A stretch of 62,963 nucleotides of DNA, the filler included, from Octopus bimaculoides (lineage: Eukaryota), in NCBI RefSeq assembly GCF_001194135.2. It is 9 parts of 8 records of this genome, joined end to end, with 100 filler letters (N's around TTAATTAATTAA, not from the genome) between each part and the next. Parts side by side here need not be neighbours in the genome. Positions count along the whole stretch, not along the records: positions 18,178 to 34,480 come from NC_068992.1; 8 more parts are not named here. One strand, given 5' to 3'. The position numbers were made by a program, and so were the translations under genes. Every line of letters begins with the position of its first letter. Positions within the stretch are counted from its first letter, which is position 1. Positions 1 through 62,963 of this stretch are shown here, one piece after another. The notes beneath the pieces are model-generated. The model made no database searches, was not told the origin of the DNA, and was given only the letters and a program-made list of their open reading frames with translations.

Positions 1-44
1 ATCGACACCGGAAGGATACAAAATGGAAACAAAAAAATAATAAT

Positions 45-126
45 AAAGTTGACCTCAGTTGGATTTGAACTCGGGGCATAAAATACCACTAGGCTGTTTC
101 GTTCGACGTTTTAACGACTCTGCCAA
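45..126 (-). mobile_element. SINE family A, 5' fragment
   Basis: Reverse complement reads TGGCAGAGTCGTT...GAGTTCAAATCC...GAGGTCAACTTT, matching the head of the other family A copies in this window. Confidence 0.7.
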
Positions 127-609
127 TGCACTTAAATAATGGACGTTCAATGATTAGATGAGAAGATAAAGATGATACAAAAGCCATCAGTTGAATGGAT
201 AAGCGTTCATGTAGTGTTCTTTGGCGAGACAGAGCGGGGGTCGACATTTTTTCTTTCTTGTCTTTCTTCTGCGTCAGTCGTTAAGTTAGACACAAACAGA
301 CAATGATTTTAAAAAAAGAGCAAATAACAATCAAATAAAAGATGATAATAAAAGAGTGGGTCACGGATTCTTGGTGTCTGCAAACGACAGGCGAAATGTC
401 AAGACTCTGTGTCTGTCAGACGATGTCATTCTACGAGAGATATTCGTTTTTATTGCACTGCTGGGGTTTCTAAGTCAAACGATAGGGCGTCGCTCAACTT
501 TATTTCCTTATAACAATGTTATAGATTTGCTCAGAATTAATATATTTTTCACCCTTCTGTTCTTCTGTCTTCCTCTCTTTTTATCGCTCCCTGTCCCTTC
601 ACCCTCACC

Positions 610-623
610 TCTCTCTCTCTCTA

Positions 624-663
<40 letters not shown>
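610..663. repeat. (CT)n microsatellite
   Basis: Direct dinucleotide run. Confidence 0.95.
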
Positions 664-666
<3 letters not shown>

Positions 667-1316
667 TTCCACTTAGATCACTGCTCCCCGCATACTTAGA
701 TACATAAACTTGAAATCAAACATACAATACACATGTGTGTGTGTATATATACATATATACTGTAAAGCGATGGTGTGTGTGTGTGGGGGGGGACAAACAC
801 AGACATACAAATATATAATAAATGATAGATAATATATATATATATATATAATAAATGAGTATATGCATATATACGTACAGGTATGTACATACCTACATCT
901 ACCTGTATATATAGNNNNNNNNNNNNNNNNNNNNNNNNNNNNNNNNNNNNNNNNNNNNNNNNNNNNNNNNNNNNNNNNNNNNNNNNNNNNNNNNNNNNNN
1001 NNNNNNNNNNNNNNNNNNNNNNNNNNNNNNNNNNNNNNNNNNNNNNNNNNNNNNNNNNNNNNNNNNNNNNNNNNNNNNNNNNNNNNNNNNNNNNNNNNNN
1101 NNNNNNNNNNNNNNNNNNNNNNNNNNNNNNNNNNNNNNNNNNNNNNNNNNNNNNNNNNNNNNNNNNNNNNNNNNNNNNNNNNNNNNNNNNNNNNNNNNNN
1201 NNNNNNNNNNNNNNNNNNNNNNNNNNNNNNNNNNNNNNNNNNNNNNNNNNNNNNNNNNNNNNNNNNNNNNNNNNNNNNNNNNNNNNNNNNNNNNNNNNNN
1301 NNNNNNNNNNNNNNNN

Positions 1317-1507
1317 TAGCATACCATGTGATATGCTTAGCAGTATTTCGCCTGTCTTTATGTTCTGAGTTCAAATTCCGCCGAGGTCGACTTTGCCTTT
1401 CATCCCTTCGGGGTCGATAAATTAAATACCAGTTGCATACTGGATCGATCTTATCGACTGGCCCCATCCCCCAAAATTTCGGGCCTTGTGCCCAAAGTAG
1501 AAAAAAT
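1317..1507 (+). mobile_element. SINE family A (tRNA-derived), 5' end lost in gap
   Basis: B box GAGTTCAAATTCC, core GGTCGACTTTGCCTTTCATCC...GGGGTCGATAAATTAA, tail GGGCCTTGTGCC...GTAGAAA. Confidence 0.9.
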
Positions 1508-1662
1508 ATATATAATTAACTGTTGTTCCTCCTCTGTTTTCGTTCACCCAAAGCCAGGAACTTCTCAGCACCCCTCCTCTGTGTGTGTGTGTGGGGGGGG
1601 GGGTGTATGCATACATCTATGCATATATAAAATTATGGCAAATCTTTTATATATATTTATTT

Positions 1663-2000
1663 AGGTGTAGCGTGGCCAAATGGTTAAGTTTGCTTCGCAA
1701 CCATGCGGTTCCAGATTCGATCCTACTGCGAGGCATCATGGGCAAAAGTGATTGTCTATAGCCTTTGGTCGATTTGTGAGTGAAATAGGGCGAGCGGAAA
1801 CTGTACAAGATCCTGTCGGGTGCATTGTACCCACAGTTCAAGAAGTACGTCCTTGTTACCCTTTGTGTCGCACTGATTCCACTTGTGGATGTTTGCATTA
1901 TGGGTACACGTTTCGCTTTCACGTTAATTCAGGAAAAGGTAATTCAGTTGATCGTACAACTGAATCCTCATCGTTGAACGACGGAGATCCACCACCACCA
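1663..2000 (+). mobile_element. Chimeric SINE: family C-like head and core joined to a family B-like 3' tail
   Basis: 1663-1825 aligns by eye to the family C head (tRNA-like region, ...GGGCAA..., GGAAACTG); about 1846-1990 aligns to the family B tail (GGGTACACGT...CACGTTAATT...GTTGATCG.ACAACTG...GACGGAG). Confidence 0.7.
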
Positions 2001-2006
2001 TCATTA

Positions 2007-2177
2007 TTTCTTTTCTTTTAATTGTTTCAGTCGCTTGGTTGCGGCCATGCTGGAGCACCGCTTTGAAGGGTTTAGTCGAACAAATCGAGCCCAGTATAGT
2101 CAGCTTCTTTTAGCTTCCGGTTACAAGATTCCACTTACAAAGCATTGGTTGGTCCGAGGGCTATAGTAGAAGACACT
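2007..2177 (-). mobile_element. SINE family C, internally deleted copy
   Basis: TTGTTTCAGTC...GCGGCCATGCTGGAGCACCGC tail and CTATAGTAGAAGACACT core segment. Confidence 0.8.
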
Positions 2178-2229
2178 GGTCTTATATACATACATATATA
2201 TATATATTTATATAAATTCACCACACATC

Positions 2230-2275
<46 letters not shown>

Positions 2276-3057
2276 TGAATTTATGGAAAGAAATCCCATA
2301 AAATGAAGAAGACAAGTTGTTACAATATATAAGAGAATTTTAAAATTTTATTTTATATTGTAACAACTTGTTTTCTCCAATTTTGCCTAAATTGATGAGT
2401 TTTATGGGATTTCCTTCCATAAATTCACATAACACCATNNNNNNNNNNNNNNNNNNNNNNNNNNNNNNNNNNNNNNNNNNNNNNNNNNNNNNNNNNNNNN
2501 NNNNNNNNNNNNNNNNNNNNNNNNNNNNNNNNNNNNNNNNNNNNNNNNNNNNNNNNNNNNNNNNNNNNNNNNNNNNNNNNNNNNNNNNNNNNNNNNNNNN
2601 NNNNNNNNNNNNNNNNNNNNNNNNNNNNNNNNNNNNNNNNNNNNNNNNNNNNNNNNNNNNNNNNNNNNNNNNNNNNNNNNNNNNNNNNNNNNNNNNNNNN
2701 NNNNNNNNNNNNNNNNNNNNNNNNNNNNNNNNNNNNNNNNNNNNNNNNNNNNNNNNNNNNNNNNNNNNNNNNNNNNNNNNNNNNNNNNNNNNNNNNNNNN
2801 NNNNNNNNNNNNNNNNNNNNNNNNNNNNNNNNNAGACAAATAAACTAGCAAATAAACTATTTTGCTAGTTTATTTGTCTATTTGTCTTTTTTCCTGGTGC
2901 TGTATAAATACATGATATAATTTTAGAGTCAAGTTTTGACTGCTATCTTTAGCATGGTGGTATCTCTTAGATACCTTTAATTATTATTATTTTTTTTATT
3001 GCCATGCTAGCCACGTGATATGATCGGTATTTTAAATAACGATCTTATCCATATTTA

Positions 3058-3137
<80 letters not shown>

Positions 3138-3885
3138 ATTTATAATGCAAATGGGAAAAAAACGTAGCACGTGTTTAAAATACCGTATGTACTCAACCCG
3201 TTTCACTTCAGAACATTTATATAATAATCCTTTGCTTAATTTAGCTCCCTTTTTCGTTTCTTTATTTCCATCTCCTCTCTAATTCCTCGTTGCTTCATGT
3301 TGTTTTATAAAGAAAAAGTTCCGTCTAGATACGTCGATGTCGGACTCTGTTGAGAGGCTGAAGTGTTTGGTTAGCTTCCAGCATTGATCTCGAATCTCGT
3401 CATAAGCATAATCAGTGATAGGTTAACGTTCTAAGCAAACTCTCAATGCATTTAAGTGGCTTAATCTCTCTCCATGTCGTCTCAACTAATGACCCGTAAT
3501 GTAGAAAAAAATGAAATGAAAATAAGTAAAAGTGTTAACAAGACCGAACATGTTTCCGTACAGCGGATGAACGATCTCCTTTGCTGTAAAGATGTCTCAC
3601 ATAATTATCGTCGCTACGTTACTCCGTGTGTTGACTTCTATACATCATAGACTGACGAGATAACTCGTGGCTGTGACTAATAGTGGATGGATTGAAATCA
3701 TGACACTTAGGCTGAAGTATATTTGCCTCGAGTTTTTTGTTTTTAAGGCGTCAAGGCTATAATTCTTAAATGAAGCCAAGTATGTAGGTCCTGGGGAGGA
3801 ATTATGCCTGGTATTTCAGGAAAGTTCTTTGAAGAAATGGCAATTCTTATGAACGGCTACGAATAAACATAAAGAATTCTTTAAC

Positions 3886-4098
3886 ATTACTCTGTTACTC
3901 TCTCTGTTAATTGTTTCAGTCATTTGACTGCGGCCATGATGGAGCACCGCCTTTAGTCGAGCAAATCGACCCCAGGACTTATTCTTTGTAAGCCTAGTAC
4001 TTATTCTATCGGTGTCTTTTTGCCGAACCGCTAAGTTACGGGGACGTAAACATACCACCGTCGGTTGTCAAGCGGTGTTGGGGGGACAAACACAGACA

Positions 4099-4197
<99 letters not shown>

Positions 4198-4359
4198 GAC
4201 AGGCTTCTTTCAGTTTCTGTCTACCAAATCTACTCATAAGGCTTTGGTCGGCCAGAGGCTATTGTAGAAGACACTCGCCCAAGGTGCCATGCAGTGGGAC
4301 TGAACCCGGAACCATGTGGTTGTTAAGCAAGCTACTTACCACACAGCAACTCCTGCGCC
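3886..4359 (-). mobile_element. SINE family C, full length, with internal (CA)n(TA)n microsatellite
   Basis: Minus strand: tRNA-like head with B box GGTTCCGGGTTCAGTCCC, CORE-like GGCACCTTGGGCGAGTG, internal microsatellite, tail ...ATCATGGCCGCAGTCAAATGACTGAAACAA; possible TSD ATTCTT(T/G)AAC. Confidence 0.92.
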
Positions 4360-4732
4360 ATTCTTGAACTTATCTAAACAATGAAATTATTTAGTCTCTC
4401 ATTAATTAGTTAATCTCTTCGTTTGTTAGATGTCTGCTACTTCCTTTGTTTATGAACTAATTAGATGATTAATTATGGAATTAACGATTGATCGTTTAGC
4501 TAATTTATTCTATAATTACGAAATCGATCGATTAATGAAGGAGGTCATTAAGTATACTTATAAGCAGATTACTTAATAGTTAAATAGTAAGTGTTGCTAG
4601 TCGCTCTGGTGTTAATCGTAAATGATGTATTAATTATGAATGTCAATCATTCATAGAGCAGCTAATAAAGAGGGCGCTAAAAGCGTGTTTCATGTTTGTA
4701 ACATAAAAAAACAACAACTAAAAATCCAACGT

Positions 4733-5130
4733 CTTTTCCTCTTTTACTTGTTTCAGTCATTCGACTGTGGCCAAGCTGGAGCAATACTTTGAGGTATTTT
4801 CAGTCGAACGAATCGATCCCAGTGTTTATTTTTATTTTAGAATTGGCACTTATTCTATCCGTCTCTTGTGACGAACCGTTAAGCTACAGGGACATAAACA
4901 CAACAAGACCGGTTATCAAGCAGTGATGGTCATGATGGTGGTGGTGGTGGGGATAAACACCGACATAAAGACACACACATATAGGTATACATCTGTCGAC
5001 AGGCTTCTCTCTGTTTCCGTCAACCAAACCCAAATATAACGCTTTGGTCGGCCTAAGGCTATAGTGGAAGACGGTTTCTCCAAGGGGCCATGCAGTGGGA
5101 CTGAACCCGTAACTATGTGGCTGCGATGCA
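4733..5130 (-). mobile_element. SINE family C, diverged near-full-length copy
   Basis: Colinear with 3886-4359. Confidence 0.85.
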
Positions 5131-5189
5131 GGATAAAAACATTTAAGAATTAGTTTTTAATTGTTCTTAATTTTATTTTACGTCATATA

Positions 5190-5279
5190 TTTTACCGGTT
5201 TCAAGAGTTGAACTACGGCCATGCTGGGGTATTCCATCCAAGGGATTAGTGAAACACATCAACTCCAGTACTTATTTCA
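5190..5279 (-). mobile_element. SINE family C, 3' tail fragment
   Basis: CGGCCATGCTGGGG...CCAGTACTTATTT matches the family C tail. Confidence 0.6.
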
Positions 5280-5327
5280 CGATAGCCTCAGTTGAAAACG
5301 ACCCATGTAAACAGAAAACATATATAC

Positions 5328-5705
5328 ATGAGGCTGTATCGTAAGGAGTTTGCTTACCAACCACATGGTTCCGGGTTCAGTCCCACTGCGTGGCACCTTG
5401 GGCAAGTGTTTTCTACTATAGCCTTGGGCCGACCGAAGCCTTGTGAGTGGATTTGGTAGACAGAAACTGAAAGATACTTGTCGTATATATATATGTGTGT
5501 GTGTGTGTGTGCCCCGCCATCGCTTGACAACCGATGCTGGTGCGTTTACGTCCCCTTAACACAGCGGTTCGTGAAAAGAGTGGCCGATAGAATAAGTACT
5601 AGGCTTCCAAAGAATAAGTCCTGGAGTCGATGTGTTCGACTAAAGGCGGTGCTCCAGCATGGGCCGCAGTCAAATGACTGAAACAAGTAGAAGAATATAA
5701 GAATA
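5328..5705 (+). mobile_element. SINE family C, full length
   Basis: GGTTCCGGGTTCAGTCCCACTGCGTGGCACCTTGGGCAAGTG, internal (TA)(TG) tract, tail GGTGCTCCAGCATGGGCCGCAGTCAAATGACTGAAACAAGTA. Confidence 0.92.
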
Positions 5706-5780
5706 TATATGAAGAGTAACATGTACATATATAAGCCAAATAATGAGACATCTTTAATGATTCATAAGCGTGCTTATATG

Positions 5781-6138
5781 TGTGGAGGCGCAATGGCCCA
5801 GTGGTTAGGGGAGCGGACTCGCGGTCGTAGGATCGCGATCTCGATTCCCAGACCGGGCGTTGAGCGAAAACACCTAAAGCTCCATGAGGCTCCGGCAGGG
5901 GTGGTGGCGTTCCCTGCTGTACTCTTTCACCACAACTTTCTCTCACTCATTCTTCCTGTTTCTGTTGTACCTGTATTTCAAAGGGGCCAGCCTTGTCATG
6001 CTGAATCTACCTGAGAATTACGTTAAGGGTACACGTGTCTGTGGAGTGCTCAGCCACTTACACGTTAATTTCCCGAGCAGGCAGTTCCGTTGATCGGATC
6101 AACTGAAACCTTCGTCGTCGTAACCGACGGAGTGCTCC
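5781..6138 (+). mobile_element. SINE family B (tRNA-derived), full length
   Basis: A box TGGCCCAGTGG, B box TCTCGATTCC; colinear with copies at 13877-14262 and 49879-50264. Confidence 0.92.
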
Positions 6139-6277
6139 GATATCTATGCACATATGGACCTATGCTTCGTGCTGTACAGGTTCCCATCTATCAAATTGTT
6201 CTCACAGAGTAGTGGTCGACCCGACGCTACCGAGAAAAGAAGCTGGTCTAAGTTGCGGCCAGGAAGTATGAGATCTG

Positions 6278-6420
6278 GACAAAACCCTACTAGGACAAAA
6301 CCACCCCAGGACAAAATTCCCTAAGTTAAAGTACGAATGCAGACAAAACCTTACTACTTTGACACTCTTTTGACAAAATCCCCCAATTTAAAGTGCAAAT
6401 GCAGGCAAAACCCCTCGGTT
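6278..6420. repeat. Array of (G)GACAAAA-(N)CCC motifs, probable DNA transposon subterminal repeats
   Basis: About six copies of GACAAAA/GGCAAAA followed by C-runs; the reverse-complement motif (GGGGCTTTTGTCC) occurs at 47862-47890. Confidence 0.45.
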
Positions 6421-6839
6421 GTGTTTTTGGCGGAAGTATGCAACAATCACCCCCACCCTGTTTTTTACAGATTCCGACGTTTTTGGTAATAGGGATCCTG
6501 ATTCTTTTACGAAAATTATTTTTGGATTCCACGTAGTAAAAGACGGACATGATGATTCTGAAAACCGTCTTTTTCCAAAATTTCAAAAGAATCAATTGAC
6601 ACTCCCTGCTACCCCGCATACATGCATACCAATATTCTGGATGTCTTTAAACTCGTTCGCCCAGTACATGCAGTTAAGCCAAGGTCTCTCCACATGCTAG
6701 AAATAACAGCCAAATCACTTTATTAAAAATGATTATACGTAAACAAAAACGGAAATTGCAGTTTGAACAGGCATATCGCAGATGATTGTCGCTTGATCGA
6801 TGTCTTCTACCTTCTTTGACACATGTTTATATCATGATG

Positions 6840-6841
<2 letters not shown>

Positions 6842-6882
<41 letters not shown>

Positions 6883-6889
6883 GAGAGAA

Positions 6890-6942
<53 letters not shown>
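6842..6942. repeat. (AG)n microsatellite
   Basis: Direct run. Confidence 0.95.
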
Positions 6943-6945
<3 letters not shown>

Positions 6946-7414
6946 GCTGTTTTCTAGTGTGTTTATCAAAAGGTGGTCGACAGTGGCAAGATTTGTGAGA
7001 CTGAATGGATCTACTCTGAATATTCGTTTGTAAGTAGGAGGAAAGAAATTGGAAGAGGGCACTTTTCCATGCCTTGGACTTGGCAGAGTAATCCGGGATT
7101 TATGCCTGGGGTTTACCACAAATTACTCTAAGTAGACTTCCCCGTTATTGGGGATTCTATTTATTTATTTATTATTTATTTCTCTACTTTCTATTATATA
7201 TCCTCTGTTATATCCTTTAATGTGGTATTATCTCCCCTTGATCGATGTAAATCCCCATCTCTTTTTGTATTTTTTGTTTTTGTTTTTTGTTTTTGTGTGC
7301 TATAACTCGTCCTTCGATATTGAAGGACCTCCATGTCTTGGGCCCTTCTGGCCAATAAAAGAAATCATTATTGTTATTATTTCTATTATTATTAACATTA
7401 TCGTTGTTGTTGTT

Positions 7415-7625
7415 GTGGCGAGCTGGCAGAAACGTTAGCACGCCGGACAAAATGCTTAGCGGCATTACGGCCGTCTTTACATTCTGAGTTCAAATTCCGT
7501 CGAACTCGACTTTGCCATTCATCCTTTCGGGGTCGATAAATCAAGCACCAGTGAAACATTGGGGTTAATGATATCGACTAATCCCCTCCCTCAAAACCTG
7601 AGGCTTCGTGCCTTTAGTAGAAAGG

Positions 7626-7685
<60 letters not shown>

Positions 7686-7702
7686 GTTATTGTTGTTGTT
7701 GT
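7415..7702 (+). mobile_element. SINE family A, full length, with (TTA)n/(TTG)n tail
   Basis: Head GGCGAGCTGGCAGAAACGTTAGCACGCC, B box, core, trinucleotide tail. Confidence 0.92.
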
Positions 7703-7707
7703 AAAAT

Positions 7708-7930
7708 AGGGCTGCTATTTGGCAGAATCATTACCACGCCAGGAAAGATGCTTAACGGCTTTTTCTCTGTTTTTACTTTCCGAGTTCAAATTCTGCCGAG
7801 GTCGACTTTGCCTTTCATCCTTTCAGAGTCGACAAAATAAATACCAGTTGATCCCTAGGGTCGACGTAATCGACTCGCTCCCTTTTCCAAAATGTCAGTT
7901 TTTGTCTCTATAATAGAAAGAATTATTATT
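7708..7930 (+). mobile_element. SINE family A, second copy in head-to-tail tandem
   Basis: TGGCAGAATCATT...GAGTTCAAATTCTGCCGAGGTCGACTTTGCCTTTCATCC. Confidence 0.88.
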
Positions 7931-8319
7931 ACACATGTAAGTTATTCCTTCAGTTAGTTAACTAGTCTATTAGTCAACTTGTTTCTATGTTACGATTAGG
8001 AGAGTTAAACCATTGACTCAAAAACATAAATTGCAATGCAAAGATACATCTTGTTGTAATGGAAAGCGGATGGGGAGAAGGTGACATGACACTCGCTATC
8101 TCTGGTTGTGAAAAATCCGTCATTGACTGGTTCCGCTCCAAAGAAGTAAAGAATGGAATTGATGCTTCTCTAAACTTTTTTTCAGTTGCTCCCTAATTGA
8201 TGTAAGGAAATTTTTTTAGGATTCCAAAAGACTAATGAAGGAGATTTCCGGAACGTGACATTATCCGTTATTTGGAAATGTCACGTTCGTCTTTAGGAAA
8301 GCGGTCTCATCATAATATT

Positions 8320-8421
8320 CATCGTCATCAGCACGATGACGACGACGACGACGACCATCATCACCATCATCATCATCACTAGCATCAACACCATCATTGC
8401 TACTCCTACCTCCACCAACAC

Positions 8422-8461
<40 letters not shown>

Positions 8462-8470
8462 GTTATTATG
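8320..8470. repeat. Compound trinucleotide repeat (CGA/CAT/CAC/TAT)
   Basis: Direct runs. Confidence 0.9.
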
Positions 8471-9029
8471 TGTCACTTTCGCATTTTAAAATATAACGTG
8501 AAGCTAAAGAATGAAATTGTTTCATCTAAACACGAATCTTTCTCTTTACTTCACTGTTTTAAAATATATACAGACAGGGACAGGGAGAGATAGGGAGAGG
8601 ATAAGAGAGAGTGCAGAGTGGGAGAAGGGGAGAGAGAGAGAGTATGGTTGTCTTACTTCCGGCCGTATATGCAGCAAATATTTCCATCTTCTGCCACAAC
8701 TTTATACTGTAACTACCACGTCATTAATCATATTTCTCTACCTGTTTCCCTTCACTTTCCTCCTCTCTTTTTTTATAAATTGTCTCCAAAATAACGCGCC
8801 ATAATTTTAAAGCACTTCCACAAAGAATACCTACAAGAAAGAAAAAACAAAAAGTTTGAACTGAAAACCAAAAATGATGTATCAGTATTAAAAAGACAAT
8901 CAACAAGTAAGACGCCGATCGATCGATCGATCCATTCATTTCTACTTCTCACAATTCCGAGGAAGGAGTCCTTAGGTACCCTCTCCCTAGGGTCCTATCA
9001 GATACAACCGTCATTATACTTTCCTGCCG

Positions 9030-9540
9030 GGGTCCCAAGCGTAACCAACCAAGACTATGGATGGTTGTGTAAACATTCAACCATCTCGATCTTGGTCTAA
9101 CCCTTTTGTCTGCTGTAGATTGGCTCCGCTTGAAGAATCCTTCTTGCTACCCTTTCCTGCGGTATTTTAATCCCTTGTCCATAGTATTAGGGCTGTGACT
9201 TCTCAATACAGTAAAGTAGCGACTCGGTCTGGAGAGATTTACTAATCTCCGTGCTCTGCGCCCAGTCGAATAATGTTACTCTAAATATCCTTGAGAGGAA
9301 CCACCATTTCGGCCGCTTGTATTTGCGACCGTGCTCTCTCAGTCATTGCCCAGTAGTCATGACCATAGGTGAGGATAGGCAGGAAAACCGAATTGAAAAT
9401 AGCAAGTTTGGATTTTTTTACCGTTTCTTTTTCTGAGAATTGGAAGCTGGAACTGGTGCATAATTGTCCCAGAACCTGCAAACCTGGCATCCAATTTAGC
9501 TTCCCGCTTTTCACCATTCTTAAATTTCTCCACTTGCCTC
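9030..9540 (-). mobile_element. RTE-clade LINE 3' remnant (Expander/RTE-1-like)
   Basis: KLAIFNSVFLPILTYGHDYWAMTERARSQIQAAEM resembles the RTE C-terminal motif PTLTYGHE.WVMTER.RSRIQAAEM; frameshifted. Confidence 0.8.
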
Positions 9541-10092
9541 AGTGATGTTCCACTAACATAGCGAATTCACTGGGAAGACTTTCCGGAGAGGGCCACCATC
9601 AAGAGGTAAGCTTTAAAAAGTAATATTTAATAATAAGGAGCAAATTGGAAAACACCGGGACCAAAATGTGTAAATTTACTCTTCAAACACTGGAGAATGA
9701 AGGACATTGAAGAACTTGACTAAGTCGTCTACGTTACAAAGATTCTAGGAGACAGTATTTATTCTCAAATTATTTAATAAAAAGAAATGAAACTTGTAAT
9801 ATTGGAAAATCTGTTTTTAAGGTTTAATAATTTAACTAGAGTGTTACCTGTGTTATGATGGGCATATTTGGAAGTATACTTTTGCCGCCCTGGGTAATGT
9901 CAAGAAATATGGCAGACATAAAATAATCATAATTTTACTGTTATCAAATATTTTGGTGCTTACGCAAAATGATGAAATGAAAACTAACTTTCAAATCTGT
10001 AGTTCTCATCCGGGGTTCATAAAGCCCTTGGAGATCCGTAGAAGTTTTTATTCCAGTTCAATATTTAAGGGATGAGGAATTATGTACATTAC

Positions 10093-10292
10093 TTTTTTTA
10101 CTCTTTTACCTGTTTCAGTCATCTAACTGTGGCCATGCTGGAACACCACCTTTAGTAGAGCAAATCGACCCAGGACTTATTCTTTGTAAGCCTAGTACAT
10201 ATTCTATCGGTTCTCTTTTACCGAACCGCTATGTTACGGAGACGTAAACACACCAGCATCGGTTGTCAAGCGATGTTGGGAATACAAACACA

Positions 10293-10352
<60 letters not shown>
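10093..10352 (-). mobile_element. SINE family C, 3' half ending in the internal microsatellite
   Basis: Tail and mid-body match 3886-4200. Confidence 0.88.
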
Positions 10353-10353
<1 letters not shown>

Positions 10354-10870
10354 TAATATTTCTAATTAATATTTCTAAGTAAGTGTTAAACAAAGTGGGC
10401 GCGGTTTCAAACCACAGTAAATACACTGCCAATATATTTGTTAAGTAAACAGCTATTATTTGGGTGGAACCTTTTGGCGTAGGAGGGGCTGTTTATCTAC
10501 AAAATGCATTGCAGTTATTTCTTAACCGAATCAAGCGATTTGTACGATACTTCTCGTAAGTTTGTTGATGATAACGTATCGTTTCATTTGACGAAAATGC
10601 AATGGAATTTAAAGTTAAATTGCAAATGGAATCTTGACACGAACCAAAGTTCCATGTTGTGAATATCACCAAAAGATAAGGCTAAAATTTCATAGTCATC
10701 TGTGGCATCTCCCTGTGAAAACAAAGAGAAGATATTGTGTCTGATTTTTTTTTTTTTTTTTTTTTTTTTTNNNNNNNNNNNNNNNNNNNNNNNNNNNNNN
10801 NNNNNNNNNNNNNNTTAATTAATTAANNNNNNNNNNNNNNNNNNNNNNNNNNNNNNNNNNNNNNNNNNNN

Positions 10871-10967
10871 TAGGAGAAGACACTTGCCCAAGGTGCCACG
10901 CAGTAGGACTGAACCCGGAATTATACGCAATGAGAAGGAAGCTTCTTATCAATAGCCACTCCTGACT
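10871..10967 (-). mobile_element. SINE family C, 5' head
   Basis: GAAGACACTTGCCCAAGGTGCCACGCAGTAGGACTGAACCCGGAA. Confidence 0.85.
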
Positions 10968-10974
10968 ATATATA

Positions 10975-12640
10975 CAGCTATCTATGACCAAACTGGAAGT
11001 TATAGGTGGGGCTCTCTCAGGGACATCATCCATAGCACTATACCGAGGGCTTTTGGGAAGAGGAGGAAAATGACACATGACTGCTTTGTGGCGAATGTGA
11101 AAGAACTCAATACCCTCATGGAGGAGAAGCGTGCTGCCCTGCTGAAGCACAAACACCAACCTACTAGGACACGCAGCTAGCATTGAGATCAGTAAAGAAC
11201 AGTATGCAAAAGATAGTGAGATGGTGTACAAATGACTACTGGTTACAACTATGTGCAGATATCCAACTGTCATTTGTCACAGGCAACATTTGTGGAATGT
11301 ATGAGGGTATCAAGAAAGCCATCGGCCCAACCCAGAGCAAGACAGCTCCACTCAAGTCCAAAACAGTGGAAGTTATCAAGGGCAAAAGAGAGCAGCTGGA
11401 GAGTTGGGTGGAATATTATTCCGAACTCTGTGCCAAGGAAACTCTGGCAGTACGCTAGACACCCTAGAGCACCTAGCTGTCATGAAGGAGCTGGACGTAT
11501 TGTCAGTTGCTGAAGAACTGAGCAGAGCCATTATTGGCTCGCCCACTGGAAAAGCTCCGGGTTTCGTTGGCATCCCACCAGAGATCATCAGGTGTACAAA
11601 GTGAGTTCTACTTAGCCACTTGCTGAAGCTACTGTGTCAGTGCTGGGAGGAGGGATCAGTGCCACAAGACATGAGAGACTGCAACATTGTTACCCTGTAT
11701 AAAAACAAAGGAGACAAAAGCAACTGCAATAACTACCGAGGCATCTCGTTGTTAAGCATCGTTGGGAAGGTTTTTGCCCGCGTCTCCCGAAACAGGCTAC
11801 AGAAAATCGCTGAGAGGTATACTCCGAAGCTCAGTGCGGTTTCCGATCAAAACGCTCCACCATCAACATGGTCTTCTCTTGCCAACAGCTACAGGAGAAG
11901 TGCCGAGAGCAAAGGCAACCATTCTTTATCAACTTCATCGACAAGAGATGGCCTGGTCAAAATCCTTCTCAAGATTGGCTCCCCTCCCAAGACTCATCAA
12001 GATTGTCCAATCATTTCATGTGAACATGAAAGGCGTCGTTCAATTTGATGGTTCTTCTCGGAGGCTTTCAACATACGTATTGGCGTGAAGTAGGGCTATG
12101 TGTTTGGCATCTTCTTTGCAGTCGTACTGAAACATGCATTTGGAATATCAACTGATGGTGTTCACCTCCACACTAGATCAGGCGGCAGACTGTTTAGTCT
12201 GTCGAGGCTGAAAACAAAATCCAGGTTCACCAGGTAGTCATTAGAGAAACGCTGTTCGTGAACGATGCAGCACTGACAGCGCACTCTGAAGAGCAAATGC
12301 AGCACCTCGTGGACAAATTTTCAAAGGCCTGTCAAGGATTCAGTCTGTCTATCGGTCAGAAGAAGACCCAAGTAATGGGCTAACGTGTCAATCGCCCCAC
12401 ACCTTTACCATTACCATCAACCTCTCTCTGGACCTTGAGATCAACAGGCGAATCGGACAAGCACTCTCCATATTTGCCAGGCTCACAAAGAGAGTCTGGG
12501 AAAACAAAAGAAACTGGTTGCAAACATCAAGATTGCTGTCTATAAGGCGTGGGTCCTTAGTACGCTACTTTACAGCAGTGAGACATGGAGTCTCTACTGC
12601 AGACAGGAGCGGCGCCTCAACGTCTTTCCCTTTCGTAATT
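10975..12640 (+). mobile_element. RTE-BovB-like LINE, decayed reverse transcriptase ORF
   Basis: KGDKSNCNNYRGISLLSIVGKVFARV; degenerate FADD region followed by AHSEEQMQHLVDKFSKAC; YKAWVLSTLLYSSETW; several stops and frameshifts. Confidence 0.92.
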
Positions 12641-13489
12641 NNNNNNNNNNNNNNNNNNNNNNNNNNNNNNNNNNNNNNNNNNNNTTAATTAATTAANNNN
12701 NNNNNNNNNNNNNNNNNNNNNNNNNNNNNNNNNNNNNNNNATATATATATAGATATATTTAATTAGAGGATATGTTAACCTTGTGAAGGGATGGTTGCAT
12801 CCAAAGAAATACTGGTTCAATACCTAATATTGTTGTGGAATGAAATTCCCTTAAACCACTAAGTATATATTAAGGATATGGTTTATATCCAGTTAAAAGA
12901 AGAAAAGAAAATCGAAATAAGCAAGTTAACAATCATTTATTATTATCAAATTGGTCAGCTTCGCTTCTTACAGCCGTTTCAGTTAATACTCAACAATTTA
13001 ATTACTAATTTGCACATTAAATTTGTATTTATGTGAAATGAGCATAATTTCATCAGAGAGAAAAAAAAGATGTACCTTCAGATGTTATATGCGGACCTGT
13101 CAATTCATTTCAGCAATTGATCTAACCTTTTGGTTATCATCCTTCAGCTTCCTTCTCTCTCATTCTCCTTTCCTCTGCAGTTCCCCTCCTTTTTTCTTTC
13201 CTCTTATCTTCCACATACTTCCACACACCTACTTACATCCTCACACACACAACATGCATATCTACTGCACACCCACACATGTTTACATATCATAAGCAAA
13301 TACAAAATACTCCTCACCCACACCGACACACACACCCGTACACAGACACTCATACGCAAACACACATGCAAATATGTACATACGCATACTCATAGGCACC
13401 TACACAAACACATACGTACACATACAGCGACACACATGCACTCACACATACATCAGCTAGCCTTTCGACCCCACGTCCGTCTACAGCTA

Positions 13490-14300
13490 AGTCTTACTAC
13501 TGCATCTCTGCAATGGTTTCTGCGCAGAATACTCAAGATACTCAAGGGACAAGGGACAGATTCACAAACCCTTAAGCCCTTAAAAGAACCAATCTACGTA
13601 GCCTGTAGGAGATGGTTGACGAAGAAAAGAGTGAGACTTGTAGGTCATTTTTCTCAACTGCCAGAAGAACGAATAACCATAACAGATAGCCATACAAAGT
13701 GTACCACCAGAAGGACGAGGAAAGCAAGAAAGTTCAAGAAGACATGACGTGGCATCATCAAAGAAGATTTAAAGCAACTTAGCATCATCTAAGAAGATGC
13801 AGGCGATTATGCACAAACCAGGATTATTGGAGACGTCTGGCGGCTCAGTGTACAAACCAACTGCACGGGAAGAACTTTTGTTGTTGTTGGCACTCCGTCG
13901 CTTACGACGTCGAGGGTTCCAGTTGATCCGATTAACGGAACAGCCTGCTCGTGAAATTAACGTGCAAGTGGCTGAGCACTCCACAGACACGTGTACCCTT
14001 AACGTAGTTCTCGGGGATATTCAGCGTGACACAGTGTGACAAGGCTGACCCTTTGAATTACAGGCACAACAGAAACAGGAAGACTGAGAGAAAGTTGTGG
14101 TGGAAGAGTACAGCAGGGTTCGCCACCATCCCTGCCGGAGCCTCGTGGAGCTTTAGGTGTTTTCGCTCAATAAACACTCACAACGCCCGGTCTGGGAATC
14201 GAAACCGCGATCCTATGATCGCGAGTCCGCTGCCCTAACCACTGGGCCATTGCGCCACCACACGGGAAGAACTAAGGCCAAGATTAAGACTGACATTCGA
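13490..14300 (+). mobile_element. LINE 3' end (RTE-like), interrupted by a family B SINE
   Basis: Degenerate ..RGIIKEDLKQL....YWRRLAAQC C-terminus; sequence resumes after the SINE and its TSD as AAGGCCAAGATTAAGAC. Confidence 0.6.
13877..14262 (-). mobile_element. SINE family B, full length, with TSD
   Basis: Colinear with the other B copies; (CAA)n tail; direct repeat CGGGAAGAACT at 13866-13876 and 14263-14273. Confidence 0.95.
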
Positions 14301-14946
14301 AATTAACATATTTTTAGTGTATGCACAAAGAACAAAGTGAATTGCATTACTGCTTTTGTTTTGCCTAATTTCTCTTTCTGATTGTAAAGTACAGAATACT
14401 AACAAATGGTAACGTAAATAGAGACAACTTAGTATTTAGTACATTCGTCTGACAGCTGCTTGCAATAGCGTCTCATTCACAGTCGAGGCAAATGCTCCTT
14501 TAACCGTTGCATTGTCCGTTTTCTAATCGATATTGTATATCGCCTGCATGTCTGCCTTTACAAGATTGTTGGCTCAAAAATAATTTCTCAGTTCATTTCT
14601 ATTGCTTTTTCTTTCGTTTATGTAAAAAGAAAAAAGGAAAAAAAAGAAAAAGGGCTGCTTGGGAGAACAGTTCGATTTTGCTTCGTTGTTTATCATTTCG
14701 TTATACCGAAGTATATTAGTGTCGTCTCAGTATGTTAGTTCAGTACGATTATGGCTAGGGATTGAAACAGATTTTTAAACTCTGAAAAATCTGTCATATT
14801 GGCAATCGATATTCGTTATAACTTCGCTACTTGTGTATATGTGTGTGTTTTTGCTGTGTGTATAAAGAGACGGACATGCATGTGCACATAAACACACACA
14901 CGCACACATTTATAAATTTGTAAATGTAAGTATATATGTCAGTGCA

Positions 14947-14949
<3 letters not shown>

Positions 14950-15010
<61 letters not shown>

Positions 15011-15069
15011 AGTGCGTGTATATATGTATATGTATGTACGCATGTATGCATGTATCAGTGTGTTTCTGC

Positions 15070-15107
<38 letters not shown>

Positions 15108-15242
15108 ATACATCTAGTTATCTTTCTCTCTCTCACTACACACACACACGCACACACACACACACATACATACATATATACTCACACACATATATATACT
15201 CACACACACACGAGCAGACACGTACATATACATATATATATA
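14950..15242. repeat. Compound (TA)n/(TG)n/(CA)n microsatellite field
   Basis: Direct runs. Confidence 0.9.
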
Positions 15243-15895
15243 TTTGTGCGTCATGAATGGCGATTTGAATCAGTGTCCTCACTCACCTGGTGGAAGTTAT
15301 TAATATTAGAATGTTTGCTTGATTAACTCTTCATATTTGTCAAGTCGCCACACACACACAATACACCAGTCCTGAACAATTGCGCTAGCCACCTACAAAG
15401 CACAAACGTTACCCACATTGTATCACCAATTAGAAATGTAGAACGGTGCAGCTGGTACATTATTGACTGCATCCAATAACAATGAGAGAACCACCCTGCT
15501 AGTTGACAATAAATCCCACACCAATGTATAACTTACAATCGCAAACTCAATAGCAGATATACTGTTTTACTGTCTACTATATCAAAGTTAAAACGCGTCC
15601 TGCTACCTGCAAGACACGTTTTAAACTTCGAACACTACCACCTAGATCAGCCGTAGCAGTTTTTCTCACTGGTCGTGCGTACTGTGAGCTTTGCCCCACG
15701 AAACTTTGATGTTGTAACCTCACAGTTACAACCCTGTGACCCAGCTTCACCGTTACTCCGGATTGTTATCTACAGGCATTAATTTACAGAAATTTCAATT
15801 GAATATCATTTCATTAACCTGACCACGGTGAGTCGGTTCCCGCATCGCTTTTTCGAGTCCAATCCTTGTAAAAAGTTTCCATTATTTACCATATT

Positions 15896-16100
15896 AAGGC
15901 AGTGACCTGGCGGAATCGTTAGCACGCTAGACAAAATGCTTAGCGGCATTTATGTCTGTCTATATGTTCTGAGTTCGAATTTCCCTTTCACACTTTCGGG
16001 GTCGTAAAATAAGTACCAGTTGATCACTTGGGTCGATGTAATCGGTAAATTTCCTCCCCACAAAATTTCAGGCCCTGTGCTTATTGTAGAAAGGATTATT
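15896..16100 (+). mobile_element. SINE family A with small internal deletion
   Basis: AAGGCAGTGACCTGGCGGAATCGTTAGCACGC head, GGGGTCG...AAATAAGTACCAG core, GTAGAAAGGATTATT tail. Confidence 0.88.
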
Positions 16101-16292
16101 TACAATATCCCAAAAATAAAGTACAATAGAGGTTCTCAATCAAGTGTGACAGAAATAAAAAGTAACAAACATATATTATCAGAAGTATTATTAATGATAT
16201 GTTATAGTCTTATAACAGCCAATTAACGTCACCGAACGGTTCCATGCTGATAAACTTCCAGATTTAAGAAATGAGGAGATAACTTATTGGAA

Positions 16293-16364
<72 letters not shown>

Positions 16365-16394
16365 TGCTGCTACTGCAGCTGCTGCTGCTGCTAC

Positions 16395-16429
<35 letters not shown>

Positions 16430-16532
16430 GCTGCTGCTGCTGTTGCTGCTGCTACTACTACTGCTACTGTTGCTGCTGCCACTACTACTGCTACTGTTGC
16501 TGCTGCTACTACTACTGCTACTGTTGCTGCTG

Positions 16533-16609
<77 letters not shown>

Positions 16610-16618
16610 ACTACTACT
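16293..16618. repeat. (CTA)n/(CTG)n compound trinucleotide array
   Basis: Direct runs with about 24-bp higher-order units. Confidence 0.95.
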
Positions 16619-17484
16619 TAATTATGCGTGCGTGTGTGTGTGTTACGTTTACTTACACACAAATATGTAAAACAGGCGTTTGTATGGTTTGTATGCATGC
16701 GCACATATATGTATGCACGATTGTACATATGTATGTATTTCAGATCATTATTAATGTTACTGGTAATATGTAACCCAGTGCAACCTGTCGCATGGTCGAG
16801 CCGTTGGCGCCTAAACCGGAGAGCCAATCAAGTCTTCGCAGGACGTAAAAACACAGTTGGGAATGAGAGACTCTTGGTCTTTGTTCAGGTGTTTTTCTAG
16901 AAGGACATTTCGAAATAACATCCGTTTCATTGCGAAGCAGATCTCACGCTTGCTTGTTCCTGGATTACTTGGCTCTAGCGGTGTTGTGCAAGCTGTTATT
17001 GGCTGTAAATTTCAGTACAATCACTACTGATAGCCATTGTCATTAACATCTAGGATAAGATTTGTTGATGATTGTGATATTCACCAACGAGTATTACCAT
17101 TACTGTATGAATATACCTATGTAATTATGAAGTAGTATGTAAGTAGGTATGTTAATAGATATAATCCTATTACGGAGGGATAGATAGATAGATCGATCGA
17201 TAGATAGATAATAGATAGATAGACAGACAGACAAACAGACAGAGAGTCAGGGTAAGCGTAAATTAGAAGTGCTTACTGAAGATAGATTCATCTACTCATT
17301 TACAATAAAACCGTTCAATATTTTCTCCTGTATAAGTCTAAACACACGTGTTGTCAGTAACCACTTCCAGACCATGTACTTAATTTGGCTTGATATTTCC
17401 ACTCAGTATTACAGCTGGTTCATTCGCAACACTTCCAATTTTTTTTTGCTTGTTTATTATGCTTTATATATTTGAGAGGGACAG

Positions 17485-17486
17485 AG

Positions 17487-17578
<92 letters not shown>

Positions 17579-17641
17579 TGAGAGAAGGGGAGGGAGGGTG
17601 AGCGCACACATGTGTGCACACGTGTGCGATATGTGTGTTAG

Positions 17642-17683
<42 letters not shown>
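17485..17683. repeat. (TG)n, (AG)n and (TCTA)n microsatellites
   Basis: Direct runs. Confidence 0.9.
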
Positions 17684-17689
<6 letters not shown>

Positions 17690-18177
17690 GACGGACGTGC
17701 TGTCACATCGGCTGCAGAGGTAAATGTTTATTTGACCTTTTATTGCCCAAATTTTGTTGGAGTTTTTGTATATAAGGTATGTGAAACACCCAACTTGCTT
17801 TTTATTGTGTTTTCAAGGTAGGAATTGGCCCTTAGGGGCAGTTTCAACCTTTTTAAAATTATATATTTTCTTCTCGACATTTAAAAATGTCGAGAAACAT
17901 AGTCATAGAACGCTGGACAGAAACATTGATGAACGAACATTTTCCTAGACTTGAGACGCTAGGAGAACAAAAAAATAAGTCATGCACGCGCACACACACC
18001 AAAACAACAACAACAGACATCGAAAAAAAGAATGAAGCAACAGATTCTAAAGTCAAAGCTGTCAGCGTCATGGATACNNNNNNNNNNNNNNNNNNNNNNN
18101 NNNNNNNNNNNNNNNNNNNNNTTAATTAATTAANNNNNNNNNNNNNNNNNNNNNNNNNNNNNNNNNNNNNNNNNNNN

Positions 18178-18215
<38 letters not shown>

Positions 18216-18814
18216 CACAAACACACATATATACACACACATAGAGATGTGGACAAAACCAGTCCCAAAAACCAGTGAACCATGACACACTAGCTCACAG
18301 ACCAACCAAAAATAAAAAAAAAATCCTTTTTAACTCTTCTTTCCTCCTACCCCAGCTAGCCAGTCATACTGTCTCTTAAGACAGCAAAACATTCCCTTAA
18401 TATACACAAGAGAAAAACGCCAGGTCAGTTCCTCCTCAACTTTATTCGATTATCAAAGAATATGTATATGTATTTTTCCATATATGTATTTTCATACACT
18501 GTTTTTAACATTTTCATCTTATTATCAGAGAATGTGTGATAATCAGTATGCAACACTACAAAGTTCATACAAAGCTTTATACTTTAAATATATTTTATCA
18601 TCAAAGAATGTATATATGCATTTTAATACTCAAACTGTTTTTTAACATTTTTTATTATTCTCAAAGACTTTTGATAATCTTTTTCTAAAAAAGTGAAACC
18701 GGTTAAGTAAATAAATATTTTAAAAATAAGTGCATTTTCAAACCTTCTTTCATATATATTTCCACTCGTACGGTATTCTACAACTTTACTTTATTATATA
18801 TATATATCTGAAAA

Positions 18815-20310
18815 CTTTCTGTTCCAGTCTGTCGTCCCAGTCAACAAAAAGGGGAACAAGTCCTTTGCAGTGAAATACCTACCGATCTCGCTCACCTCTC
18901 ATATCATCAAAGTATCTGAGAGGGTTGTGACATCACAGATAATTCACTTCCTTGAAAGCAACAAATTGCTGAACCCCAACTAACATGGGTTCTGTAATAG
19001 AGGGAACTGCTTAACTCAGCTCCTGATTCACCTTGACATTTTAAGAGCTTTGGGAGAGGGTTAGAATACTGATGTCATCTACCTTGATTTCATCAAGGCC
19101 TTTGACAGGATGGATCATAAGATCCTCTTGAAAAAACAATCCAGCATTGGGGTCTCTGGAAAGTTACTACAATGGATCAAATGTTTCCTGACAGGCAGAA
19201 CCCAATACGTTGTAATTGAAGGAGTAAAATTAAGCCCAGCCAAAGTCAGAAGTGGTGTTCCACAAGGCACTGTGTTGGGCCCACTTCTTTTCATCATCTA
19301 CATCAATGACATTACTGACATCGTCAAGCACAACAATATAAGAATCTTTGCAGATGATTCCAAGACCTAAAAGGTCATCAATGAAGTGGGTGACTGGGCA
19401 TGCCTTCAGTCAGATCTTCTGGATGTCATCCAATGGGCGGAAAAGAATATATGCTGCTGAACGAGGACAAATCTGAGTTAATCCACTTCGGAGAAGTGGA
19501 TACTCTGAAACTCCCATACACCCTTCTTTCAGGTGAAACTCTCATGGCATCCGACAGCATCAAAGACTTGAGAGTAATTGTGGACAACAACATAAACTGG
19601 GCCGCTCATATAAACAACAAAGTTGACATGGCCCGCAGAATGTGTTCCGGGATTCTCAGAACTTTCCAGTTGAGAGATATCCACACCATTATCCTTCTCT
19701 TCCCTACTTTTGCCCGACCCCACCTTGAATACCGTTGTCCACTGCTCTCCATACACGAAACAAGGTATCATGGAAATTAAAGCACCTCAAAAGTCAATTA
19801 CAAAAAGGATAGATGGCATGAGATGCTTAGACTATTGGGGTCGACTAGAAAAGCTCAAGCTTTATTCCCTCCAACGCCGCTGTGAGCGCTACATCATCTG
19901 CATGATGTGGAAAATATTCCATCGGCATTGCTCAAATGATGTTGGCATCGCCTTTAAGATACACTCAAGACTTAAGACTCGTGTTATCCGCCCACAATAT
20001 AAATCATACTCGCATCACATAACAATACGGCGCAATTATTTCACTTCAATTGGCCCCGCTCTCTTTAACATTACACCAAAACACATTAAAGAAATCACCA
20101 TAAAGTTCAAGAAGTCTTTGGACAAATTCCTTCAAAAAATCCCGGATAAACCTCCTACACCCGGATATGTCTCCGTAAACAATAGCTCTCTCCTCTAGTG
20201 GGCCATGTTGTCCGATTCCTGATTTGGATGACTTCACCGGGGAGTGCTATTAAGTTAAACATGGCCTGGGCAAATACTAGCCGAAACCTATCAAAGTATC
20301 AAAGTAAAGC
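18815..20310 (+). mobile_element. CR1-group LINE, 5'-truncated and decayed, with 3' end
   Basis: YLDFIKAFDRMDH, SGVPQGTVLGPLLFIIYIND, IFADDSK, LEKLKLYSLQRR; ends in short TATCAAAG repeats. Confidence 0.92.
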
Positions 20311-21013
20311 ATATATNNNNNNNNNNNNNNNNNNNNNNNNNNNNNNNNNNNNNNNNNNNNNNNNNNNNNNNNNNNNNNNNNNNNNNNNNNNNNNNNNNNN
20401 NNNNNNNNNNNNNNNNNNNNNNNNNNNNNNNNNNNNNNNNNNNNNNNNNNNNNNNNNNNNNNNNNNNNNNNNNNNNNNNNNNNNNNNNNNNNNNNNNNNN
20501 NNNNNNNNNNNNNNNNNNNNNNNNNNNNNNNNNNNNNNNNNNNNNNNNNNNNNNNNNNNNNNNNNNNNNNNNNNNNNNNNNNNNNNNNNNNNNNNNNNNN
20601 NNNNNNNNNNNNNNNNNNNNNNNNNNNNNNNNNNNNNNNNNNNNNNNNNNNNNNNNNNNNNNNNNNNNNNNNNNNNNNNNNNNNNNNNNNNNNNNNNNNN
20701 NNNNNNNNNNNNNNNNNNNNNNNNNNNNNNNNNNNNNNNNNNNNNNNNNNNNNNNNNNNNNNNNNNNNNNNNNNNNNNNNNNNNNNNNNNNNNNNNNNNN
20801 NNNNNNNNNNNNNNNNNNNNNNNNNNNNNNNNNNNNNNNNNNNNNNNNNNNNNNNNNNNNNNNNNNNNNNNNNNNNNNNNNNNNNNNNNNNNNNNNNNNN
20901 NNNNNNNNNNNNNNNNNNNNNNNNNNNNNNNNNNNNNNNNNNNNNNNNNNNNNNNNNNNNNNNNNNNNNNNNNNNNNNNNNNNNNNNNNNNNNNNNNNNN
21001 NNNNNNNNNNNNN

Positions 21014-21088
<75 letters not shown>

Positions 21089-21477
21089 CAGAGAGAGCGG
21101 GCGAGAGAGTGGGAGAGTGAGAGAGACAAGAAGAGGGAGAAAGAGAGGCCATATCAAGAAAAATTAGTATATATTAGTATATTGTGATTGTTATATAGGC
21201 GCCACAGTGTAGGCGATGTATTCGTTTATTTAAATGTATATCTGAATATATTAGTAATATTGCCTCTCTCCCTACTCCTCTCTTTTCTTCCACTTCCTTC
21301 CTTCGTTCATTTATTTCTTTCTTTCTCTTTCAGTGATTCTTTTTAATGGTCTCCTGTTTTCAATCTTTCGAATATTTATCATGGTATAAAATGTAAATAT
21401 CAAGAGAAAAACTGTTCCCACACATGCTTACAGACGTGAATAGCTGAAGCTTCCTTATCCAACATAGGTACATGAAT

Positions 21478-21514
21478 GTTCGTATGTATGTATGCTGTAT
21501 GTATGTATGTATGT
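21478..21514. repeat. (TATG)n tract flanking retrotransposon 3' end
   Basis: Direct run with one interruption. Confidence 0.9.
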
Positions 21515-22595
21515 CATTATTCAGTTATTTTAAGATTTCTTGCCAATAGAGAAAGAGCCGGTTTCTAACCTAGATCCAAGGCTCCTTCATTGGAATTTCA
21601 GTATCAACTACAGGGTATTTTTGTTTGTATGTATGTATGTATGTATATGTGCAGATTTGTATGTTTTGCTTTATGTATGTATTCTCATGCATATAGTTGC
21701 ATATCTAGACATGCTCATATATATTTAAATGATAAACGCCAGGAAAGTTTTACAAATTTTTACAGTTCCAGTGATTGACTGGATCTGTAGTCTTTGAATT
21801 AGCGTTCTCCTTTCTGGTTTTGAGAAGCCTAATTTCTCAAAGTTGGTATTCAGACAGTGTGTTACACATCTTAGGGCCCCAATAATTACAGGTATAAACC
21901 TGAACTTGTACTCTGGATTGAGTAACTGCAGATTTCTCAATAGTTCAGCATAGGTGTTCTCTTTTTCATTGATCTTCAGCTTTATGTTAAAACATCCACT
22001 GGGCAGCTGATTTCCGCAACTGTACACAGTTTCTCTTCTCTATCCCAAATTATTATAACAGGTCTGTTGTGCTTACATTTTACTGAGGTCTTCACTGGGA
22101 CATTCCACCAGTTCTCCTTTTTTATTATGAGTGGCTATGGCTTCTACCATACTGAGGGTTCTTATTTCTTTGTCCTCGGGGTCATACTTCCGACGGATTT
22201 CGTTATAGAGTGTCCTAGCTAAAACATCATGTCTCCCTGGTAGATAATACTGTGATGACAATTTCGGACAATTGCTTATAATGTGGGTGATATCTTCGGT
22301 CTTAACTCCACAAAGTCTGCATTGGTTGTCACATTCTATTGTTTTTCCTGCATCTCTATCCCTTTCGTTTATCAGATGCTTGGTTGATATTTCCTGTTCC
22401 TGGATTGCAAACGCATACCCTTCAAAGTGGGAGGTAGTAATCCGGCTATTGGTTCATGACAGACTGTTTTGATGATCAATGTTACTATCATCTCGGAGCT
22501 TTCTACTAAGATATCCATGCATAGTCTTCTGCTCATATAGGCCCATCCTTTCATCTGATGGTACGTTGCGGTAGAGTCGTGCGACTTCTTTGGGC
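21515..22595 (-). mobile_element. R4/Dong-like non-LTR retrotransposon (restriction-like endonuclease), 5'-truncated copy 1
   Basis: Minus strand: zinc-knuckle region ..HIISNCPKLSSQYYLPGRHD, then KENTYAELLRNLQLL..RFIPVIIGALRCV; bounded by (TATG)n on both sides. Confidence 0.88.
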
Positions 22596-22639
22596 ATGTA
22601 TGTATGTATGTATGTATGTATGTATGTATGTATGTATGT

Positions 22640-23304
22640 CATTATTATGTTTTATTTCATGATTTCTTGCCAATAAAGAGCCGGTTTCTAACCTAGATCC
22701 AAGGCTCCTTCATTGGAATTTGAACATCAACAACAGGGTATTTTTGAATCTATGTAAGTGTACGTGAAAGTTTGTATGTTTTGTTGTATGTATGTCTTCT
22801 CATGCATATAGTTGCATATCTAGACATGCTTATATATACTTAAATGATAAAATTCTGGAAAGTTTTACTAATTTTTACAGTTCCAGTTATGAATTGGATC
22901 TATAGTCTTCGAATCAGGTTTTTTCTTTCTGGTTTTGTGAAGCCTAATTTCTCAAGATTGGTATTTAGGCAGTGTGTTACGTATCCCAGTGCTCCAATAC
23001 TTACAGGTATAAACCTCAACTTGTAATCTTGAAAGAGTAACTGCAGATTTCTCAATAGTTCAGAGTAGGTATTCTCTTTTCCACTGATCTTCAGCTTTAT
23101 GTTAGCATCCACGGGGCAGATGAGTTCCACAACTGTGCACAGCTTCTCTTCTCTATCCCAAATTATTATATCAGGTTTTTTGTGCTTACATTTTATTGCG
23201 GTTTCACAGGGACATTCCTTCAGCACTCCTTTTTATTATGAGTGGCTATGACTTTCACCATACTGTGGGTTCTTATTTCTTTGTCCTTGGGGTTAATCCT
23301 TTCG
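22640..23304 (-). mobile_element. R4/Dong-like non-LTR retrotransposon, 5'-truncated copy 2
   Basis: KHKKPDIIIWDREEKLCTVVELICP (PD-(D/E)xK-type endonuclease); 3' UTR homologous to copy 1; (TATG)n on both sides. Confidence 0.9.
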
Positions 23305-23311
23305 ATGTATG

Positions 23312-23340
<29 letters not shown>

Positions 23341-23343
<3 letters not shown>

Positions 23344-23670
23344 GCTGGACTCATGAGTCATCTTCGTAGTCATAAAGCAAGACCGATGGTTGACTACCAG
23401 GCCGCTGGTGATGATGCTACACACCATACTAGTCATGTCTGTCGGGCATGTGGAAGGGAGTGTGATTCAGCAGGAGGACTTAAACGACACGCAAAGGTAC
23501 ATGGAGCCCAATTACAACAACAGCCAGCTATTGCCAGTAAAGGTTTTGGATGCCAACTCTGTGCAAGACATTGTAGATCTTTGGCTGGGCTAAACAGTCA
23601 CATTCAATCACAGCACCGTTAAGTTAAGCTTCGTGCAATGGCCATACTCGATAACGAGGGGGCAGCCATC
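23341..23670 (+). mobile_element. Probable RTE LINE 3' end encoding tandem C2H2 zinc fingers
   Basis: AGLMSHLRSH (partial finger), CRACGRECDSAGGLKRHAKVH, CQLCARHCRSLAGLNSHIQSQH*; short 3' UTR with CTCG-ATAA-CGAG hairpin, then (ATGT)n; finger type resembles the RTE-BovB C-terminal C..C.R.C.S..GL.SH motif. Confidence 0.7.
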
Positions 23671-23734
23671 ATGTATGTATGTATGTATGTATGTATGTAT
23701 GTATGTATGTATGTATGTATGTACGTGCGTACAG

Positions 23735-23880
23735 GAATATGAGGTTAAGAAGCTTGTTTGCCACTACGTGGTTTCGAGATAGATATGTGATCTCACTGAA
23801 GAAAATATCTTCTAACATAAGCATTGGTTCGACCGAGGACTTGAGAAAGGAATTTTATTGGCGGAAACTGTGAAAGCTTC
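23735..23880 (+). mobile_element. SINE family C, old degenerate head
   Basis: TAAGAAGCTTG...TCTTCTAACATAAGC...GGCGGAAACTG. Confidence 0.55.
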
Positions 23881-24028
23881 ATTTGTGGTTACCACTCATG
23901 CAAGCATTTGAACAAGATGTCCAGTTCGTGGATACCCCGACCGTCCTTTCCGCCAATCTCGGAAGATCTGAAAAGGGACATGAATGCTGCTTTTCCTTCC
24001 CTGACTAAGCAAATAACATTATACAAGT

Positions 24029-24067
<39 letters not shown>

Positions 24068-24489
24068 TGTAGACCCTGATATACGATCATTTGTGTATTC
24101 ATAATGCCGTAATGATATCAATATCAAATTAAGGTGTGAATTCTTCACAGTCAGGTATGGTTTCCTGCATCTTGCCAACTTCGATCGTTATTTAACTATG
24201 ATATGTTATTAGTTCACTTTTCCAAAATAAATGTGACAAATTTCGGCTACTTTTATGAACTTGACAATCAAAATGGCGTCTTACAGAAACAATAAGTAGC
24301 ATCTTGCAACTGTAGCTAACTGAGACAAATGATGATAAAATAGAACAGAAAGATCTTATTATGTTATAAAATTTTCGAGAATACAGAAAATGGAAGAATT
24401 ATAAGGGACAAAATGAGAAATTATCCCTAATTTCATCTTGAATCTTTTCAAATATGAACAAGTAATTCGATGGAAAGAACAATAGTTTT

Positions 24490-24660
24490 CTTATAAAGCT
24501 GTTATATAAAATCAATAGACGTGGATTATGTTGAAAGTAATGCAAAAGTGAGCACAACTCTTCTGCTTAAGTAACACAGGTCGTTAAACTTACGTTGATA
24601 GAGTAACTTTTTCTTTGTATAGAAATACTACTTACTAGTTTCTCGCGTTAATTCGCAGCA
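24490..24660 (+). mobile_element. Possible mariner 3' end fragment
   Basis: GATTATGTTGAAAGTAA resembles the DYVEK* terminus of mariner transposases. Confidence 0.35.
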
Positions 24661-24676
24661 CTTTCTTTTTCGGTCT

Positions 24677-24724
24677 CTGAGGCTGAAGAGAAGATAACCG
24701 TTCCGAAACGCACGCGTCCTACAG
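24677..24724 (+). ncRNA. Type I hammerhead ribozyme-like motif with canonical core
   Basis: CTGAAGA (24683-89), imperfect stem II, GAAA (24705-08), stem III ACGC/GCGT, GTC cleavage triplet (24716-18), stem I CTGAGG/CTACAG (5 of 6 pairs). Confidence 0.6.
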
Positions 24725-24869
24725 TCTGGGTAGGTGAGGCTGTGAGCTGACTCAGTGTATCTACACCCATTTGCCTATAGCGATAAATTGTCTCCATGAC
24801 AAAATACAGTGAATGGCTTTCTTATGTGTTCGAGTATGTCTCAAGCATACTCGAGCTGGTAACAAGTTG

Positions 24870-26045
24870 GTACTTAGCATTGTCTTCATCACAAGCGATG
24901 CATTTTCGCTACTGTCCAAATTAACTCCCGAATCGTTTAGAAAATATTCAGGTGTGAATTGTTTTAGCTACTCCTTCAGAGCCACTTGCACCTTGTCTCT
25001 GTTATAAAACCATTGTCTACCCAATTGTCCTTCCAAATCTGGACTGTACAGTGGATGGGAGGAACATTGAGCAGCCTAATTTTGGATGGGGTCCAGTTTT
25101 CCAATTGTCAGGTTTGTTGTCAAAGATGTGTTGGTGATGCATCCTAACGCTGAATGTAGATCATTTTCAGGCTTTTGACTTGCTTCTTCCTCCGTCTAGT
25201 CTTCCGAAACTTGATCAGTGTCTCAGTGTACCACGAGATATTCACAGTACTACCACATTCCAGAAGGTCAACGGAAATGATAGCATTACCACACACCATG
25301 ACCTTCGTACAGAATGTTGTGCCAAATCTGACCCTTCTTAGATTTGAAAATAATAATACCATAAATGTGATGCCATTCTATCATTGGAACTTCATTTTCA
25401 GATCATGAAGATACGATCCCCTGACAATATATCAGAAAAAACGTGACTTTCTTAATTTCGAATGCTTCCAGCAGATCAGAGCGAACTTCCAGCCTTTCTC
25501 TTTCAAGTTGGTGTCAACTAGCGAGGTACCCACTCTGCACACACTTCCACACTTTTCCATACCCCAAACCCTCCACCATCTTCTGTAAAGCATTGTGAAC
25601 ACAGTCCAATTGTGCATCAAACTCTCAGACTTAAATATGACTCGTCTGTCTGCACGAATCAAATTGTCCATTCCCTGGCTTTTCATGTCAATGGTCGCAG
25701 CTGATGCTCTCCAATCGCATCGTTTATCTTCTATGCTGGTTTTCTATTTTCTTAAGCAACTTGATGCACATCTGTTCAATGCATGTTTAAGTGGTTTCAT
25801 CACTGTAAACAACCCGTAGCCTTCTGTGGGTGTCAGATAGTCCACACACTTTCTTTGTCACAAATTCAATGACAGAAAGATACTTCAGTTTAGAACCAAT
25901 TATTTTCATACAACGAAGAACATGAAGAAGAGTTTCTGTCGCCGAAAAATTACTCTACGAAAATGGGCAATTTGTACGACTCACGCTACTTGAAAGAATG
26001 AGTTATGTCCACTTTTGCATTACTTTTTGGTACACACGCCTCTAC
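24870..26045 (-). mobile_element. Mariner transposase remnant
   Basis: NLIRADRRV, KVMVCG..IISVDLLECGSTVN, HPLYSPDL, KCIACDEDNAK in shifting frames; TIR-like AAAAAGTAATGCAAAAGTG near 26010-26030. Confidence 0.82.
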
Positions 26046-26254
26046 TTATTTCTAGTCTTCTTGAAATAGCAGGTGGAATGTGGATTTGTTTTTCATTTCT
26101 CCTTCCCCTTCTTTTCTTTTACCTTTTGTACCTTCCATTTTTCTATTAGTCTATCTAAATTTATATTTCTAAACAGAAAGAAAAGCACACACACGGATAC
26201 GTACATACATAATTCATGTATATGATATATGTATGTATGTATATATATATATAT

Positions 26255-26430
26255 GTACACATGGGGGAGAATGTACGAAAAAAAACAACGACACACGAGG
26301 ACAGGTGGTGTAAACAACAAAAGGATGTATTAGTATGACGCTCGGGAATACGGAAAGTCTTTAACGTTTCGAGCTACGCTCTTCAACAGAAAGAATACGG
26401 AGAAAACAAGGAGAAAAACACGGAGAAAAA
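26255..26430 (-). mobile_element. Penelope-like terminal repeat (family H) with hammerhead-like fold
   Basis: Minus strand TCTTT CTGTTGA A GAGC-GTA-GCTC GAAA CGTT AAAGA; homologous to 31505-31650. Confidence 0.55.
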
Positions 26431-26687
26431 AAAATTGAATGGTGTTTGGTCAACGACATACGCACACACACACACACATACACACAATTATAGGTATGTA
26501 TATATATATACGCACATCAAACACATACACTCACAAAACACATACATATATGTATATACATGCATACATATTTTTCCTTCTACATATCTGTGTGTTTGTG
26601 TGTATGTTAATATATCTGCTTGAGTGTGCGTGCTTGAGTGTGAACGAAGTTATATACTCGTTTCGGTATGTGTTTAGATATTGCTGT

Positions 26688-26730
26688 ATACATACATACA
26701 TACATACATACACACATACGTATGTATGTA

Positions 26731-26818
<88 letters not shown>

Positions 26819-26820
26819 AC
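26688..26820. repeat. (CATA)n/(TCTG)n/(TCTA)n compound tetranucleotide array
   Basis: Direct runs. Confidence 0.95.
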
Positions 26821-27049
26821 TATATCTATATATACACGTACAAGGATATATAGTTATTGATACGTACTTATCTATATCAATGCATGTATGTATATAAGTA
26901 TATATATATATATACACACAAAGGAAATGAGCATGTTTTTAGAGCTGTTTGTGATGAAAAACATTTGATCGAAACAATTGCCCAAAGTAAGTTTTATGTA
27001 AGTTAATTTAATGTCAGAGAAATATTGTAGATTCTTATAAGTTTGTTTT

Positions 27050-27872
27050 GTGAAGAAATAGACAGAGAAAAATCCCAGCAATGGCTGAGAAGCTCAGGAC
27101 TCAAAGCAGAGACTGAAGGATTTTTAATTGCTGCACAAGACCAGAGCCTCCCCACCAGAAATTACCAAAAACACATAATGAAAAGAAATATAACAAGTAA
27201 CTGTAGAATATGTGGAGATGGACAAGAAACAATAAATCATATTATCTCTGGCTGCCCAGTCCTGGCTAAGAAGGAATATATTCACAGACACGACAGAGCT
27301 GGGACCTATATACACTGGAAGCTATGCCAACACTATGAAATAACAACAGAAAAAGATGGTATAAACACNNNNNNNNNNNNNNNNNNNNNNNNNNNNNNNN
27401 NNNNNNNNNNNNNNNNNNNNNNNNNNNNNNNNNNNNNNNNNNNNNNNNNNNNNNNNNNNNNNNNNNNNNNNNNNNNNNNNNNNNNNNNNNNNNNNNNNNN
27501 NNNNNNNNNNNNNNNNNNNNNNNNNNNNNNNNNNNNNNNNNNNNNNNNNNNNNNNNNNNNNNNNNNNNNNNNNNNNNNNNNNNNNNNNNNNNNNNNNNNN
27601 NNNNNNNNNNNNNNNNNNNNNNNNNNNNNNNNNNNNNNNNNNNNNNNNNNNNNNNNNNNNNNNNAGACAAATACATAACAAAAACACCAGGACTTACAAA
27701 TATATATAACATACAGAAAAATGCACTACTGGGTACTGCACACATTCTACGCAAAACACTTTCAATACAGTAAACATAAGAGCACCACAGCAAACCACAG
27801 CACATACCCAAGGCGCACAGAGCTGCGCTCGGTAGTGAAGTGAAAGCACGTTATAAAAATAAAACTACTGAA
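27050..27872 (+). mobile_element. Dong/R4-like retrotransposon 3' part ending in (TAA)n
   Basis: LKAETEGFLIAAQDQSLPTRNY, CRICG..ETINHIISGCP.LA..EY.HRHD zinc knuckle, IQKNALLGTAHILRKTLSIQ* (stop 27771-73), about 100-bp 3' UTR, then (AAT)n. Confidence 0.93.
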
Positions 27873-27926
27873 CAATAATAATAATAATAACAATAATAAT
27901 AATAATAATAACAATAATAATAATAG

Positions 27927-28138
27927 TTTCAAATTTTGCTACGAGGGCAGCAGTTTTCGGGGATGGAATGAGTCGATTATATCGACACCAGTATTCAGCT
28001 GGTACTTATTTTATTGACCCTGAAAGGGCGAAAGGCAAAGTCGACCTCGGCGGAATTTGAACTCAGAACGGAGCGACGAGCGAAATACCGCTGAGCATTT
28101 CGTCCAGCGTGCTAACAATTCAGCCAGTTCACCGCGTT
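27927..28138 (-). mobile_element. SINE family A, tail variant 2
   Basis: Head and core as family A; 3' end GCCCTCGTAGCAAAATTTGAAA. Confidence 0.9.
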
Positions 28139-28156
28139 AACAACAACAACAACAAC

Positions 28157-28695
28157 AATGCCTTGATGCAATACCAAGCGCTGGCTCTCATGGCTTCTGA
28201 TCTTAACTGATTGAAAATGTTATCATGTCCATGTTTTGTCTTGATATAAATGATAGGCTGCAGCAAATATTTTGCTCAATGCCACAGATTTGCTTGTCAG
28301 TTGACCTTATCCAGTTGAGCATGTCCCTTAGTGGATGATCATATGTGCATCTCTGATCACGAGCAGAAGTAGTAGAGGAGCTTTGCAACCATGTGTTGAG
28401 AGGAAGTCTTTGGTGTATGAATAATTCACCTCTAGAAACATGGGTGTTTCGTTCAACGTCATTAAACAACGTTTATTCAGGGACCTTTTGAGCAGGATGG
28501 GCTACTCAATCTGAAGAAAATTCTAACTGGGCCCCACCTGCAAGGTCATGCGGTGTTTATCTTGATATGAGATTACCATGTCACGCACATATGGTTGTGA
28601 TGCATGTGCCAGACGAGTAGTCATGATGGGTATATTGGACTGCGTATATTTTACCCCAGTGTTACTTTGATGGCATGCACTGCTTCTCTCTCTAG
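28157..28695. mobile_element. Non-coding probable interspersed element between trinucleotide repeats
   Basis: About 540 bp of complex sequence bounded by (AAC)n and (GAT)n/(AAT)n; no long ORF; repeat status inferred, single copy in window. Confidence 0.4.
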
Positions 28696-28716
28696 ATGAT
28701 GATGATGATGATGATG

Positions 28717-28764
<48 letters not shown>

Positions 28765-28799
28765 GTAATGTAAAGAGGGAGAGAGAGTGATTGATGATG

Positions 28800-30540
28800 T
28801 GTACATTGAGAATTTGAATGAAAACGAAGAAGCGGAAGAAACAAAAACTGATTCTCAAAAGATTATTGAGAACCTGGATTCAATAAAACTCCAATAAATC
28901 TTTGGAATATAGAAAAAAAGTCGTGTAGCAAGTGAAACAGCAAATGTAAGCCATGTAATGAAGTATATAAAAATTAATGGTATCACCGACTTTAGAAAGT
29001 TAATTACCGCTGCAGGTTTTCTGGTTGGTGAACGATTAAGTATCAAACAAACAGAAAGGAAGAAATGGAAGGAACCCTGGTGGAAGAGAAGATTCGAAGG
29101 TGACATAACTCAGCTCAGAAAATATCTAGATAAAATGGATGCATGGCATAGAGGAAAATTGGAAAAGCCAAATTAGGGGAGAAACGATGCATGGAAACGT
29201 GACATTAAATAAAGTTGCGAGATTTGAGTGGAGGGATTGAAGAAGTGAAACGGCGAATCAAGGCAAAATTAAATCGGATTAGGAGCTTTACAAGTAGACA
29301 ACCNNNNNNNNNNAAACACACAAATAGAACAGACTGTTCTCTACGAACCAGATGTTCTTTAGAAGATTGTTAAGGGAAAAAATGCAAATGCTATGCTGAA
29401 AGCTGAAGAATCCGCACAATTTTGGTCAAATATATGGGGCGATTGCAAAAGGTCAATATGGGGCGATTGCAAAAGGATGAAGAAATGAAGTTGAGGATAA
29501 GTTATCTAATGTACTAAAACAGAGATGAGAAATAGTTTCATAGGAAGACGTCTCAGTACATGTTAGAAAAATGCTGAACTGGAAAACTCCTGAACCGAAT
29601 GGTTTCTGGTTGAAAAGATTTAAAAGTGTTCATTCAAGACTAGGGAGGCACCTAAATGATTGTGTAGTACAGGGGAAAGTTCCAAGTCTGATGGTTGAAT
29701 GGAAGATAACTTTGATAAAATGAAGGATCCCTTAGTTGGAAAGTACAGGGCGATTGCGAGCTCGAATTTGTTATGGAAGATGTTGACAGGCATCTTTGCT
29801 GCAAAAGTGTATGATCACTTGCTTCAGAATGAGATACTACCTATCAAGCAGAAAGGATATAGAAAAATCTTTTTGGGAACCAAGGGCCATTTTGTTAAGG
29901 ACAAGGCAATCATGAATGATTGCAAAAGACGGCAAAAGAATCTCTGCATGATTTGGATAGACTTGAAGAAAGCCCTTGAAATGGTTTCACATACGTGGGT
30001 ACAGAAATGCTTTAAAATTATGGAGTAGAAGATTGTATTATTAAAGAAATCGAGTCTAGCATGCTTCTGTGGAAGACAAACTTGTGTGCAAGAAACACAC
30101 ATCTAGGAGTGGTCAACATGAGAAGAAAAATATTCGGAGATTGTCACCATTGCCGTTTGTGATCACCATTATCGATGATTTTACGGTAGACAGTTATTGG
30201 CTATCAAACTGAAAACAGATCAATCATCCTCAGATCAATCATTTACTTTCCATGGATGATTTGGCAAGAATGAATCACAGTTTAATTCACTGATCAGAAC
30301 TGTTCATTAGTGCCGTAATGACATTGGGACGGAGTTTGGTACTGCAAAGTGTGTCACACTGACCATGAAGAGAGGTAGGCGTGTATATAGTAGAGGATTT
30401 GAATTGCCTGATGGAGAGTCAATTGGTGAACTCCGAGGGTTGTAGGTATAAATATCTGGGCATTTTGGAGATGGAAAAAGTTCTGAAGAAGGAAGGAAAT
30501 GTGAAGTAAATCTATGTAAATAGGTTAAGACAGTGAGGAT
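28800..30540 (+). mobile_element. Old Dong/R4-like retrotransposon, N-terminal and RT region
   Basis: EPWWKRRFEGDITQLRK, AEESAQFWSNIWG, LLWKMLTGI, QKGYRK, IWIDLKKALEMVSHTWV; many stops and frameshifts. Confidence 0.85.
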
Positions 30541-31256
30541 GTTTATAGACACATTTTACACAGAGTACCGTATATCTTTGTAGCAATTCTCTCGTCACTA
30601 CTACAGTAAGTACCGTGAAGCCTATGTTTCAATGATGAAGAGATTTAATAACAGTGAAACATTTTCAGATTTCTCTACCCTATGAGTAGAAAACGGTTAA
30701 AATAATTTTAGTCATTTCAGAAATGTCTTTACTTCACTAAATTGATATTTCTAATTAGATTTCTGGTGTTTATCATATCAAATATGTTAACACTGATCCA
30801 ACTATTAATAAAATCAATGTGAGCTCTCTATTTCACCCGTCCAACTGATAAGGTGGATAAGAATTTAGTTTATGTGTTTTGATGAAATATTTAATTTAGA
30901 TTTATATATGCCAAGTTGTTTTAAAGGTAGTTACTGATATTTTATATATAAACAAACTTACGGAACTGACGCACACGTACATATATACGTGTACAGATAC
31001 ATGACTTGCAAACATAACTGTATTACGAGTTCAGCAATGTTTCGTCAAGTTTCTCTAGTTTACAGATATCTTAATTTCATCGTGTTATTCTATATATACA
31101 TACGTAAACACACACACACACACACACATACACACACACACACATACAAACACACACAAGTACGCACGCACAAACACATACGCACATACATACATACATA
31201 CGCACATACATACATACATACATACATACATACATACATACGTACACACATACATA

Positions 31257-31350
31257 GCTTTTACTTGTTTCAGTCATTAGACTGCGGTCATACTGGGATA
31301 CAACCTTGAAGAATATTTAATCGAATGAATAGACCCCATTACTTATTTCT
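31257..31350 (-). mobile_element. SINE family C, 3' tail fragment
   Basis: TTTTACTTGTTTCAGTCATTAGACTGCGG. Confidence 0.75.
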
Positions 31351-31504
31351 TTTAAAACTCTTTCACTCCGAGATGAAAGCGCTAATAAAGTATTCTCCGA
31401 AATTCCGACTACCACCTTTTTCTTAATGTGTATATATNNNNNNNNNNNNNNNNNNNNNNNNNNNNNNNNNNNNNNNNNNNNNNNNTATATATATATATAT
31501 ATAT

Positions 31505-31650
31505 GTTTATTTCGTAATGTTCCTTTCTGTTCAAGAGCGTAGGCTCGAAACGTAAAAGACTTTCTCACCTTCTCTAGTGTTAAATTAATATACTGTTTGT
31601 TGTTTATACACCTGTCTTCGTCTTTTGTTTTTCTGTAAATTTCAACTATA
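31505..31650 (+). mobile_element. Penelope-like terminal repeat (family H), second copy
   Basis: CTTT CTGTTCA A GAGC-GTAG-GCTC GAAA CGTA AAAG; downstream TTGTTGTTTA.AC..CCTGTC.TCGT matches the 26.3 kb copy. Confidence 0.55.
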
Positions 31651-32719
31651 TATTCATATTTATATTAAGAAACAACACGTTGTAATCAGGAAACTATATT
31701 TCACGTTGACAACACACTTTAACGATACAGTAAAGACATCAGAACGTTGTAGCACAGAGATCCGTTCTTCACCTGCTTTGATTTTAACTTATACCTTTAG
31801 AATTTAAGGACCGAAACACTTGCCTCAGAGGAGTGGTTTCTTCTCTGAAGACCTGCTCTTCAGCTCTCTTGAGAGTTTCTTACCACTCTAATCCGGATTT
31901 TCATTAATCCGAATGATGTCGCACGAAGATCTGTCGTTTATCTATTTCTATTTTAAGCTTTAATACAAACTCTTCGCAAATGCACAACACATATACGCAG
32001 CCTAGGTACGTAGATAACATGACTATCAAATATATTCATCATTATTCAGACGTACCAACTGAAACTTTAATCATTTAACTCTTCAACAAACTTAAATTAA
32101 TCCCCTGCCAAACACACCGTCTCCTGTTTTACTCGTAATAATCAACAATATCTAATATAACAAAATATAAAGAAAAATAAAATATATGAATCCGGCATTA
32201 GTTTCAACGATGAATATTAGTTTATTGGTTTCAACAGATCAGTTTACGAATATGAAATTTCCTTTCCATTCGTAACGTAAATTGCTCTACTATCCGTGGT
32301 TAGAACATAGTTCTAGCTAGAAATGCAAAACTTTAAGTTAAATCTAGTCGTAGTCACTCTGCCACTTCAATGTCGATATGAAGAGTGAATTTCCACCGGG
32401 GAAAAGATAACAACAAAAACAATGAACATTCCAACTATTCAGCCAAGTAAACCAACATTCATTGAATTAACCTGTGAATATTCCGCAGGCACTTGTGTCC
32501 TTTGGAAATCTACGCTGAAATAAATTGACATGGAGTATGCCAAGCAGCTCTTTGGAAAAACAAGTTAAGTCCATCCGAAGGCTCTGCGAGACTTAATTTC
32601 TATCACAAATCTTGAACCCTTGTACATGGTCAATAAACTTGCCCCAAATTCCATTGGGACTTCATGATTACAGAACAAAATTCATAATCAGTCAATAAAC
32701 AAAACCTTTCGAGCGATCC

Positions 32720-32930
32720 AATGAAGGGACGTCTATGCGGTCGCGTTATCTGTCAGAAATAAGAGTCCAATACCCCTCACACTAAACTTTGCAATCTTAA
32801 AAGTAAGCATATACATAGGATAATATTTTAAAAACTCCCCTCAAAAAATTGGATGGTCATAGCTGGAATGCTTCTGATTTTGGATTTGCTTCATCAATGT
32901 TGACCTAGAGCTAAGGATCAACTACTACTA
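32720..32930 (-). mobile_element. Family D repeat, degenerate
   Basis: Weak similarity to the GAGATTTGGC.GCTATTTCTA.CAGGTC motif seen at 55505 and 62770. Confidence 0.35.
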
Positions 32931-33119
32931 CGACGACGACAACGACCTTAAAACCATTCCCTGTATTCACTGTCGTCTTCCAGACCAAACTACTTCAGAA
33001 ACTCCACAATGATTTCTAATTATCCACTACACTGTATGACCATTCCAATAAGTACTTCATAAACAATTGCAGAAGCCACTTCATAAAACACTTCAGCGAT
33101 CTATTTATTAACTTTTCAA

Positions 33120-33800
33120 AAGTCCTTCACAACTAACTCAAAGGTGACTGACAAGGCCAGTACAGCACAAGCATGCTCGATTGCAGCAGCTGCAACAGAA
33201 ATTCTGTTTTGGGTGCGGTATTCTGTCACACGTTCTTCTCAATTTGTTCTTGTTACCTAGGATATTTCAGTGCAAGGTCTTAAAAGAAGAAACAGACTGG
33301 TGAATAATGTGTCCCCAGCCTCACAGATGGAGATTATATTAGATCATAGGTTCTCAAAGTGGGCGCTATCGCTCCCCGGTGGGCGTTGAGAGGGTCCAGG
33401 TGGGCACTGGTGTCTAAGGGGGTGATGCAGGTGGAGGGGGCCATAGAGAAGAAGGAGGCATTGGGAGGAAAGCAGTGGATTGGGTGACGCTATGAATTTA
33501 TAATATTATATTATTGTATACAAATTATATAATATTGTATTAAATATCAAATCATTCATATTATATATAAATTAGTAAAATGTAAAATATTTATTTATAC
33601 ATAAAAATAGGGGTGGGGACACTGAGGGTATTATGTGGCCATGTATGTGTATGTGTTTGAGAACCTCTGTATTAGATGATTGGTGGCGGCCAGTGTAACA
33701 AGCAACAGGGTATTTCTTCAGAGTCTTCTTGAACCTTTTTGTTGGTGTCCTGTCACAATGGGCAATAGAGATCACCAAAGGGCAGAACCTGTTATGGCAT
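33120..33800 (-). mobile_element. RTE-BovB-like LINE 3' remnant, split by a hAT MITE
   Basis: KRFKKTLKKYPVAC and terminal FCCSCCNRACLCCTGLVSHL finger-like motif. Confidence 0.65.
33345..33669. mobile_element. hAT (Charlie-like) MITE
   Basis: TIRs CATAGGTTCTCAAA / TTTGAGAACCTCTG; perfect 8-bp TSD TATTAGAT at 33337-33344 and 33670-33677. Confidence 0.92.
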
Positions 33801-34299
33801 TAACGAATAGACATATATGATAGAAAAAATATCCACCAACAAATTAATCAACCACTAACCATTCAGAACAATTGTCAGAAATCTGATTGATGAATCATAA
33901 CTCATGTAACCACCAGTGAACCATTAATCACCCCATTGGAGCAATCCCCTCACCTTGTTTTTAGCCAACGAGACTAATAACCCATTAACCCGGTTGTCGG
34001 CTTACAAAATCCCTCAACAGTTAGACATACAAATGTCCATCAACACGACTAACACTCTAGTCTATCTATTAACTAAATAGAAAATCAGTTTACAAAAAAA
34101 TCCCCACACTCACCTTCCACAACCACGCCACATATCATACACACATCAACAGTATTGATCCATTCAACAGCGAAGCTATTACAGAACAGGCAAGCGAATA
34201 CATTTTCATTAGTACAAGTGTTTTATAAATATCATTCACTTAACTAATACATATGTAGTTTGACGCGTGCTTTGTATATTATAGTATGGGTGTATATGT

Positions 34300-34443
34300 G
34301 TGTCTGTGTTTGTATTTGCGAGCTTGTATGTGCTGGTTTGTTTATGGCCTCGTAACTTAAAAGTTCGACAAAAGTATCCGACAGAATAAGTACCAGGTTT
34401 AAAGAAATAAATACGTACTACAATGCGTGAAACAGTAAAAGGT

Positions 34444-34445
<2 letters not shown>
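34300..34445 (+). mobile_element. SINE family C, degenerate 3' half
   Basis: GTAACTT...CGACAGAATAAGTACCAGG...GAAACAGTAAAAG. Confidence 0.6.
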
Positions 34446-34480
<35 letters not shown>

Positions 34481-34625
34481 NNNNNNNNNNNNNNNNNNNN
34501 NNNNNNNNNNNNNNNNNNNNNNNNTTAATTAATTAANNNNNNNNNNNNNNNNNNNNNNNNNNNNNNNNNNNNNNNNNNNNATATATATATACATACATAT
34601 ATATGTGTGTGTGCATGTATGTATG

Positions 34626-34676
<51 letters not shown>

Positions 34677-35571
34677 CATATATACTATATATATACTTTC
34701 GCACCCACTCTTAAACATGTAAATATGTTTATAAGATACAGATGAAGAGATACCAAGTTACTTTTATTGTACATACATGTATATTCTATGAAATAAAAAA
34801 AAATTGCCAATTGAAATCTAATGCCGTGTCTATCATTTGAGAGCATTATAAATCTAAAAGCCGAATATGGTAATTAATAAGACAGCAAAACAACAAACTA
34901 TGTCATTATGAACGACTGTTCTTTCATTTTTACAAACTGTCCACTTCGTACACACTTAGGCATACAATAATAAAACAATAGCAGTATTAGTAGCAGGACC
35001 AGTAGCAGTAGTTGTAGTAGCAGCAGCGAGCGAGCGAGATAGCGGCGGTGGTGGTCGTATTCAAAGGAAGAGGAGGAAGTAAGCAGATGGATGTGAGAGA
35101 GTATCATTGGTTTGGATTATGAAGCGTGTATCAGCGTGTAAAGATTTAAGTAAAGAATAATAATAAAAAATATATTGCGGGGATGAGGCTAATAAGGATG
35201 GTAATACTACTAATAATAATGTAATTTTAAATTTTGGTAACAAGTCAGAAAATTTGAGAAGTATAGGTATTTATTTCAGTGGCCTAGGAATGAAATTTGC
35301 TTAGGGCTTACAAACTCAGGTCCAATTTTTTTTACAAAGAAGGCCAAAATTTTGTCACTCCTAATATCAAATCAAACACAGGTATAAAAATATGTTTTAT
35401 TATTACATAAAGAAAAGTAACGCTTCAAATAACTGCAAAAAATTGTCTATACTCGCTCGTTTTGGTGGTGACGTTTTCAGAGCATGTTCCAAGTGTTTTC
35501 TCCTTAACTATTTCTCTCCAATGACGAAATAGTTGGCTAACACAGAAATCTTTACTGAATGAAATATCATA

Positions 35572-35803
35572 TTTATTTCCTTATTGCCCACAGGGGGCTA
35601 AATATAGGGGGACAAAGAAGGACAGACAAAGGGTTTAAGCCGACTACATCGAATCCAGTGCGTAACTGGTACCTGTTTAATCGACCCCGATAAGGTGAAA
35701 GGCAAAGTCGACATCGGCGGAATTTGAACTCAGAACGTAATGACAGATAAAATACCGTTAAGCATTTCGCCCGGCGCGCTAATGATTCTGCCAGCTCGCC
35801 GCC
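35572..35803 (-). mobile_element. SINE family A, tail variant 3
   Basis: Head GGCGGCGAGCTGGCAGAATC and family A core; distinct 3' end CCCTTTGTCTGTCC...CCCCCTGTGGGCAATAAGGAAATAAA. Confidence 0.9.
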
Positions 35804-35849
35804 ATTCAGCCATATCATATTGTGTAAGTGATCGGATTAATGCCGTCAC

Positions 35850-36740
35850 ACTCCCCTAAAAGTAGAGGAGCTGATGCTCCATCCCGATCAGACGTCAATT
35901 AGAAGAAAGAACGACGCTCAGTCGGTAATGTGGGGTGGAGATAATGAAGATGTTCATCACTTCTGTCTCATGAGATTTATTTCTCAAAACGCATTTGTGA
36001 GTGAGATTGTCCAGCCGGCATGTCACTCAAAGCAGTTTCATTCCTTCTGGAGGACGAAAACAAGCCAGGCTCCTTGGTGGCATTGACCTTCCTGTTCTGA
36101 CGTTAAGCTTGGCCCATAGACTTTTTGAGGAGATTGATATGACTCTCCACTCCTGCCGATCACATTTATATACTTGCTGTCTGACAATATAATGGTAACG
36201 TCCTCTACATATGCTGATACAATCTTCCTGCGCCCTTGTTTCCGAGAGAAGAATGCTTAGTGTTTCATCTTCTGCAGTACTGTCTCATGAGTCAGTTTGT
36301 ATTTCATGGACGTGAGGAGACAACATTTACAGGTTGAACGTATGGTACTGAATGAGTCCAGTAGGTGTCAAATAATATTAAATAATGTACAGATTTTGCA
36401 GTATACATAGGTACAGTATCAGAAAACTCTAACAAGGTCAGCCGGTTTGTGGAGAACAAACAAATATTGGTGGTTGGCCCTATCCATGCACCTTTCACGC
36501 CATGTTCCATACCCAACCTTACTATGATACGTTGTACGAAGTGGAGATGATCGTGTATAGGTTTCACATATGAGACAACTGGCGTTAAGCAGATTATATT
36601 CCTGAAATCAAAGGGTAAATAGTTGATGAGAGGCGAGAGTAGGCACGGTGTCTATACTTTCCGACGAAGTAGCCAGAGACAGGGAGAGATTCCTTTATGT
36701 GATGGCATGTTTTTTGATTGTGTGATGAAATTGCGGTGTG
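35850..36740 (-). mobile_element. L1/Tx1-clade LINE RT remnant
   Basis: IHDHLHFVQRII..GAWI and VSAYVEDVTIILSD (degenerate YADD) in a Tx1-like context. Confidence 0.65.
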
Positions 36741-37274
36741 CAATGTTTGTATTGATGTTTGTTTTATCAACATAGTTATAAAATTCTACCTTTTCCTCTA
36801 TTTTTCTATGGTCAAAACTCTATTGGATGGCATGTGTCACCACATATATCACAGGCTGAATTTCAGCCATAAAACTTTAGATAACATTCATATTGTTTTT
36901 ATTTAGCGCATCATTAAATGAACTCTGATTTCAGATAAAAATACCATATACATCATTCATATTTTGCAACGTTGTTATTTCTATTTATAACCTTATTTCT
37001 GTCGGTGTCTGTTATATGTTACTCGATTGGTCGCATCTTATTTGTTGATTATTATTTTGAGCTACTTTGTTTTTCAATTCCAAAGAAGCTAATGAGCAAT
37101 TAAATTATTTTTATATTTTAATACTACTCATATGCAAGTAGAAGTTTTTACATATGTAAAAATGGCTTCATAACTAAAAACTGCACTGTAAAAAATAAGC
37201 GCACCTCACTCGGCTAAAAGAAACAACAACAATAATATTAATTCCCTTAAAACTTGAAATAGGAAGAATTTGGA

Positions 37275-37903
37275 GTATGAGAACCTCCATCCGCGTGGAA
37301 AAACATAAAATTTATGGGGCAGAACGATATTTTCCCTCTGAAGAAAAGGGGTGTCGACGATGCTCCAATGGAAGCAAAGACCAACTCTTAATCCATTGCA
37401 TGATTCTTGAGAACTGTCATAACAAACGCAGATATCTCAATTCNNNNNNNNNNNNNNNNNNNNNNNNNNNNNNNNNNNNNNNNNNNNNNNNNNNNNNNNN
37501 NNNNNNNNNNNNNNNNNNNNNNNNNNNNNNNNNNNNNNNNNNNNNNNNNNNNNNNNNNNNNNNNNNNNNNNNNNNNNNNNNNNNNNNNNNNNNNNNNNNN
37601 NNNNNNNNNNNNNNNNNNNNNNNNNNNNNNNNNNNNNNNNNNNNNNNNNNNNNNNNNNNNNNNNNNNNNNNNNNNNNNNNNNNNNNNNNNNNNNNNNNNN
37701 NNNNNNNNNNNNNNNNNNNNNNNNTCTATTCTATATGAATAACTTGAAGGACTACTACGTACTGTGAAAGCATTCAGGGATTACATTGGGATGGAATTTG
37801 GTCTTGATAAAGTGCCAAAACCAGTTTTCAGAAAGGGAAAATGAAGACCTCATACTGAGTGGAGTTGGATGTTGACACAGTCATAAAAGAACTCGAGCAG
37901 GAA
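37275..37903 (+). mobile_element. Dong/R4-like RT fragment spanning a gap
   Basis: EEKGCRRCSNGSKDQLLIHCMILENCHNKRR; after the gap LLRTVKAFRDYIGMEFGLDK. Confidence 0.8.
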
Positions 37904-38058
<155 letters not shown>

Positions 38059-38992
38059 GAAGCACACATAATCTTCTGTAGGCATAGTATAATCTTCTAT
38101 TAGATATAGCATCTCAGATTAAAATCTAAAGAAGGAAGTCATGTTTGAAATGCGTCTAATCGTAAGTCACAGATTTAACGAAGATTTGCTCTGTTTTATA
38201 TAGGATTTGTATTAGATATACTTCTTAAAATACTTAGATACACGAATTAAATAGCAAAAGCCATGTCCCAATTACGGTTTCAGAACAACGATTTTCCATT
38301 TATCTCATTTGTTAATTTATTAAGAAATTATATCAATTCAGGTGATTTAAGACAGTTTTCTTAAATGTAAAAACAGGATCTTTTGAAATTGAATGATGCT
38401 GTCATGTAAAAGATAATCGATGATGTTCAGGTGTTCAAACATCGAACTTTTTGAATGACGTCAGCAAAAGACTGACCTATCAAAAGTTGTTGTTTGCTAT
38501 TCACTTAATCATTCAATAAGATAAATGCAGCATAGGAGAACAGACGCTAGGCTCAAACATGTCTTAAGTTAGATCTAAGTTTGATAACAGATGCCAGATA
38601 ATTTGACTGGTCAGTATGAAAATTTTGCAGCACACAAGATCAAACTGCTAATAACATAAAAATACAAACACAGCAGGAGACACACCTACTGAACCAATTA
38701 ACCTTCATATATAGCTCATTGTTGACGCGTTATAACCACATTACATGTCAAACTAAATTATAAGACAAGCATAACATATTTAAGATTCAGATCACAAACT
38801 TACTCTCATTCTTCCGAATATATTCTATCAGTGTCTTCATGTTATGAGTGTAAATGATGAAGAGGAAACAAATTCAACACTCTTATGTTTCATTTGACGC
38901 TTTCATCGTTCTTAACTAATCAAGATGTCAACATTACATATTTTGAAAATGATTGTAGCTCAGATATAGTGAAATACACAAGCATACTTACG

Positions 38993-39034
<42 letters not shown>

Positions 39035-39813
39035 NNNNNNNNNNNNNNNNNNNNNNNNNNNNNNNNNNNNNNNNNNNNNNNNNNNNNNNNNNNNNNNNNN
39101 NNNNNNNNNNNNNNNNNNNNNNNNNNNNNNNNNNNNNNNNNNNNNNNNNNNNNNNNNNNNNNNNNNNNNNNNNNNNNNNNNNNNNNNNNNNNNNNNNNNN
39201 NNNNNNNNNNNNNNNNNNNNNNNNNNNNNNNNNNNNNNNNNNNNNNNNNNNNNNNNNNNNNNNNNNNNNNNNNNNNNNNNNNNNNNNNNNNNNNNNNNNN
39301 NNNNNNNNNNNNNNNNNNNNNNNNNNNNNNNNNNNNNNNNNNNNNNNNNNNNNNNNNNNNNNNNNNNNNNNNNNNNNNNNNNNNNNNNNNNNNNNNNNNN
39401 NNNNNNNNNNNNNNNNNNNNNNNNNNNNNNNNNNNNNNNNNNNNNNNNNNNNNNNNNNNNNNNNNNNNNNNNNNNNNNNNNNNNNNNNNNNNNNNNNNNN
39501 NNNNNNNNNNNNNNNNNNNNNNNNNNNNNNNNNNNNNNNNNNNNNNNNNNNNNNNNNNNNNNNNNNNNNNNNNNNNNNNNNNNNNNNNNNNNNNNNNNNN
39601 NNNNNNNNNNNNNNNNNNNNNNNNNNNNNNNNNNNNNNNNNNNNNNNNNNNNNNNNNNNNNNNNNNNNNNNNNNNNNNNNNNNNNNNNNNNNNNNNNNNN
39701 NNNNNNNNNNNNNNNNNNNNNNNNNNNNNNNNNNNNNNNNNNNNNNNNNNNNNNNNNNNNNNNNNNNNNNNNNNNNNNNNNNNNNNNNNNNNNNNNNNNN
39801 NNNNNNNNNNNNN

Positions 39814-40191
39814 TATCAAGAAAAATATTAAGAAGAATGTCATAACCAAAAGGATGAAATTTTGAATACGTTTCAGTATAGACCAAAATTTACAACAATT
39901 GGGGGAGAAAAAATTACATGGAATTAGTTTCATATTTATTCATATACTTAAATATTTGTTTATGAGATGGTATTTAGTTAAATGATTTAAACAATATTGT
40001 TATATTATATAAAGATAAAATTTAGGATTATCAAGAAAAATAAGAAGAAGAATATCATAACCAAAAGGATGAAATTTTGAATACGTTTCAGTATAGACCA
40101 AAATTTACAACAATTGGGGGAGAAAAAATTACATGGAATTAGTTTCATATTTATTCATATACTTAAATATTTGTTTATGAGATGGTATTTA
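39814..40191. repeat. Tandem duplication, 215-bp period
   Basis: Units start TATCAAGAAAAATA at 39814 and 40029; near-identical over about 160 bp. Confidence 0.9.
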
Positions 40192-41714
40192 TGAAGATTG
40201 AAGACTGGCATATACAGACATTTAATAAAGGATTACTGGGGCGACAGGACATGCTAACTATATATTAATTATAATCTAACAGGTATATTATAAGTTGTAA
40301 AGCTACCGGTACTTTTATATATAGGCTAATATAAATATCTAGGAGTACAAAATTTAGGTTTAATTTCATGAAGGCTATAATAAATTAATATGATCAGGTA
40401 CGGTAGAACACCATAAAAGGCAATAAATATCTTAATCACTAAAACCATGATGAAGCATTTATACCTTATTATCATCAATAGAAAACAGATTATATTGAAA
40501 TTGTTAATAAATTCATTCATTTAAAATTGAATTATTTATTTATTAGGTGGTATCTATAGAGACTGATACCTGGTTATTAACTAGAGGAATATTGAGACCT
40601 GAATATTTTCCTGAAGTCTTAGTAGCTTCTAAGCTGAAGTGAATACAGCATGGACTTTGTCTGTCTTCTTACCCTTTTAGAGGATTTAGGTAAAATTATA
40701 CAAATGTATCCGACTGATTAAATAAATTCTATTTATTTATTTATTTGTTTATTTAATTAATTATTTAATTATTTATTTATGCAGTTAAGGATGGCTCTGC
40801 ATTTAAATTGATATAATGACTGCATTGTTCAATTAANNNNNNNNNNNNNNNNNNNNNNNNNNNNNNNNNNNNNNNNNNNNNNNNNNNNNNNNNNNNNNNN
40901 NNNNNNNNNNNNNNNNNNNNNNNNNNNNNNNNNNNNAATAGAAAATATGCCATTGTAATTTCATATTTTTTAACAATTTCAAATGGACATAACGAAAAGC
41001 CTAACGTAGAAAACGAGTATATTATTTCTCCCCTAAAATTGGCGTCACTTGTCTAAGAATTCTACGTTTTGCTAATACATAACTAAAAAATAAAAAACTA
41101 CAAATAATAATTCTACGTAATGCTTTATAGAAACTCAGATAATTTACATCGCAATAATTAATTACATATTTATCTATTTAATATAATAAACCCTTCTATA
41201 AGAATTAACATTATTTTATAATAACTGGAGAATTATTATATTCAAGAATATATACAACCACCAAGGATTTCACTGGGCATTTAAAAGATACAGAAAAGAA
41301 AACCAAATGACTGTTTATTCATTGTAATAAACTCTAATATATGAATTAACCTATGATAATTGAAAAGTTATTACAGTTAATAATAATATATACAATTATT
41401 GATGACTACACTAGAGAGCTAAAGAAAAAATAACGGATAAGAAAATTACATACCTATTTATTTTTATATCCGTTTATAGAAATTAAGATTATTATATAGA
41501 AATTGAAAAAGTGCTCTAATTAATGATATATACTATTCTTGACGATCTCGGTGGAGAATTAAAAGAATACAATTTATAGATAAGAATTCTAATTTATGCT
41601 TAATCGAAGGTTAAATAATTTACATCGCTATAACTAATTACTTGCTCATTATATTAAGCACTTTAATTGAATTTAACCTGATTCTATAATAATTAATTAA
41701 AATATTACTGAAAC

Positions 41715-41897
41715 AATTACAGCGTGGGAGGTGTTTATAAGCCATTTATAAACACACAAAAACCATTAGATTCATTTCAACATTTAAAATTGATTTGCCA
41801 AAATATTTTCGTCGCTTTGAAACCGTGACATGTTGAAGTAAATCTAACGGTTTTTTGGTGTTTTAAATGGTTTACAAACACCTTCCACGCTGCAATT
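41715..41897. mobile_element. MITE / foldback element with about 68-bp imperfect TIRs
   Basis: AATTACAGCGTGGGAGGTGTTT...TTTCAACAT versus ATGTTGAAGTA...AAACACCTTCCACGCTGCAATT. Confidence 0.85.
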
Positions 41898-42517
41898 CTT
41901 TTTGTTTCAGCACACGATCTCAGATCAAGTCACTTGCTCTGCAAGTATATCTACGTAAAATATTACTATAATTTATAATTGAAATATTTGGATATGTTTC
42001 TAAATTTATGGCACCTGTCTGTAAAATAGGATTATAATTATTGTTATTATTAGAATTAATATTAATACAAGGAAAAAGACTAACTATATTACGAGCATTT
42101 TGATCAATTATAGAATCTAAACCTTATTCCGAATGGTTATCAGTAATGTTAATTTCACTATACAAATTATCAATACTACAATTAATTATAGATTCAGAAT
42201 TCCAGTATTCTCCAAGTCACAGTTAATTTTGTGCTGCAATAATATCAGCTAATTTCAAGTGGTTGAATACGAAAACTTAACATTATCTCTATTAAGTAAT
42301 TTCCCTGCAAGTTGGAAAGAATTTAGGTGCTGCAAAGAATTTAGAAGAAAGTTGCTGCAAAGAATTTAGAAGCTATTTAATACGAAAATGGTGAATTGTA
42401 CCATATAGCATTTGGTTATCCATTCTTCTAATTATTTCTATAAACATTTTTCACAGTTACATTTATTAAAATTGATTCCAATTATAATTTTTATTTATAA
42501 TGTTGTAATTAATATTA

Positions 42518-42728
<211 letters not shown>

Positions 42729-42828
42729 NNNNNNNNNNNNNNNNNNNNNNNNNNNNNNNNNNNNNNNNNNNNTTAATTAATTAANNNNNNNNNNNNNNNN
42801 NNNNNNNNNNNNNNNNNNNNNNNNNNNN

Positions 42829-42863
<35 letters not shown>

Positions 42864-42881
42864 CATATATATATTTATAAA

Positions 42882-43208
42882 GACCCCCTTTGGTCATGAA
42901 TGACCATAAGATTGCACCTAGAAAGTTCCCCTCTAAGGCACACGTCTGGGCAAAATTGTTTATGGAAGACCAGCAGTCACCCATGCATATCTGCCTCTCC
43001 TCTCCACGCCACCAATGCTATCCAAGGAAAAGACAAAGGCCAACACAGCTTGACACTAGTGACGTCTCAATTCATTTATTTCTACAGCTGAGTGAATCGG
43101 AGCAATGTGAAATAAAGTATCTTGCTCAAGAACACAACACACAGCCCGGTCCCACAATTGAACTCTCTATCTCATGATTGTGATCCCGATGCTCTAACCA
43201 CTGAGCCA
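42882..43208 (-). mobile_element. SINE family E (tRNA head, CORE-like block, 3' stem-loop)
   Basis: Minus strand ATGGCTCAGTGGTTAGAGC...GAGTTCAATT, GTGTTCTTGAGCAAGATACTT; 3' hairpin with GGTCAT/ATGACC stem. Confidence 0.8.
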
Positions 43209-43339
43209 TATTCTTAAACAAGAATGTCATCGACAGTGACTTTGAAGTTTCGACCAGCTGAGCCATCACCGGCAGTCCGACGATGTTTAATTGACACAAA
43301 CTTCGAAGTCACTATCAACAACATTCTTGTTTAAGAATA
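43209..43339. mobile_element. Small foldback MITE, about 42-bp TIRs, TA at both ends
   Basis: TATTCTTAAACAAGAATG...GTGACTTTGAAGTTT versus AAACTTCGAAGTCAC...CATTCTTGTTTAAGAATA. Confidence 0.85.
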
Positions 43340-43799
43340 ATAAATTTGTACTCTATGTAAGTATAAAGTAACTCATATGATAAACTTTTGATCTATTTCC
43401 ACCAACGAAATTTCATTCACATGATAAGATAAAAAGACACTTAACTTGCACACTTACACAGATCAAACATGAGGCCTTGTGGTTGCGAGTGAACTTATAT
43501 CATTCACACACTCCATTGTTGTAATTTAGCCCTTCCTTCAAAAATGAATTAAAGAAGTTTGTATTATAAAACAATATTATGTCATCTGTTTAGAATGTAA
43601 AAATGAATGTAACTTGATATCGTATTTATGTATAACCTGGTGCTGGTGGTGGTGCTGCTGCTGCAATTGTTGCATTAGAATGTCAAAGTTATCAGCCAAT
43701 TATATTATCTTAAAATTTAAAAAAGGGTGAAGAAATTTTATTAAAATGTTAGGCTTGTATTTTGTTAATTAACCGTGACACTATGTGGAACAAAATATA

Positions 43800-43832
<33 letters not shown>

Positions 43833-43984
43833 ATGAATGTGTTATGAATTTGAGAACGTATGTGTGTTTTTGTGTACATATACGAATGTGTGTATGTGTG
43901 CGCGTGTGTAAGCTCATGTGTGTGCGCGTGTGCATATGAATGTGTGTGTGTATTTGTGCACATGTATATGTGTAAGTGCATGTA

Positions 43985-44345
43985 TGAATGATAGTACCCG
44001 GTCTTCTTTTATCTTCTGTTATTGGAAGAAGTGTTGTCGCAGACCTGTCAGGGACAACAAACATGAAACGCTCTTTTGTTTCTCTACAAATACCTCCAAA
44101 AACCCATTGTTGAGGTAGTTGACGTCCGACGCAATTTTTTCAGTAGTCATGTTGTGTCCTCCGATCACTCTTGGGTTAGCCAACATGTGTGCAGCACAAA
44201 CTTCTTTCAAATAGTTATTCCAGTCAACAACGCAATTGGCTTTCATTTCAAGCCCACGTTCACAAAATTTGATATTTGTCATGTTTAAGATAAGACATAT
44301 AAAGTTCACTTGAAGGGAGATAATCCAAGCTTTTAGTGGGAAGAT
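43985..44345 (-). mobile_element. Merlin (IS1016/IS1595-like) transposase remnant
   Basis: VVDWNNYLKEVCA..L.NP.VIGG and CFMFVVPDRSATTLLPI..RPGT motifs typical of Merlin DDE transposases. Confidence 0.8.
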
Positions 44346-45169
44346 AACCCCATTTTTTAATGGTAATTTCTTTTAATAGGGGTGAGATAACCAAAAAGTA
44401 CTGTAGACGACCGTGCGACCAAGGAGAATAGTGACGAAGGAAAGGCTCCTTTTAGTGCGTCGCACAGTCGACACAACATATATAAATAACTCACAAGTGA
44501 ATGTGATGAAGTACCAACAAGGAAAAGAGAGAGACACAACTGGTAAAGATTATAAAGAGAAAGGTTTTATTGGAGGATTAAACTGTATGTCTGTGTGTGA
44601 GTGAATGCAACATAATAATAACACAATATAAGACAGACCGTCATGTAAACAAAAGAGTGTGTGTATACAAACATGTGTGTGTGAGTGCGAGAGAATACAG
44701 AGCATAGAAAAGAGTCTATAACAAGGACGTTAAGTGTCCTGAACACAAGGATGAGAAATACCAGTTCGTAGTCAAAGTACACAGTAGTTGAAAGTCTGTA
44801 CATAAGAGGTCGTGGCCGAATAGCAGAGCCGAAGAGTCACATGTCGTGAGAAGAAGTTGAGGCTACGATGCTGCGACCGGTAACTTGGTACAGATGGTTC
44901 TCGCAGGTTGAGTTCTGGCTGTTATTTCGTGGTGAAGCAATTCACAGTAACACTGTTGAGAGAAACTGCGGGTGCTGTTTAGTTGCTGTGTACGTAGAGA
45001 CGTCGGTGTAGACGCTGGCGACGAAGCTTGTAGTAAACAGTTGAACGGTGGTGTTGATTCTCCAGTAGAGCGGAGTTATGTCGTCGCTGGAAACTAGCTG
45101 GTTGGTGCTCTGTGGTCAACGGCTAGACCTCAAAAGGTCTGAAGCCGCAACAACCTAGCTCAGACGAAG

Positions 45170-45620
45170 CTCAATCCTGCTGCCACACGTATGATCTTCC
45201 AGCAGCAACCTCTCTAGCCAGGATTTGACCACAGTCTCCAGTAACTTTACATGACCATTTGAATTGAACCCAGGATCTTGTTCAATGATGTGGAGATGAA
45301 TTCTGGCAAGTAAACACATTCAGAATGACTGCTGTGTTCCTACCTGCTGGACACAGCTTTGTAGTCTCAGTTGCAGCTGCCCATATCATGTCTTATAGCA
45401 TTTACAATGTTCACAGAACATTGGGCATCAGTCATGATGTCAGCATTCTGATATCTGACGAGAGCCATCATGATACAGGTAACTCTTTTTCAACATTCAG
45501 ATGACTTTCATTCCTCAGTCAGCTAATTTTTTCTCAACTGCAACTTTAAAACCTTTTTGTTCTCCAACACTGTTGACTGTTTACCAAAGCTTCCAGTACA
45601 AAACTTTCACATCTTGGCTA
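45170..45620 (-). mobile_element. Tc1/mariner-superfamily (maT/rosa-like) transposase remnant
   Basis: NSNGHVKLLETVVKSWLER then, after a frameshift, VAAGRSYVWQQD. Confidence 0.72.
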
Positions 45621-45654
45621 TGTCTCCATTTCTTATATTCTCCCTGATCCAGGG

Positions 45655-45924
45655 TGTTATATGGACGGTTAGATTTGTTTGTTGTTCGTCTGAAGTCTTA
45701 TATTTCAATATAGTTCGTCTGAGGTCCTTGTTTCGTTGCTGTTTTGGAGTGACTGTCGAGGTTGAAGGTTATTTGGATATATATGGCGAGGACAACATTC
45801 TTGTTTCTTGATAACTAACAATTCGGTGAGTGAGTTCTTTGTTTGTAGTTAATAAATAAATGTGATAACTAAATTGTATAACTCGTTGTGTTTTCTCTGC
45901 GAGTCCCCCGAGAGGAATACAACA
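45655..45924 (+). mobile_element. Ty3/gypsy 5' LTR (270 bp)
   Basis: TG...CA ends (TGTTATATGG...ATACAACA), AATAAA inside, PBS-like TGGCGTCGCAG at 45933, gag downstream. Confidence 0.88.
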
Positions 45925-45990
45925 GAGTTTAGTGGCGTCGCAGATAGGATAACATGCATACTTTGCTGTAAAATTGTTCATCTTAATAAC

Positions 45991-46438
45991 ATGGCGGAAA
46001 AACAAACAGTAGAACTTATAAAGTTGTTTAGGGAACAAATGGAACAGCAAATGCAGCAACATAAGAGAGATATGGACACTCTGTTAAAACTGTTTGGTGC
46101 CCGACAAGTTGAAGGCGATTCCAGTGGCTGTTTTTCAGCTTCTTCGACAACAGTGTCGATTCTACCATTTGCTGCATTTGATTCAACGACAGAACTATGG
46201 CCTGATTACTGGTCAAGATTCCGCACGTTTGTGGCTGCTAATGCTGTACCTGAACAACGCATGGCACAAGTGTTCCTGACCAATCAGACCGCTACTATTT
46301 ACAAGGAACTTGCTAATCTGGCTACTCAACAAAATCCGCCTAAAGATATCAACAACTTGATAATGGACGAAATCGTTGACTTCATGAAGGAACAGTTCGA
46401 CCCAAAACTTTTCATTGTGAGAGAGCGTTTCAAGTTTT
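45991..46438 (+). CDS. gag: Mag-like Ty3/gypsy gag N-terminus, open to the gap
   Basis: MAEKQTVELIKLF...FDSTTELWPDYWSRFRTFVAANAVP...VFLTNQT..Y..L..L...IVRERFKF; uninterrupted frame directly after LTR and PBS. Confidence 0.85.
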
Positions 46439-46890
46439 NNNNNNNNNNNNNNNNNNNNNNNNNNNNNNNNNNNNNNNNNNNNTTAATTAATTAANNNNNN
46501 NNNNNNNNNNNNNNNNNNNNNNNNNNNNNNNNNNNNNNAAAGCAAATTTAAAATGAAAAAAGCAAATAAAACGATGGTATGGAGATTAAATATGCTTTAC
46601 ATCACTTAATCAGCCAAGGAGTAAATGTAAACAACTGAATACTTGTCAGTGATTGGTTGAAATTATCGAAATAAGACAATTTTTTACATGAAATAAATTT
46701 GAATACAAAAATATTTTTCTGTTCTATAACACAAAATAGATAAGTATACGAAGTTTGAAAGTCTTTCCGTACCAAAAACACTACATAAAACATAAATGAA
46801 AACTGGCGCCCCCGTTTTAAAATAGATCCCGGAAATTACCATTCTAAGGGACATAGATGTTTTGACACCATTTTTCGATTGAATATATGG

Positions 46891-47095
46891 TAAATTTTCA
46901 GATTAACACCCGCATGATTTTCACTAGGGTGTTAGGATTAGGGTTTTAGGGTTAGGGTTAGGGCTACGGTTACGGTTAGGAACGGAATTCCCTAACCCCA
47001 ACCCTAAAACCCTAACCCTAACTCTAAACCCTAACCCTAAAACCCTAACCCTAACACCGTAGTGAAAATCGTGCATGTGTTAATATGAAAATTTA
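46891..47095. mobile_element. Foldback element containing head-to-head telomeric repeats
   Basis: About 40-bp complex inverted arms, then degenerate (TTAGGG)n, centre GAATTC, degenerate (CCCTAA)n. Confidence 0.8.
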
Positions 47096-47197
47096 TATTT
47101 TGTTTACTTAAAAATCAGAATTTTGGTAACTATTATCTTTTTACAACTGCGATTTCCGTCCTTGTTTACGTGAAATTATAAGAAAGAAAGAATTTGT

Positions 47198-47771
47198 AAG
47201 ATTTGGCTGTTTTTTCTAACATGCAGAGATATCTTCAACGCTTAATTTTATGTACTGGCTGAAAATCACCTAAAAAAATTGTGGGGTCAATACATTCGAC
47301 TAAAGATTCTTGAAGGTGGTGCCCGAGCATGGCCACAGTCTAGTGACTGAAACAAGTAAAAAGATTTTTAGAAAATAAAAAAAAAATGAAGAATAACCAA
47401 AAAAAAAAAAAATAGAACCAGGGGCAGGGGTTATAAAAATATTTCATGAGATTCGGCTATTATTTCTAGCATGTCAAGAGACCTTCTAGGCTTAACTTTA
47501 TGTGCTAGTTGAAAATCATCTAAAAAATTCTGGGGTCAATGCAATCGACTAAAAATTCTTCAAGGTGGTGCCCTAACATGACCGCATTCTAATGACTGCA
47601 ACATGTAAAAAGAAAAGCAAAAATGAATTATATCACTGAAGTGGTTTTGATCAAGATTTTAAAAATTCTGGGTTTCCATACAGCCATGTAAAAAAATTTC
47701 AAGGTGGTGCCCCAGCATGGNNNNNNNNNNNNNNNNNNNNNNNNNNNNNNNNNNNNNNNNNNNNNNNNNNN

Positions 47772-47803
<32 letters not shown>

Positions 47804-47832
47804 CAGGGGCGATGCATCCAACTAAAAATTCT
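47198..47832 (+). repeat. Diverged tandem repeat of about 250 bp built from family D and family C tail pieces
   Basis: GATT(T/C)GGCT at about 47200 and 47450; GGGGTCAAT at 47283 and 47532; partial units at 47695 and 47801. Confidence 0.7.
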
Positions 47833-48185
47833 AAAAACTAATAAATATAACTGTGGGGCTTTTGTCCTAGGGGGCTTTTGTTTGGACCCCATTTAAGAAC
47901 TAGTTTTTTAATTTCTACGTGCACTTTCTCTTGGTATCAGCAAGTCCCAAAACTTAATCCGTACACATCATGCACATAAATAGTTCTATACTTATGAAGG
48001 ATTTGTGTCATAGACAGATAGCTTCTTACACACATGCATACTTCTATCTATTACACTCCAGCATACTCGCTCACACAACTTATATTACGCATGCACAGAT
48101 ATATATATACGGTAGATGTTCATTTACCTGACAGATATTTTAACTATTAATCTTTTTTAACATTTTCTTTCGACATTCTCTCTAG

Positions 48186-48211
48186 ATTGGTAGCGACCCA
48201 GTATAATTTGT
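48186..48211 (+). CDS. Candidate 26-bp micro-exon of an unidentified gene (LVATQYNL)
   Basis: Pyrimidine-rich acceptor TTCTCTCTAG, donor GTAAGT at 48212; one open frame that continues in phase into the next exon. Confidence 0.4.
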
Positions 48212-48276
48212 GTAAGTATTAATAACAAAATAGGTTTTAAACGTTAGAAAATTAACTGATTCTTTTCTCTTCACAG

Positions 48277-48305
48277 CTCCAACAAACAACAATATACCTC
48301 TTTAA
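48277..48305 (+). CDS. Candidate terminal coding exon (SPTNNNIPL*)
   Basis: 65-bp intron 48212-48276 with AACTGAT branch-like motif and TCTTTTCTCTTCACAG acceptor; TAA at 48303-05; AATAAA at 48324-29. Confidence 0.4.
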
Positions 48306-49878
48306 ACAAAAACATTGCAAATGAATAAAAAGAAAATCGTAATTAAAATGTCGATCTTATAGAGCTAGGTTTGATTACTCCAATAATTTGAACTCGAACA
48401 GACTACTTGTCGTTTCTTCAACAAGGTCGTTGGTTATAACTGTGAATTACATCCACCTACTATTCCTGTTATAAACTAGTGAACACGGTCGTTGAGCATA
48501 CTAACTATTGGCTATTGATACAGTCATTGAACTCAAAGATGTTTATCTGTGTCCAATCAGATTGAGACAATTGGGTGTGGTTGGTTAGGCGCTTATGACT
48601 TGGTATGGTTGATGGGATATTCAACCAGTTTGGTGACTACATTTTGGCAGTGGAGTTAAACAGAAATATATGCATACTAATAAAAAGATTGTGAAAGATA
48701 GAAAGAGAGAAAGAGAGAGAGAGAGAGAAATTATAATTTATTAATTGAACACAATTGATTTAAACACTTCCCTCTCCTCATACACATAGAAAATATGCTC
48801 ATACACATAAATAGAGAGAGAGGGGGTGGAGGAGAAATAGAGATAGTGAGAAAGACACACAGACAGACGTAGAGGAGAGAGAGAAAGAGAGGTTTCTCTT
48901 CTATTTGAAGTGGTCAGTCCACTGAAATTTCATTCCAAAGCATTTTTCTTTTTTCTTCTTTCTTTTTTCTCCCCATTGTATACCTATCAATATATTTGTA
49001 AATTTGTAAATGAACACATTTTCTCACAAGGACTGGTGACCTTTCAAGATGTCAGTTTTCAGAAGTAGGATGGAAAAGATAAGAAAAGAGGGGAGGGTGA
49101 AGTCATCACGTATTCCTTTACACTTGTATAGTCAAGTTCCATATTCTGTGTAATTCCACGTTTGCACGAACAAACATTAAATGTTGGTTCAACATTCATA
49201 ACTTAGTTAAATATAGTCAGAATACAAAAAAATAGAAATATTACATTTCTAAATCTCTCAGATTTATACAGTAGTAACATGGTAAAGTGGTGGTATGCTG
49301 TCAACTTAATGTGACAGTCCAATGAAAGGGAATAATACTACTACTATTTAGCCCTAGGAAGCAGCACCGCTTCCTGTCGGCTTTGACACATTTCCTGTGT
49401 CCTTATGTTTACAAAAAAAAAATAATAATAATTCAATCTGTTCTCTATGTACATTTAATCAAACATCATAAATGAGTTTTGTATTAATATGTATATTGTA
49501 TGAAAGCTGGAAGCCACTCAGTAGGATATAAACTACTTAATAAATTATATAATTAAACTTGGTGGCATACGTAATAAAATTATTTGGAAAGAAACATTTA
49601 CCCTTTCACCGTTGTTTGAAATCATTGATTTATGAGTTGTATCAAGTTGTAAACTATTTCTTATCTAAGACATGCCAAAAGGACTAGATTTCCAAACACA
49701 AATCGACACCTTATCTTGATAATATTATCAATCCACCCCATTGTTATGACCTTTCTTCCACCCCTATCTTAATCGCCATTATAACATTTCAGAATAATAT
49801 TAAATGGATTATGTCATCATGCTGTTTCAACTTCCTAATATACGTCGGTCTGAAAGTTCATAGATAAACGAGCTCTTT

Positions 49879-50264
49879 TGTGGAGGCGCAATGGCCCAGT
49901 GGTTAGGGCAGTGGACTCGTGGTCATAGGATCACGGTCTCGATTCCCAGACCGGGCGTTGTGAGTGTTTATTGAGCGAAAACACCTAAAGCTCCACGAGG
50001 CTCCGGCAGGGGATGGTGGTGAACCCTGCTGTACTCTTCCACCACAACTTTCTCTCACTCTTACTTCCTGTTTCTGTTGTGCCTGTAATTCAAAGGGTCA
50101 GCCTTGTCACACTGTGTTACACTGAATATCCCCGAGAACTACGTTAAGGGTACACGTGTCTGTGGAGTGCTCAGCCACTTGCACGTTAATTTCACGAGCA
50201 GGCTGTTCCGTTGATCGGATCAACTGGAACCCTCGACGTCGTAAGTGACGGAGTGCCAACAAAC
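49879..50264 (+). mobile_element. SINE family B, full length, 14-bp TSD
   Basis: TSD TAAACGAGCTCTTT at 49865-49878 and 50265-50278; A/B boxes; CAA tail. Confidence 0.96.
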
Positions 50265-50402
50265 TAAACGAGCTCTTTCATTCTGTACATTAAATGTAAA
50301 GAATAGCAGAGGCTCAGCAGTAGCTATTCAAACGATTGCCAGGGTTACCAAATGTTATCACAATTCCTTTTCTCATAAAAAGATCCCCATGAATCTTTTA
50401 TG

Positions 50403-50975
50403 TTTTATTCTTTAACATTTGCGCCTGTCATTCGACTGCCGGTACCAACTTGGAGAGGTTTTGAGTTGAACGAATTGTTCCTAATACTTTTTTTTAAAAC
50501 TCGGTACTTATTCTATCGGTCTCTTTTGCCAAACTGCTAAGTTACGGAATGTAAATGCACCAGCACTGATTGTCAAGTGATGGTGGGACACGCACGCACG
50601 CATGCACGTACACACACACACACACACACATGCACACATATGTATATGACAGGCCTCTTTCAGTTTCCGTCTTTCAAATCTACTCACAAGACTTTGGCTG
50701 GCTCAAGACTTTAGTAGAAGACACTTCCTCAAAGTAGGACTGAACCCAGAACCAGTGGCATAACTGATAGGGGATCAACGGGATCGACCCACTCCGACTG
50801 AGCACATTTTTCAAAATTGACGCTTTTTATAAAATGTATAACCAATGAGTTAAAAATTTACGCCTTTTTTATGTGCCATGCTCCCCCAAACTTTAGAACC
50901 TAGCTACACCCCTGCCCAGAACCATGAGGTTGGGAAGCAAACTTCTAACCACACAGCTATGCCTGTGGCTATAAT
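50403..50975 (-). mobile_element. SINE family C interrupted by a hAT MITE
   Basis: Family C sequence resumes in register after the insert (TGAACCCAGAAC | CATGAGGTTGGGAAGCAA). Confidence 0.85.
50753..50914. mobile_element. hAT (Tip100-like) MITE, 162 bp
   Basis: Imperfect TIRs CAGTGGCATAACT / AGCTACACCCCTG; perfect 8-bp TSD CCCAGAAC at 50745-52 and 50915-22. Confidence 0.9.
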
Positions 50976-51534
50976 CAATAATTTTTAAAGACTCCTGACA
51001 ACATTCCACTAACTCCACAAATACTGCCCCTCAATTTGTTTCGGTTTGTTTCCATATATAATATATTGTTATCAATATAAAAACTGTATCATTGATAACA
51101 AACTTTGGTTTCCCTAACTATCGATCCCACCAACACAGCCCAAGTAAAACAAATACGTTAGAAAACTTCACCTACCCTTCTTTGGCTAGATATTGATCAT
51201 TATGGGAAATGTGACAGAAAGTGCAAAACAAATAAGGTGTTGGCAAACACCCTGCTACAACTATCTACTGCTGCCTGGAAGACAAAGTATGTCAGGTGAC
51301 ATATTCTGTTATCGCTAAACACACTAAGGCAGAGCTATAAAAAGAAATGACGAACGCATTTTGAACTTAGTAATCAAAGATATAGAAACCATTACAGCTG
51401 CTCGAGTCTACACGTGGACAAAAGTGTTGAACCATTCACTGATTGCGGTGTGGCTGAAATGCACGGCCCTCGAATACTATGATATATAAATACAGTTAAT
51501 AGCTATTTCTCATCGTATAGTACTATATAACTGG

Positions 51535-51733
51535 TTTCAAATTTTGACAGAAGGCCACGATGTTCAGGAAAGGGTGCAAGTCGATTACATCGACTCCAGG
51601 GCTCAACTGGTACTTAATTTATTGACCCCAAAAGGATGAAATGCAAAGTCGACCTCGACGGAATATGAACTCAGAATGCAGACACGCTCAGCGTTTTGCC
51701 TGACACGACGACTATTCTGTCAGCTCACCGCTT
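51535..51733 (-). mobile_element. SINE family A, tail variant 2
   Basis: Core AAAGTCGACCTCG..GGAATATGAACTCAGAA on + strand; tail TTTCAAATTTTG..AAGGCC. Confidence 0.85.
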
Positions 51734-52299
51734 CTAATTGATGAGTGTTTTTTAAATACAATCTTGACTGTAAATGTGCCTATGAATGGCGTGGGGGAGG
51801 GGGCAGGCGGACTTCAGTAGAGCCACTGATTGTGCAATTTGACGAAACTGGATCTTTTATTACGACACTCTTGCTAGCTAATGGACAATAAGATTCACAA
51901 ACAATAAGGAAATTTCTTACAGTATTTACATATGGTGAGAAATGGCTAAGTAATCCACTGAATTGAATGGGAATTTCAGGTGATAAAAGGAAAAGAAAAT
52001 AATTTACTAATAACACAAAACAAGTTAAAGAAGGAAGAAAAAAAATAACAATACCGTTTAGAGCTTTAGTATTGGTGCACATTATCAACTTGTACCTGTT
52101 TTGCAACAAGGGTTTGAGTATTTATTATTAGATTGGAAAGGAAGTCTCGTTGCATTTATGACATTATATAACTTTGAAGGTACTTTTTCAGTACTTACAC
52201 TAAAATAAACATTAATTTTTACATTCTATTGTTCCCCCCCCCCCCGCCTTTCTTTGCAGATTACTTTTCACCATTGTGGTTAAATTCATATCGATTTTC

Positions 52300-53290
52300 A
52301 ACCCTTTTAAAATAAGTTCAGACCAGGCTTGTAACAGACATTACATGCTTCAAAAAGGAGTTCTTCAGCAATCGAAGTGGCAAGAAACATTTGTTCTGTC
52401 TACTGGAATGAAACTTTGGCTTCAACTTTGGATCATTTTCACTCGGGAAATTTTTCTCTCGCAGATTCCACTCAATTTGGACGACCAAGTCCTGTCAATA
52501 TTGAACTTCGGTAAACTTTAGTTGAAGAAAATTCATAGCAAACTCCATAAGAATTACTAAAACAGTTCCATTCCTGTCACACTTCGATCGTAAAATATTT
52601 TCAAGAAATATGGAGTGACTAAACTTGGTCAGAGGGTCCCTCATTATTTCACTGCTTCTCATTTTAATCAAAGAGTTGCCCTCTGCTCCTCATTAAAGAA
52701 TATACTTGTTACCAAACCTTACCTGCGTAGGATTTTCACAAGTTATGAAAAGTGGGATCTCAGTAATCGCATCCATCGTAAACAACATGGGTTTATCACC
52801 CAATTAAAAAGGAGAATCCATTTTCAAGCAAGGATTACACCCTGATAAAGTTATGCTTTCAGTTTGATGGGACATGAAGGCTGTTGTCTATCATAAAGTG
52901 TTTAACTGAAACAAAGCAGTTGATGCAGGGAAGTATTTGTTGTCCGTTGGAATCATTGCAGAAAAAGCGCCCATCATTGGTCAGTTGCAAAGAGGTGTTG
53001 CTCTTATACGATAATGTAAGATCACATATTGCCCAAGTTATTCAAGAAACGATTATAGAACTATATGGAAGGTTTGTCTCATCCCTTTTACTCTCCTGGC
53101 CTTGCTCATCTTTTCGGATCACAGTAATCTAGAGGGAAAACAGTTTAATAATTGTGAAGAGGTTAAAAATGATATCGAGTGTTTCTTTGCTATGAAACCA
53201 GAAGAATTTTACACTCACAAGACTATATTCTATAATGTATTTGCAATGCCAAGACTGGTAACCAACATTTAAGACACTAGACTTGTTTAC
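52300..53290 (+). mobile_element. Mariner transposase remnant (Hsmar1-like motifs)
   Basis: FGRPS, KLGQRVPHYF (W/VPH motif), IFTSYEKW (degenerate VT.DEKW), LHPDKVML, LLLYDNVRSH; stops and frameshifts throughout. Confidence 0.85.
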
Positions 53291-53779
53291 TGAAGAAATA
53301 TGCTTCATCTTTTGTTGACCACTGGAAGACTGGTGGAAAAAAGGAGAGAAAGAGTAAGAGAGTCGACCTCTCCAGCCTGACAAGTAGATAGGGTGAATGT
53401 TGTACTGTTGTGCAATGATAATCCATAAGTGAAGAGAAAAATTAGACGCTCTACAGCTCAGTGCAAATGACCAAAGACAAAGAACCGATTTGGAGTTCCA
53501 TATCTGTATTTTTTCTGACTAAATTAGGTTAGGCTAAACAAAGAATTTTCCATCTCTTATCTGCCAAAACTCCCCTTTAATCTAATAATGCTAGCTTAAA
53601 CAATAGAACTTATCTCAGTAGTTTACTGGTTTACTCTCTGGAGTGCAAAAGCTGAGTACAATAGGAAAGGAACTGGTAGAAAAATATTGACTTGGTTTCG
53701 AAACTTGGTTTAGAATCAAGGGAACTATTCATTACAGATGCGTTAATGCTCACATTAGCGACACTCATTATGTTTAGTG

Positions 53780-54176
53780 TTTATTACTCTTTTACTCGTT
53801 TCAGTCATTTGACTGCAGCCATGCTGGAGCACCGCCTTTAGTTGAACAAATCAACCCCAGGACTTATTCTTTGTAAGCCTAGTACTTATTCTATTGGTCA
53901 CTTTTGCCAAACCGCTAAGTTACGGGGACATAAACACACCAGCATCAGTTGCCAAGTGATGTTGGCGGGGGGACAAACACAAACAAATAAACACACACAC
54001 ACATATATATATATACATTTATATGACAGGCTTCTTTCAGTTTCTGCCTACCAAATCCACTCACATGGCTTTGGTCGGCCCGAGGCTAAAGTAGAAGACA
54101 CTTCCCCAAGGTGTCACACAGCGGGACTGAACCCAGAACCATGTGGCTGGTAAGCAATCTACTTACCACACAGCCA
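53780..54176 (-). mobile_element. SINE family C, full length
   Basis: Colinear with 3886-4359; shorter internal (CA)(TA) tract. Confidence 0.92.
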
Positions 54177-55056
54177 ATGAAAAACATTAAACATAATTTT
54201 TTCTAAATTATGTAAAAGATCACCAATTATTAGAGAGGATAGATTTAGTGGATTACATAAACCTCCAGGACTTGAGAGCAACTTATCAATCCTGAAAGGA
54301 TGGAAAGCTGATTGTTTTGTCCCCAACGCTCAAAAGGTTCCACCATCTTGCCATCTCATAAATTCTAAACTTAATATCCACCAATTTTAACCCAAATTTT
54401 AAAAGTGTGTCAGAATCAGATGTGATAACAATTTTATGGTAATTCAATCAGATTTACTTTATATTATTCTGATAATTATCAACCAACAAACAAATATCCG
54501 TCTTGCAAACTCCATCTTGGTACGGTCTTCTTGACAACAGCAGACTACAATTAGTCTTTGTTCCAATGGTAATGAATATCAGTATGCATGCTTCACTCTC
54601 TCCCCTTCTCTCTCCCAACCCTCTCTCTATGTCGATACTCTCTCACTCCCCCTCTCTCTGTGCCATCATATACTCACTATATGTCAATATATTCTCGATG
54701 TACATCAGCATATTGACACAACTGACCGAATTTCATTTGAGAGATTTAATATGAACTTGCATGTAGGTATATGCGTGTGTTTGTGTGTATGTATGAATGA
54801 ATGGGTGGATGTACGTATGTATGTATGATTATACGTGTATGTATGGATATGCGTGTATGTGTGTGAGTGTGTTATTATTTAAAACAAACAGTAGAAGGTT
54901 GTCATTATAGTACTCGGAGTTTCAAATGTTGGTGCGAAGAGCTACAATACATTCTTGCCGCCTATTAATGGCAACAAACGCTATGAAAAACCATTGAATA
55001 TTATATAAATAAGCCTCTGTTTATCTAATATCAAGGTCTCATTCTTTTGTTGTTAC

Positions 55057-55108
<52 letters not shown>

Positions 55109-55474
55109 CTTAATATATAAAATCTGCTCTGTCTGTTTGTGCGCTTATAACTTGGGTATTGTTCATCCGATTTTGCTGCAATTTTAAACATGGACACATG
55201 AGAGAGAGAGGGGCATTCCGTAATCTAAAAAGATTTTCAAAATCGTTAGTTTCAAAGTGAGAATTGCTATTTTTGTAATCTTTAATGTCCTGTTTATTCC
55301 GCCATTAAAACAACCAGTTGCTCACACAGCCGGCACATACCATTTTGCTAGCAACAAGGGGAGTACATGATGCTGTCTCTCGTTATGCTGTCTCTCTTTT
55401 TTCTCTCTCTGTGGGGTTAATAATCTTAATCTTTAGTTACAGTTCTTCATTCAAACAACATAACAGGCAGAATT

Positions 55475-55560
55475 GTCGGATTAAGACAGTAGGGTGTTTT
55501 GAGGGAGATTTGGCAGCTATTTCTACCAGGTCTAGCTACCATGTAGAGGTCTACCTCATT
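55475..55560 (+). mobile_element. Family D repeat fragment
   Basis: GAGGGAGATTTGGCAGCTATTTCTACCAGGTCTAGCTACCATGTAGAGG; related pieces at about 6690 (-), 47200 and 62770. Confidence 0.55.
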
Positions 55561-55692
55561 GATATTATATATTCCTTATGCTTTCCAAAACAGATTTTGA
55601 CATATGGAGTATCAGAAGATTCAGTACTATTTTGGCTACAAATTAAACTTAATTTCCATTCACATATTTGCATTTTGAATAATCTTTTCCAT

Positions 55693-55694
<2 letters not shown>

Positions 55695-55727
<33 letters not shown>

Positions 55728-55970
55728 GTTTAACGTCCGCTTTCCATGCTAGCATGGGTTGGACGATTTGACTGAGGACTGGTGAAACCGGATGGCAACA
55801 CCAGGCTCCAGTCTGATTTGGCACAGTTTCTACAGCTGGATGCCCTTCCTAACGCCAACCACTCAGAGAGTGTAGTGGGTGCTTTTACGTGTCACCCGCA
55901 CGAAAACGGCCACGCTCGAAATGGTGTCTTTTATGTGCCACCCACATAAGCCAGTCCCGGGGCACTGGCA
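55695..55970 (-). mobile_element. Family G retroposon 3' end (RTE-type tail) with (GAT)n
   Basis: Minus strand TGGCGTTAGGAAGGGCATCCAGCTGTAGAAAC...AGCGGACGTTAAACGATGATGAT. Confidence 0.75.
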
Positions 55971-57213
55971 NNNNNNNNNNNNNNNNNNNNNNNNNNNNNN
56001 NNNNNNNNNNNNNNTTAATTAATTAANNNNNNNNNNNNNNNNNNNNNNNNNNNNNNNNNNNNNNNNNNNNATATATATATATATATATATACACGCAGAC
56101 CACATATTTAAACACAACTCTCTAACACTGATAAATAAACATAATGAAGCAATAAGCACATGCAACCACCGCTTTTTTCACACACTCAAATTCTACCACA
56201 AATCCAATTGCCTAAATGACCATACAGTATATTTCCATAATACCCCTTAGGTAATCCCAATAACCTAATCCCTATTTAATTCCTCTTTGATACTTGAATA
56301 TCACAATCGTTTAATTGTATTTGTATGTATATGCGTGCGTGCGTATGTAGGTGTATGAGCGTATGTAGGTGTATGAGCGTATGTATGTGTGTGTATGTGT
56401 GTGTATGTGTATGTATGTATGCAAGCTATATATACCAAGGTGAGCAGGGATGATAATACATACAGATACACGTATATATGGGTGTGCGTATGTACATATG
56501 CATATGAGTACGTGTTGTATGTGTAGGTGTTGATGTGCATAAATATCTATATACATGTTTAATATATGCATGTGTATACATCTTCAGATATTTATATTCC
56601 TCTACTACTAAGTATCGACCTGTCTTCTAAGTAACTTAACCTATATTCCAAAATTCTTCATTCCACCATTTTACTACCCAAAGCTCCCTCTCTCTGCCCC
56701 TCAATTAGGCTCTATCACTACATACCTGACACTCCTTTACTATTTACCCTCTCATCTTTTTACACGATCATATCTTTCTCTCTCTATCACCCTCACCTCC
56801 ACATTCCTTCTATCAATTTATCCTGACTGACCACTAACCACTTTTCCTCTCTTCATTTCTCTATTATCTCTCTCCCCGCCTTTCTTTTTTCTTCTTTCCT
56901 TTCTTTTATTTTCCTCTCTTCCTGCTTTTGATGTTACTTTACAAACACATTCCCAACTTTTAAGTCACTTCAAAAAAAAAATACCTTCGATTGAATAACA
57001 CCGTTTACAAACTCTGTACTTGGAATGACCAATTTTAAATACTATTGGAACTTAATCACAAGGTACAGGAATCTTATATGCACACCATTCTGCCTAAATA
57101 ATGCAACTGAAGATACAATATCCCTGCATATCTCACGTCTATTTTCATTCTTCCACTTCACTCTCTATTTCGTATTTAACCTAGAATAACTATTGCTTAA
57201 CCTCCTTCTCATA

Positions 57214-57264
57214 CCGTCTCCGATGAAGGGATATATAAAATATCTCGGAAACAACCATAAGACC
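57214..57264 (+). ncRNA. Degenerate type I hammerhead-like motif upstream of a Penelope-like ORF
   Basis: GTCT CCGATGA A GGGATAT-ATAAA-ATATCTC G GAAA CAACCATA AGAC; U4 replaced by C, stem III decayed, stems I and II intact. Confidence 0.45.
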
Positions 57265-57344
57265 TATTTATAAATGTGAAATCTTTCACGGCCTTGGATT
57301 TTTATCTCAATCTGTTAAATTTTATATATATACATATATATACA

Positions 57345-57421
<77 letters not shown>

Positions 57422-57954
57422 GTGTACATTTGTATATATATACATTTGTGTACATACGTATATATATNNNNNNNNNNNNNNNNNNNNNNNNNNNNNNNNN
57501 NNNNNNNNNNNNNNNNNNNNNNNNNNNNNNNNNNNNNNNNNNNNNNNNNNNNNNNNNNNNNNNNNNNNNNNNNNNNNNNNNNNNNNNNNNNNNNNNNNNN
57601 NNNNNNNNNNNNNNNNNNNNNNNNNNNNNNNNNNNNNNNNNNNNNNNNNNNNNNNNNNNNNNNNNNNNNNNNNNNNNNNNNNNNNNNNNNNNNNNNNNNN
57701 NNNNNNNNNNNNNNNNNNNNNNNNNNNNNNNNNNNNNNNNNNNNNNNNNNNNNNNNNNNNNNNNNNNNNNNNNNNNNNNNNNNNNNNNNNNNNNNNNNNN
57801 NNNNNNNNNNNNNNNNNNNNNNNNNNNNNNNNNNNNNNNNNNNNNNNNNNNNNNNNNNNNNNNNNNNNNNNNNNNNNNNNNNNNNNNNNNNNNNNNNNNN
57901 NNNNNATATATATATATATATATATATATATATACTCATAAATGTATATATATA

Positions 57955-59685
57955 TAACTTTGATGTAGTTAACCTTTATTCAAACATTCCCCACACCTTA
58001 GGAATAGAAGCGATCACTTTCTGGCTAAACAACTACTCCTTTGAACTTCCAACTCGCATAAATAAAGAGCTTGTAATAGAAGGAATAAGATTTATATTAC
58101 AAAACAATTACTTCATATTTAATAATAATTACTACAGACAGTTATCGGAAACAGCCATGGGTACGCGTACTGCACCCTCTTTTGCTAACCTAGTAATGGG
58201 CTACATCGAAATAATTCTTTACCTGAAAACACTCGAAAAATATGGAAACTCTTTCTCCAACTATATCCAGAACAACTGGAAAAGATATCTCGACGACTGC
58301 TTCATCCTCTGGGATGAAAGCATAGAAAAACTTGAGGAATTTAAAATAATACTAAATGGAATTAATGAATACATCAAATTCACGATGGAACATAACCAGG
58401 AGAAACTACCATTTTTAGATATCCTCATTAAGAAAGTCGGCAACAAAATTGAGACCGATATCTATTATAAACCGACAGACTCTAAGCAGTACCAACCATT
58501 TGAATCATGCCACCCTAGGCACACGTGAATGAACATCCCTTTCTGTTTAGCCAAAAGGATTTGCACCATAGTATCAGACACAAACACCCGACACACACGC
58601 CTCCAGGAACTCAGAGTTACACTCAAAAATAGGAATTATCCACAACCCCTAATAGACAATACAATCCAACGAACACTTAAATTGAATATAGTAGACCTGT
58701 GACAACCAAAACCAAAAGGGATGAAAAATTAAAAACCCTACCCTACATCTCTACACACAACCCACTTAACAACGAGGCCTTCAACACCATACTCCAAAAC
58801 ACAGCCCTACTNNNNNNNNNNNNNNNNNNNNNNNNNNNNNNNNNNNNNNNNNNNNNNNNNNNNNNNNNNNNNNNNNNNNNNNNNNNNNNNNNNNNNNNNN
58901 NNNNNNNNNNNNNNNNNNNNNNNNNNNNNNNNNNNNNNNNNNNNNNNNNNNNNNNNNNNNNNNNNNNNNNNNNNNNNNNNNNNNNNNNNNNNNNNNNNNN
59001 NNNNNNNNNNNNNNNNNNNNNNNNNNNNNNNNNNNNNNNNNNNNNNNNNNNNNNNNNNNNNNNNNNNNNNNNNNNNNNNNNNNNNNNNNNNNNNNNNNNN
59101 NNNNNNNNNNNNNNNNNNNNNNNNNNNNNNNNNNNNNNNNNNNNNNNNNNNNNNNNNNNNNNNNNNNNNNNNNNNNNNNNNNNNNNNNNNNNNNNNNNNN
59201 NNNNNNNNNNNNNNNNNNNNNNNNNNNNNNNNNNNNNNNNNNNNNNNNNNNNNNNNNNNNNNNNNNNNNNNNNNNNNNNNNNNNNNNNNNNNNNNNNNNN
59301 NNNNNNNNNNNNNNNNNNNNNNNNNNNNNNNNNNNNNNNNNNNNNNNNNNNNNNNNNNNNNNNNNNNNNNNNNNNNNNNNNNNNNNNNNNNNNNNNNNNN
59401 NNNNNNNNNNNNNNNNNNNNNNNNNNNNNNNNNNNNNNNNNNNNNNNNNNNNNNNNNNNNNNNNNNNNNNNNNNNNNNNNNNNNNNNNNNNNNNNNNNNN
59501 NNNNNNNNNNNNNNNNNNNNNNNNNNNNNNNNNNNNNNNNNNNNNNNNNNNNNNNNNNNNNNNNNNNNNNNNNNNNNNNNNNNNNNNNNNNNNNNNNNNN
59601 NNNNNNNNNNNNNNNNNNNNNNNAAAACAAAGAGCTTCACTTTATTAGAAAATTTGGGCCAAGTTTAAACACCCTGGGCCAGTAA
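57955..59685 (+). mobile_element. Penelope-like element: RT and end of GIY-YIG domain across a gap
   Basis: FDVVNLYSNIPH, GTRTAPSFANLVMG, WKRYLDDCFILW, LPFLDILI, DIYYKPTDS; after the gap KELHFIRKFGPSLN. Confidence 0.92.
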
Positions 59686-59754
59686 CATTAAAATCATATA
59701 TTGGTTATCCAAAAGGAAAAAAAAATCCTACAACTCCACCACCACTGCCACGAT

Positions 59755-59851
59755 AACTACTACTACTGCAAACAGCGGTCCCTGCTACAACTACTACTAC
59801 TACTATGACCAACAGTCTCTACTACTGCAGCTATTACGGTCACTACTACTA

Positions 59852-59883
<32 letters not shown>

Positions 59884-60109
59884 ATTATGGTCACAACTAC
59901 TACTACTACGACCAACAGTCTCTGCTACTGCTGCTATTACGGTCACTACTACTATTGCTGCTTCGACCAACATTCACTGCTACTACTGCTATTACGGTCA
60001 CTACCACTACTACTACTACGACCAACAGTCTCTACTACTGCTGCTGCGACTGCTGCTGCGACTGCTGCTGCGACTGCTGCTGCGACTGCTGCTGCGACTG
60101 CTGCTGCGA

Positions 60110-60140
<31 letters not shown>

Positions 60141-60242
60141 TTCCTCCTCTACTACTACAACCAATTAATTACTGCTGCTTACACGGAAAAAGGTCACTCC
60201 CGCTTACCATTACCAAAACGGTCACTTCTACTACTACAGCCA
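59755..60242. repeat. Triplet-derived minisatellite (CTA/CTG runs with GACCAACAGTCTCT and TATTACGGTCAC cores) plus a 12-bp (GACTGCTGCTGC)n block
   Basis: About four copies of each core; about six 12-mers at 60047-60118. Confidence 0.9.
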
Positions 60243-60362
60243 NNNNNNNNNNNNNNNNNNNNNNNNNNNNNNNNNNNNNNNNNNNNTTAATTAATTAANN
60301 NNNNNNNNNNNNNNNNNNNNNNNNNNNNNNNNNNNNNNNNNNCATCAATTTCAGTGGGGAGG

Positions 60363-60626
60363 TGTTATATGGACTGTTAGATATGTAATTCGTCTGACGT
60401 TCCGTGTGTCATGTGGTTCGTCTGAGTTCATTGTTTCATTGTTGTTGTCTTGTGGGACTGTCGTAGTAAAATGTCATTGATATATATATGGCGGACATGA
60501 CTTTTGTTTATTCATAACGAACATTGGGTGAGTGCGTTCTTTGTATGTAATTGAACAATAAATGTAATAATTAAACTGTATAACTCGTTATGTTATCTCT
60601 ACGAGTCACCCGAGGGAAACATAACA
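60363..60626 (+). mobile_element. Ty3/gypsy 3' LTR (264 bp) preceded by a polypurine tract
   Basis: AGTGGGGAGG then TGTTATATGG...ACATAACA; colinear with but diverged from the 45655 LTR. Confidence 0.85.
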
Positions 60627-60629
60627 GTT

Positions 60630-61340
60630 TGTGAGCCAGTTCTCTTCAGCGAAAGTCCGCCCTTATATCTGCCCACTATTCTTCGGTGCAAAATTATTCG
60701 GGCTTACTAAACCATAAGGAGACCTGCGCCCCATTGCGGTCGGCTGCACCCTTCGCCGTCTCACTGCAAATGTGTGCTTACAATCGGTTTCTAGCTTATT
60801 GGAGGAGGAATTTTCCCCCACCCAGCTAGGCGTGGGCACCAAATTGGGATGTGAAGCTGCTACCCACGCTACCAGAGTCTATGCCAACTTGCCCTCCTTG
60901 TTACCCAAGGTCATCATCAAACTTGACTTTAAGAATGCCTTCAACTCCATCAGCCGCGATGCTGTCCTCAGCTCAGTAAGAGAGAAGGTCCTACAACTCT
61001 ACCGCCTTGCATGGCAGGCTTATTGGGAACTCTCCTATCTCTCATTCGGTGACCAAGTCAACACCTCCGCCTCAGGAGTCCAACAAGGCGACCCACTCGG
61101 GCCCGCTCTGTTCGCACTGGACATCGATGACATCACCAAGATGGGGGTTCGAGCTAGACCTCAACGCCTGGTATCTCGATGATGCTTGTTTGGGGGGATC
61201 ACAGGACAAGGTTCTCGCCATTGCAAACATAATGGTTAGGGAGCTTGGTCGCCGGGGTCGCCAAGTAAACAGCTCCAAATGTGAACTCTGGATCCTCAAC
61301 CACCCGGCTTCTCAACATCAACCAACTATTGGCCTTTTTG
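60630..61340 (+). mobile_element. CRE-clade non-LTR retrotransposon RT fragment
   Basis: DLRPIAVGCTLRRL, QLGVGTKLGCEA..H, KLDFKNAFNSI, GVQQGDPLGPALF, AWYLDD: motif spacing typical of CRE/SLACS-type RTs. Confidence 0.85.
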
Positions 61341-61964
61341 ATTGATTTCATTGTCAGTGTCTTCCGACTTGGTCAACTCACTCAAGGCTGCTATGGTAGG
61401 ATCTGGATATTTAGAATGGTCGTGATATTTAGTGAAAATATGATGCTGAAATACAATACAATACAATACTTGTATTCTAAACATATTTTCGAAATAATCT
61501 TTGTTGCCATTAGGATATGAGTTGGACATTGTGTTTAGCAGTGAGCTAAACACAATGTCCAACTCATGATCGACGATGCGTCAAAGTTCAATATAATTTC
61601 ATTTCACGCATTCTTTACTAATTTTGCTAAATAAGTCAACATGGAGGACACTAGTTCGCGCAAGCATCTAAAATGAGGCACACATCTAATGTACTGCTCA
61701 AAATTAGATTCTGTTTGACTGAAGTAATCTGCTGAATGTTTTCTTTGTAAAACAAGAAGGGGTGTGAGTTTTGTAAAATTCCTATCAGTGAATAAAAAAG
61801 CTTAAAATGGGTGATAACCTCTGATTTAGTAAAGTGGCTGAGAGGCCTGGAAGATAGTATAATAAAGCTGCAGGAAAAAATCAAACAACAAATGCAATTT
61901 AACAAACAAAAGCAAAGCAAAAAAAACAAAACCCGGCGTAAATGAGTGCAAAATAACACAAATT

Positions 61965-62020
61965 AAAGTGATGACGTAACTTGCGGAGGGAACTGAAACG
62001 GAAATAGTTGCCATGTAGTA
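61965..62020. promoter_or_regulatory. Candidate promoter motif cluster (CRE/ATF, ETS, RFX half-site)
   Basis: TGACGTAA 61972-79, CGGAAAT 61999-62005, GTTGCCATG 62007-15 within about 45 bp of CpG-containing sequence with no repeat recognised. Confidence 0.3.
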
Positions 62021-62658
62021 TACTATATCAATAAGAAAGTTTAGGTTTCAAAACTACTTGTATCCTGAATACTGGTGTTAAATATATCACGTACTTCAGA
62101 GGAAAATGGTGTGAAAATCTTACCATCTGTTCCAAATGACATTAATAAAATAAATACTTGACAAATTACCAGACGAGACTCGATATAACGACTAGGCTCG
62201 ATAAAACCACTACTCTTAATGACAGTGTTCCTTCATAGCCGTACACCAATGATAGAAGTTAATGAAAGAACGGAGGAGAGAGTTTTTGTACATTTAATAT
62301 AATCAGATTAAGTATAAAACTATGCAAAAAAAACAAAAACAAACCCGAATAAGCAAACGAGCCGACAAAATTGTATGTTATTACATTGCAACGAACATAA
62401 TAAAATGACCTCATTTCAGAAAGCATTCGTATTATATTCTTACAGTTCTCTGTCTCATGATTAAGAGAAGCAATGTTTCTACTGTTACGATCAATGAAAG
62501 AAAACTTATTCGGTTTCAATGATAAGAGGCCAGATTAATTATTTAATTAAAGAGAAACCCTATATAAAGTGACGCCACGTTTCTTGTGGGAAAAGCTGAC
62601 CAGACCGAAGATAATAAAACAGATAAGTTTTTGTTATTAGCCACAAAACTAATTTTTA

Positions 62659-62721
62659 TTTCTAATTTTGGCACAAGGCCAGCAATTTTAAGGGGAAGGG
62701 CAAATCAGTTACAGCGACCCT
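62659..62721 (-). mobile_element. SINE family A, 3' tail fragment (variant 2)
   Basis: TTTCTAATTTTGGCACAAGGCCAGCAATTTT. Confidence 0.7.
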
Positions 62722-62901
62722 GTCGAGGATCCTTCATTGATAAATATGATTTAAGTTAGATTAAGCTACCATTTCTAGCAGGTCAAGCGACCATAATGAG
62801 GCTCTGTTGTTGGTAAGTCTGTCTTTCACACACAAACACTCACGTCTCCGCGCAGGCGCGCACACATATCTACCTCTCTCTATCTACTACCGTTCTCTAT
62901 T

Positions 62902-62904
<3 letters not shown>

Positions 62905-62963
<59 letters not shown>
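62905..62963. repeat. (CA)n/(GCAC)n microsatellite
   Basis: Direct run. Confidence 0.95.

What the first reader, a model, noticed from the sequence alone, without database searches (positions are those of the whole stretch)
21478..23724. A (TATG)n array colonised three times: candidate tetranucleotide-targeting retrotransposon system
Seen: (TATG)n - copy 1 (-) - (TATG)n - copy 2 (-) - (TATG)n - zinc-finger element (+) - (TATG)n. Both minus-strand copies have the same 3' junction in the same repeat phase (TATGT|CATTATT), differ in 5' truncation point and sequence, and encode a PD-(D/E)xK endonuclease. Known: R4/Dong-clade elements are sequence-specific and some target microsatellites such as (TAA)n. 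Inference: this lineage targets (TACA)n/(TGTA)n, a specificity I do not recall being characterised, and accumulates in arrays.
Basis: partly seen in the sequence, partly recalled or inferred. Interest (0 to 1): 0.8.

Follow-up and report, generated by a model that had tools for sequence, protein, structure and literature searches.

The report
Dong-like LINE copies inside (ACAT)n microsatellite
Two dead copies of a Dong/R4-type jumping gene (the kind with a restriction-enzyme-like nuclease), plus one unrelated zinc-finger retro-fragment, sit inside a single (ACAT)n microsatellite of what is probably an octopus genome, and relatives elsewhere show this lineage aims at (ACAT)n the way classical Dong aims at (TAA)n.

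Summary
Window 21482-23723 reads (ACAT)n, copy 1, (ACAT)n, copy 2, (ACAT)n, ZnF fragment, (ACAT)n.

- **The two minus-strand copies.** They are 5'-truncated pseudogenes, 85% identical to each other. They belong to a non-LTR retrotransposon with RT, a CCHC motif and an R2-like restriction-like endonuclease (RLE), and no APE domain.
- **Not a local duplication.** Copy 1 is closer to an Octopus vulgaris copy than to copy 2.
- **The "same phase" 3' junction does not discriminate.** A tail would give the same junction.
- **The 5' junctions do discriminate.** All four usable ones abut same-strand (ACAT)n-type arrays (window copies 1 and 2, O. vulgaris L003, locus L005).
- **Lineage-wide association.** Five further 3' ends, from four related families in unidentified eukaryotes (39-48% aa identity), also end in (ACAT)n.
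- **Sister families behave like Dong.** In Plodia and in locus L012 they are flanked on both sides by (TAA)n, in identical tandem arrays.
- **Internal control.** A (TAA)n-type copy lies in the same window at 27043-27925.
- **Shared RNA feature.** The (ACAT)n lineage has a covarying 3'UTR hairpin.

Verdict: a microsatellite-targeting Dong/R4-type LINE with a different target. This is a small step from known biology. The ZnF fragment remains unclassified.

The parts
21482..21514 (-). Imperfect (ACAT)n array of about 8 units. It is the 3' flank or tail of copy 1.
   Evidence: period 4, 8.5 copies, 86% matches; sequence.
21515..22595 (-). Copy 1: a 1081-bp, 5'-truncated, dead copy of a Dong/R4-type RLE LINE. 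The 3'UTR is 21515-21724 and ORF remnants are 21725-22594. The CCHC motif is at 22268-22321 and RP(V)IIIWD at 22042-22068. Defects are an in-frame stop at 22454-22456 and two frameshifts.
   Evidence: Homologues. Structure.
21555..21584 (-). Conserved 3'UTR hairpin of copy 1: GAGCC-TT-stem-loop-stem-C-GGCTC.
   Evidence: 88.9% of cells paired and 8 of 10 pairs with compensatory changes across 9 sequences.
21622..21646 (-). Internal (ACAT)6-like run inside the 3'UTR of copy 1. A degenerate version is present in copy 2 and L003.
22596..22639 (-). (ACAT)11, perfect. It is the 5' flank of copy 1 and at the same time the 3' flank or tail of copy 2.
22640..23304 (-). Copy 2: a 665-bp, more deeply 5'-truncated, dead copy of the same family. 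KKPDIIIWD is at 23155-23181. There is a premature stop at 22900-22902 and a frameshift near 23220. The hairpin is at 22678-22707.
23305..23341 (-). (ACAT)9, perfect. It lies between the 5' end of copy 2 and the 5' end of the ZnF fragment, so it cannot be the tail of either and must be a remnant of a pre-existing array.
   Evidence: inference from the orientation of the two elements.
23342..23670 (+). ZnF fragment: a 329-bp, 5'-truncated 3' end of an unclassified retroelement or retrocopy. It holds half a finger plus two C2H2-like fingers, a stop at 23620-23622 and a 48-nt 3'UTR.
   Evidence: weak zf-C2H2 hits only; no homologue; 3'UTR fold not significant, z = 0.40.
23671..23723 (-). (ACAT)13, perfect, reading (ATGT)13 on the + strand. 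It is the 3' flank or tail of the ZnF fragment and the right-hand end of the array.

Best explanation
A single (ACAT)n.(ATGT)n microsatellite was hit at least three times by target-primed reverse transcription.

What is shown:
- Two hits are independent, 5'-truncated, now dead copies of one family of non-LTR retrotransposon with Dong/R4-type architecture. That architecture is a divergent Myb-like N-terminus, RT, a CCHC motif and an R2-like restriction-like endonuclease, with no APE domain.
- The sense strand of these copies always runs with the ACAT strand.
- The anatomy, the protein fold, the independence of the copies, the both-flank arrays and the lineage-wide (ACAT)n association are all shown.

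What is inferred, by analogy with R2 and Dong:
- The ORF protein binds its own RNA through a conserved 3'UTR hairpin that lies 30-60 nt before the RNA's terminal (ACAU)n.
- It recognises (ACAT)n duplex DNA, and the RLE nicks the ATGT strand.
- The freed 3'-OH pairs with the (ACAU)n end of the RNA and primes cDNA synthesis. This would give a seamless, always in-phase 3' junction with a variable number of repeat units.
- Reverse transcription usually aborts, giving 5' truncation. Second-strand joining happens inside the array, so the rest of the array remains as the 5' flank.
- Each new copy brings more target sequence, so arrays accumulate head-to-tail copies.

DNA recognition, the nick position and tail-primed initiation were not tested. 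The third insert, the ZnF fragment in opposite orientation, is an unrelated retro-fragment that used, or was tolerated in, the same array.
For: **Protein.**
- Relatives of about 1085-1350 aa have RVT_1 and no Exo_endo_phos domain.
- The best solved-structure hits by sequence are R2 proteins.
- The model of the window's C-terminal region matches the R2 C-terminal region.
- CCHC, R/K-P-D, D/E and E-K are conserved in 41-43 of about 43 family members.

**Independence.** The three-way site pattern is 18/40/24.

**5' flanks abutting same-strand arrays.**
- Copy 1: (ACAT)11. Copy 2: (ACAT)9.
- O. vulgaris L003: (CCAT)20(ACAT)2.5, with almost no array at its 3' end.
- L005: (CATA)50 at the 5' end, against (ACAT)3 at the 3' end.
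- Background density of such runs is low.
- The (ACAT)9 at 23305-23341 lies between two 5' ends, so no tail can explain it.

**3' ends of related families.**
- L004: (ACAT)31.
- L002: (CATA)59.
- L010: (CATA)9.8.
- L011: two copies, A and B, each followed by (ACAT)n. A further 147-bp unclassified segment, C, lies between the last two arrays.

**Sister families.**
- Plodia L008 and L009, and L012, are flanked on both sides by (TAA)n. L008 also carries tandem 5'-truncated copies separated by (TAA)n.
- A neighbour-joining tree puts all (ACAT)n families on one side of a split from the (TAA)n families.
- The N-terminal 440 aa of an (ACAT)n family is colinear with a (TAA)n family, E = 1e-20.
- A (TAA)n-type copy ending in (AAT)17 sits in the same window.

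**Hairpin.** Covariation score 0.761 against 0.269 for shuffles (0 of 500 shuffles reach it), and at most 0.164 for slid registers.

**Literature.** R4/Dong elements insert into rDNA or microsatellites and lack N-terminal zinc fingers (PMC7998251). Most RLE LINEs are target-specific (PMC4640811).
Against: - Only four informative 5' junctions were available. One of them (copy 1) is also the 3' array of copy 2, so it is not independent.
- The near full-length L004 copy has no (ACAT)n within 1.5 kb upstream of its ORF, although its true 5' end is undefined.
- L001 and L006/L007 are internal fragments with no arrays.
- No pre-insertion (empty) allele was examined.
- No genome-wide census was possible, because octopus assemblies could not be searched by DNA.
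- Clade assignment lacks reference Dong, R4, Rex6 and HERO sequences.
- The neighbour-joining tree has no bootstrap and no outgroup.
- The hairpin segments were chosen by eye.
Confidence: 0.75

Rival explanations
1. Tail only. The family inserts more or less at random and merely carries an (ACAT)n 3' tail, like many CR1/L2/I-type LINEs. The arrays between copies are just tails, and the clustering reflects microhomology of incoming RNA tails with existing tails.
For: - Every intact 3' end is followed by (ACAT)n, and the junction phase is constant. A tail predicts exactly this.
- Copy 1's 5' array is indeed the 3' array of copy 2.
- L004 shows an array at the 3' end only.
Against: - L003 and L005 have long arrays at the 5' truncation point that are not preceded by any copy, and only 0.5-3 units at the 3' end.
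- 23305-23341 lies between two 5' ends.
- Sister families are flanked on both sides by (TAA)n at full length.
- Preferential insertion into an existing tail is itself sequence targeting.
Confidence: 0.13
2. Passive accumulation. (ACAT)n arrays are neutral or fragile 'safe havens' where insertions of any retroelement persist or are favoured, with no sequence recognition by this family.
For: - An unrelated ZnF fragment in the opposite orientation occupies the same array.
- The piece is crowded with other TE remnants and microsatellites.
Against: - Orientation is strictly fixed relative to the repeat strand in all nine ACAT-type copies examined.
- The same association holds in five families from several hosts.
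- In the same window, the (TAA)n-type sister element ends in (AAT)17, not in (ACAT)n.
- Other (ACAT)n arrays in the piece (26688-26719, 31092-31256) hold no copy of the family.
Confidence: 0.08
3. Local tandem or segmental duplication of one copy plus its array, followed by deletion, produced copies 1 and 2.
For: The two copies are adjacent, in the same orientation and separated by the same repeat.
Against: - In the three-way comparison, copy 1 shares 40 derived sites with the O. vulgaris copy L003 against copy 2. Copies 1 and 2 share only 18 against L003.
- Truncation points differ, and 3'UTR indels are shared between copy 1 and L003 but not copy 2.
- Pairwise identity of 85% is no higher than to copies in other genomes.
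Confidence: 0.02

Closest known systems
Dong (R4 clade non-LTR retrotransposon of Bombyx mori and many insects, molluscs and cnidarians; (TAA)n-specific)
   Same: - Same domain order: single ORF with a Myb-like N-terminus without zinc fingers, then RT, CCHC and RLE.
- No APE domain.
- Integrates into a microsatellite with arrays on both flanks, in fixed orientation.
- Forms head-to-tail arrays of 5'-truncated copies separated by the repeat, seen here in Plodia L008 and in the window.
- Full-length homology to (TAA)n-flanked relatives.
   Different: - The associated repeat is the tetranucleotide (ACAT)n, not (TAA)n.
- The (ACAT)n families form a separate branch, with 21-31% aa identity to the (TAA)n families in the C-terminal 287 aa against 39-48% within the branch.
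- Both types coexist in this window.
R2 (28S rDNA-specific RLE LINE; solved structures 8GH6, 8IBW, 9DOU, 9NL2/3)
   Same: - RT, CCHC and RLE fold. R2 gives the best structural and sequence matches among solved structures.
- Presumably the same TPRT chemistry and recognition of the element's own 3'UTR RNA.
   Different: - No N-terminal C2H2 fingers in full-length relatives.
- The target is a microsatellite rather than a unique rDNA site.
- Sequence identity to R2 is only 13-17% in the aligned C-terminal region.
Waldo (R1 clade; (ACAY)n-specific, in Anopheles and earwig)
   Same: Same class of target, an ACAY-type tetranucleotide microsatellite (PMC3812793).
   Different: Waldo is an APE-type, two-ORF R1-clade element. 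The family here has an RLE and no APE domain. Any shared target is therefore convergent.
Togen ((TG)n, fish) and microsatellite-specific HERO families (leech)
   Same: RLE-type LINEs whose targets are microsatellites (PMC4640811).
   Different: - Different repeats.
- Their phylogenetic relation to this family could not be tested, because no reference sequences were available.
- HERO membership cannot be excluded by my data.

Membership tests
R4/Dong clade (RLE-type non-LTR retrotransposons) | RT followed by a CCHC motif and a C-terminal restriction-like (PD-(D/E)xK) endonuclease | tested here: met
   - The window copies carry CCHC plus R/K-P-D...D/E...E-K.
- Full-length relatives have RVT_1 upstream.
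- The AlphaFold model matches the R2 C-terminal region, Foldseek E = 2e-8.
R4/Dong clade (RLE-type non-LTR retrotransposons) | No APE (Exo_endo_phos) endonuclease domain | tested here: met
   Pfam finds only RVT_1 and zf-RVT in eight relatives of 649-1492 aa, five of them 935 aa or longer, and in L004 and L011. The window copies are too truncated to test directly.
R4/Dong clade (RLE-type non-LTR retrotransposons) | N-terminus without C2H2 fingers but with a divergent Myb/SANT-like motif (PMC7998251) | tested here: inconclusive
   - There are no C2H2 fingers in the N-termini of the L004 ORF, P0015, P0090, P0118, P0162 or P0180.
- A shared W..E...Y....GY..R...W.....T...L..Q motif is seen by eye. 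It aligns between L004 and the (TAA)n-type P0162, E = 1e-20 over 427 columns.
- No profile test against Myb/SANT was run.
R4/Dong clade (RLE-type non-LTR retrotransposons) | RT-domain phylogeny groups with reference R4, Dong and Rex6 rather than HERO, NeSL, R2 or CRE | not testable with these tools
   - No reference (Repbase) sequences were available.
- The only proxy is that the nearest characterisable relatives are (TAA)n-flanked elements in a moth and in L012.
- Dong-R4 is reported as abundant in octopus genomes (PMC8967140, PMC13282606).
R4/Dong clade (RLE-type non-LTR retrotransposons) | Site-specific integration into rDNA or a microsatellite, with the target on both flanks | tested here: met
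   Four of four informative 5' junctions, and all 3' junctions except L003, abut same-strand (ACAT)n-type arrays. The sample is small.
Dong sensu stricto | The target is (TAA)n | tested here: not met
   The flanks are (ACAT)n. In contrast, the sister copy at 27043-27925 of the same window, Plodia L008/L009 and L012 have (TAA)n.
Waldo (R1 clade, (ACAY)n-specific) | APE endonuclease and R1-clade two-ORF structure | tested here: not met
   No APE domain, and an RLE fold instead.
Randomly inserting LINEs with a microsatellite 3' tail (CR1/L2 type) | The repeat occurs only at the 3' end, and 5' flanks are unrelated sequence | tested here: not met
   5' flanks carry the repeat in copies 1 and 2, L003 and L005. 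L004 is compatible with tail-only, but its 5' end is undefined.

The most novel reading that the evidence does not exclude
An old sublineage of Dong/R4-type RLE retrotransposons switched its target from (TAA)n to the tetranucleotide (ACAT)n. Supporting observations:
- It is present in octopus and in at least three other unidentified eukaryote assemblies.
- It shares a conserved CCTT/TTGTT-loop 3'UTR hairpin.
- It coexists in the same octopus genome with the (TAA)n-type sister lineage.

This would provide a natural matched pair for working out how RLE LINEs read a simple repeat, and for re-aiming R2-style insertion tools. The same arrays may also be used by a second, unrelated zinc-finger-encoding element in the opposite orientation.
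Probability: 0.45. Interest if true: 0.6.

Novelty: new variant of a known kind. Interest (0 to 1): 0.45.

Why it matters
Microsatellite-targeting RLE LINEs are known: Dong at (TAA)n, Togen at (TG)n, and some HERO families. The principle is therefore not new. What is added:

- An (ACAT)n-associated branch that sits next to the (TAA)n-specific Dong-like families. Both branches have colinear proteins and occur in one genome.
- A covarying 3'UTR hairpin shared across the (ACAT)n branch.

Because the proteins are colinear, the determinants of repeat recognition can be mapped by comparison and domain swaps. This is relevant now that R2-type proteins are being developed for site-specific transgene insertion.

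The result also explains part of the (ACAT)n/(TATG)n microsatellite landscape of octopus genomes. Arrays are split, extended and multiplied by these insertions. Genome annotators should expect "Dong-R4" fragments embedded in such arrays.

Tried and rejected
1. **Exact-protein look-ups.** The window ORF 22900-23226 and P0019 returned nothing.
2. **O. bimaculoides locus L001 and Logan contigs L006/L007.** They hold only internal fragments with both ends missing, so they say nothing about junctions.
3. **Metagenome DNA scans.** Two scans with conserved 3'-end words found nothing.
4. **ZnF fragment.**
   - It has no homologue in the protein index and only sub-threshold generic C2H2 Pfam hits.
   - It has no related sequence in any fetched locus.
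   - Its 3'UTR fold is not better than shuffles, z = 0.40.
   - I considered that it might be an inverted 5' segment of copy 2 made by twin priming. I rejected this because it ends in a stop codon plus 3'UTR, because an (ACAT)9 separates it from copy 2, and because full-length relatives have no C2H2 fingers.
5. **Rfam.** No family matched in the window piece or in eight loci, so no HDV-like ribozyme was detected at 5' ends.
6. **Literature.** Searches for (ACAT)n or rotations of it together with non-LTR elements returned nothing relevant. Kojima & Fujiwara 2004, Xiong & Eickbush 1993 and Biedler 2015 are not held. Repbase Reports are also outside the searchable library, so prior description there cannot be excluded.
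7. **Supplements of PMC4640811.** They contain no protein alignment usable as a clade reference.
8. **Hairpin in other families.** It is not evident in the Plodia elements or in the window's (TAA)n-type copy. It is therefore not a universal Dong feature.
Full report
**1. What is in the sequence.**

Only 18178-34480 of the window is real DNA. It is a draft scaffold with N gaps at 20317-21013, 27369-27664, 29304-29313 and 31438-31485. It is extremely rich in microsatellites.

The region of the finding reads, on the + strand:

| Coordinates | Feature |
|---|---|
| 21482-21514 | (GTAT)n, imperfect |
| 21515-22595 | copy 1 (-) |
| 22596-22639 | (ATGT)11 |
| 22640-23304 | copy 2 (-) |
| 23305-23341 | (ATGT)9 |
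| 23342-23670 | zinc-finger ORF fragment (+) |
| 23671-23723 | (ATGT)13 |

- On their own strand, both copies end ...AATAATG(ACAT)n.
- They are 85% identical over the shared roughly 665 bp, with several indels, and are truncated at different 5' positions.

**2. What the minus-strand copies encode.**

Stitching copy 1 across one in-frame stop and two frameshifts gives 287 aa. It contains:
- C-R-x-C-x4-E-x3-H-x4-C;
- then R-H-D;
- then N-R-P-(V)-I-I-I-W-D ... E-I-S-C-P-x-D-x-N ... E-K ... Y..L.

In an alignment of 47 relatives, the conservation is as follows:
- the CCHC residues are conserved in 42-43 of 43 members;
- the P is conserved in 43 of 44;
- the following D is conserved in 42 of 44, and copy 1 has V there, an inactivating change;
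- the acidic residue 15 positions after that D is D or E in 42 of 43;
- the E-K pair is conserved in 41-42 of 43.

Homologues:
- A full HMMER scan found 1324 homologues.
- The long ones (935-1492 aa) have a central RVT_1 domain, no APE domain and this region at the C-terminus.
- Their best matches among solved structures are R2 retrotransposon proteins.

Structure:
- An AlphaFold model of the window protein (pLDDT 88.9, pTM 0.85) matches the C-terminal parts of four R2 structures best, with E = 2e-8 to 3e-4 and TM 0.57-0.66.
- Bunyavirus cap-snatching PD-(D/E)xK endonucleases come next.
- "Encodes a restriction-like endonuclease" is therefore supported.

The copies are pseudogenes. Copy 2 keeps KPD...E but has a frameshift and a premature stop.

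The closest named proteins are from Octopus bimaculoides (67-72% identity) and O. vulgaris (84%). The host is therefore probably an octopod. The species was not determined.

**3. Independent insertions, not a duplication.**

I aligned copy 1, copy 2 and the O. vulgaris copy (L003, chromosome OX597824.1). The sites split as follows:
- 18 sites where copy 1 = copy 2, differing from L003;
- 40 sites where copy 1 = L003, differing from copy 2;
- 24 sites where copy 2 = L003, differing from copy 1.

Copy 1 also shares 3'UTR indels with L003 that copy 2 lacks. A local duplication would make the first class the largest. It is the smallest.

**4. Tail or target?**

The identical 3' junction and phase cannot decide the question. 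An element whose RNA ends in (ACAU)n gives that result whatever it inserts into. The 5' junctions can decide it.

| Copy | 5' flank | 3' flank |
|---|---|---|
| Window copy 1 | (ACAT)11 (also copy 2's 3' array) | (ACAT)8, imperfect |
| Window copy 2 | (ACAT)9 | (ACAT)11 |
| O. vulgaris L003 | (CCAT)20(ACAT)2.5 | AATAATGAC\|TGACATATAT, essentially no array |
| L005 (46% aa identity, unidentified eukaryote in an ENA assembly) | (CATA)50 | (ACAT)3 |

- In L003 and L005, no other copy lies upstream of the array.
- Inside the window, the (ACAT)9 at 23305-23341 lies between the 5' end of copy 2 and the 5' end of the oppositely oriented ZnF fragment. It cannot be anyone's tail, so a pre-existing array is required.
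- Outside element-associated arrays, perfect (ACAT) runs of 2.5 units or more are short (10-13 bp). They occur about 5-6 times per 14-20 kb of octopus DNA. Exact abutment at three independent 5' junctions is therefore far beyond chance.

Counter-examples and gaps:
- The near full-length L004 copy has (ACAT)31 at its 3' end but no array within 1.5 kb upstream of its ORF. Its 5' end could not be defined.
- L001, L006 and L007 are internal fragments.

**5. The association is a property of a lineage.**

Five further 3' ends from four related families all terminate in (ACAT)n:
- L004: (ACAT)31.
- L002: (CATA)59.
- L010: (CATA)9.8.
- L011: two same-orientation copies, A and B, each followed by an (ACAT)n array. 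A short unclassified 147-bp segment, C, sits between the last two arrays.

More distant homologues behave exactly like classical Dong:
- Two copies of a 5055-bp element in Plodia interpunctella are flanked on both sides by (TAA)n. One of them is followed by two tandem 5'-truncated copies separated by (TAA)n.
- A full-length element in L012 lies between (TAA)25 and (ATA)24.

Further comparisons:
- A neighbour-joining tree of the C-terminal 311 columns places all six (ACAT)n-labelled sequences on one side of a split and both (TAA)n-labelled ones on the other. It has no bootstrap and no outgroup.
- The N-terminal 440 aa of the L004 element aligns colinearly with the (TAA)n-type P0162 (E = 1e-20). 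The alignment includes a W..E...Y....GY..R...W...T...L..Q motif and no C2H2 fingers. This fits the published description of R4/Dong N-termini (PMC7998251).
- The same window contains two fragments of a (TAA)n-type Dong-like element, at 27043-27872 (+) and 28898-30530 (+). The first ends in (AAT)17 at 27874-27925. Both target types therefore coexist in this genome, which argues against a generic "any repeat will do" explanation.

**6. A conserved RNA element.**

A hairpin lies 30-60 nt upstream of the terminal repeat in the octopus family, the L002, L004/5, L010 and L011 families, and L012. Its form is xGCC-TT-[6 bp]-(T/G)NGTT loop-[6 bp]-C-GGCx.

| Measure (9 sequences) | Value |
|---|---|
| Pair cells that are standard pairs | 88.9% |
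| Pairs with compensatory double changes | 8 of 10 |
| Covariation score | 0.761 |
| Shuffled score | 0.269 (0 of 500 shuffles reach the observed value) |
| Slid registers | at most 0.164 |

- In the window it lies at 21555-21584 (copy 1) and 22678-22707 (copy 2), on the minus strand.
- I picked the segments by eye, which inflates the statistic somewhat.
- The hairpin is not evident in the Plodia element or in the window's (TAA)n-type copy.
- It is the obvious candidate for the RNA feature recognised by the element's protein. That role is inference.

**7. Mechanism (inference, by analogy with R2 and Dong).**
- The protein binds its own 3'UTR and recognises (ACAT)n DNA.
- The RLE nicks the ATGT strand.
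- The exposed 3'-OH pairs with the terminal (ACAU)n of the RNA and primes cDNA synthesis.
- Synthesis usually aborts, giving 5' truncation. The upstream remainder of the array becomes the 5' flank.

This accounts for:
- the seamless in-phase 3' junctions with 0.5 to 59 repeat units;
- the fixed orientation in all nine ACAT-type copies examined;
- the head-to-tail arrays.

**8. The zinc-finger fragment.**
- 23342-23670 (+) starts inside a finger (...KAGLMSHLRSH).
- It has two more C..C...GL..H...H fingers, a stop codon and 48 nt before (ATGT)13.
- It looks like a 5'-truncated 3' end of another retroelement or a retrocopy, with the repeat on its own strand being (ATGT)n.
- I could not classify it. 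Whether it represents a second array-using family is open.

**9. Comparison with what is known, and verdict.**

The literature establishes the following:
- Most RLE LINEs are target-specific, including for microsatellites (PMC4640811).
- Dong targets (TAA)n in most insects, molluscs and cnidarians (PMC7998251, PMC3812793).
- (ACAY)n is targeted by the unrelated APE-type Waldo elements (PMC3812793).
- Dong-R4 elements are abundant, and recently active, in octopus genomes (PMC8967140, PMC13282606).

I found no paper describing (ACAT)n association for an RLE/Dong-type element. Repbase Reports and several key paywalled papers could not be searched.

It is a modest extension of a well-known kind: a Dong/R4-type lineage with a different microsatellite target. 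Membership in R4/Dong rather than HERO remains to be confirmed by a reference RT phylogeny.

Noticed in passing
window 27043-27925: A 5'-truncated copy of a second, (TAA)n-type Dong-like LINE on the + strand. It is 49% aa identical to P0162 across the CCHC region and is split by the N gap 27369-27664. It ends ...ACTACTGAAC followed by (AAT)17 at 27874-27925. Its 5' flank shows no clear (TAA)n.
   Followed up: partly
window 28898-30530: A frameshifted N-terminal plus RT fragment of a (TAA)n-type Dong-like element on the + strand, matching P0162 aa 192-749. It is a separate insertion from the one at 27043.
   Followed up: partly
window 27927-28158: A SINE-like sequence of about 215 bp (...GGCGGAATTTGAACTCAGAAC...) with an (AAC)6.7 tail. 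It directly abuts the (AAT)17 array of the (TAA)n-type Dong-like copy.
   Followed up: no
window 18873-20198: RT and C-terminal remnants of another LINE on the + strand, with no zinc fingers. Its C-terminus ...FKKSLDKFLQKIP... resembles CR1/L2-type elements, from memory. It is cut by the N gap 20317-21013, and (AG)n follows at 21014-21147.
   Followed up: no
window 31092-31420: A 165-bp (ATAC)n/(ACAC)n array directly abuts a SINE-like sequence (agcttttacttgtttcagtcattagactgcgg...). This array, and the one at 26688-26719 next to (TATC)26, hold no copy of the Dong-like family.
   Followed up: no
L008 3849-3900; L009 3849-3900; L012 789-900: Full-length (TAA)n-type elements begin immediately after the (TAA)n array with GC-rich, apparently structured sequence (CCCCCCTAAGGGGCCACC..., TTAGGGCACTGGGGTAGG...). 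This may be a 5' processing ribozyme, but no Rfam family matched.
   Followed up: partly
L002 2998-3327 and 4136-5532; L004 11168-11254: The L002 element has 22 copies of a 15-bp tandem repeat inside its 3'UTR. It lies next to (TTAGGG)n and 144-bp subtelomere-like satellites. L004 also has a degenerate (GGTTAG)n nearby. Some copies may therefore sit near chromosome ends.
   Followed up: no
L004 8491-8560 versus L005 7072-7140: The sequences just downstream of the (ACAT)n arrays of two 97.5%-identical copies share a diverged motif (TTATTTGAT[T/A]ACGCAGGT ... AGATGTGGACC). Either both arrays belong to an older repeat family or the element's 3' end extends beyond the array in this family.
   Followed up: no
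P0161 (1357 aa): One distant relative of the protein family carries an OTU-like cysteine protease domain (PF02338) in addition to RT.
   Followed up: no
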